Assembly (NCBI GenBank): GCA_022780765.1
Contig: JALEUS010000094.1
Span: 1 to 39,693, forward strand
From: Bacilli bacterium
GTDB lineage: Bacteria; Bacillota_I; Bacilli_A; RFN20; CAG-288
Direction: 5' to 3'
DNA length: 39,693 bases
A model generated the notes under the pieces. That model was not told the origin of the DNA. It made no database searches and saw only the letters and a list, made by a program, of their open reading frames with translations. Below are positions 1 through 39,693 of the stretch, in pieces; the first letter of the stretch is position 1, and each line of letters begins with the position of its first letter. The position numbers and the translations under genes are program-made.

Positions 1-2
1 AA

Positions 3-338
3 ATCCTTCAAATATATTTTTCATCAGTTTATCGAGCTCGAATAGATCCATGTAAAAAGAGAGTCGGCGTTAATGAATTTAAATTGCTTCTTGAAACTTA
101 TCATAATAAAATAGCGGGTAGCGATTATCTTTATAGTGCTATAAAACCATGTCTTAATGAATTTGACTACATCAGGAAAAACCTAAGGCGACATGGTGAA
201 GAGTATAGTCTTGATAGTCTAATTGAATACTACAAAAAGACTGACGCTTTATTTACTGAAGCAAGTGACGCTCTTATCGAAGAGATAATTGATATTAAGA
301 AAGAAGAAGATTTATTATTCCGAAGTCGCTATAGATAG
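3..338 (+). CDS. Partial (5'-truncated) hypothetical protein, C-terminal ~111 aa; contains an Rx5H motif (RKNLRRH)
   Basis: The frame of the listed 84..338 ORF is open back to position 3 (ILQIYFSSVYRARIDPCKKRVGVNEFKLLLE...), so the gene starts before the window. It ends at TAG 336-338. No family recognised. Confidence 0.6.
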   Translation: MLQIYFSSVYRARIDPCKKRVGVNEFKLLLETYHNKIAGSDYLYSAIKPCLNEFDYIRKNLRRHGEEYSLDSLIEYYKKTDALFTEASDALIEEIIDIKKEEDLLFRSRYR

Positions 339-433
339 GGGTATTCAGAACTCATAAGGGGTATTCAATTTTTCAATAAGGGTATTCAATAAAGGACTAA
401 GGGTATTCAAAAAATCACTTAGGGGTATTCAAA
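336..433 (+). repeat. Array of 5 short direct repeats, core GGGTATTCA (consensus TAAGGG(G)TATTCAA), period 20-22 nt, variable linkers
   Basis: Core GGGTATTCA at 339, 359, 380, 401 and 423 (spacings 20, 21, 21, 22). Confidence 0.9.
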
Positions 434-475
434 CTCGTATTAAGAACAGTAATTAAAGCCATATTATGAAGATTT

Positions 476-510
476 AGGCTTGATTTCAAAGATGGGTTTC
501 AAGCCTTTTT
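476..510 (+). terminator. Probable intrinsic terminator downstream of the repeat array
   Basis: Stem AGGCTTGA (476-483) / TCAAGCCT (499-506) followed by a T-run. Confidence 0.6.
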
Positions 511-573
511 GTTATCTCATTGTTATTTTTTTAATTCCTATTATAATTTCTTAAAAGATTAAGAAAATTAAAG

Positions 574-778
574 ATGAGTATAAAAAAGATAGAAACAAAT
601 TTATATTGGTAAGAAAAATCTAAGATAAGGTAAAGAATCAAATCAATGAAAGAATCTGGAATAGTAATGTCAAAGTAATTGCAGGTATTAGAAGAGGTGG
701 AAAAGCAACTCTTCTTTTCAATATTTTAAGGAGTATTTGATCTCTAGTTTTGGAAATGCTTATCGCATAATGATGTAA
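574..778 (+). pseudogene. Decayed N-terminal remnant of an AAA_14/DUF4143-type ATP-binding protein
   Basis: 624-740 translates DKVKNQINERIWNSNVKVIAGIRRGGKATLLFNI, resembling the KVITGIRRxGKSxLLF Walker-A segment of this family. It is broken by stops (610-612, 621-623) and a frameshift into KEYLISS. Confidence 0.65.
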
Positions 779-983
779 CTATATTAGATTTTAATTGATT
801 TATAAACAAGCTGTTATCGATAGAATAGGTAAAAGGAAGTGTTGTTATTAATCTTTTTCTCAAGTTTAATCTTTTTTTTACTTTTTTCAGAAGAACAATG
901 TAAAAAGAAAAAACTTTTACTCTTGTTTTTTTAATCTTTTTTTATTTCTGTTATTATAATGAATTGTAAGAGATTAAAAAAAT

Positions 984-2174
984 ATGAGATCTATAAGAGA
1001 ACTTTATATAATCGGACATGGTCCTAGTTCTTCGCACACTATGGGTGTTGCTTTTGCTTGTGAATATGTAAAGGAAAAATATTTGGATATAAAAGAGGTA
1101 AAAGTGATACTATACGGTTCACTTGCTTTGACAGGAAAAGGTCATTTAACAGATTATATAATAAAAAAAGAATTTGATAAAAAACTTAAGAGCATCGATT
1201 TTGATACTGTAAAAAAGACTTCTCATCCCAATGTTATGGAGTTTTTTGTCACAGATAATGATGGAAAAGAACATTATGAGAAAATCTGTTCTACCGGTGG
1301 AGGAAGCATAAAAATATTCAGTCAAAAGGATCAGAAACATAAGGAGATCTATCCCCATAATTCACTGAAAGATATTCTTCTATTCTGCAAGAAAGAGAGA
1401 ATATCTCTTGTTGACTATGTGAAAAGATATGAGGATAAAGATATTCTTTCTTATATGAAAGAGATTCTTTTGACAATGAAAAACGTAACCAAAACAGGTA
1501 TGAATAAAACTGGTTATCTTCCAGGCACACTGAAGGTTAAAAGAAAAGCAAGTGCCATGTATAAAAGAGCGTTAACAAACAATAGTTTGTCAGATATTAA
1601 TACATGTATTGCTATTACAAGTTTCGCTGTAGCTGAAGAAAACGCTTCAGGAGGTGTCGTTGTCACTGCTCCCACATGCGGAAGTGCAGGCGTTTTACCT
1701 GGAACGATCACTTACTGTAAGATGAACAACTTGTCTGAAGAGAGAATACTAGATGGACTTCTCGTTGCTGGACTTTTTGGAATGCTTGCTAAAACAAATG
1801 GTTCAGTCAGCGGTGCAGAGTGTGGGTGTCAAGCTGAAATAGGTGTCGCCTGTGCGATGGGAGCGGCACTGGTTGCTACTGCTTTACAGCTTCAGAATGA
1901 AAAGATAGCTCAATCGGCTGAGATAGCTTTAGAGCATTCTCTTGGTTTGACCTGCGATCCAGTGTGTGGATATGTTCAGATTCCTTGTATCGAGAGATGC
2001 GCAATCTATGCATTAAAAGCTGTTGATTCTGTTTTACTTGCTAAACTCTTACCATCATCAGATGCGAAAGTGTCTTTCGATGATATTTTAAAAACGATGT
2101 ATATGACTGGGAAGGATATCAGAAAAGAATATAAAGAGACATCGATTTCTGGTCTTGCTAAAGTCATCAAATAA
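984..2174 (+). CDS. sdaA: L-serine ammonia-lyase, Fe-S dependent, single-chain
   Basis: Motifs GPSSSHT, EENASGGVVVTAPTCGSAG, SGAECGCQAEIG, GLTCDPV.GYVQIPCIER, YKETS.SGLA. Confidence 0.93.
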   Translation: MRSIRELYIIGHGPSSSHTMGVAFACEYVKEKYLDIKEVKVILYGSLALTGKGHLTDYIIKKEFDKKLKSIDFDTVKKTSHPNVMEFFVTDNDGKEHYEKICSTGGGSIKIFSQKDQKHKEIYPHNSLKDILLFCKKERISLVDYVKRYEDKDILSYMKEILLTMKNVTKTGMNKTGYLPGTLKVKRKASAMYKRALTNNSLSDINTCIAITSFAVAEENASGGVVVTAPTCGSAGVLPGTITYCKMNNLSEERILDGLLVAGLFGMLAKTNGSVSGAECGCQAEIGVACAMGAALVATALQLQNEKIAQSAEIALEHSLGLTCDPVCGYVQIPCIERCAIYALKAVDSVLLAKLLPSSDAKVSFDDILKTMYMTGKDIRKEYKETSISGLAKVIK

Positions 2175-2220
2175 ATCTTTAAATCAATGATTTTTAAGAT
2201 CTGCAACCAGTTAAGTTATG

Positions 2221-2248
2221 TTGACAATAACTATTTACAATGTATAAT
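2221..2248 (+). promoter_or_regulatory. SigA-type promoter of the hydrogenase gene
   Basis: TTGACA (2221-2226), 16-nt spacer, TATAAT (2243-2248); strong SD GAGGAGG before ATG 2278. Confidence 0.75.
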
Positions 2249-2262
2249 TAGAATAATTCTAA
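2248..2262. promoter_or_regulatory. PerR/Fur-family 7-1-7 operator candidate
   Basis: TTAGAAT-A-ATTCTAA is a perfect inverted repeat matching the Per-box pattern TTANAATNATTNTAA and overlaps the predicted transcription start. Confidence 0.55.
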
Positions 2263-2277
2263 AATTGAGGAGGAATT

Positions 2278-3642
2278 ATGAAACATTTACCACTGGATGT
2301 AAGAGTACCTATTGAAGAAGATAATCCATCGATATGTCGTGATGAAAACAAGTGTATCAAATGCGGTCAATGCAGAGATGTGTGCAAGAATTATATATCT
2401 GTTTTAGATAGATACACTTTTGATATGACAGAAAACAAAGCTATATGTATAAACTGTGGACAGTGTTCGATAGTCTGTCCTACAAAGGCGATCACTGAAA
2501 AGAAAGAGTATCATCTTGTTGAAGAACAAATAAAGGATGATGAGAAAGTTGTCATCGTATCGACTTCTCCTTCCTGCCGTGTATCTTTAGGTGATGAATT
2601 TAATTTGAAACCTGGTACCTTTGTTGAGAAGAAGATGGTTTCTTTGTTAAGAAAACTAGGATTTAAATATGTTTTGGATACTAACTTTGGTGCTGACTTG
2701 ACAATCGTTGAAGAAGCAAGTGAATTGATTGAAAGGATAAAAAACAAAGGTGTTCTTCCTCAGTTCACCTCCTGCTGTCCAGCATGGGTTAAATTTGTTG
2801 AAACCTTTTATCCTGAATTCATTCCTAATATCTCATCATGCAAAAGTCCACTAGGGATGCAAGGTCCTACTATAAAGACATATTTTGCGAAAAAGATGAA
2901 CATCGATCCTAGAAGGATAGTCAATGTTGCTTTGACTCCTTGTACTGCCAAGAAATTTGAGATCAGAAGAGAGGAGATGAACGCTTCTTCTAAGTATCAC
3001 GATATAAAAGATATGCGAGATATGGATTATGTGATAACCACAAGAGAGTTAGCTAGTTGGGCAAAGGAGAAGAACATAGATTTTGCTTCTCTTGAAGATA
3101 GTGAGTACGACTCTTTAATGTCCTCCTCATCTGGTGCAGGAACAATCTTTGGTAACACAGGTGGAGTCTTGCAAGCTGCTCTTAGAACAGCATATGAGTT
3201 TTTAACTGGTAAACAAATTGACAAAAACTTATTGGAGTTTAAACCTGTCAGAGGATATGAGAGTTTAAAAGAAGCTTCACTTGATATCGATGGTTTAAAG
3301 CTGAATGTGGCTGTCATCTATGGAACAAAAGAGGCATCGGTTATTTTAGATAAGATCAAAAATGGTGAAAATAAATATCATTTTATCGAGGTGATGACCT
3401 GTCCTATGGGTTGCATAGGTGGAGGTGGTCAACCTGTAAAAGATGATTTTGACTACGATGAAGTGAGGAAAAGAAGAGTTGATTCTCTATATGAGGAAGA
3501 CAGAAGAAAAACTGTAAGAAAGAGTCATGAGAATCCTGAAATTATCAAACTGTATGAAGAGTTTTATTCTAAACCTTCAAGCGACTTATCAAAGAAGATG
3601 CTTCACACGATCTATCATGAGAGAGATGATATAAAAAAATAA
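2278..3642 (+). CDS. Monomeric [FeFe]-hydrogenase, group A (2x[4Fe-4S] domain + H-cluster domain)
   Basis: Two ferredoxin motifs (CIKCGQCRDVC, CINCGQCSIVCP); H-cluster motifs TSCCPAW, TPCTAKKFE, EVMTCPMGCIGGGGQP; C-terminal RKSHENP..LHT. Confidence 0.93.
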   Translation: MKHLPLDVRVPIEEDNPSICRDENKCIKCGQCRDVCKNYISVLDRYTFDMTENKAICINCGQCSIVCPTKAITEKKEYHLVEEQIKDDEKVVIVSTSPSCRVSLGDEFNLKPGTFVEKKMVSLLRKLGFKYVLDTNFGADLTIVEEASELIERIKNKGVLPQFTSCCPAWVKFVETFYPEFIPNISSCKSPLGMQGPTIKTYFAKKMNIDPRRIVNVALTPCTAKKFEIRREEMNASSKYHDIKDMRDMDYVITTRELASWAKEKNIDFASLEDSEYDSLMSSSSGAGTIFGNTGGVLQAALRTAYEFLTGKQIDKNLLEFKPVRGYESLKEASLDIDGLKLNVAVIYGTKEASVILDKIKNGENKYHFIEVMTCPMGCIGGGGQPVKDDFDYDEVRKRRVDSLYEEDRRKTVRKSHENPEIIKLYEEFYSKPSSDLSKKMLHTIYHERDDIKK

Positions 3643-3678
3643 GGTGAAGTCAAAAAAATATCCACATATGAATAGTAA

Positions 3679-3687
3679 TGTTATAAT
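3679..3687 (+). promoter_or_regulatory. Extended -10 promoter element
   Basis: TGTTATAAT upstream of SD GGAGG (3704-3708). Confidence 0.5.
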
Positions 3688-3713
3688 TAAAATATAAGAG
3701 AATGGAGGTAAAT

Positions 3714-4331
3714 ATGGACAATAAAGCACTGTTTAATATTTCTTATGGAATATTCTTACTTGCTACAAAAGATGGTGAAAAATTAAATGGTTGTATCACA
3801 AACACATGCATGCAGGTTGCAAATAATCCGACCAGGATTGCAATGTCTGTCATCAACAACAACCTTACCTGTGAGATGTTGAAGAAGAGCAAAGTATTCG
3901 CTCTTTCTATTTTGGACAAGAGAGTGACTTTTGATACTATCAAACACTTCGGTCTTCAATCTGGAAGAGATGTCGATAAATTCAAAGATGTATCTTATGT
4001 TAAAGATCTCAATGGTGTTCCATATCTTAACGATTGCTCATGCTCAGTGTTTTCTTGCCATGTGGTATCAGAAACAGATTTAGGAAGTCACACTATGTTC
4101 ATCGCTGAATTCGATGATGCTAAGGTTCTTTCAACTGAAGAGCCTGTCACTTACAGCTACTATCAAAATAATATCAAACCTAAACCAGAGACAATCAAAA
4201 AAGATAGAAAGATCATCGGTTGGAGATGCAAGATATGTAATTACGTGTATGATGGTCCAGACATTCCTGCAGATTATTTATGTCCTCTCTGTGGTCATCC
4301 TGTCAGCGATTTTGAACCGATATACGAGTAA
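3714..4331 (+). CDS. Flavin reductase-like domain fused to C-terminal rubredoxin (high-molecular-weight rubredoxin-like)
   Basis: N-terminal ISYGIFLL..NGCITNT..FGLQSGRDVDKF..GSHTMFIAE; C-terminal WRCKICNYVY..CPLCG. Start moved to ATG 3714 on SD position. Confidence 0.88.
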   Translation: MDNKALFNISYGIFLLATKDGEKLNGCITNTCMQVANNPTRIAMSVINNNLTCEMLKKSKVFALSILDKRVTFDTIKHFGLQSGRDVDKFKDVSYVKDLNGVPYLNDCSCSVFSCHVVSETDLGSHTMFIAEFDDAKVLSTEEPVTYSYYQNNIKPKPETIKKDRKIIGWRCKICNYVYDGPDIPADYLCPLCGHPVSDFEPIYE

Positions 4332-4357
4332 ATCTCTCTTACTAATTTAAATCAATT

Positions 4358-4397
4358 AAATTCTATACAGATATCAAAATTTGTATAGAATTTTTTT
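4358..4397 (+). terminator. Intrinsic terminator
   Basis: AAATTCTATACA ... TGTATAGAATTT stem followed by a T-run. Confidence 0.75.
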
Positions 4398-4522
4398 ATT
4401 TTATACAAATAAATTACAAATGATTAATAATTGCATTTAATATTTTAAAAACATCAATATTTTTTGATGTGCAGAACAAATGAGTAATAATTTACCTATT
4501 CAAAAAAATAGTTGCATATCAT

Positions 4523-4551
4523 TTGCAATACGTGTTTTTTGAAAATAGAAT
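4523..4551 (+). promoter_or_regulatory. Candidate SigA promoter for nrdDG
   Basis: TTGCAA, 17-nt spacer, TAGAAT. Confidence 0.5.
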
Positions 4552-4586
4552 ATAAGTGCAAAACGATTCAAAAAAAGGAGGATGTT

Positions 4587-6887
4587 ATGACTAGGATTTA
4601 TGATGAAACTTTAGATGGTAATTTAGGATTAGATGACCCATCTATATGCATAATGAAAAGATCGGGAGAGAGAGTCCCTTTCAATGAAAGAAAGATTATA
4701 GCTGCAATAAAAAAAGCTAATGATGAAGAAGGAATTTTAGCTTTGAGGCTCACGGATGATGAGATCATCGCTATAGCTAGAGGCATCAAAAAGAATGCTC
4801 TGAATGCAGGAAGAGATCTCTCTGTTGAAGAGATTCAAGATAAAGTTGAAGATGCTCTGATGGCTTCTGGGAAGCATTCTGTAGCTAGGCTTTATATCAC
4901 TTATCGCTATAAACACAATGAGAACAGGAAATTATCTGATATCGATCAGAAGATTTCTGGTGTCGTTGAAAGAGATAATGAAGAGGTCAAACAGGAGAAT
5001 TCGAACAAGAATCCAACTATTCTCTCTGTCCAGAGGGATTATATGGCTGGTGAGTGGTCTAGGTATTATACAAACAGATATCTTTTACCTCATGATATCT
5101 CACAAGCTCATAAGGAAGGTATCATCCATTTCCATGATGCTGATTACTTTGCTCAGCACATGCACAACTGCTGTTTGGTCAATCTTAATGACATGCTTCA
5201 AAATAGCACCTGCATCTCTGGAACAAAGATAGATAAGCCTCATTCGTTTATCACAGCTTGTACTGTCGCAAGTCAGATCGTTGCTCAAGTAGCATCATCT
5301 CAATATGGAGGACAGACAATCACGATGTCTCATCTTGCTCCATTTGTGGACTGTTCAAGAAAAAAGATTGCAAAAAGATTGAGGGAAGAGTTTGCGCAAA
5401 CCGGTATTGAGGCAGATGAAGAGCAGTTTAATTCTCTTGTTGAAAAAGAGGTTGTCAAAGAAGTTGAATCTGGATGTCAAACTATTCAATATCAGCTTAT
5501 TACTCTTCAGTCCACAAATGGTCAGGCTCCTTTTGTCACCGTATTTCTCTACTTAAATGAAGTAGAAGAAGGAAGAGTGAGAGATGATTTAGCTCTGATT
5601 ATCAAAGTGATGCTTGAACAAAGAATATTGGGTGTAAAAGATAAAAATGGTTCTTATATAACTCCTGCTTTTCCTAAGCTTATCTATGTTTTACAGGAAG
5701 ATAATATCAATGAAGATGGGAAATATTATTATCTGACACAACTAGCAGCAAAATGCACTGCAAAAAGACTTGTTCCTGATTACATATCAGAGAAGAAAGC
5801 ACTGGAGATAAAAGGAGACTGTTATCCATGTATGGGATGCAGAAGTTTTTTGACACCTGATCGCTTCACTAAAAATGGAAAGGGCAATATGTCTAACGCT
5901 TTGGATTACAATCCAAATAAGAACAAGTATTATGGAAGATTTAATCAGGGTGTTGTAACTATCAATCTGGTCGATGCTGCTTGCTCATCAAACAAAGATG
6001 AAGATAAGTTTTGGGAGATATTAAATGATAGATTAGAGCTGTGTCATCGCGCTTTAAGAATAAGACATGAAAGACTTTTAGGTACACCATCTGATGTTGC
6101 TCCTATTTTATGGCAGGATGGAGCCTTAGCAAGGCTTAAGCCAGGCGAGGTGATAGACAAACTTCTCTACGATGGATACTCAACTATCTCTTTAGGTTAT
6201 GCTGGTTTAGCTGAGACTGTCTACTATATGAAAGGTGTCTCTCATACATCAAAAGAGGGTGAGCAGTTCGGATTTAAGATCATGAAGCTGTTAAATGACA
6301 AGTGCAAAGAGTGGAAAAAAGATGAGAATATCGATTACTCTGTCTACGGAACCCCATTAGAATCAACAACTTATAAATTCGCGAAATGTCTGCAGAAGAG
6401 ATTCGGTATCATTAAGGATGTCACAGACCACAACTACATCACTAATTCATACCATGTCTGCGTGAGAGAGAATATCGATGCTTTCGATAAGCTTACAAAG
6501 GAAGCTAGATTCCAAGAACTTTCTCCTGGAGGTGCTATCTCCTATGTTGAAGTACCTGATCTTCAGAAGAATACAGAAGCGATCATCTCGATACTCAGAC
6601 ATATTTACGACACAATTTTGTATGCGGAATTGAATACGAAATCCGATCTTTGTGAATGCTGTGGATACGATGGTGAGATAAAGATTGTCAAAGACGATAC
6701 AGGAAAACTTATCTTTGAATGTCCAAAGTGTGGAAACAGAGATCAGAATACGATGCATGTTGCAAGAAGGACATGTGGATATATCGGTACACAGTACTGG
6801 AATCAAGGAAGAACGCAGGAAATAAAAGATCGTGTTCTTCATCTGTCATGCGGTGTGTTTGATCTCGAGCAAGAAAAGAAAGATTGA
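4587..6887 (+). CDS. nrdD: Anaerobic (class III) ribonucleoside-triphosphate reductase with ATP-cone
   Basis: ATP-cone (MKRSGERVPFN..KI..AI), HNCCL, SSQYGGQT, MGCRSFL, Zn CxxC/CxxC, glycyl-radical motif RRTCGYIG. Start ATG 4587 follows SD AAGGAGG. Confidence 0.96.
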   Translation: MTRIYDETLDGNLGLDDPSICIMKRSGERVPFNERKIIAAIKKANDEEGILALRLTDDEIIAIARGIKKNALNAGRDLSVEEIQDKVEDALMASGKHSVARLYITYRYKHNENRKLSDIDQKISGVVERDNEEVKQENSNKNPTILSVQRDYMAGEWSRYYTNRYLLPHDISQAHKEGIIHFHDADYFAQHMHNCCLVNLNDMLQNSTCISGTKIDKPHSFITACTVASQIVAQVASSQYGGQTITMSHLAPFVDCSRKKIAKRLREEFAQTGIEADEEQFNSLVEKEVVKEVESGCQTIQYQLITLQSTNGQAPFVTVFLYLNEVEEGRVRDDLALIIKVMLEQRILGVKDKNGSYITPAFPKLIYVLQEDNINEDGKYYYLTQLAAKCTAKRLVPDYISEKKALEIKGDCYPCMGCRSFLTPDRFTKNGKGNMSNALDYNPNKNKYYGRFNQGVVTINLVDAACSSNKDEDKFWEILNDRLELCHRALRIRHERLLGTPSDVAPILWQDGALARLKPGEVIDKLLYDGYSTISLGYAGLAETVYYMKGVSHTSKEGEQFGFKIMKLLNDKCKEWKKDENIDYSVYGTPLESTTYKFAKCLQKRFGIIKDVTDHNYITNSYHVCVRENIDAFDKLTKEARFQELSPGGAISYVEVPDLQKNTEAIISILRHIYDTILYAELNTKSDLCECCGYDGEIKIVKDDTGKLIFECPKCGNRDQNTMHVARRTCGYIGTQYWNQGRTQEIKDRVLHLSCGVFDLEQEKKD

Positions 6888-6889
6888 TA

Positions 6890-7414
6890 ATGCATTTTGG
6901 ACAGATATTAAAATGTGACTGTGCAAACGGAATCGGAATCAGATTGACTCTCTTTGTTTCTGGATGCACAAATCACTGTGCAGGCTGTTTTCAAAAAGAA
7001 ACGTGGGATTTTGATTTTGGTCATTTGTTCACTGAAGAGACTGAAGATTTTATAATCAATGAATTAAAGAAGCCTTTCTATCAAGGTCTAACTCTTCTTG
7101 GTGGTGAACCTTTTGAAAAGAGCAATCAAGAAGCTCTGCTTTCTCTTTGTCTGCGAGTAAAAAACGAACTTAAAAATAGAGATATTTGGGCTTACACCGG
7201 TTTTCTTTATGAAGATCTGCTCTGCAATGGAAAAAGACATTTTGAAGTCACAGACAGACTGCTTAACTGCATCGATATACTGATAGATGGGAAATTCATA
7301 GAGGATTTAAAGAACATTGATTTAAATTTCCGTGGTTCTGAAAATCAGAGAATAATCGATTTAAATAAGACAAGAAAAGAAAAGAAGATAGTTCTCTCAG
7401 AGTTGAACAACTAG
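6890..7414 (+). CDS. nrdG: Anaerobic RNR activating enzyme (radical SAM)
   Basis: NGIGIRLTLFVSGCTNHCAGCF, LLGGEP, FRGSENQR; adjacent to nrdD. Confidence 0.95.
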   Translation: MHFGQILKCDCANGIGIRLTLFVSGCTNHCAGCFQKETWDFDFGHLFTEETEDFIINELKKPFYQGLTLLGGEPFEKSNQEALLSLCLRVKNELKNRDIWAYTGFLYEDLLCNGKRHFEVTDRLLNCIDILIDGKFIEDLKNIDLNFRGSENQRIIDLNKTRKEKKIVLSELNN

Positions 7415-7418
7415 TAAT

Positions 7419-7468
7419 AAAAGACTGTTATCTTTCTATCAAATAGATTGAATAACAGTCTTTTTTTT
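7419..7468 (+). terminator. Intrinsic terminator
   Basis: AAAAGACTGTTAT / ATAACAGTCTTTT stem with T8 tail. Confidence 0.8.
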
Positions 7469-7538
7469 GCAGTCTTTTAAATAAATACAGTGTATGAGTG
7501 CAATAGATCATTCAAAAAAGAGAAATTTTGTTGCCTAA

Positions 7539-7573
7539 TTGTATGAAAATGGTATAATATGGGTGGAAGTGGT
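7539..7573 (+). promoter_or_regulatory. MraZ-binding repeats overlapping an extended -10 promoter
   Basis: TGG recurs at a 10-bp period (7550, 7560, 7570; TGT at 7540), as known for MraZ autoregulatory sites. TGGTATAAT lies at 7550-7558. Confidence 0.6.
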
Positions 7574-7580
7574 ACAAATT

Positions 7581-8012
7581 ATGTTCTACGGAAGCAAAGT
7601 TCACTGTATTGACGACAAGGGGAGATTAACTCTATCATCGATCTACAGAGATGGATTCACCTCTCAGAAATGTTATGCATGTTATGGCTTAGATCATTGC
7701 CTAGAGCTTTATCCTGAGGAAACATACATCAAAAAAGTCAACACGATAACTTCGCTTAACGATTTTGATGAAAATGCCAGAAAGGTCAAAAGAACATTTC
7801 TTTCAAACACCTTTTTGCTCACCATAGATTCACATAATAGAATACTTCTTCCGAAAACTCTTTTAGAGAAGACAGATTTAGCAAAAAATGTGATTGTCAT
7901 CGGTATGTACGATCATCTTGAAATGTGGGATGAAGAAAAGTATACCGAGATAGAAAAAAATAATCTGGATGACTTTGCAAAGAATGCTAAGGAAGTCATC
8001 AGCTGTGAATAA
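7581..8012 (+). CDS. mraZ: Division/cell-wall cluster transcriptional repressor MraZ
   Basis: Two DxKGR/DxxxRI repeats (IDDKGRLTL, IDSHNRILLP), IG.YDHLEMW; upstream of rsmH. Confidence 0.93.
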   Translation: MFYGSKVHCIDDKGRLTLSSIYRDGFTSQKCYACYGLDHCLELYPEETYIKKVNTITSLNDFDENARKVKRTFLSNTFLLTIDSHNRILLPKTLLEKTDLAKNVIVIGMYDHLEMWDEEKYTEIEKNNLDDFAKNAKEVISCE

Positions 8013-8013
8013 T

Positions 8014-8946
8014 ATGGCAAACACATTGCACATTCCTGTTTTACTTGAGGAGGTTCTCTCTTTCGTTGACAGTAAAAAGAGCTATGTAGTACTCGATATG
8101 ACTTTAGGAAGAGGTGGTCATGCTGAGGAGATTTTAAAGAAAATTCCTTCAAACAGCCACTACTATGGAGTTGACAGAGATAGACAAGCTATTGAATATT
8201 GTCAACAGAATCTCAAGACAGATCGCAACATTGAGTTGTGTCTTATCCGTACTAATTTTTCAAAAGCTGTCGATATCGTCAGAGGATATGGTGAAAAAGG
8301 AGCTGATTTCATTTTAATGGATATCGGAGTATCTTCTCCGCAGTTTGATGATCCTTCACGTGGTTTCTCCTATCGTTTTGATTCTAAATTGGATATGAGA
8401 ATGAACAGAGACGATTTAATCTCCTGTTATGACATCATCAATTCGTACACAGAAGAGGAACTTGTCAAAATATTTTCAGAATATGGACAGTGTCACAATG
8501 CTAGAAGAGTAAGCAAAGAGATCGTCGAAAAGAGAAAAGAGAAAAAGATTGAGACCACATTTGAACTGGTAGACATCATCAAAGATGTCTTGCCAAAGAA
8601 GGAGTTAAATGCTGAAGGACATCCTTGCAAACAGTATTTTCTAGCTCTGAGATACGCAGTTAACAACGAGCTAGATGAGCTAAAAAAAGGAGTTGAAAAG
8701 GCTGTTAATTTCCTGAACAAAAATGGAAGACTTGCAGTGATATCTTTTAACTTTTTAGAAGATAAGATTGTAAAAAACACTCTTTCACCGTACATATCTA
8801 AAAAGAAAGTAGATAAGTATAAAAGAGAGGAAAAAGAGGATACATTCCATTATTTGACTAAAAAACCCATCGTTGCTCTAGATGAAGAGATAAAAAGAAA
8901 TCCTCGCAGCAGATCAGCGATAATGAGAGTGATTGAAAGGAGTTGA
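8014..8946 (+). CDS. rsmH: 16S rRNA m4C1402 methyltransferase
   Basis: HIPVLLEE, DMTLGRGGH, DIGVSSPQFD..RGFSY, LDMRM, NPRSRSA. Confidence 0.96.
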   Translation: MANTLHIPVLLEEVLSFVDSKKSYVVLDMTLGRGGHAEEILKKIPSNSHYYGVDRDRQAIEYCQQNLKTDRNIELCLIRTNFSKAVDIVRGYGEKGADFILMDIGVSSPQFDDPSRGFSYRFDSKLDMRMNRDDLISCYDIINSYTEEELVKIFSEYGQCHNARRVSKEIVEKRKEKKIETTFELVDIIKDVLPKKELNAEGHPCKQYFLALRYAVNNELDELKKGVEKAVNFLNKNGRLAVISFNFLEDKIVKNTLSPYISKKKVDKYKREEKEDTFHYLTKKPIVALDEEIKRNPRSRSAIMRVIERS

Positions 8947-8949
8947 AGC

Positions 8950-9150
8950 ATGAAAGACAGATTGAAAAGAACAAACACTAAAAAAGTATCTCACGCTTTA
9001 AAAAACACATCGATCATTTTCGGTGGAATATCGTTTTTGACAACGATATTGTTGACAATCTTTTTAGTAAACGTCAATATTTCAAACAACACACTGTCGG
9101 ATTCGATAGATAATTATCAGGTAGCTAAAGATAATACAAGAGAAGATTAA
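8950..9150 (+). CDS. Small single-pass membrane protein at the ftsL position
   Basis: Basic N-terminus, one hydrophobic helix, short tail; directly after mraZ-rsmH. Identity is inferred from position only. Confidence 0.55.
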   Translation: MKDRLKRTNTKKVSHALKNTSIIFGGISFLTTILLTIFLVNVNISNNTLSDSIDNYQVAKDNTRED

Positions 9151-9252
9151 AATCTCTATCTCTCACCCAGATGATGTTCGATACAGTTTAATAACTGTTT
9201 GTATACCTCCTGTTTTAAGTTATTCTTTACCTAATCAACCTTAAAACACGCG

Positions 9253-9295
9253 AAAAGATTACTGGTTTGAATCGTTGCCCAGTAATCTTTTTTTT
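9253..9295. terminator. Bidirectional terminator between convergent operons
   Basis: AAAAGATTACTGG / CCAGTAATCTTTT 13-bp stem flanked by A- and T-runs. Confidence 0.8.
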
Positions 9296-9299
9296 GATT

Positions 9300-11246
9300 T
9301 TACTCCATCAGATTTTTATCTTGATAAGTTCTCGTGACCTCTTTTTTCTGTATGTCTTTCTTTATTTTATTTACAAAGTCGTTGAAAGAGAGAGTCTCCG
9401 TCTTCTTCTGACCTAAGATCCTGTAGGTGACTGTTGAACTTTCAACTTCGCTGTTACCGATGACAACCGAGTATGATACTTTTTTTGTCAACGATTCTCT
9501 CATCCTGTAAGGAAGCTTCTCATTGCGATAGTCCACTTTAGATCTGATGTGCAAGTTTTCAAGTTTTTTGTTCAGTTTCTCAGCGTATTTTAACTGTTTT
9601 TCATCATCGGTTGAAACAGGGATGATCCTGCACTGCTCAGGTGCTAACCAGGTGGGGAAAGCTCCTTTGAAATGCTCAGTGATGACACCTACAAATCTTT
9701 CAATCGATCCGAAGATAGCGCGGTGTATCATGATAGGTTCTCTTTTCTTTCCGTCTTTGTCAACGTAAGATAGTTTGAATCTGTGAGGTAACTGCATATC
9801 TAACTGGATAGTGCCACACTGCCAGATTCTGTTCAATGAATCTTTGAATTTGAAATCAAGTTTAGGTCCGTAAAATGCTCCATCTCCCGGATTGATCTTG
9901 TAGGGGATATGATTGTCTTTAAGACACTCTTCAAGCTCTTTTTCAGCCTTGTTCCAGGTTGATATCTTACCTACGAATTTATCCAAAGGTCTGGTTGACA
10001 ATTCGATATGGTATGAGAGATTGAATCTCGAGTAGACCTCGTTATAGATTTTAAGAAGCCTTCTAATCTCTTCACCTATCTGATCCTCTCTTAAGAGAAT
10101 ATGAGCATCATCCTGAGTGAATGCTCTTACTCTGAACAATCCGTTTAAAGCTCCGGAAGCTTCATGTCTGTGAACATCACCTAGCTCAGCATATCTCAAA
10201 GGTAATTCTTTATATGAGTGAAGATCGTTTGCATAGACTAAGATTGCTCCTGGGCAGTTCATCGGTTTGATTGCAAAAGGTTGTTTGTCAATCTTGGTTA
10301 TGTACATGTTCTCTTTGTAGTGAGACCAGTGACCTGATGTCTCCCAGAGCTCTCTTGAAAGAATAGTAGGAGATTTGATGATCATGTAATCGTTTTTTAA
10401 GTGGAGATTGATCCAGTAGTTTTCAAGTTCTTTTCTTAAAATCATTCCATTAGGTAACCAGAATGGAAAACCTGGACCATAATCAGAGAGCATGAAGAGA
10501 TTCATGTTCTTTCCAATCTTCTTGTGATCGCATTCTTTTCTCTCTTCGAGAATTCTCAGATAGTTATCTAAATCTTCTTTTTTAAAGAAAGCAGTTCCGT
10601 AGATTCTTGTCAGAGAATCATTGTTCTTATCTCCTTTGAAATAACAGGAAGAGATGCTCAGAAGTTTGAAGGCTTTGATGACACCTGTAGATTTGACGTG
10701 CGGTCCTAAACAGAGATCTGAAAAATCTCCCTGAAAGTAGGCCGACAATTTCTTGTTCTCATCGTTTAGCTCTTCCATGTGTATGAGCTTGTACTTTTGA
10801 TTTTTAAATATCTCTCTTCCTTCTGAGATGGTTATCTCTCTTCTTTCGATAGGAAGATTCTCGTTTACAATCTTCTGCATCTCCTTTTCAATCTTAGGAA
10901 AATCCTCTATAGAGATGGTAGAAGAGGTCTTCAAGTCGTAATAAAAACCCTCTTCAGTAGCAGGTCCATATGCGAAAGATGCATCCGGATAGATGTGAGA
11001 TATTGCTTGAGCCATAAGATGAGCAGCAGAGTGATGAAGAATATCTAAAGCTTCCTTCATATCTTTTGTTATTGCTATAAGTTTGCAGTCATCAGTTATC
11101 TGATATGAGAGATCTTTCATCTCTGAGTTAACATAGACAGCAACAGCTTCTTTTGCTAAAGAAGAAGACAAACTTTTTAATGCTTCATATGCACTGATTT
11201 GGAAAGGAAACTCTTTTTTCTTTCGGTCCTTAAATTCGATAATCAT
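9300..11246 (-). CDS. thrS: Threonine--tRNA ligase
   Basis: TGS domain, HSAAHLMAQA, DLCLGPHV, KPMNCP, GLFRVRAFTQDDAH, GAFYGPK, HRAIFGSIERF. Confidence 0.97.
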   Translation of the reverse strand: MIIEFKDRKKKEFPFQISAYEALKSLSSSLAKEAVAVYVNSEMKDLSYQITDDCKLIAITKDMKEALDILHHSAAHLMAQAISHIYPDASFAYGPATEEGFYYDLKTSSTISIEDFPKIEKEMQKIVNENLPIERREITISEGREIFKNQKYKLIHMEELNDENKKLSAYFQGDFSDLCLGPHVKSTGVIKAFKLLSISSCYFKGDKNNDSLTRIYGTAFFKKEDLDNYLRILEERKECDHKKIGKNMNLFMLSDYGPGFPFWLPNGMILRKELENYWINLHLKNDYMIIKSPTILSRELWETSGHWSHYKENMYITKIDKQPFAIKPMNCPGAILVYANDLHSYKELPLRYAELGDVHRHEASGALNGLFRVRAFTQDDAHILLREDQIGEEIRRLLKIYNEVYSRFNLSYHIELSTRPLDKFVGKISTWNKAEKELEECLKDNHIPYKINPGDGAFYGPKLDFKFKDSLNRIWQCGTIQLDMQLPHRFKLSYVDKDGKKREPIMIHRAIFGSIERFVGVITEHFKGAFPTWLAPEQCRIIPVSTDDEKQLKYAEKLNKKLENLHIRSKVDYRNEKLPYRMRESLTKKVSYSVVIGNSEVESSTVTYRILGQKKTETLSFNDFVNKIKKDIQKKEVTRTYQDKNLME

Positions 11247-11261
11247 ATTATTCTCCTAATT

Positions 11262-12128
11262 TTATAAGACTAATGAAGAAGCACCCATCACTCCGATATC
11301 CTGATCAAATTGAGGAACCGCAATTTTGATAGGATTCAGTTTGAATGAAGAGATGCTCGCATTAGAGATCTTTTCAAGATCATTTAAAAACAGATCTCTG
11401 GATTTCATAACTCCGCCAGAGACAGAGTATCTTTGAACATTGAACAACAACTGAAGATTGCTGAAGAATAAGGATAGTCTTTTGATCCATTTTTCATACA
11501 CTCTCTTTGCTAGATTATCTCCGCTTCGGTAAAGATCAAAGAATTCTTTAGCGTTCTTGACATAGAGTTCATTTTTTTCACACAGAACAACAAGTCCGTT
11601 ACCAGATAAGAGATGCTCAGCTTCATAAAACTCGTGATCGTATTCAATTATTTGTCTACCTACTTCAAAGGAAGCATCTATCATCTGATTGTTTATGACA
11701 AGTCCTCCTCCGATACCTGTTGAGATAGTGATGAAGATAGAATCTTTGACATCTTTGTTTGAACCGAAACGACTTTCAAAAAGTGCAGAACAGTTAGCAT
11801 CGTTAGCTATTCTTATATTATCGATACCAACGAACTCTTTTTTCAAAGCATCGTAGAGAGGAAAGTTACCCAAGATAGAGAGATTTCCACATTTTCCTAT
11901 CACATTGTCTTTGACAACACCGCATATAGAAACACCGATGCCTCTGATTTCATCAAGATAATCTTTCGATACTTCTTTTGCAAATTCTATTGCTTTCTTA
12001 AGTAAAAGAGGTGGATTGTCACTGATAGTAGCGTCTTTGATCTGTCTGACTATTTTTAGATCTTCACTGATGATAGCAGCTCTTAAATTTGTTCCTCCCA
12101 TATCGAGAGCAAGAACTTTATCTTTCAT
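11262..12128 (-). CDS. ROK-family sugar kinase (glucokinase-like)
   Basis: LDMGGTN, NDANCSALFE, ISTGIGGG, SGGV; SD GGAGG 7 nt before ATG 12128. Confidence 0.85.
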   Translation of the reverse strand: MKDKVLALDMGGTNLRAAIISEDLKIVRQIKDATISDNPPLLLKKAIEFAKEVSKDYLDEIRGIGVSICGVVKDNVIGKCGNLSILGNFPLYDALKKEFVGIDNIRIANDANCSALFESRFGSNKDVKDSIFITISTGIGGGLVINNQMIDASFEVGRQIIEYDHEFYEAEHLLSGNGLVVLCEKNELYVKNAKEFFDLYRSGDNLAKRVYEKWIKRLSLFFSNLQLLFNVQRYSVSGGVMKSRDLFLNDLEKISNASISSFKLNPIKIAVPQFDQDIGVMGASSLVL

Positions 12129-12130
12129 TT

Positions 12131-13603
12131 TCAATCCTCCTTTCTGGATATGTATTTATCTTTAGATGGAACAGTGATAACTTTCATAAAATTGGTATTT
12201 CCACTGCCTATTAAAGTACCACCTGTAACTATTATTCTATCACCAACATTTAAATTATAGTCTTTTGAAATTTTGATTGCTAAAACTTCCATCTCTTCAG
12301 CAAACTGTGGAAGAGTTTTAACATGATATGGATAGCATCCGTAGTAGAGCATGACATGTTTTAAAGTATCTATCTCGTTTGAGACAACAAATGTCGGACA
12401 TACAGGACGGGTCCTTGCAATTCTCATGGCAGTAGCACCAGAAGAGGATATAGTAAGAATCATTTTTGCATCGATAATAGCCGCTGTCTCACTGACTGCG
12501 TTTGCAATTGCATCGCTTATGGTCTTATCAGAGTTTCTAAAAGCAGTACTTCTTGACTCATCGTAGTCAAACTGTTTTTCGATTGCCAGAGCAATTCTGC
12601 TCTGCATCTGAACTGATTCAGCTGGATAGATTCCGTTTGCTGATTCTCCTGAGAGCATGACAGCATCAGTTCCTTCCTCAATTGCCCAAGCCACATCTGA
12701 TACTTCAGCACGAGTGGGGATAGGATTTCTTATCATAGAATCGAGCATCTGTGTAGCAGTGATAACTGGTTTTCCATAATGCCTGCAGAGATGAATTATC
12801 TTTTTTTGATAAACTGGCACAAGTTCAGCAGGTATCTCTATACCTAAATCGCCTCTTGCTACCATTACACCATCGCTTTCTCTGATAACAGATTCAAGAT
12901 TCTCTATAGCTTCTGTATTTTCGATTTTAGAGATGATAGAGATGTTTTTACCACCGTTTGAATCAAGAAGTGTTCTGATATCTTTGATGTCATTTGCATT
13001 TCTGACAAATGATGCAAAAACAAAATCAACATGTTGTTGACAACCGAAGACTAGATCATCGATATCCTGCTTTGAAAGATACGGCATTGTAAGGTGAGCT
13101 TGAGGACAGTTGACACCCCTTCTATCTTTGCAGACATGATCGTTTCTCACCTCGCAAATAAGTGTTCTGTCTTTTTTGTTTTTTTCAACAATCAAAAGTT
13201 CTAAATTTCCATCATCTAGACGTAGAACAGTGTTTTCAATAGCATCTTCAAACAGGTTAGGATATGTGACGCCAAAGCAAGTGTTATCTCCTAATTCGTC
13301 TGCTTTCATCTTTATGGTGACTTTTGTTCCTCTTTTGAAATCAGCAAAACCGCCTTTAAAGCACCCTGTCCTTATTTCCGGACCTTTTGTATCTAAAGCT
13401 ATAGGAATTATCACACCCTCTTCTCTTTCAGTCTCTCTTAAAGTGTTTATCTTTTTCAGATGTTCTTCATGTGAGCCGTGTGAAAAATTCAATCTCATGC
13501 AAGTCATTCCATTAGCAATCAATTTTTTTAATGTCTCTTTATCTTGACTAGATGGACCGATTGTAGCAACTATTTTTGTTTTTTTACTGATTAAATAATT
13601 CAT
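12131..13603 (-). CDS. pyk: Pyruvate kinase
   Basis: TKIVATIGPS, RLNFSHG, LDTKGPEIRTG, MVARGDLGIE, ATQMLDSM, PTRAEVSDV. Confidence 0.97.
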   Translation of the reverse strand: MNYLISKKTKIVATIGPSSQDKETLKKLIANGMTCMRLNFSHGSHEEHLKKINTLRETEREEGVIIPIALDTKGPEIRTGCFKGGFADFKRGTKVTIKMKADELGDNTCFGVTYPNLFEDAIENTVLRLDDGNLELLIVEKNKKDRTLICEVRNDHVCKDRRGVNCPQAHLTMPYLSKQDIDDLVFGCQQHVDFVFASFVRNANDIKDIRTLLDSNGGKNISIISKIENTEAIENLESVIRESDGVMVARGDLGIEIPAELVPVYQKKIIHLCRHYGKPVITATQMLDSMIRNPIPTRAEVSDVAWAIEEGTDAVMLSGESANGIYPAESVQMQSRIALAIEKQFDYDESRSTAFRNSDKTISDAIANAVSETAAIIDAKMILTISSSGATAMRIARTRPVCPTFVVSNEIDTLKHVMLYYGCYPYHVKTLPQFAEEMEVLAIKISKDYNLNVGDRIIVTGGTLIGSGNTNFMKVITVPSKDKYISRKED

Positions 13604-13629
13604 TAAATACATCTCCAAAATCAACAATA

Positions 13630-13638
13630 ATTATACCA
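13630..13638 (-). promoter_or_regulatory. Extended -10 for pyk operon
   Basis: TGGTATAAT on the minus strand upstream of the pyk SD. Confidence 0.55.
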
Positions 13639-13743
13639 CTCGTATATATTCTTTCTTGCTAAATATAGAAAATTATTGTAATAAAGCATGTAAATCAAGC
13701 ATATTTAATTAAATTTTTACAAACAGAAAATGAACACAGAAAA

Positions 13744-13752
13744 TGTTATAAT
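13744..13752 (+). promoter_or_regulatory. Extended -10 positioned for a leaderless transcript
   Basis: TGTTATAAT followed by 6 nt, then ATG 13759; no SD. Confidence 0.55.
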
Positions 13753-13758
13753 TAAAAG

Positions 13759-15012
13759 ATGGAAAAAATATCTGCTGATTACTTTTTTTCGATAAAAAAG
13801 AGTTTTGTTTTATCATCGGAGGATCGAGAAGTTTTATCTTTCATGTATCTTCCTATCATAAAAAAAGAAGCTTTCTCTCTGTATCTGTTTCTATGTGATC
13901 TTTACAATTTGCAAAATTGTGCATGCTTTATAAATGGAAGAAGTTTTTTTGAACAGAATGGTTTTTTTCAAGATGATGTTTGCGATTCCATAAAAAGATT
14001 GGAAGCTATACATCTGATGAAGACATACTTGAAAAAAAACAGTAAAAACAGCGATGCGGAGTATATCTTTTATCTTTATAAACCTTATAGCGTCACCGAA
14101 TTTTTCTTGGATCCTCTCTTCTCATCCCTTTTAAAATCTGTTGTCGATGAAAAGTATCTCACACAGCTTAGAATTCATTTCAACTACACTGAGAAAAAAG
14201 ATATCGACTCTTCATACGTCGATATAAGCAGCAAGTTTCATGAGGTTTTTACTCTCCCTGAGATAAAAAACGACACTCTTTTTGTCGACTATAATCCTGA
14301 AAGCAAACGTCCAACTGGCTTTGATATCGATTCACTAAAAGAAGAACTGAACGCTTTAAACGTTCCTTTTCCAGCTATTGAAAAAAATATCGATGTTATC
14401 AAGAATGTTCATTCTTTATATGGTTGTGATACTAGGACTTTGGCTAGCTACATTCAGCAGTCTTTCTCTTTGAGCACGATGAGATTAGATTGCACAGCTT
14501 TTGAAAATCTAGCAAAGATCAACTGTGTCTTTGTTGGTAAAACAGGTTTTTCAAACAAGAGTGAGGAAAGCAGGTTTGAAGATAAGAAACACTACAGCAG
14601 TAAATATCATTCGCTGATAGAGTTCTTCTCAACCAAGTACTGTCAAGGCAAGAAGCTTAGCAAGTATCAACTATCTACTTTACAGTCTGTCTCTTCTCTT
14701 TATCCAGAGTTAGAAAATATTGCACTCATGTACGTTATCGATTATGTGATGGGAAAGACAGATGGCATTTTAAATGAAAAGTTTCTTTTCGGTGTCTGCG
14801 ATTCTTTAAGAAGCAATAATATTTATAAGTTTGACGATGTTCAGAAGTTTTTGACTGATTTTGAACAGAGAAAGAATGAAAAGAGAACAGTGAAAAGAAA
14901 AAGAGATGACAACATAGAGAAGAAAGAGAATAAAAAACAAGGATTTGAGAATCAGATTGATGATGACGACTTGTTTAAGATGATGTTAGAAGATCTGAAA
15001 AAGGGAAGATAG
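13759..15012 (+). CDS. dnaB: Firmicutes-type DnaB/DnaD-family replication initiation (helicase-loading) protein
   Basis: N-terminal VLSFMYLPII..EAFSLYLFL, RLEAIHLMKTY, FFLDPLFSSLL resemble Bacillus-type DnaB; upstream of a dnaI-like gene. Confidence 0.75.
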   Translation: MEKISADYFFSIKKSFVLSSEDREVLSFMYLPIIKKEAFSLYLFLCDLYNLQNCACFINGRSFFEQNGFFQDDVCDSIKRLEAIHLMKTYLKKNSKNSDAEYIFYLYKPYSVTEFFLDPLFSSLLKSVVDEKYLTQLRIHFNYTEKKDIDSSYVDISSKFHEVFTLPEIKNDTLFVDYNPESKRPTGFDIDSLKEELNALNVPFPAIEKNIDVIKNVHSLYGCDTRTLASYIQQSFSLSTMRLDCTAFENLAKINCVFVGKTGFSNKSEESRFEDKKHYSSKYHSLIEFFSTKYCQGKKLSKYQLSTLQSVSSLYPELENIALMYVIDYVMGKTDGILNEKFLFGVCDSLRSNNIYKFDDVQKFLTDFEQRKNEKRTVKRKRDDNIEKKENKKQGFENQIDDDDLFKMMLEDLKKGR

Positions 15013-15019
15013 AAAAATT

Positions 15020-15976
15020 ATGAGTGATAACAATAATTTATTCAATATCGATGAGAGTTTGATTTCTTCTCTGTCTTTGTCATCTGCCGAGATAGAAAAG
15101 TTAGAAAGTGAGATTGCTAGACTTGAGAAAAGAGATATAGAAGGTGAAAAGATAATAAAAGATGTTTTATTTAATCTCAAGATGAGTAGAGAGGATTACA
15201 TAAAGAACATCGGTTTCTTCTACAGCTTTTTAAAAGGAAGAGAAGAGTGTATTGGATGTCAAGAGAAAAATCACTTCTTCTGCAAAAAGAAGAAGAACAA
15301 AGGAGTTATTCCAACTCTGATTGTAGATAATATGTACAAATATTTTCGTATCGGTGACACCTACTGCGAAGCAAAACTTTCTTTTGATGAGAGAATGAAA
15401 CAAGATCTTCTTTTCACTTCTTTAGATAGAGGTGATCTGGTTGAATACTACAGACAGGTAGATAACGATATAAAAAATGATGTGATGTCGATCAATGAGA
15501 AGACAATAATTGTCAATATTATGTACATGTTAAGAAGAATTAAGAAGGAACAGTACAATAAATCTTTTGTTCTCAACTACAATCATATTCTTGATAAGAA
15601 GTATTCTAATCCTGAAAAGCTTTTCTCTTACTTGATTGTAGATCAGCTTTTAAACAGTTCTTTGAGCATCTCATATTATGATTTTTCAGATGAGACGATG
15701 TCAGATTTATCAAGTGACACAAACTATTATCATGATTTTCAAACTGGTTTGAAAAGCGATATCTGTTTTATCAATAACTGTGACTGCCGTCCTCAATACA
15801 TCCCACAGTTTTTAAAAATTCATCTTCCTGAGATATTAAAAAAGAGAGAAGAGAAAGGAAAACTTTCTATCTTCTATTTTTCAAAGACCGATAAACATAT
15901 CAGCTTTTTAAAAGATAAACTTAATGGTTCTCTATCTGAGATAGAGATAAAAGAAATTTTTAATAATTTATTTTAG
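15020..15976 (+). CDS. Highly divergent DnaI-like helicase loader (Walker motifs degenerate)
   Basis: Position after dnaB, DnaI-like size, N-terminal CxxC..C..C, C-terminal LKSDICFINN and LPEILKKREEKGKLSIF resembling the DnaI/IstB core; no GxxGxGK[ST]. Confidence 0.55.
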   Translation: MSDNNNLFNIDESLISSLSLSSAEIEKLESEIARLEKRDIEGEKIIKDVLFNLKMSREDYIKNIGFFYSFLKGREECIGCQEKNHFFCKKKKNKGVIPTLIVDNMYKYFRIGDTYCEAKLSFDERMKQDLLFTSLDRGDLVEYYRQVDNDIKNDVMSINEKTIIVNIMYMLRRIKKEQYNKSFVLNYNHILDKKYSNPEKLFSYLIVDQLLNSSLSISYYDFSDETMSDLSSDTNYYHDFQTGLKSDICFINNCDCRPQYIPQFLKIHLPEILKKREEKGKLSIFYFSKTDKHISFLKDKLNGSLSEIEIKEIFNNLF

Positions 15977-16022
15977 AAAAATCATCTCTTCTGACTAAAT
16001 AAGTGTTGAAGGAGATCAGTTT

Positions 16023-16442
16023 ATGTATTTACAAAATGGAGAAGGAAATTGTGCCAAAGCCTGCATAATCAACGTTCTTATCGATCAGTTTAAAGATGAG
16101 AAAATGGCTTTAACTTATGTGGATCCTAGCATCAAAGATCTGTTATCGATAAAAAAGGAGTTAAGCAAACACTCTTTGAATTATCAAGGGTATGAGGTTG
16201 ATTCATTATCTGAGATAACTGAGGATAATCTTCCTGCTGTATGTCATATAAATTATGGAAGAAACGATCACTTTGTTCTTCTTAAGAAGATAGGGAAAAA
16301 GACAGTGACTATCATTGATCCAGACAATGGAGTGATCAAACTTAAGAAAGATGAGTTTTTAAATGTGTTTTTGCGCAGAATACTCCTTAAAGAGAACAGA
16401 GTAAAGGATGAGAGAAACAATTTAAATTTTTTTCTAAATTAG
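16023..16442 (+). CDS. Peptidase C39 domain (N-terminal part of a frameshifted gene)
   Basis: Q...NCAKAC, LPAVCHI, DHFVLL, IIDPDNG: catalytic Cys/His/Asp pattern of C39. Confidence 0.8.
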   Translation: MYLQNGEGNCAKACIINVLIDQFKDEKMALTYVDPSIKDLLSIKKELSKHSLNYQGYEVDSLSEITEDNLPAVCHINYGRNDHFVLLKKIGKKTVTIIDPDNGVIKLKKDEFLNVFLRRILLKENRVKDERNNLNFFLN

Positions 16443-17227
16443 AAAAGTTTTTATTTTTTCTTTTCTATCTTCTTGAATCTTTCTTCATATTAGGTTCGAT
16501 ATATCTGATGAATAAGAAGAATTCTTTTCAGTTCTCCTTTTACTTTATCCTATCTTCTTTTTTTGCTATTGTTTTTCAAAATCTGTATACTATTCACTTA
16601 AGAAATGCTTTTGATAAAAAAATCATTTACAGGTTCTTAAAAGATCATCCATCGAAAAAGAACTTTCAACTGACCAGCAGAATGTTTGATGAACTTTTAA
16701 AAAGAGAGAATCTGATCCTATCAAATGGTGTCTATATCACTGTAAGTCTCTTCTATTTTGCTTTTCAAAAAATATCCTCATCAGTATTTTTATTTATCTC
16801 TTTTTTGAGTGTTTTATCTGCTTGTCTTTTAAAGAATGATGTAAATAAAAACATGAGAAAAGCTAAGATAGATGAGGATGATTTTATATCTTCACTAGAG
16901 TGTGCAAATATCTCTTTCTCTTCTTTAAAGAAATGTAAAAAAACTGTCTCTCATATCTATTTTCTGAATCTTATTCCGTATGCCTTTCCTTTTATACTTA
17001 TTGTCTTTTTATATATTTTCAGTTCAATATTTAGCAAAACTGTTCATTATGGAAATTTTATCTTTAATATTTTCTTCTCTTTCTCTTTTTCAATCTCTTC
17101 ACAGTGTTTTATAAACAGTTATGTAAACTATGGAAAAACATGCTATTACTTCTCTTTGTTAGAAGATGATATAAGTCAATATATTATTAGAGATAAAAAA
17201 TTGTATAATAAAAGGTACACCGAATAA
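16412..17227 (+). CDS. Multi-pass membrane domain, -1-frame continuation of the C39 ORF
   Basis: The frame of 16508..17227 is open from 16412 and adds a further hydrophobic helix (KFLFFLFYLLESFFILGSIYL). There is no SD before ATG 16508 and no ABC ATPase motifs. Confidence 0.6.
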   Translation, partial: EKQFKFFSKLEKFLFFLFYLLESFFILGSIYLMNKKNSFQFSFYFILSSFFAIVFQNLYTIHLRNAFDKKIIYRFLKDHPSKKNFQLTSRMFDELLKRENLILSNGVYITVSLFYFAFQKISSSVFLFISFLSVLSACLLKNDVNKNMRKAKIDEDDFISSLECANISFSSLKKCKKTVSHIYFLNLIPYAFPFILIVFLYIFSSIFSKTVHYGNFIFNIFFSFSFSISSQCFINSYVNYGKTCYYFSLLEDDISQYIIRDKKLYNKRYTE

Positions 17228-17239
17228 GGGGGTATATTG

Positions 17240-18109
17240 ATGAATAAATTATCTGCTAACATCGATTTTTTAAACAAAACTAGAGTAAAAGTAGATGAAA
17301 AACTGTTTTCTGAGACAATAACACACACTCTGTCTTATCTTAAGAAAGAAGGGCAATATGTTTTATCTGTCACAATTGTAAATTCAAAAGAGATGCAGAA
17401 ACTAAACAGAGAATACAAAGGTAAGGATGCTCCTACCGATGTGCTTACTTTTCCCTATTCTTCTGAGAAACAAGAAGATGAGCCATTTATCGATTTAGGT
17501 TCTGTGATACTCTGTCATGACATCTGCAAAAAGGAAGCTGAGAAGAGAAATGAAAACATCTTAAAGACATATGCTCTTCTTTTAATACATGGTATCTTAC
17601 ACATATTTGGGTATGATCACCACAGGAGCAAGAGCGAAGAGAAAGAGATGTTCTCCTTGCAAGAGAAAATTTTAGATACTCTCTGCTACGATTTTATAAC
17701 AGATATGAAACTCATGAAAAAATGTTTAAAAGAAGCTCAAAGCAGGGCATATACACCTTATTCTCATTTCAATGTAGGTGCTGTTGTTGTCACTAAGGAT
17801 GGAAAGTATCATCTAGGTTGCAACATTGAAAATTCAGCATACTCTGTTGCTTGTTGCGCTGAGAGAGTAGCTCTATTTAAGGTGATATCTCAAGGGTATA
17901 AAAAAGAAGACATAGTATCTTTAGGATGTATCACTTCATCTTCAAATATCGGTACTCCATGCGGTGTATGTCGTCAGGCTATGGCAGAACTTATGAATCT
18001 CAAATGTCCAGTTTACATCTTCAATAATGACATGGACAAAAAGCTTTTTACAACAGTTGAAGGACTTCTTCCCTACTCGTTTTCTTCAGAGGATCTCTTT
18101 GCAAAATGA
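17240..18109 (+). CDS. ybeY-cdd: Fusion: rRNA maturation endoribonuclease YbeY + cytidine deaminase Cdd
   Basis: N-half LNREYKGKDAPTDVLTF and HGILHIFGYDH; C-half AYTPYSHFNVGA, NIENSAY..CCAER, PCGVCRQ; one continuous ORF. Confidence 0.9.
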   Translation: MNKLSANIDFLNKTRVKVDEKLFSETITHTLSYLKKEGQYVLSVTIVNSKEMQKLNREYKGKDAPTDVLTFPYSSEKQEDEPFIDLGSVILCHDICKKEAEKRNENILKTYALLLIHGILHIFGYDHHRSKSEEKEMFSLQEKILDTLCYDFITDMKLMKKCLKEAQSRAYTPYSHFNVGAVVVTKDGKYHLGCNIENSAYSVACCAERVALFKVISQGYKKEDIVSLGCITSSSNIGTPCGVCRQAMAELMNLKCPVYIFNNDMDKKLFTTVEGLLPYSFSSEDLFAK

Positions 18110-18981
18110 GATGTGGTACTGTATCTGTTTTTGGTAGAGCAAATGCTGGTAAATCTACCATAATTAATAAAGCTTTAGGATTTAAGCTTTTGCCCGTTTC
18201 TGAAAAACCACAGACTACAAGAGATAATGTGAGAGCGATTTTGACCGATGAAGAGAATCAGATAATCTTTGTCGATACTCCTGGAATCTTTAAACCCCAT
18301 GGAAAGCTAGGCTCTATTTTATTAAGAGATGCTTATAACTCAATGGAAGGAATCGATATGATTCTTTATGTTGTCGATGCTTCTATTAAAGTGGATGAAG
18401 AATTACCAAAAAAGATTGCTCTTTTAGATGTCCCTGTCATCGTCTGTTTTAACAAGATAGATTTAGTGAGTCTTCCCATGGGTCAGAAGCGTTTGCTTGA
18501 GTATAAAAGTATGCTTCCAAAAGCAGAGTTTGTCGAGATGTCTTGCAAGGATGATTTTGGTATAGAGGACATGCTTGAAAAAATTAAATCACATCTTCCT
18601 GAAAGGGAATTTGAATTTTCTCCTGATTACGTTTCAGATAGGCCAAAAGAGTACATCATCGCAGAGATAATCAGAGAAAAATGCATGCGCTTATTGGATG
18701 CTGAGGTTCCTCATTCTATCTATATAGACATCAAAGAAGTCAAAGAGGATGAGATAATGGAAGTTTATGCTGACATCATCGTTGAAAAAGAATCTGAAAG
18801 AGGAATAGTCATTGGAAAAAACGGCAGCATGATAAGAAAGATAAGAACATATGCTCAGCAGAGCATAAAAGGATATTTTGGTCTTCCTTGTCATATTGAT
18901 CTTCTTGTCAAATGTATACCCAATTGGAGAAATGATGAAAAGTATTTGAAAAAGTTTGGCTTTGAGGATTCTATTAAATGA
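18106..18981 (+). CDS. era: GTPase Era
   Basis: GRANAGKST, KPQTTR, DTPG, NKID, EVPHS, KH domain VIGKNG. Confidence 0.96.
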   Translation: MRCGTVSVFGRANAGKSTIINKALGFKLLPVSEKPQTTRDNVRAILTDEENQIIFVDTPGIFKPHGKLGSILLRDAYNSMEGIDMILYVVDASIKVDEELPKKIALLDVPVIVCFNKIDLVSLPMGQKRLLEYKSMLPKAEFVEMSCKDDFGIEDMLEKIKSHLPEREFEFSPDYVSDRPKEYIIAEIIREKCMRLLDAEVPHSIYIDIKEVKEDEIMEVYADIIVEKESERGIVIGKNGSMIRKIRTYAQQSIKGYFGLPCHIDLLVKCIPNWRNDEKYLKKFGFEDSIK

Positions 18982-19709
18982 GAAAGATTTCAAAAGGTAT
19001 AGTAATCAATGTATCAAAATATTCTTCAGCTAATGCTGTAGTAACGGTTATTTCAACTGATGGAAAAATAACTTTCAACATCACTAACGTGTATAAACCA
19101 AAGAGCAATTTTAAAGAATGCTTACTGGTTGGTAATATAATTGAATTTGATTATGATGTATTAAACAGTGAGTTTTGCAAAATACTATCAGTAAAACTTA
19201 TATACGATATCTCTAAGAAGTATACATCGTATAATATAGGACTTTTTCTGATGTACTTTTCTTCTTCACTGCAGAGATATTCTCTTTATAATGAAAACAG
19301 ATCTGATGAAGAATTAGAAGTTTACTTCACTATTCTTGAGAATCTTGATGAAGAGAATTATCTTGTGTCATCTCTGCTTTTTACTTCTAATCTCATAAGA
19401 TATCTAGGTCTTTTACCGGATACTGAATCATGTATTTACTGCGGTAAAACAAATAATCTTGTCTCATTTTCTTTCTCTGAAGGGGGCTTTGTTTGCAAGG
19501 ATTGTGTGAATAGAAACATGCATCCCTTTTACTCAAAAACTGAGCTACAAGTCATACGGTTTTCTTTCTTTCCTTTTTCAAAAGAGAATCTTTTTAGAAA
19601 GGTTCCTTACGAATCTCTTAAAAGAGTGCTCCTTGATATGAACACATATCTTCAAAATCAATTTCAATATTCAGTCGACAGAAATCTGCTCTCTTTATTA
19701 TCTGAATAA
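18978..19709 (+). CDS. recO: DNA repair protein RecO
   Basis: After era; OB-fold N-terminus, Zn finger CIYCG..FSFSEGGFVCKDC. Confidence 0.85.
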   Translation: MRKISKGIVINVSKYSSANAVVTVISTDGKITFNITNVYKPKSNFKECLLVGNIIEFDYDVLNSEFCKILSVKLIYDISKKYTSYNIGLFLMYFSSSLQRYSLYNENRSDEELEVYFTILENLDEENYLVSSLLFTSNLIRYLGLLPDTESCIYCGKTNNLVSFSFSEGGFVCKDCVNRNMHPFYSKTELQVIRFSFFPFSKENLFRKVPYESLKRVLLDMNTYLQNQFQYSVDRNLLSLLSE

Positions 19710-19786
19710 TTCCTTCAGTTGAATTTTATACTAAGTAAATCATGATATAATTTTTAGTGCATTAATAATTACAATGAGGTGACATA

Positions 19787-21166
19787 ATGGAAAAAACATT
19801 TGAAGAGATAACAACGCATCTGCTTAACTACGGTTTTGTTTATCAAGGTAGTGAGATCTATGGCGGCATTTCTAATACTTGGGATTACGGTCCTCTTGGA
19901 ACATTGTTAAAAAATCATTTAAAGGAACTGTGGATTAGACATTTTGTTAGAGAGAATCCATACAATGTGCAGATTGATCCTGCAATAATTATGAATCCAA
20001 AGGTCTGGGAAGCCACAGGTCATGTCTCTAACTTCCACGATCCACTTGTTGACTGCAAATACTGTAAAAGTCGTTACAGAGCTGATGATCTCATAAAAAA
20101 ACAGCATCCTGAGATAGATGTTGAAGGAATGGATAACATCATGCTCAATCAAGCTATCAAAGACAATGGAATAGTGTGTCCTAACTGCGGGAAATCTTCT
20201 TTCACCGATATCAGACAGTTTCAGATGATGTTTAAAACATTTATAGGGGTGACTGAAGAAAAATCTTCGACTGTTTACCTTCGTCCTGAGACAGCTCAAG
20301 GAATATTTGTCAATTTTAAAAATGTGTTAAGAACGACTAGAAGAAAACTCCCTATCGGTATATGCGATATAGGAAAAGCTTTTAGAAATGAGATAACTCC
20401 TGGAAATTTCACTTTCAGAACAAGAGAGTTTGAGCAGATGGAGATAGAATTCTTTATCAAGCCTGGTGAGGATGAAAAGTGGTTTGAATACTATAAGGAC
20501 AACTGCAAAGCCTTCGTTGAAAAACTTGGACTTGAAGATGAGCATGTTCGTTATCGTGATCATGAAAAAAACGAGCTTGCTTTCTATTCGAAGGGAACAA
20601 CAGATATTGAATATCTTTTCCCATCTTTAGGCTGGGGAGAACTCATGGGAATTGCAATGAGAGGTGACTATGATCTTTCAAGGCATGTTTCTTATTCAAA
20701 ACAGGATCTTTCATATCTTGATCCTGAAACAAATCAAAGATATATTCCACATGTTATAGAGCCTTCATTCGGTTTGGATAGACTGATGCTGGCTTTGCTA
20801 TGTGACAGTTATGAGATTCAAAAGCTATCTGAAAATGACAGCAGAGTGGTACTGCATCTAAACAGTTTCCTAGCGCCTTATCAGGTAGCAGTTCTTCCTC
20901 TTTCTAACAAATTAAACGATGAAGCTTACAAGGTGTTTTTGTCATTGTCAAAACGTTTTGATGCAACATTTGATACGACCGGTTCTATAGGAAAAAGATA
21001 CCGTAGAGAAGACGCAATAGGTACTCCTTTCTGCGTGACTTTTGATTTCAATTCATTGGAAGATAAACAGGTCACCATTAGAGAAAGAGACAGTATGGAG
21101 CAGAAAAGGATTCCGATCTCTGACTTATCTGATTACTTATACGAACAGATAAACAAAGATTTATGA
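19787..21166 (+). CDS. glyQS: Glycine--tRNA ligase, homodimeric (alpha2) type
   Basis: SEIYGG..WDYGPLG, YLRPETAQGIF, FRNEITPGNF.FRTREFEQME, IGKRYRREDAIGTP. Confidence 0.96.
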   Translation: MEKTFEEITTHLLNYGFVYQGSEIYGGISNTWDYGPLGTLLKNHLKELWIRHFVRENPYNVQIDPAIIMNPKVWEATGHVSNFHDPLVDCKYCKSRYRADDLIKKQHPEIDVEGMDNIMLNQAIKDNGIVCPNCGKSSFTDIRQFQMMFKTFIGVTEEKSSTVYLRPETAQGIFVNFKNVLRTTRRKLPIGICDIGKAFRNEITPGNFTFRTREFEQMEIEFFIKPGEDEKWFEYYKDNCKAFVEKLGLEDEHVRYRDHEKNELAFYSKGTTDIEYLFPSLGWGELMGIAMRGDYDLSRHVSYSKQDLSYLDPETNQRYIPHVIEPSFGLDRLMLALLCDSYEIQKLSENDSRVVLHLNSFLAPYQVAVLPLSNKLNDEAYKVFLSLSKRFDATFDTTGSIGKRYRREDAIGTPFCVTFDFNSLEDKQVTIRERDSMEQKRIPISDLSDYLYEQINKDL

Positions 21167-23103
21167 GCGAAAATATTTTTGAGTATGTAAATAAAAACGC
21201 AAAAATCTACGATGTCGTTCTCTATTTTTTGGGTGGAAAAAACATAGTCAAACAAGGAAAAAACTATAAATGCATCTGCCCTTTTCACAACGACCACCAT
21301 CCCTCTATGAGTATCAATGTAGAGAGAAACATTTATAAGTGCTTCACTTGTGGAGCAGGAGGGGGACCGATAACTTTTGTCTCTAAATATAAGAACATTC
21401 CTTCTTTTGAAGCTTTAAAAGAAGTCGTCAAAATATGCAAGATTGATCTGCCTAGCGATATTAAACTCATTGAGAGAACAGATGAGAAATTTGAGAAGTA
21501 TAAACAGGAGTATTCGGCCTTAAAAGAATTAGGTGATTTTTATTCTCTTTCACTATCGACTTCTGAAGGGGAAAAATGCATCAACTATTTGACCAGCAGA
21601 GGAATAGATAAAGATATCATTCAAGATTTCTCTTTAGGTTATGCTCCTGCTGATAGTTCTCTATCTGTTAAGGCACTTTCAAATAGGAATTACAGTTTAT
21701 CCGTTTTACAACAGGCTGGGATTTTATCTGAAAGTAAAAACTTAGATAGATTCTCTGATCGACTGACAATTCCTCTTAAAGATGAGCGTGGAAGGATAAT
21801 TGCTTTTGCTTCCAGGGTTCTTGATTCGATTACTAAAGAGCAAAAATATATTAATTATCCGGAGACGAATATTTTTATCAAAAGAGACTATCTTTTCAAT
21901 TTGAATCAAGCTGATCTGTATTTAAAAAAAGAAAAATGTCTTTATGTTGTTGAAGGTTATATGGATGTTATTGCTCTTTATAAAGCTGGAATAAAAAATG
22001 CAGTGGCTTTGATGACAAGCAATATCACTTCTCAACAGATTCTTATTTTAAAGAAGAAAGCTGTTGAGATAAGAATGCTTCTTGACTCAGATGATGCTGG
22101 ACAGAAAGGGATAGAGCGTTCTCTTCTACCTATGTTAAAAGAGAATATAAATGTAAAAGTTGTTGTAAGATTTGACAGAGATAATGAAGGAAAAGATCCA
22201 GATGAAGTGATCTCTAAAAAAGGAAAAGACTACTTGCTTGCAAAGATAAAAAAAACTATAAATCCTTTCTCTTTCATTATCTTTAACAGGCTTAACAATA
22301 GGAAGAAAATCACTTCATCTTCTGAGATCAACGACCTTTTAAAAGAACTTGAAGACTATTATCCCTATTTAACAGATTTGAACAGGAAGAAGAATATTGA
22401 TGGTTTATCCAGAGTGACTGATATATCAAGTGAGAATCTTCTATCTTATTTTTCAAAGAATAGTAAGGTATTCTATCCCAAAGAAAAGAAGAAGAGAGAA
22501 GAAAAAATTGTGTTTGATAATCTCGACACATCGACATCAAAAATCACAAACAGCGCTATATCTTTAGCAAATTATCTGTTGAACTCTTCTTCGTATAAAA
22601 CTGAAACTGTCAATTCAAAAATCATCCAAAACGAGATATCAATTTTGATAGCTATAGCTTCCAGTCGTGCATATTATGAAATTATCAACAGCTACAAGGT
22701 AGATGATGATTTATTCCAGTTTTCTTATTTTCCTTTCTATATAGTTCAGATGCTTTTAGGAAGATTGTATCAAGATAAAAAAACTATTACAAAAGATGAT
22801 CTTATCTCTCTATTTAGTGAATTTAAAAAAGTTTATGAGACAGATACAAATGAAGAGGAGATAGATTTTTCTGAGATAATTACCATGAAGAGGATGAAGA
22901 TCTCTTTAGATGTGATCGATAAGATATTTGTGTGTCTTGAAAACTGTTTGATCGATAGTAAAAGAGAACTGATAGGTGAAGATTGCTTGATAAACTTGAT
23001 AAAGAAAGCTGTCAGCATTCAAAATGATAAGAGAGAGGAGATATTAAACTCCGATATATCATTAGATGAGAAGCTAAATATGCTCAAAGATAGTGAAAAA
23101 TAA
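21163..23103 (+). CDS. dnaG: DNA primase
   Basis: CPFH..PS..CFTC Zn finger, KYINYPET, Toprim VEGYMDV, DSDDAG, KDPDE. Confidence 0.95.
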   Translation: MSENIFEYVNKNAKIYDVVLYFLGGKNIVKQGKNYKCICPFHNDHHPSMSINVERNIYKCFTCGAGGGPITFVSKYKNIPSFEALKEVVKICKIDLPSDIKLIERTDEKFEKYKQEYSALKELGDFYSLSLSTSEGEKCINYLTSRGIDKDIIQDFSLGYAPADSSLSVKALSNRNYSLSVLQQAGILSESKNLDRFSDRLTIPLKDERGRIIAFASRVLDSITKEQKYINYPETNIFIKRDYLFNLNQADLYLKKEKCLYVVEGYMDVIALYKAGIKNAVALMTSNITSQQILILKKKAVEIRMLLDSDDAGQKGIERSLLPMLKENINVKVVVRFDRDNEGKDPDEVISKKGKDYLLAKIKKTINPFSFIIFNRLNNRKKITSSSEINDLLKELEDYYPYLTDLNRKKNIDGLSRVTDISSENLLSYFSKNSKVFYPKEKKKREEKIVFDNLDTSTSKITNSAISLANYLLNSSSYKTETVNSKIIQNEISILIAIASSRAYYEIINSYKVDDDLFQFSYFPFYIVQMLLGRLYQDKKTITKDDLISLFSEFKKVYETDTNEEEIDFSEIITMKRMKISLDVIDKIFVCLENCLIDSKRELIGEDCLINLIKKAVSIQNDKREEILNSDISLDEKLNMLKDSEK

Positions 23104-23258
23104 ATTTTGCACTTTTCTTTCTTTATAATTGGAAATAAATAAAAAAGTATTAAACTATTAATGTAATGCCGGTTTTTTCATGTGATTTTGTGAATGATTT
23201 TGTGACTAAAACTTTCGTTTTGTCAATGTGTTGACTGGCTAGAATTATGGAGAAATAT

Positions 23259-24941
23259 ATGCCAATTAAAAAAACTGACAAGGATAATATGAAGAGAGAG
23301 GATAAGAAAGAAAAGGTGAAAAAGAAAGCGACAAAAGATTCTTCTAAAGTAGATAAAGCTATACTGGATGACGATATAAACAATCTTGTTTTAGGTGGAA
23401 GCGATAAGGAAACAATTTCTACTAAAAGCAAAAAGCATGCTTCTTCAAAGATTGAAGGTAAGAAGATTGTTGGAGATGATTTTGTTCAAAATAAAAGCAG
23501 TAAAAAGAAGAGTAAGAGCAATAATTACTCAACTGCTGATTATGTCAACATGATTGTGTCCTTTGCAGAGAAAAACAGTAATTACTTAACTCTTGTTGAA
23601 GTAAAAGAGTATCTCTCTGAATACCTCTTGCCTGAGAAAATTGTCAACAAAGTCGTAGAAGAAGCAAAGAAAAAAGGTGTCTCCATCAAGAAATCAAAAG
23701 GAAAAGATATTGAACAATTCAATAAAAATATCACTTCTGATGATAAAGATACATCCAGTAAAAAGAAGAAAGGTGTAATCAAGATAAAAGATTTTTCTGG
23801 TACTTTACTTACTATTGATGACATCAAAGAATCCGTTTTAATCTATGCTAAAGGCAAAGGTAATTCCATAACCACGGATGAGATGATGCTTCAGCTTAAG
23901 GGTTATGAGCTCACTGATAACGAGTATCAGATGCTCATCGATTATCTCTACGATAACAAAGTGCTTTTGGATGCAAATGACACCGATGTTGTAAATGAGC
24001 TAGACGATCTTTATATAACACAAATTGATGATGCAGATGACGATCAACCAAAACTTCAGAATTTTTATAACGAAAATGATCCTATCAATTCTGCTGATGT
24101 GAAGAATTCTGATCCTATAAGACAGTATCTTCACAGCATCGGTGCTTACGATGTTTTAGAAAGCAAAGAGCAAGAGGTCGAACTTGCTAAACTTATTGAA
24201 GAAGGTGATCAGGATGCTAAAGATGAACTCATTCAGTGCAATTTGAAACTTGTTGTGGCTATTGCCAAACACTACTTGAATCGTGGAATGGACTTTTTAG
24301 ATCTCATTCAAGAAGGTAATCTTGGTTTGATTAAAGCTGTCGATAAATTTGATTATCGTAAAGGTTTTAAATTTTCCACTTACGCTACCTGGTGGATAAG
24401 ACAAGCTATCACTCGTGCTTTAGCTGATCAGGCAAGAACTATCAGAATTCCAGTCCACATGGTTGAGACCATCAACAAGATAACAAAGACTCAGAGGATG
24501 CTTGTTCAGAAACTCAACAGAGATCCTACTCCTGATGAGATATCTGACGCTATGGGTGGAACGCTCTCAGCTTCTAAGATCATTGAGATTCAGCAGATAT
24601 CTTTGGATCCTCTATCTCTTGAAAAGCCAATCGGTGAAGAAGAGGATTCTCATGTCGGAGATTTTATTGTCGACAAGGATAATGAATCGCCTTACGATTT
24701 TGCAAACAGAGCTATGGAGACAGAGAGAATAAATGAAGTTCTTCTACAGCTCACAGATAGAGAAGCCAAAGTCATCAAGCTCAGATACGGTTTACTTGAT
24801 GGTAAGACACACACTTTAGAAGAGGTCGGTCAGCTATTTGATGTGACAAGAGAAAGAATAAGACAGATTGAAGCTAAAGCTTTAAAGAAGCTCAGACATC
24901 CTTCCAGAGCAAAATTATTGAAAGATTTTAGAAAAGATTAG
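23259..24941 (+). CDS. rpoD: Primary sigma factor SigA/RpoD with long Lys-rich N-terminal extension
   Basis: [78 protein letters not shown]. Start is 23259 (SD GGAG) or 23247. Confidence 0.95.
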
Positions 24942-24943
24942 TT

Positions 24944-26089
24944 ATGAAAGAAGAGAAACAGATAAACATGGAAAAGGAAGAGTTATATTCTCTTGACAGT
25001 GAACTCTACTTATTATTGAAAAATGGTCTTTCGTCTAAAGGGAACTCTTTTGCTTTGATCAATAAAGATAATTTCAAAAACTTTCTTCCTCAGTTAAATT
25101 ACCTTTATAAAGAAGAGGGAGAAGTGATTTCTTTAGATAAATTCTTCAAACTGTTTAATGATTATCGTTTCGATGAAGATTCACTTGAACTTTTAAAGAA
25201 TAATCTGATTGAAAACAAAATCGAGCTCTGTGAAAGTGAAGAGGATATAAAAACTGAGATTGAAAAAGGAAACATATACACAAAAGATACCGATGCTTTG
25301 ACGATGTATCTAAGGGATATCTCTGCTTATCCGGTTTTAACTTACCAAGAGCAATCTGAATTAGCGAAAAAAACTAAAGAAGGTGATCTGAATGCGAGGG
25401 ATAAACTGATCAAGTCTAATCTGCGACTTGTCGTCTCTTTAGCTAAAAAATATGTTGGATGCGGAATCGATTATCTTGAACTTATTCAAGAAGGTAATGT
25501 CGGTCTGCTTAAGGCTGTCGATAAGTTTGATTACAGCAAAGGTTTCAGATTCTCAACCTATGCTACATTTTGGATAAGACAGGCTATTATCTCTGCTATC
25601 AATGAGAAGTACAGGCTCATCAAATTGCCTCATGAGGTGTTAGATAAGATTTCAAAGATAGTGAAAGCTGAAAATGAACTTAAGATAACTCTTGGCAGAG
25701 AGCCTACTTCTGAAGAGATATCGAAAAAACTCAACAATATCGTCTCACCTGAGAGAGTTGAAGAACTAAAGATAGTGAACATGAAACCGGTATCTTTGGA
25801 CGCTTCGATAAATGAAGATGTGAGTTTTCTTGACCTCTTATTTGATAAAGATGCAAACAATTCACCCGATGCTTTTGTTGAAAACAATATCATGATGGAG
25901 AGAGTAATGAATCACATCAGCGCTCTTTCTGACCGTGACAAAATTCTGATTGAGATGAGATTTGGTCTTTTGGATGGAAAGAGATACTCTCTTGAAGAGA
26001 TATCAAAGAAACTAGGAATATCTACTGAAAGAGTTCGCCAGATAGAGATGAAATTTAAAGAATCGATAATACAAGAGTGCTCAAAGTGA
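24944..26089 (+). CDS. Second RpoD-like sigma70 factor (tandem paralog)
   Basis: [70 protein letters not shown]. Confidence 0.92.
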
Positions 26090-26724
26090 TAGATCTTTCA
26101 GACAGACTAAAAAAGATATACGATCTTGTATCAGTTTTTCCTGTGTTAGATGTAGGGGCTGACCATGGTTATCTTTCGATAATGCTTGAAAAAAATTTTC
26201 AAAAAGTGTACGCTTCTGAGAAGAATGAAGGCCCGTATAAGAATCTTTTAAAGACGATTGAAGATAATCATTCTAAGGTTATTCCTCTTTTTATGGATGG
26301 TATAGAAAAACTTCCAAATGATGTGAAAACTCTGATCATTGTAGGTATGGGAGGAGATACCATCTGCGATATTTTAAAAAGAGGTATTGATAAGCTCTCC
26401 CAGATAGAAGAGATAATAATTGAACCGCAGATCTCTTTTTCTCAACCTATTACTTTTCTATTAAATAATGGTTATATAAATACCTACGGAACCATCGTTT
26501 TTGAAAAAAGATATTATCCTCTTTTGAAATTTAAAAAAAGTGATGAGATACTAAAGTACAGAGAAGAGGATTATTATTATGGTCCATATGTCATTTCAAA
26601 CAGGGATGAGATGTTTATTAAAATGCTTTCAAGTCAACTAAAATACTATGAGAAAAACAATTTGCTCTCATATAAAAAAGAAGAGGTTAAGAAGATAAAA
26701 AAACTTCTTAGTCTTGTAAAATAG
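26077..26724 (+). CDS. trmK: tRNA (adenine22-N1)-methyltransferase
   Basis: [19 protein letters not shown]; conserved position after sigA. Confidence 0.88.
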
Positions 26725-27565
26725 ATTTCAATTCATCTACAAGATCTTCGACCTGTTTTAATGAAGCGCTTGTCGCTGAAGAAATAAAGATGTCTCTATT
26801 TTTTAGTTTTTCTATATCTAATTGAGTCGCAGATAAAACTATTTTTGCCTCGATTGAAGGATATATTTTTTCAACTTGATTGAGTATCTCATTTGCATTC
26901 GATGAACTTTTATCACCGACGACTATGAAGAACAATTTATCTATATTTTTGTCCTTGAGGAAATCTATAGCTTCTCTTGCACGGCTATCGTAGAGTTTAC
27001 AAGGAGAGATAAAAGAAGTTAATGTGCTTTTTTCATCGATGATTCTTTTTATCTCATCAAAGGTAAAAGAAGAGATAGTCGTTTGAGAGATCAGAAAAGT
27101 CTTATCTTGTTTTTTTAAATCTAGTCTTTTGATATCTTCTTTAAAGGAAGAGACATCGATGTAGATGAGATATGGAAAGTGGGATAAAAAAGCTTTTGTT
27201 TCCTGATGATTTTTCTTGCCGACGAATATGAATTTTACATCATCACTGTAACATTTTTTTAACTGTTTGTATCTCTCTTTTATAAGAGGACAAGTAGCAT
27301 CTACTTGTCTAGAAGTGCTGTACTTTTTCTCTTCTTCAAGGAGATGACCGTGAGCCGAAAAGAGAATGGTATCTTCTTTTTTTAGATCTTCGCCAGCAAA
27401 GATAGTCGCATTGTTTTCTTTTAAAAGTTTGTCATTTAAAAGAGCATTGTGAATGAGAGGATGAAGAAGAAAGATCCTTCCACCATCATTTTTTATCTCT
27501 TTTAATTTTTCAACAGCGTTTTTTACTCCGAAGCAGAAACCTACATCTGAAATTATTTTTATCAT
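26708..27565 (-). CDS. ispH: 4-hydroxy-3-methylbut-2-enyl diphosphate reductase
   Basis: GFCFGV, LIHN, SAHG, VDATCP, HQE, SQTT, VGDKSSSN. Confidence 0.9.
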   Translation of the reverse strand: MIKIISDVGFCFGVKNAVEKLKEIKNDGGRIFLLHPLIHNALLNDKLLKENNATIFAGEDLKKEDTILFSAHGHLLEEEKKYSTSRQVDATCPLIKERYKQLKKCYSDDVKFIFVGKKNHQETKAFLSHFPYLIYIDVSSFKEDIKRLDLKKQDKTFLISQTTISSFTFDEIKRIIDEKSTLTSFISPCKLYDSRAREAIDFLKDKNIDKLFFIVVGDKSSSNANEILNQVEKIYPSIEAKIVLSATQLDIEKLKNRDIFISSATSASLKQVEDLVDELKSILQD

Positions 27566-27571
27566 GGTAAA

Positions 27572-27580
27572 AGTATACCA
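27572..27580 (-). promoter_or_regulatory. Extended -10 positioned for a leaderless ispH transcript
   Basis: TGGTATACT on the minus strand, 6 nt before ATG 27565; no SD. Confidence 0.5.
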
Positions 27581-27676
27581 TGTTTTAAAAATGAAATTTA
27601 AGTACATTTATAGAATTTATTTATTTGACACTTCTCTCTATGGTAAAATATAAAGGTTGTAAAAAGAGGTTTTACT

Positions 27677-28186
27677 ATGAATTATGAAGATTATATTCGT
27701 GTTGTTTTAGATTTTCCTAAAAAGGGTATATCTTTTAAAGATATCTCTCCTCTATTAAAGGATTCTGTAGCTTTCCACAGTGCAATCTGTGATCTTGCAA
27801 AGCTGGCTGAGGAGTTTAAACCCGATATCATCTGTGGTCCTGAATCCCGTGCTTTTATCTTTGGCTCTGCTCTTGCTTTTCATATGAACAAAGGCTTTGT
27901 CATGGCAAGAAAGAGTGGAAAACTGCCTGGTGTGACTTGTCAGACCACCTATCAGTTAGAGTATGGTACAGCGACAATAGCTATACCTCAGGATTCATTT
28001 AAAAAAGGAGAGAGAGTTCTTCTTGTCGATGACTTGATGGCTACTGGCGGAACTTTTAAAGCCCTTGAAGACCTTGTTAAACAAGCAGGAGGAAATCCTG
28101 TCGGTGCTGTTACTTTGATCAATTTAAAGGAGTTTGAAGATAGTTGCGTTTTCAAATTGAAGTGCAAATCACTTCTAGATCTGTAA
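27677..28186 (+). CDS. apt: Adenine phosphoribosyltransferase
   Basis: DFPKKGISFKDI, RKSGKLPG, YQLEYG, LVDDLMATGGT. Confidence 0.96.
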   Translation: MNYEDYIRVVLDFPKKGISFKDISPLLKDSVAFHSAICDLAKLAEEFKPDIICGPESRAFIFGSALAFHMNKGFVMARKSGKLPGVTCQTTYQLEYGTATIAIPQDSFKKGERVLLVDDLMATGGTFKALEDLVKQAGGNPVGAVTLINLKEFEDSCVFKLKCKSLLDL

Positions 28187-28203
28187 TTATCTAAAATAAT
28201 CTG

Positions 28204-30420
28204 ATGGAAATCAAAAATCGTGTCTGCACTTTTCTTGAGCTTAAGGAAAGCTATTCTTCATATATAACTCTTCCTGAAGATCAGCAGCTTATTGAAAAAG
28301 CATACAGGTTTGCTGAAAAAAAACATTCAGGACAGGTCAGAAAATCAGGTGACCCTTATGTGAGTCACTGCCTTTATGTTGCTTATATTCTCTCTAAGCT
28401 TCAAGTAGGACCTAAGACGATAGCAGTTGGTCTTCTTCACGACACCATCGAAGATACGGATACGACATTTGATGAGATTGTTGAAAACTTTGGACTTGAG
28501 ATAGCTACGATGACTGAAGCTCTCACCAAAGTTACCAGATTATCCGATTATAAGAATGTGGAGTTCACTGCAGAGAATCATCGAAAGATCTTTGTGGCTA
28601 TGGCAAAAGATATCAGAGTCATATTGATCAAGCTTGCAGACAGATTGCACAACATGATGACTTTACAGTATCAACCTAAAGAGAAACAGCAGAGAATCTC
28701 TCATGAGACTTTAGAAGTGTACGCTCCGATTGCTCATCGTCTAGGTTTATACAGCATCTCAACTATGCTTGAAGATCTCTCCCTTTATTATCTTGAACCA
28801 GACAAGGTCAAAGAGATTGAAGATAAGTGCAATCAGCTCGTTTCAGACTCTAAAGAGACCTTAAAGGAGCTGACTGAGCACATCGACAGCATTCTCTCTT
28901 CGACAAGTATTCCTTACGAGATCTCTAGCAGAGTCAAATCTGTTTATTCTATTTATAAAAAAATGTATCTTAAGAATTACTCATTTGATCAGATATATGA
29001 TATCCTTGCCTTAAGAATCATCACTGAAAGCGAGCAAAACTGTTATGAGATACTGGGTTATATACATGCAAACTTCCGTCCTATGCCTGGCAGATTCAAA
29101 GATTATATAGCCATGCCTAAGACAAATATGTACCAGTCTCTTCACACTACGATTATGACTGAAAACGGAATCTTCTTCGAGATTCAGATAAGAACAAAGA
29201 AGATGGATGAACTCGCAGAAAGCGGTGTTGCTGCTCACTGGAGATATAAGGAAGGCTCTTCCTACGATGCTAAAAGAGAGCAGATGGAGATTGAGAATCA
29301 GCTCCAATGGTTTAAAGAGTTTGTCACCATATCTGACTCATCAAACTCAGATGCTAAAGAGTACATGGACACTCTATCTCACGATATATTCGATGCTAAT
29401 GTCTATGTCTTCACTCCTAAAGGAAATGTCATCTGCCTTCCTAACGGATCAACTCCAATCGATTTTGCATACAGAATACATACCGATTTAGGCGAGCATT
29501 TATCAGGTGCTAAGATCAATGGTGTATTATCTCCTATATCGACTGTTTTAAAGACTGGTGATGTGGTTGAAGTAATCACCGCTAAAAACGCTTATCCTAA
29601 CTCTGAGTGGATGAACATCGCAAAATCTCACTTTGCTAAGTCTTCTATAAGAAAATATCTTGTCAAGAAAAATCAGGATTTTGCAAAAGAGGATTCTATT
29701 AAGAAAGGGAGAACTATGCTTTTGGATTACATGAAGGATCATCATGTGGAGACAGATGTCAGCAAACTTCTCTCTAAAAAGATGCTTGCTGAACTGAAAG
29801 TCAACAGCGCAGATGAACTGTTCTTACAGTTGAGCGGAAAGACTATCTCTCTTTCATCTATCATCGATAAATTTGAGGTGATGAACAAAAAGGAAGAGGG
29901 CATCCAAGATAAGCTTGTCGATAACAGCTCTGATATCTCTACCAAGAACAGGCTGAAGAGAAACACTACCGATTCGATAGTCTTAGAAAACGGAGACAAT
30001 GTCTTAATATCTCTTGCTAACTGCTGTCAACCTCTTCCTGGTGATGAGATCATCGGTTATGTTTCAACAGGTCAGGGTGTGAAAGTTCATAGAGCCGATT
30101 GTCCCAACATCAAGAAACTGGATTCCTCAGCTAGATTGATCAATGTCAAATGGAATCCAGACAATCTGAAGAAACTGGATTATCAGGTTTCTTTAGCTGT
30201 CGAATGTCACGATAGAAATCAGCTGCTTGTAGATATCTTAAACACTCTTCAGCTGTGCAATGCTAAGCTCATAAAATGCACTGCTAAACAGAACACTGCC
30301 AACAATACTGCAACAATTTCAGTAGATATACTGGTCAAAGATAAAGAGATTCTCGATCATTACATCGCTGCTCTTTACAAAGTAAAATCTGTCTTCAACA
30401 TAAGACGAATTGGTAAATAG
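28204..30420 (+). CDS. relA: Bifunctional (p)ppGpp synthetase/hydrolase Rel
   Basis: RKSGDPY, LLHDTIED, IKLADRLHNM, RFKDYI, YQSLHT, EIQIRT, TGS, ZFD (NCCQP), ACT. Confidence 0.96.
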   Translation: MEIKNRVCTFLELKESYSSYITLPEDQQLIEKAYRFAEKKHSGQVRKSGDPYVSHCLYVAYILSKLQVGPKTIAVGLLHDTIEDTDTTFDEIVENFGLEIATMTEALTKVTRLSDYKNVEFTAENHRKIFVAMAKDIRVILIKLADRLHNMMTLQYQPKEKQQRISHETLEVYAPIAHRLGLYSISTMLEDLSLYYLEPDKVKEIEDKCNQLVSDSKETLKELTEHIDSILSSTSIPYEISSRVKSVYSIYKKMYLKNYSFDQIYDILALRIITESEQNCYEILGYIHANFRPMPGRFKDYIAMPKTNMYQSLHTTIMTENGIFFEIQIRTKKMDELAESGVAAHWRYKEGSSYDAKREQMEIENQLQWFKEFVTISDSSNSDAKEYMDTLSHDIFDANVYVFTPKGNVICLPNGSTPIDFAYRIHTDLGEHLSGAKINGVLSPISTVLKTGDVVEVITAKNAYPNSEWMNIAKSHFAKSSIRKYLVKKNQDFAKEDSIKKGRTMLLDYMKDHHVETDVSKLLSKKMLAELKVNSADELFLQLSGKTISLSSIIDKFEVMNKKEEGIQDKLVDNSSDISTKNRLKRNTTDSIVLENGDNVLISLANCCQPLPGDEIIGYVSTGQGVKVHRADCPNIKKLDSSARLINVKWNPDNLKKLDYQVSLAVECHDRNQLLVDILNTLQLCNAKLIKCTAKQNTANNTATISVDILVKDKEILDHYIAALYKVKSVFNIRRIGK

Positions 30421-30428
30421 GAGGAATC

Positions 30429-31661
30429 ATGTCTGAAATCATTAAAAAGCCCAGAGGAACTGTCGATTATTTTTACGACGATGCTTCTGTTTTGATATCT
30501 ATAAAAAATAAGCTTCTCTCTCTAGCAGAAAGGTATGGGTTTTCTTTCTGTACAGTTCCTACTTTTGAAGAGAGCCGACTGTTTCATAGAAGCGTTGGTG
30601 AAAGCTCTGATATTGTAAGAAAAGAGACATTTGACCTGATAAACAAAGGGGATAGATCTTACACTTTAAGACCGGAGTTCACTGCTTCAATCAACAGAGC
30701 AGTCATCGAAAATAAGTTCTTTTCTTCTCCTTCTCTTCCTTTGAAGTTTTCATACTTCGATAAAGCTTTCAGGTATGAGAGACCACAGACAGGAAGATAC
30801 AGAGAATTTCACCAGTTCGGTGTTGAGATAATCGATGAGAAGATCGATTTATCTTCTCAGGTTGAGACTCTTCTTCTTGCTATCGATGCCTGCAAGATGA
30901 TCTTGGGTGATATAGAAGTTAAAGCAAAGATCAATTTCTTAGGCTCAGTTACAAGCCGAGACAACTATAAAAAAGCGCTCTACTCTTTCTTTGCTGACAA
31001 GATTCAATACATGTGTGAAGACTGCAAGAGAAGACTTGAGACAAACCCGCTTCGAATTCTTGACTGCAAAGTCGATGAGGACAGGAAGTTTATTCAGGAT
31101 GCTCCTAAGATAACAGATTATTTGACTGAAGAAGATAGAGAAGAGTTTGATCAGATTAAAAAACTTCTTTTAAAACTGAACGTCTCTTTCCAAGTGGATG
31201 ATAATCTTGTCAGAGGTCTTGATTACTACACCGGTTTTGTATTTGAACTTTACAGTGATGAGAAATTAGGTGCTTTAGCAGGTGGAGGCAAATACTCATC
31301 TCTCATGAAAGAACTTGGTGGACCTGAGTTTGAAGGAATAGGTTTTTCTATCGGTATTGAAAGACTTATTTTATCACTCATAGGCAAAGGTTCTTTAGAC
31401 TATAAAAAATCTCTCGATTACTTTGTGATAGACTTAAGAAAAAATGGAGATGGCCTCATCATCGCTAAAAAGCTCAGAGATAAAGGGTACAAGGTATCTC
31501 TTCCTTCCTTTTCCAGATCGATGAAAGGTGCTATCAAGATGGCTGATAGAGAGAATGCTAAAAATGTTATAATCGTCGATAGCGATATGACTTACAAGTT
31601 GAAAGATATGTCAACTAGAGAGCAGAAAGATATAACCTTTGAAGAGATATTAGGTTTATAG
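30429..31661 (+). CDS. hisS: Histidine--tRNA ligase
   Basis: PRGT.D, LRPEFTA, FRYERPQTGRYREFHQ, LVRGLDYY, GGG.Y. Confidence 0.96.
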   Translation: MSEIIKKPRGTVDYFYDDASVLISIKNKLLSLAERYGFSFCTVPTFEESRLFHRSVGESSDIVRKETFDLINKGDRSYTLRPEFTASINRAVIENKFFSSPSLPLKFSYFDKAFRYERPQTGRYREFHQFGVEIIDEKIDLSSQVETLLLAIDACKMILGDIEVKAKINFLGSVTSRDNYKKALYSFFADKIQYMCEDCKRRLETNPLRILDCKVDEDRKFIQDAPKITDYLTEEDREEFDQIKKLLLKLNVSFQVDDNLVRGLDYYTGFVFELYSDEKLGALAGGGKYSSLMKELGGPEFEGIGFSIGIERLILSLIGKGSLDYKKSLDYFVIDLRKNGDGLIIAKKLRDKGYKVSLPSFSRSMKGAIKMADRENAKNVIIVDSDMTYKLKDMSTREQKDITFEEILGL

Positions 31662-31669
31662 GAGGTATT

Positions 31670-33406
31670 ATGTTAAGAACTCACAATTGTTCCTCTTTAA
31701 GAAAAGAGGATGTGTCAAAGACTGTGACTTTAACAGGTTGGGTCGACACTATAAGAAATATAGGTTCTTTCGCATTTGTCGATCTCAGAGACAGATTTGG
31801 AAAGACCCAGATCTACCTTGATTCTCAGCAGTTTGAAAAGCTGAATCTAAAGAATGAGTACTGTATTCAAGTTGTCGGTAAGGTCAGAGAAAGAAAAGAG
31901 AGAAATCCTCATCTGCTGACGGGTGATATTGAAGTCGTCGCTGACAAAGTGACAGTGTTTTCAAAATGCGCTGTTCTTCCTTTCCCTATACAGGAAGAGA
32001 TAAATGTCTCTGAAGATACCAGGCTCAAATATCGTTATTTAGATTTAAGACGACCAAACATGTTGAATAATATCATCTTAAGAAGCAAGATAGCTCAGGC
32101 CACAAGAGAGTTTTTAGATGAGCATGATTTCATTGAAGTCGACACTCCTACTCTCATCAAGTCAACACCTGAAGGAGCAAGAGACTATCTCGTTCCTTCT
32201 AGGATCTATCCTGGTTCATTTTACGCTCTTCCTCAGAGCCCACAGCTATACAAACAGCTTTTGATGATATCAGGTATTGACAGATACTATCAGCTAGCGC
32301 ACTGCTACAGAGATGAGGATCAGAGAGCTGATAGACAGCCTGAGTTTATGCAGATAGACTGCGAGATGTCCTTTGTTGAAAGAGAGGATGTTTTAAATAT
32401 CATCGAAGGTCTTTTAAAGCACATCTTTAAAAAGTGCATCGATGTGACTTTGCCTGATTTTGAAAGGATCTCATACGAAGATGCTATTACAAAATACGGA
32501 AGTGATAAGCCTGACACAAGATACAAACTTCTTTTAAATGATGCTACTGACATTTTAGGAGATTGTGGTTTCAATGCTTTTAAAGACAAGTATGTTTCTC
32601 TTCTTATAATTGAGAATTACGCAGATAAGATAAGCAGAAAGAATATGGATGAAGACAATCAGTTAGCAAAGAAATATTCTGTCTTCGGTTTCTCTTTTAT
32701 CAAGTATTTAAATGGTGAGTTCTCTTCATCCATCGTCAAAAACATCGATCCTGAATCTTTAGAAGCACTCAAGAACAGGTTTGCTATCAAAGAGAATGAT
32801 CTTCTTATCATCTGTGCCGACAGCAAGAAAGAGAAAGCTTGCGTTGCTCTTGGTGCTTTAAGAGTTGCATATGCTAACAAGCTCAAATATATTGATAAAA
32901 ATGTATATAAACCTCTCTTTGTTATTGACTGGCCGTTATTTGAAAAAGATGATGAAGGACATATAATCTCCTTATCAAATCCTTTCACAAGGCCTATCGA
33001 TGAGGATTTAAAGTATTTAGATAGCGATCCAACCAAGGTCCGTTCGACTTCTTATGACACGGTATTAAATGGTGTTGAGCTATCTTCAGGTGCGTTGAGA
33101 ATCCATGACAGTGATATACAGAAAAAGATATTCTCGCTTTTGGGACTGAGCGATGAAGATATAAAAGAGAGATTCTCATTCCTGGTTGAAGCTCTCAAAT
33201 ACGGTGTTCCTCCTGAAGGCGGTTTTGGAATAGGTGTAGAAAGACTTGCTATGGAGCTTGCTAAGGTTGATAATGTCAGAGATGTCATCGCTTTTCCAAA
33301 GAATTTAAAAGCCTTTGAACCTCTCTCTTCTTGTCCTTCAAAAGTTCCAGTTGAAGACACCGATATCTTAGGAATAAAGATCGTTGCTGGAGATGAAAAT
33401 GAGTGA
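31670..33406 (+). CDS. aspS: Aspartate--tRNA ligase
   Basis: RTHNC, RLKYRYLDLRR, STPEGARDYLVPSR, ALPQSPQ, DRQPEF. Confidence 0.96.
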   Translation: MLRTHNCSSLRKEDVSKTVTLTGWVDTIRNIGSFAFVDLRDRFGKTQIYLDSQQFEKLNLKNEYCIQVVGKVRERKERNPHLLTGDIEVVADKVTVFSKCAVLPFPIQEEINVSEDTRLKYRYLDLRRPNMLNNIILRSKIAQATREFLDEHDFIEVDTPTLIKSTPEGARDYLVPSRIYPGSFYALPQSPQLYKQLLMISGIDRYYQLAHCYRDEDQRADRQPEFMQIDCEMSFVEREDVLNIIEGLLKHIFKKCIDVTLPDFERISYEDAITKYGSDKPDTRYKLLLNDATDILGDCGFNAFKDKYVSLLIIENYADKISRKNMDEDNQLAKKYSVFGFSFIKYLNGEFSSSIVKNIDPESLEALKNRFAIKENDLLIICADSKKEKACVALGALRVAYANKLKYIDKNVYKPLFVIDWPLFEKDDEGHIISLSNPFTRPIDEDLKYLDSDPTKVRSTSYDTVLNGVELSSGALRIHDSDIQKKIFSLLGLSDEDIKERFSFLVEALKYGVPPEGGFGIGVERLAMELAKVDNVRDVIAFPKNLKAFEPLSSCPSKVPVEDTDILGIKIVAGDENE

Positions 33407-34745
33407 TGTTGCTCTTTCATCTTTCAACGTAAAAAAAGAGATAGCAGATGCTTTCTCTTCTTTAGGATACATTTCTTTATCTGATGTACAGGCTAAGACA
33501 ATTCCTCTTCTTTTGAAAAAGGAGAGTGTTTTAGCTAACTCGTACACAGGTTCTGGAAAGACTTTCTGCTATCTTATCCCTATCATAAACAACATAGATT
33601 TTTCTTCTGATTCAATTGAAGCTATCATCATAGTTCCAACAAATATTTTGGTTGATCAGGTAAAAAAAGAATTCGATTCTTTCTTTGATTTATTAGGCTA
33701 CAGCAAAGAGTTTATCAAAGTCATCAAATCAAAAAATGATTTTTCAAGAGTGAAAGCTAAAGTGGTGATAACGACTCCTTCTATGTATAAGGAAGTATTC
33801 TCTCACTATAGTACAAACAGACTGTCATACGTCATCATCGATGAAGCTGACATGCTGCTTTTTGATGGATTTTTATTTTTTACTGAAGATGTTAAAAAAC
33901 AGATCGATCAGAGCATCATCTCTGTTTTTTCAGCATCGATAAAGACACAGGATATAACTAGAATCAAGAGAAGATTTAAAATCAAAAACGTCGTCTCTAT
34001 TTCACAGAAGATAAACTGTGATAAGATCTCTCATCATCTCATCGATTTCTCATCTTATTTAAAAAAGGAAGCTTTAAATAAGATCATCTCTTCAATCAAA
34101 TACATGAAGATGATCGTGTTTTTTAAAAGCGTAGAGGAAGCAAATGATGTCTATCTTGATTACAAAGACAGAAAAGATGTTTTTATCTTCCATGGTGAAC
34201 TTGATAAAAGGGAGATAAAAAAGACATTTTCTTCTCTTCAGAAGAAAGATTCATTTATTGTTTTCTCCTCTGACTATCTCTCAAGAGGTGTGGATTTAAA
34301 AGGAATAGATACCATCATCTCTTATTCTTTACCTGATACTCTTGACTACTATTTCCATCGTGCAGGAAGAACTGGAAGATTTTTTACTGATGGCGACTCT
34401 TATATCATGGTAGATAAGGACAATGAAAAAGAGATCAAAGATATCCTCTCTTTAAAAAGGAGAGAAGTTTCCTTTGATGTCTTTAAAGTCAACGAGACTG
34501 GTCTTAAGAAGATATCACAATCCTATGTGTTTAAAAATCTTGGAAAGAAAGATCAGTCAAATGAACAGCTTCAAAAGAAGATAAGACACGCATACAATAA
34601 AAATAAGAGCGATAAGGTAAAACCGAATTACAAGAAGAAAGTCTCTAAAGCTATCAAGAGAGTTAAAGAGAAACACAGGATGAAAGTTGTCAGAACAAAC
34701 ATCGCTAAAAAAGGTGGAAACGCTAGAGATTTCCACCAGGATTAG
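33399..34745 (+). CDS. cshB: DEAD-box RNA helicase, CshB-like
   Basis: TGSGKT, DEAD, SRGVD, HRAGRTGR, C-terminal KVKPNYKKK typical of CshB. Confidence 0.8.
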   Translation: MSDVALSSFNVKKEIADAFSSLGYISLSDVQAKTIPLLLKKESVLANSYTGSGKTFCYLIPIINNIDFSSDSIEAIIIVPTNILVDQVKKEFDSFFDLLGYSKEFIKVIKSKNDFSRVKAKVVITTPSMYKEVFSHYSTNRLSYVIIDEADMLLFDGFLFFTEDVKKQIDQSIISVFSASIKTQDITRIKRRFKIKNVVSISQKINCDKISHHLIDFSSYLKKEALNKIISSIKYMKMIVFFKSVEEANDVYLDYKDRKDVFIFHGELDKREIKKTFSSLQKKDSFIVFSSDYLSRGVDLKGIDTIISYSLPDTLDYYFHRAGRTGRFFTDGDSYIMVDKDNEKEIKDILSLKRREVSFDVFKVNETGLKKISQSYVFKNLGKKDQSNEQLQKKIRHAYNKNKSDKVKPNYKKKVSKAIKRVKEKHRMKVVRTNIAKKGGNARDFHQD

Positions 34746-35776
34746 AACTCTTTTATATATTCCTCTATCTTTTTTAGTGCTTCTTCTTTTTTATATCTAC
34801 CGATCTCTTTTCCTCTGGAGAAGAGAATGTAAAGATCTTTTAAGCCTGAACCTGTGATACCTATATCACAGTCTTTTGCCTCTCCTAATCCGTTTACAGG
34901 GCAGCCCATGCAGGCGACATGGATATCTTTATTTGTTCTATCCAAGATGAGCTGTATTCTATCTGAGAGCTCTTTGACATCGACAAGTGTTCTTCCACAC
35001 GTTGGACAGACAGTTAAAGAAGGAACTTTTATTCTTCCAGCACACTTCAGCAGTGTTTTGCAAGCTCTTATCTCGTACTCTCTTTTTTCAGCTAAAGAGA
35101 CTCTTATCGTGTCTCCTATTCCATCTTTTAAAAGAGGGAATAGAGCAACAGTGCTTTTGATTGCTCCTTCAAGTGCTCTTCCAGCTTCAGTCAAACCTAT
35201 GTGAAGAGGATAGGGATACTTTTCATACGCTCTTCTGTAAAGCTGTGTTGTCATATCTACATCGCTGCTTTTTAAAGACAGGACTATCTTTTCAAAATTT
35301 TCTTGTTTGAAGATCTCCAAGGTTTCATCTAAAGCTAAAAGATAATCATCGATCTTTGATGAAGTCTTGCCTTTATATTTGTTTAAAGAACCAGAATTAA
35401 CTCCTATTCTGAGAGGAATATTCATCTCTTTGGCTGTCTTGATAACTTCTCTTAAATTGCTTTCACTTCCGATGTTTCCAGGATTTATCCTGACTTTATC
35501 TGCATGATTTTTCATCGCTTTTATAGCGTATAGATAATTGTAGTGGATATCGGCAATGATAGGTATATTCACTTTCTTCTTGATCTCTATAAGAGCATTT
35601 AAATCATCTTCATCGAGAATAGAGAATCTCATCATGTCAAGAGAGAGCTCTTCTAAAGAATTGGTAAGAGATATGTTTTCTTCAATAAGAGATGTCTTCC
35701 TATCAGACATGCTCTGAATCAAGATTCCTCCATCTCCTATTGTTTTATTTCCAATATTAAAAATTATTTTCCTCAT
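34742..35776 (-). CDS. ispG: (E)-4-hydroxy-3-methylbut-2-enyl-diphosphate synthase
   Basis: IQSM, IADIH, RINPGN, RIGVNSGSL, YPLHIGLTEAG, GIGDTIRVSL, CPTCGRT, MGCPVNGLGE. Confidence 0.96.
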   Translation of the reverse strand: MRKIIFNIGNKTIGDGGILIQSMSDRKTSLIEENISLTNSLEELSLDMMRFSILDEDDLNALIEIKKKVNIPIIADIHYNYLYAIKAMKNHADKVRINPGNIGSESNLREVIKTAKEMNIPLRIGVNSGSLNKYKGKTSSKIDDYLLALDETLEIFKQENFEKIVLSLKSSDVDMTTQLYRRAYEKYPYPLHIGLTEAGRALEGAIKSTVALFPLLKDGIGDTIRVSLAEKREYEIRACKTLLKCAGRIKVPSLTVCPTCGRTLVDVKELSDRIQLILDRTNKDIHVACMGCPVNGLGEAKDCDIGITGSGLKDLYILFSRGKEIGRYKKEEALKKIEEYIKEF

Positions 35777-35796
35777 ATTTTCCTCATATTTTCCTC
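35765..35796. repeat. 11-bp tandem repeat x~3 (TATTTTCCTCA) spanning the ispG SD and start
   Basis: Units at 35765-35775, 35776-35786 and 35787-35796. Confidence 0.85.
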
Positions 35797-35896
35797 TTAT
35801 GTTTAGAATTATAAAACATGGATTTATCTTTTTCCACTCATTAAAGTTCAAATGAAAATAAAGAGAACTATTTATCGTAAATTAATCGATATATTC

Positions 35897-35925
35897 TTGT
35901 AAATATCAAAGAATTTATATATAAT
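35897..35925 (+). promoter_or_regulatory. Candidate SigA promoter for rpmG-efp-yneF
   Basis: TTGTAA, 17-nt spacer, TATAAT. Confidence 0.55.
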
Positions 35926-35974
35926 AAAAGAGTTTTGTAAAAATTTGCATTTTTTAAAATGGAGGAAAATAATT

Positions 35975-36133
35975 ATGGCAGATAAACGTATAAACCTCAC
36001 TCTTCGCTGCTCTGTTTGTAAAAACGAGAACTACATTGCAACAAAGAATAAAAGAACTCATCCAGACAGGTTAGCAGTTCAGAAATACTGTCCTTGCTGC
36101 AAGAAAAAGACTCTTCACGAAGAGAAGAAATAA
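35975..36133 (+). CDS. rpmG: 50S ribosomal protein L33 (Zn-binding type)
   Basis: RINLTLRCSVC..NY..TKNKR..PDRL...KYCP.C.K.TLH.E.K; SD GGAGG upstream. Confidence 0.95.
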   Translation: MADKRINLTLRCSVCKNENYIATKNKRTHPDRLAVQKYCPCCKKKTLHEEKK

Positions 36134-36144
36134 AGAGGTGAAAA

Positions 36145-36714
36145 ATGGCTGATATTATCATGATTGGCGATTGTGGTCCTGGTAAATCATTCAAGTGGAA
36201 AAATGAGATTTACACTTCTTTATCTATCGATCACAACAAGACTGCTATGAGGCAGATGATTGTTAAAATCAAAGCTAAAAATTTAAGAACTGGTGCTATC
36301 AATGTCATGTCATTCAATGGTGACGATAAGGTTGAGACCATCTACTTAGATAAAAGAACCATGAACTACACTTACGATGATGGAACTTTGGTCCATTTTA
36401 TGGATGCAGAGACATATGAAGATTTTGCAATCGCTAAAGAGCATCTAAAGTGGGAACTGAACTTCATCACTCCTGAAAATCCTATCACCGTCACTTTTTA
36501 TGAGAATGAGATATTAGGTGTTGAGCTTCCTGCTAAAGTCACCTTAACTATCACAGAGACCGATGATAACGCTGTCTCCGGTGACACAGTTAACAAAGCC
36601 ACAAAGGATGCTATCTTAGAGACAGGATACAAATTAAGAGTTCCTATGTTTGTTAAAAACAACACCAAAATCATCATCAGAACCGATACTGGTGAGTATG
36701 ATTCAAGAGCATAA
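36145..36714 (+). CDS. efp: Elongation factor P
   Basis: KNLRTG, FMDAETYE, GVELP, GDT....K.A.LETG...VP.F, TDTGEY..RA. Confidence 0.94.
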   Translation: MADIIMIGDCGPGKSFKWKNEIYTSLSIDHNKTAMRQMIVKIKAKNLRTGAINVMSFNGDDKVETIYLDKRTMNYTYDDGTLVHFMDAETYEDFAIAKEHLKWELNFITPENPITVTFYENEILGVELPAKVTLTITETDDNAVSGDTVNKATKDAILETGYKLRVPMFVKNNTKIIIRTDTGEYDSRA

Positions 36715-36720
36715 CAGATT

Positions 36721-36981
36721 ATGATGTCAATTCCTATCTGGGCTTTTGTTTTAATAATTGTTCTTCTCATATTAGGTTCTTTAATCGCTGGCTTTTTTAT
36801 CGCAAGAACACTTATCAAAAGAGAGATGAAAAAGAATCCTCCTATAAGTGAAGATATGATAAAAGCTATGTATCGTTCCATGGGTGTCACTCCTTCGCAG
36901 GCTAGATTGAATCAGACAATGAAAGCTATCAATGAAGCGCAGAGTGGCAAAAAATCTCCTAAAAATAAAAAACACAAATAA
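36721..36981 (+). CDS. YneF/UPF0154 family membrane protein
   Basis: N-terminal TM helix, GFFIAR, KNPPISEDMIKAMY.SMG..PS. Confidence 0.88.
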   Translation: MMSIPIWAFVLIIVLLILGSLIAGFFIARTLIKREMKKNPPISEDMIKAMYRSMGVTPSQARLNQTMKAINEAQSGKKSPKNKKHK

Positions 36982-36986
36982 AAATC

Positions 36987-37031
36987 AGAGCTGGTTAAGA
37001 TATCTAAAATTATCTTGTCAGCTCTTTTTTT
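36987..37031 (+). terminator. Intrinsic terminator
   Basis: AGAGCTG..AAGATA / TATCTT..CAGCTCT stem with T-run. Confidence 0.7.
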
Positions 37032-37272
37032 GTACATTATTTCAAGATAATAATTGTTCAATAGTTTTAAATAGTAAATAGTTTTACAATCAGTCTTTTA
37101 TTTCTCTTTATCTTTTAGTCTAATGTATATGTTTGTATTATTAAAATGAAAAACAGATAAGAGTCAAATTTTCTAATCTAATAGATAAAAAAGATTGGAA
37201 ACTTAGAGCAAGCCTATTAGAGATTTGAAAACTGGCCAAATAATCTATCAAAAGACATTTGCTTTATTAATA

Positions 37273-37380
37273 TTAATTTTTTAAACAACCAATTGGTATA
37301 ACAAAAACATCGTCTTCTCTTTTATATCCATATTGATTACCTGTTATATTTTTCAATATCACTTTACAAATTTGCTGCAT
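37273..37380 (-). pseudogene. C-terminal remnant of a DUF4143/AAA_14-type protein
   Basis: The minus strand reads ...ITGNQYGYKREDDVFVIPIGCLKN*, resembling the YxRxDGVxVxPIGCLK C-terminus of this family. Confidence 0.6.
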
Positions 37381-37509
37381 TTAATTTTACAAATTTGCGA
37401 TTTTTTATTTTACATATTTGTCATATTTAATCTTATATATTTGCGTCAGTCAATTACTTAATAGGCTAAAACAAAAATCCTTAACGGACTTGGTTCTTTT
37501 ATCAAACTC

Positions 37510-38316
37510 TTATTTATCAATTTTTTCTTTATTTAGTTCATTGATAGCGATAGTGATGATCTTGCTTTCATTTTCATCAGCATCTTTTTTTACATCTTTT
37601 TTAAATACTGTGACAGGTTCCTTTCCTGCAAGAAGTCGTTTTATATTGCTTGAATGTCTTATTAAAATGGTCAAGATAAACAAGAAAACAGTTATTGTTG
37701 TCACATAAGTTAAATGGATCATGAATGATGGAGAGAAAAAAAGACCGAAGTTATATAGAGAGTAATCTTTAAAACATGTCAAGTGAGTAATAAGCGGAAC
37801 AAATGAGAAGAGTAGGCAAGAAAAAGAACCGATTATTGAAGATAAAGAGATCTTCTTAAATCTCTTAAAAGTGATAAAAAACGTAAGAAGACCAATCAGA
37901 AAAAGAACAGGTGAGATAAAAAGACAGTAACCTGCAAAACAAGCGACAGCTTTTCCACCTTTAAAGTGTGAAAATACAGGATATATGTGTCCTATAGCGA
38001 CTGAAAAAGCAGAGATAGAACAGATGACTTCAATGAATTGATCATAATAAAATATATCCATCTTCACATATCTAAAAATTACAAATGTAAAGAGAAGAGC
38101 CAAGAAACATTTTAACAAATCAAGTGCAATAGTTAATATTCCTGCTCTTTTGGATACTGATCTTCCAACATTGGTACCACCAGCGTTTTTTGAGCCTACT
38201 TTAGTGATGTCAACACCGTAATGAGAAGAGATAATTTTTGAAAAAGAGATCGATCCTAACAGATAATTGAATATGATAGTTAACAGATACGCTAATACTG
38301 TGTAAAAAATTTTCAT
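37510..38316 (-). CDS. plsY: Glycerol-3-phosphate acyltransferase PlsY
   Basis: YLLGSI, GSKNAGGTN..R, GHIYPVF..FKGGKAVA, RHSSNIKRL..G.E. Confidence 0.94.
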   Translation of the reverse strand: MKIFYTVLAYLLTIIFNYLLGSISFSKIISSHYGVDITKVGSKNAGGTNVGRSVSKRAGILTIALDLLKCFLALLFTFVIFRYVKMDIFYYDQFIEVICSISAFSVAIGHIYPVFSHFKGGKAVACFAGYCLFISPVLFLIGLLTFFITFKRFKKISLSSIIGSFSCLLFSFVPLITHLTCFKDYSLYNFGLFFSPSFMIHLTYVTTITVFLFILTILIRHSSNIKRLLAGKEPVTVFKKDVKKDADENESKIITIAINELNKEKIDK

Positions 38317-38394
38317 AAAACATTTTTAATTATATAGGTTTCGTCTTTAAATTCAATCATTTTTTGTGTAAAATTGATAGGTTGAGGTAGAAAT

Positions 38395-39693
38395 ATGGGC
38401 GAATCATATAATGCTAGTAATTTGAAGATTCTTCATGGTCTATTGCCTGTCAGGGAAAGACCAGGAATGTATATAGGTTCAACCGATACAATCGGCTTAC
38501 ATCACCTTGTTTGGGAAATAGTTGACAATGCAGTCGATGAAGCAAATGAAGGATATGGAAAGAATATTTACGTGATAATTCACGATGATAATTCGTTGGA
38601 GGTTATCGATCAGGCTAGAGGTATTCCCTACGATTACAATGAGAAAGAGAAAATGACCGGTTTTCAAATAGTCTATCAGACACTGCACGGCGGAGGAAAG
38701 TTCGATGAAAAGAATTACTCTCATGCTGGAGGTTTACACGGTGTCGGTGCTGCTGTTACAAATGCTTTATCCAAATGGATGGAGATACATTCATACAAGG
38801 ATGGTGTAGATCATTTCGGTCGTTTTGAAAACGGAGGAAAGAAGTTTTCAGGAATTAAGGATTTAGGACCAACTACCAAGAGAGGAACATCGGTCAGATT
38901 TCTTCCTGATGACACTATCTTTGAAGATATCACTTGGAATTATGAGAGGATCTCTTCTCATTTAGATCACAGAGCATGTCTTACAAAAGGTGTCACTTTC
39001 CATCTGAAAGATGAAAGGAGCGGTAGAAGTCAAACATATTTCTATGAGAGAGGTCTTTTAGAATATTATCAAAGAAGGACAGCAGGAAAAACTGCTCTCT
39101 GTCAGCCTGTTCACATTGAAGGCAAATCACCGGAAGGTATTTCTGTTGAGACAGTCTTTGGCTTTTTGAAAGATAACTACGATGAAAAGATCATCTCTTT
39201 TGCTAACGGTGTAAGAACAACAGATGGTGGATATCATGTCACCGGTTTAAAAAAAGCGATCACCAGCTGCTTTAATTACTACGCTTCTTCTCACAATCTT
39301 ATAAAGAAGAACGAGTCTTTAGATGGAGATTGTTTAAGGGAAGGTTTAGTGTGCATCATCTCAGCATGGGTTCCTGAACATCTGCTTCAGTTTGAAGGAC
39401 AGACAAAAGGAAAACTAGGTACGAAAGAGGCTTTAAACTCCGTCGATTCGATAATCGAAGAGAAGTTAGCCTATCATCTTGAAGAACATGCTAAGGAGAG
39501 TGACAGCATAGTCAGTAAGACGATAAATGAGATGAGAATAAGAGCGAAGAGCGAAGAGGATAAAAGAAAGGAAAGAGAGCTGCTTAAAACAAAGATGAAC
39601 AGCTTCTCACTCTCTGATAAACTCACTCCTTGTTCAACAAAAGATTATCTCAATAATGAGCTTTTTATAGTTGAAGGTGATTCCGCAGGCGGT
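38395..39693 (+). CDS. parE: DNA topoisomerase IV subunit B (partial, runs off the window end)
   Basis: Not in the ORF track because it has no stop. Reads MGESYNASNLKIL..VRERPGMYIGST..GLHHLVWEIVDNAVDE, LHGGGKF, GGLHGVG, FEGQTK.KLG, ELFIVEGDSAGG. Divergent from plsY, which favours parE over gyrB. Confidence 0.85.
   Translation, partial: MGESYNASNLKILHGLLPVRERPGMYIGSTDTIGLHHLVWEIVDNAVDEANEGYGKNIYVIIHDDNSLEVIDQARGIPYDYNEKEKMTGFQIVYQTLHGGGKFDEKNYSHAGGLHGVGAAVTNALSKWMEIHSYKDGVDHFGRFENGGKKFSGIKDLGPTTKRGTSVRFLPDDTIFEDITWNYERISSHLDHRACLTKGVTFHLKDERSGRSQTYFYERGLLEYYQRRTAGKTALCQPVHIEGKSPEGISVETVFGFLKDNYDEKIISFANGVRTTDGGYHVTGLKKAITSCFNYYASSHNLIKKNESLDGDCLREGLVCIISAWVPEHLLQFEGQTKGKLGTKEALNSVDSIIEEKLAYHLEEHAKESDSIVSKTINEMRIRAKSEEDKRKERELLKTKMNSFSLSDKLTPCSTKDYLNNELFIVEGDSAGG

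Follow-up and report, generated by a model that had tools for sequence, protein, structure and literature searches.

Organization of the locus

The window analysed here, a stretch of DNA of 39,693 bases, opens inside the gene for a 132-residue protein (ORF132); it lacks the first 21 codons and holds the C-terminal 111 residues. The gene is followed by five direct repeat units, a conserved tail and a terminator, and the next gene after the terminator encodes L-serine dehydratase. The features are as follows.

3 to 338, + strand: 3' part of ORF132, 111 codons and TAG (ORF list)
336 to 348, + strand: unit 1, TAGGGGTATTCAG, includes the ORF stop codon; PWM score 22.3 bits
356 to 368, + strand: unit 2, AAGGGGTATTCAA; PWM score 18.7 bits
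377 to 389, + strand: unit 3, TAAGGGTATTCAA; PWM score 21.3 bits
398 to 410, + strand: unit 4, TAAGGGTATTCAA; PWM score 23.0 bits
420 to 432, + strand: unit 5, TAGGGGTATTCAA; PWM score 24.5 bits
433 to 462, + strand: conserved tail of ~30 bp, ACTCGTATTAAGAACAGTAATTAAAGCCAT (alignments A2 and A4, BLAST)
463 to 514, + strand: short spacer ATTATGAAGATTT and intrinsic terminator, with stem 476-506 and T-run 506-510

On the + strand, exact matches to GGGTATTCA lie at 339, 359, 380, 401 and 423; these positions and the four linkers agree letter for letter with the first-pass annotation of this DNA, and the overlap it described between the first unit and the TAG stop (336-338) is likewise present. 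There is no other copy of GGGTATTCA on either strand of the window; shuffled sequence contains 0.06 copies on average, and none of 100 shuffles reaches five. Tandem Repeats Finder places the array at 336-433 with a period of 21 and 4.7 copies. The spacing from unit to unit is 20/21/21/22 bp, such that the phasing by two helical turns proposed earlier is conserved along the array.

Comparison of ten units, from the window and from one related sequence (L003, described below), shows that conservation extends beyond 9 nt, to a core that reads A(A/G)GGGTATTCAA(A), columns 0-7 of this core table being invariant by construction of the anchor, and that the linkers between these cores hold little information. 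In the window array the core measures 12-13 nt and the linkers 8-9 nt, and no cas family is found in the window; the earlier remark that the array is too short for CRISPR, in which repeats of about 23-47 nt alternate with unique spacers of similar length, is therefore upheld. A minus-strand cluster of units was found neither in the window (39 kb rightward of the array) nor at any of the other loci.

The array corresponds to no element in the collections searched. Rfam returned nothing at the gathering threshold for the window and the other loci, and only chance-level matches at E values up to 10; a search for tRNA and tmRNA genes gave none; and the read-through translation of the array, run against a protein database, returned only the query itself. 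Full-text literature search with the core motif gave, among the matches listed, only unrelated primer-type occurrences, and word searches on repeat modules of this kind or on ABC-F cassettes listed nothing pertinent. An exact reverse complement between the ORF (221-230) and the array (361-370), noticed earlier as perhaps fortuitous, does exist, but a match of at least 10 nt to the array arises in 138 of 2000 codon-shuffled ORFs, which is chance level, and pairing of ORF and array was rejected. Chance also fits the fact that this ORF segment is unchanged in a second sequence, L001, where the array core is different.

The window has a single copy of the tail, and similarity between the window and both L003 copies ends directly after the terminal GCCAT; a diverged version of the tail lies 3' of both arrays of a third sequence, L002 (alignment A4). 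A conserved promoter in the tail was considered and rejected on the basis of promoter scans and a reading of alignment A4, and tblastx of window positions 430-1000 revealed no pseudogene remnants of the genes at the other loci. The terminator annotated at 476-510 is a genuine hairpin (476-483 pairs with 499-506, an inner stem adds 4 bp, and TTTTTGTT comes next; fold energy -12.1 kcal/mol, z = -3.0), which a simple terminator scan missed because the loop limit of that scan is 8 nt. The region 463 to 514 is homologous to L002 19213-19258, within which a terminator is called at 19222-19248. Alignment A4 matches the spacer and the 5' arm of the terminator, and the stems, when read in helix register, are AGGCTTGA/TCAAGCCT in the window versus AGGTTTGA/TCAAACCT in L002, with one pair changed on both sides; the terminators of the window and of the second L002 array (L002B) are thus homologous, with one compensatory stem change.

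The protein encoded upstream

ORF132 belongs to a family of 32 proteins, for which alignment A1 has 23 sequences; across residues 22-132 it shares 93% identity with a full-length relative, P0001. With a pI of 5.3, ORF132 is acidic. The fragment in the window matches no family in Pfam, NCBIfam or PADLOC, and only weakly matches PHROGs entries of unknown function; P0001, for which Pfam was the sole library scanned, gave no match. The PDB profile search returned nothing better than E = 0.43, and the ESM Atlas gave a top score of at most 0.77 with nothing among named clusters. A search limited to longer proteins gave no homologues. One of nine exhaustive HMMER matches, the 805-residue repeat protein P0009, was set aside as spurious, since the resemblance consists only of a short GEEYSL-type stretch that occurs 8 times. 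Both the protein family and the repeat family are accordingly undescribed in every library searched.

Alignment A1 shows that residues 1-115 are nearly identical regardless of the type of array that follows, whereas the last ~15 codons vary together with array type. Elsewhere, 3' remnants of ORF132 are joined to unrelated sequence at no fewer than 6 different upstream junction points, and other copies are frameshifted. Members of the family are found mostly on contigs of 0.5-4 kb, and P0022 lies on a contig of 13.9 kb.

Recurrence of the array and its genomic setting

Seven copies of the array were found in four sequences (the window, L001, L002 and L003), all of them MAG-derived, and these, together with protein-only read-through translations, make up the whole comparison. 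The carrier MAGs are assigned to three taxa, Intestinibacter, Clostridium and Erysipelotrichaceae. One copy lies in the 39.7-kb window; L002 (19.5 kb) has two, as does L003 (4.3 kb). BOX/REP-like repeats are scattered in large numbers through the ordinary intergenic DNA of a genome.

An array follows ORF132 or an ORF132 remnant in the window, in L001 (set 1) and in the first L003 copy (L003a), and it directly follows the ORF132 homologue in the read-through translations P0006 and P0002. That homologues of the gene are followed by arrays, a point the first-pass annotation proposed to test, holds for P0006, P0002 and L001, but not for the 53%-identical homologue in L002, which has no array after it. 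In L001 the ORF is 93% identical to that of the window and the first unit again overlaps the stop codon, but the core is a different one, GGTGCTAA(+TTACACGATT); the two sequences diverge progressively from about window position 264 and are unalignable at the array, with the half-site TAAGGGT common to both array types. The L001 units are spaced by 31-32 bp, apart from one 10-bp step between the first two, overlapping units, and they form two sets that flank a stretch of ~190 bp holding a terminator, with the two units of set 2 beyond it.

The remaining copies stand beside unrelated genes. L002B lies 3' of an ABC-F gene (spacing 21/20), and the second L003 copy, L003b, lies 3' of a NUDIX gene and a 77-nt block (spacing 20/21/22), the progression 20, 21, (21), 22 being common to the window and L003b arrays. 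L002A (spacing 20) adjoins a divergent IS3-family element, 5' of a promoter and leader region, and has no terminator. Two ABC-F genes that are 45-46% identical, one in L002 and one in L003, are each flanked by direct copies of the array. For the window, L003a and L003b, similarity starts at the first unit and ends after GCCAT, with unrelated sequence on either side. Every copy has the orientation of its neighbouring genes, and in 5 of the 7 a co-oriented intrinsic terminator lies within ~45 nt 3' of the array. The first-pass annotation had named identical arrays beside unrelated genes as an outcome that would count against its reading; the array homologues at L003 2823-2900 and L002 19130-19190 go part of the way toward that outcome.

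The number of units ranges from 1 to 5 between copies, and the conserved part of the unit differs by lineage (GGGTATTCAA in the window, AAAAACGAAAGG in L002A), such that homogenisation within arrays may contribute to the apparent core.

The ORF132 homologue of L002 has tail and holin genes on one side and two large serine recombinases and an IS on the other, and these recombinases are the only ones near the arrays in the DNA read; serine recombinases are not known to require accessory repeats of this kind. Beside the window array, in the DNA from position 1 rightward, there is no gene for a candidate binding protein, an integrase or a transposase. A remnant at L002 19262-19440 that by eye resembled the C-terminus of a winged-helix protein of L001 was not confirmed by tblastn.

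A phased docking module as the preferred reading

Judged from its sequence, the element is a head-to-tail run of 1-5 units, which are 20-21 bp long and built around an asymmetric core of 12-13 bp; a tail of ~30 bp comes next, and usually a terminator. It is found at the 3' limit of cargo genes, in mobile DNA of prophage or island type from gut Bacillota. The arrays are most likely docking sites for a DNA-binding protein rather than a partner of the upstream gene. A more specific version, in which head-to-tail double-stranded binding sites on one helix face mark junctions between cargo modules in the manner of a recombination or attachment site, is favored tentatively, at somewhat less than an even chance. 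We infer that the element would act as double-stranded DNA, each core binding one monomer of a putative sequence-specific protein. Two-turn spacing would align every monomer along a single helix face; the monomers would therefore bind cooperatively and bend or coat ~100 bp, and the protein-array complex together with the tail could then serve as a recombination or attachment-type site at which gene modules are joined or exchanged. The array would not be a site for the 132-residue protein itself.

This reading is consistent with unit spacings that approximate two or three turns of B-DNA in the window, L001, L002 and L003, with the retention of cores and freedom of linkers across the ten units of the window and L003, and with the position of L002A and two L001 units outside any 3'UTR. 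It also draws on the sharp module boundaries, the recurrence beside unrelated genes (ABC-F genes among them), the mobile-DNA surroundings and the lack of an RNA fold in the window array. Points against it are the absence of a candidate binding protein, integrase or transposase beside the window array (position 1 rightward), the shared orientation of arrays and neighbouring genes, the serine type of the L002 recombinases, the lack of an inverted partner array in the window and the loci, and the lineage differences in the conserved part of the unit. The earlier proposal of phased protein-binding sites at a mobile-element boundary remains the best one, although the Rep or ParB gene it invoked is absent from the DNA read.

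Among known systems, the arm-type integrase sites and recombination-directionality-factor binding arrays of attP and attR in tyrosine-recombinase phages and ICEs offer a close parallel: they too are several direct repeats of ~10-13 nt near an element or module boundary in mobile DNA, with variants that have different cores. Passages of PMC11963761 describe an ICE attP of 283 bp with five P/arm-type integrase motifs of ~10 nt, all required; in the window the five cores end 30 bp before the similarity to L003 stops. Unlike these sites, the present copies return at intervals of 2-3 kb around cargo genes and include a terminator, and no tyrosine integrase or core site was identified near the arrays in the DNA read, where the recombinases are of serine type only (L002). 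A second parallel is with the ends of Tn7 and Mu. At Tn7 ends, according to PMC9308760, transposase sites of 22 bp form arrays that adjoin a terminal sequence of 8 bp. The element end is defined there by sites of ~22 bp placed head to tail, and here also homology stops sharply, shortly past the last site. The present module differs in that a 30-bp tail devoid of the core motif separates the last unit from the boundary, and in that neither an inverted array nor a DDE transposase of Tn7/Mu type is found in the window or at the other loci.

Improbable, though related to the docking module, is the idea that array plus tail serve as the sites of recombination for a gene-capture system of cassette type in Bacillota mobile DNA. 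Each cargo gene (ORF132, ABC-F, NUDIX) would carry its own phased-repeat site at its 3' end, and crossover just after the GCCAT tail would insert or excise the cassette. The system would be analogous in function to integron cassettes or tandem SCC elements, which likewise have a recombination-site-like module after each cargo gene, direct copies flanking the cassette, and insertion that falls on, or overlaps, a conserved gene's 3' end. Integron attC sites are imperfect palindromes, whereas the site here would be the direct-repeat array, and any partner of IntI or Ccr type would be hypothetical. As a variant, the cargo genes may be under one RNA-binding regulator acting on a 3'UTR repeat RNA.

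Alternative explanations

The strongest rival, though on balance unlikely, is that the element works as RNA: the array would be part of a 3'UTR or read-through RNA ending at its own terminator, in which the 4-5 single-stranded cores act either on an RNA-binding protein, by binding or titrating it, or on the stability of mRNAs from mobile-element cargo genes. Gene stop, array, tail and terminator lie on one strand in 5 of 7 copies, and the first unit covers the stop codon in the window and L001. This co-orientation and the homology of the window and L002B terminators, with their compensatory stem pair, mean that a transcribed 3'-end element fits those observations at least as well as the docking module does. 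A promoter-like site at 289-318 (10 of 12 matches) could start an RNA of ~190 nt, but it is not conserved in L001. Folding is similarly divided, since L003b with its tail folds beyond shuffles (z = -3.3) but this fold is not kept in the window, where the fold energy of the array is near that of shuffles (z = -0.2 and -1.3). Periods of 20-22 and 31-32 nt fit DNA helical repeats, for which an RNA function gives no reason. L002A, beside its divergent IS and 5' of a promoter and leader without a terminator, and the two L001 units past a terminator are misplaced for a 3'UTR, and no Rfam family matches.

An origin or partition site of an integrated plasmid- or phage-like replicon, bound by a protein of Rep or ParR/ParB type, is a distinctly less probable explanation. 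Its appeal is one of format. According to PMC4980987, iterons come as 2-7 copies of 17-22 bp, and their cooperativity is lost on displacement by half a turn; the five direct repeats of the window, with a period of ~21 bp (20/21/21/22) and helical phasing, have the classical iteron arrangement described there. The asymmetric core suits monomer binding, the related but different cores of the window and L001 resemble incompatibility variants, and the two L001 unit sets flank a ~190-bp stretch with a terminator. Iteron origins also have an adjacent AT-rich unwinding element with repeated 13-mers, and often DnaA boxes. At the window array, however, there is only the 30-bp tail and then a GC-rich terminator, with no unwinding element and no repeated 13-mers reported; no DnaA box with up to 1 mismatch lies within 1 kb, the nearest being at 1430. 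No Rep, helicase-loader, ParA/ParM or ParB family is represented among the 32 window ORFs and the scanned ORFs of the other loci, nor do ParA/ParM or centromere-binding genes adjoin the arrays in the DNA read (position 1 rightward, and the loci). Searches of 72,556 plasmid and 50,697 phage records (blastn with the array region and the L001 array; tblastn with both versions of ORF132) gave nothing for the protein and only short chance matches for the DNA, and copies that flank cargo genes within 2-3 kb (L002, L003) are atypical of origins.

There is little to recommend a neutral minisatellite, that is, a functionless tandem repeat made by slippage and carried in variable intergenic DNA, although the unit count does vary from 1 to 5 and lineages do keep different parts of the unit, as homogenisation within arrays predicts. 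Recent slippage would not give identical cores with four almost unrelated linkers, as in the window, and the module persists in MAGs of three taxa and across ABC-F genes only 45% identical, with the same spacing series in two arrays (window and L003b).

That the array is specific to the 132-residue protein, as its own operator or centromere or as the RNA partner of a type III toxin-antitoxin-like system, is scarcely credible: the array does abut the ORF in the window, L001, P0006 and P0002, the half-site TAAGGGT is shared and the last ~15 codons change with array type, but a 93%-identical ORF precedes another core, array homologues come after ABC-F and NUDIX genes that have no intact ORF132 as neighbour, the L002 homologue has no adjacent array, residues 1-115 stay nearly identical whatever the array type, and the protein is acidic with no match to ToxN/AbiQ-type, DNA-binding or defence families. 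In type III systems the repeats are ~34-45 nt long and lie upstream of the toxin gene, with a terminator between. The array shares with ToxI-like repeat RNAs its short tandem repeats next to a small gene and a terminator, but here the repeats follow the gene, the period is 21 nt, and there is neither a conserved RNA fold nor, in the window, an endoribonuclease of ToxN/AbiQ/CptN/TenpN type or a PADLOC match; the toxin-antitoxin analogy drawn in the first-pass annotation is therefore abandoned, as is its link to the upstream protein.

Implications

If they serve in recombination or attachment, the modules would mark the shuffling of cargo between mobile elements of abundant gut Bacillota, cargo that would include a ribosomal-protection-like ABC-F gene, and the phased cores with the GCCAT tail would provide a simple sequence handle for module junctions in fragmented metagenome assemblies, which tend to break at just these points. 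Should the element act as RNA instead, it would represent a new type among 3'UTR repeats.

The repeat array and its surroundings

The core GGGTATTCA occurs at 339, 359, 380, 401 and 423, always on the + strand, and these are its sole copies in the 39,693-base window; the mean expectation from shuffles is 0.06 copies, and five or more were found in 0 of 100. The five-unit array of the first-pass annotation is thus borne out, together with its differing linkers, whose sequences are as recorded there; the further core clusters for which it proposed a search are absent from the rest of the window. Tandem Repeats Finder (TRF) gives period 21 and 4.7 copies at 336-433, with unit starts 20, 21, 21 and 22 bp apart. 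As had also been proposed, the upstream gene (ORF132, a 132-aa family protein) has its TAG stop within unit 1, and the array is followed at 476-506 by a hairpin with a T-run (-12.1 kcal/mol, z = -3.0), a credible intrinsic terminator. The 10-nt reverse complement at 221-230 is confirmed and, as had been suspected, is at chance level, being equalled by 138 of 2000 codon-shuffled ORFs. Over the ten units of the window and of the related locus L003, the conserved unit extends beyond 9 nt to A(A/G)GGGTATTCAA(A); the other 8-9 positions hold almost no information, and the eight anchor columns of the unit profile are invariant by construction.

The window beyond the array is ordinary chromosome, with genes for L-serine dehydratase, [FeFe] hydrogenase, nrdD/nrdG, pyruvate kinase, plsY, mraZ, rsmH, threonyl-tRNA synthetase, era, recO, primase, relA/spoT and efp, two sigma-70 genes and one GyrB/ParE-type gene; no Rfam family or tRNA was found in the window. 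The array thus lies at the window's left edge, with a foreign-looking small gene on one side and housekeeping DNA on the other. The sigma-70 family pair (23247-26089) is adjacent, of 564 and 381 aa, each containing regions 1.2, 2, 3 and 4. Phased direct repeats form another array at 37363-37445, in the intergenic region between the efp-side genes and plsY: TTTACAAATTTGC with two degenerate versions of it at a period of 23 (TRF score 82). The rest of the window shows no enrichment of this motif.

The upstream gene family

The window's 111 codons correspond to residues 22-132 of ORF132, to which the database relative P0001 is 93% identical. HMMER, run exhaustively against 1.84 billion representatives, gave 9 matches, one of which (P0009) was rejected as a spurious repeat protein. 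A word-indexed search gave 32 family proteins, one cluster having 447 member sequences; nearly all 32 lie on contigs of 0.5-4 kb. No relative was found in Pfam, NCBIfam, PADLOC, PDB or Atlas, PHROG matches were weak and of function unassigned in PHROGs, and tblastn gave zero matches in 50,697 phage and 72,556 plasmid records. The window and L001 ORFs differ by 9 synonymous and 5 non-synonymous codons, consistent with ORF132 behaving as a real gene.

Decay is evident in several members. P0005 carries a frameshift, and 3' remnants (P0004, P0006/L003a, P0007/P0036, P0024, P0031, P0037) join unrelated upstream sequence, with six distinct junctions: that of P0024 lies near residue 11, the other five in the range of residues 53 to 99. 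In P0037 the sequence upstream of the remnant is the end of a protein that Pfam labels as GyrB/ParE-type. The upstream part of P0036 would, judging from its translation, represent two tRNA T-arms, after which come two exact 7-residue (21-nt) KGIGKKT repeats. The C-terminal residues of P0019 resemble what we take to be translated sequencing adapter, and the entry probably derives from an untrimmed read assembly.

Arrays behind relatives of the gene

Of 23 aligned family sequences, 14 have the RYR/RYK ending seen in the window, 3 have QGC there, and the other 6 are truncated or have diverged. Translation of P0006 past its stop reads QGYS..RGIQ..KGIQ..QGIQ..QGYS, which on back-translation would represent five cores in two frames; that of P0002 would likewise hold three cores in three frames. 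A scan of genome contigs found three ORF132 loci, all in MAGs.

ORF132 loci and their array copies
L001, Intestinibacter sp.: ORF followed by an array with another core
L002, Erysipelotrichaceae bacterium: homolog 53% identical
L003, uncultured Clostridium sp.: truncated ORF remnant, one surviving unit and tail (copy L003a)
L003b, 2823-2900: four units, spacing 20, 21, 22; preceded by a NUDIX gene and then a 77-nt block, followed by a Fic gene
L002A, 17286-17379: period 20, 4.8 copies; adjoins an IS3-family element, 5' of an ABC-F gene leader
L002B, 19130-19181: period 20, 2.5 copies; begins 70 nt past the ABC-F stop

The suggestion that homologs be examined for downstream arrays thus has a divided outcome: arrays follow the close relatives (P0006, P0002, L001), but none lies behind the more distant L002 homolog. 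The L001 ORF has 93% DNA identity up to about window position 264; divergence grows from there until no alignment is possible at the array, where the core is GGTGCTAA, paired with TTACACGATT. Its units are spaced 31-32 bp, the first two overlapping units being 10 bp apart, and four (set 1) precede a terminator at 355-380 with two (set 2) beyond it. TAAGGGT is common to the window-type and L001-type cores.

At L002 10440-10625, directly after the homolog, stands a promoter-like TTGACT-17-TATATAAT, with a downstream segment of ~170 nt ending in a hairpin and T-run. The segment matches no Rfam family and does not fold significantly (z = -0.15); a stretch 82% identical to its final 77 nt occupies L003 2737-2813, immediately 5' of L003b. 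A weak preQ1-II-like match at L002 10663-10742 (E = 0.06; 24 bits, the gathering score being 47), preceding a small hydrophobic ORF, is probably chance.

A module beside unrelated genes in mobile DNA

The array is not tied to ORF132. Seven copies occur in four sequences, all seven co-oriented with their neighbours, and direct module copies flank ABC-F genes in both L002 (where arrays A and B were found by position-weight scan) and L003. The L002 ABC-F gene (17283-19260 region) has as its best model a ribosomal-protection-like ABC-F, at 298 bits against a cut-off of 380 (NCBIfam); the L003 homolog (233-2930 region) is 45-46% identical to it and split into two ORFs. Both genes have a short leader ORF.

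The module has sharp limits. A ~30-bp tail, ACTCGTATTAAGAACAGTAATTAAAGCCAT, is common to the window, L003a and L003b (diverged in L003b); similarity among the three ends right after its GCCAT, their flanks being unrelated, and the left limit of window-L003b similarity is the first unit. A diverged tail ending GCC(A/T) is recognisable in L002A and L002B. Window-L002B homology extends past the tail to take in a short spacer as well as the terminator, whose stems (AGGCTTGA/TCAAGCCT in the window, AGGTTTGA/TCAAACCT in L002B) have one pair altered on both sides; the terminators after L003a, L003b and L001 set 1 differ from this one. A co-oriented terminator lies within ~45 nt 3' of five of the seven copies, the exceptions being L002A and L001 set 2.

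The arrays have a mobile-DNA context. In L002, tail genes and a holin precede the ORF132 homolog, followed by two large serine recombinases, the IS3-family element and the array-flanked ABC-F; the cargo includes Fic, NUDIX, ABC-F and Schlafen/AlbA_2 genes. The L001 contig ends inside ORF132, as does the window's, provided that position 1 marks a contig end, and the L003 end is close to the remnant. Short contigs, contig ends in the ORF, decayed copies and cargo are all in keeping with a mobile element that is multi-copy or varies between strains.

Smaller repeats were also seen. Several TGTCCATT-type short repeats stand beside the IS3-family transposase genes (L002 17100-17270), probably an IS end, which would then lie ~15 bp from array A; an exact 12-bp tandem repeat, TGGCGCATTAAG x2.4, occupies L002 19299-19327. 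In L001, operator-like repeats TTGTATAC / GTATACAA (650-715) precede a Schlafen/AlbA_2, HATPase_c_4, winged-helix gene (734-2130), whose two overlapping ORFs (734-1174, 1057-2130) suggest a frameshift; at 1905-1944, within the Schlafen/AlbA_2-family gene, is an exact 12-nt tandem repeat x3.3.

Interpretation of the array

Our preferred reading, held tentatively and based on comparison of the window, the three MAG loci and protein translations, is that the array may act at the DNA level, as a recombination or attachment-type site at module junctions. The cores are asymmetric, 12-13 bp and head-to-tail, with a period of about two helical turns (three in L001). Monomer-binding arrays have this format, among them iterons (PMC4980987), integrase arm-type sites, of which an ICE attP requires five (PMC11963761), and Tn7 transposase sites (PMC9308760). 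A putative protein would bind the units, and a reaction would follow. Sharp boundaries, a switch of array type after nearly identical ORFs, and direct copies flanking two distant ABC-F genes suggest the role at module junctions. Of the phased DNA-binding array at a mobile-element end first envisaged, the phasing, boundaries and mobile context stand. The window and locus ORFs scanned include no Rep or Par gene, neither an unwinding element nor a DnaA box adjoins the window array, and a replication origin is disfavoured relative to a recombination or attachment-type site. Neither the motif nor a comparable module is described among the literature matches listed.

The main rival, which we consider rather unlikely, is that the array belongs to a transcribed 3'UTR. 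In its favour are the succession of gene, array, tail and terminator and the compensated pair in the stem of the latter. Against it, the periodicity is DNA-like, L002A and L001 set 2 lie outside a 3'UTR, a conserved promoter is absent, and no fold is conserved (window z = -0.2; that of L003b, z = -3.3, is not shared). The repeat RNA tied to the upstream protein, as in type III toxin-antitoxin systems, or any ORF-specific array, is poorly supported, since arrays also adjoin NUDIX and ABC-F genes and the IS3-family element, and the ORF is acidic (pI 5.3) with family matches wanting in Pfam, NCBIfam and PADLOC. A neutral minisatellite is unlikely, as cores are identical while linkers are unrelated and the module persists across distant hosts and genes.
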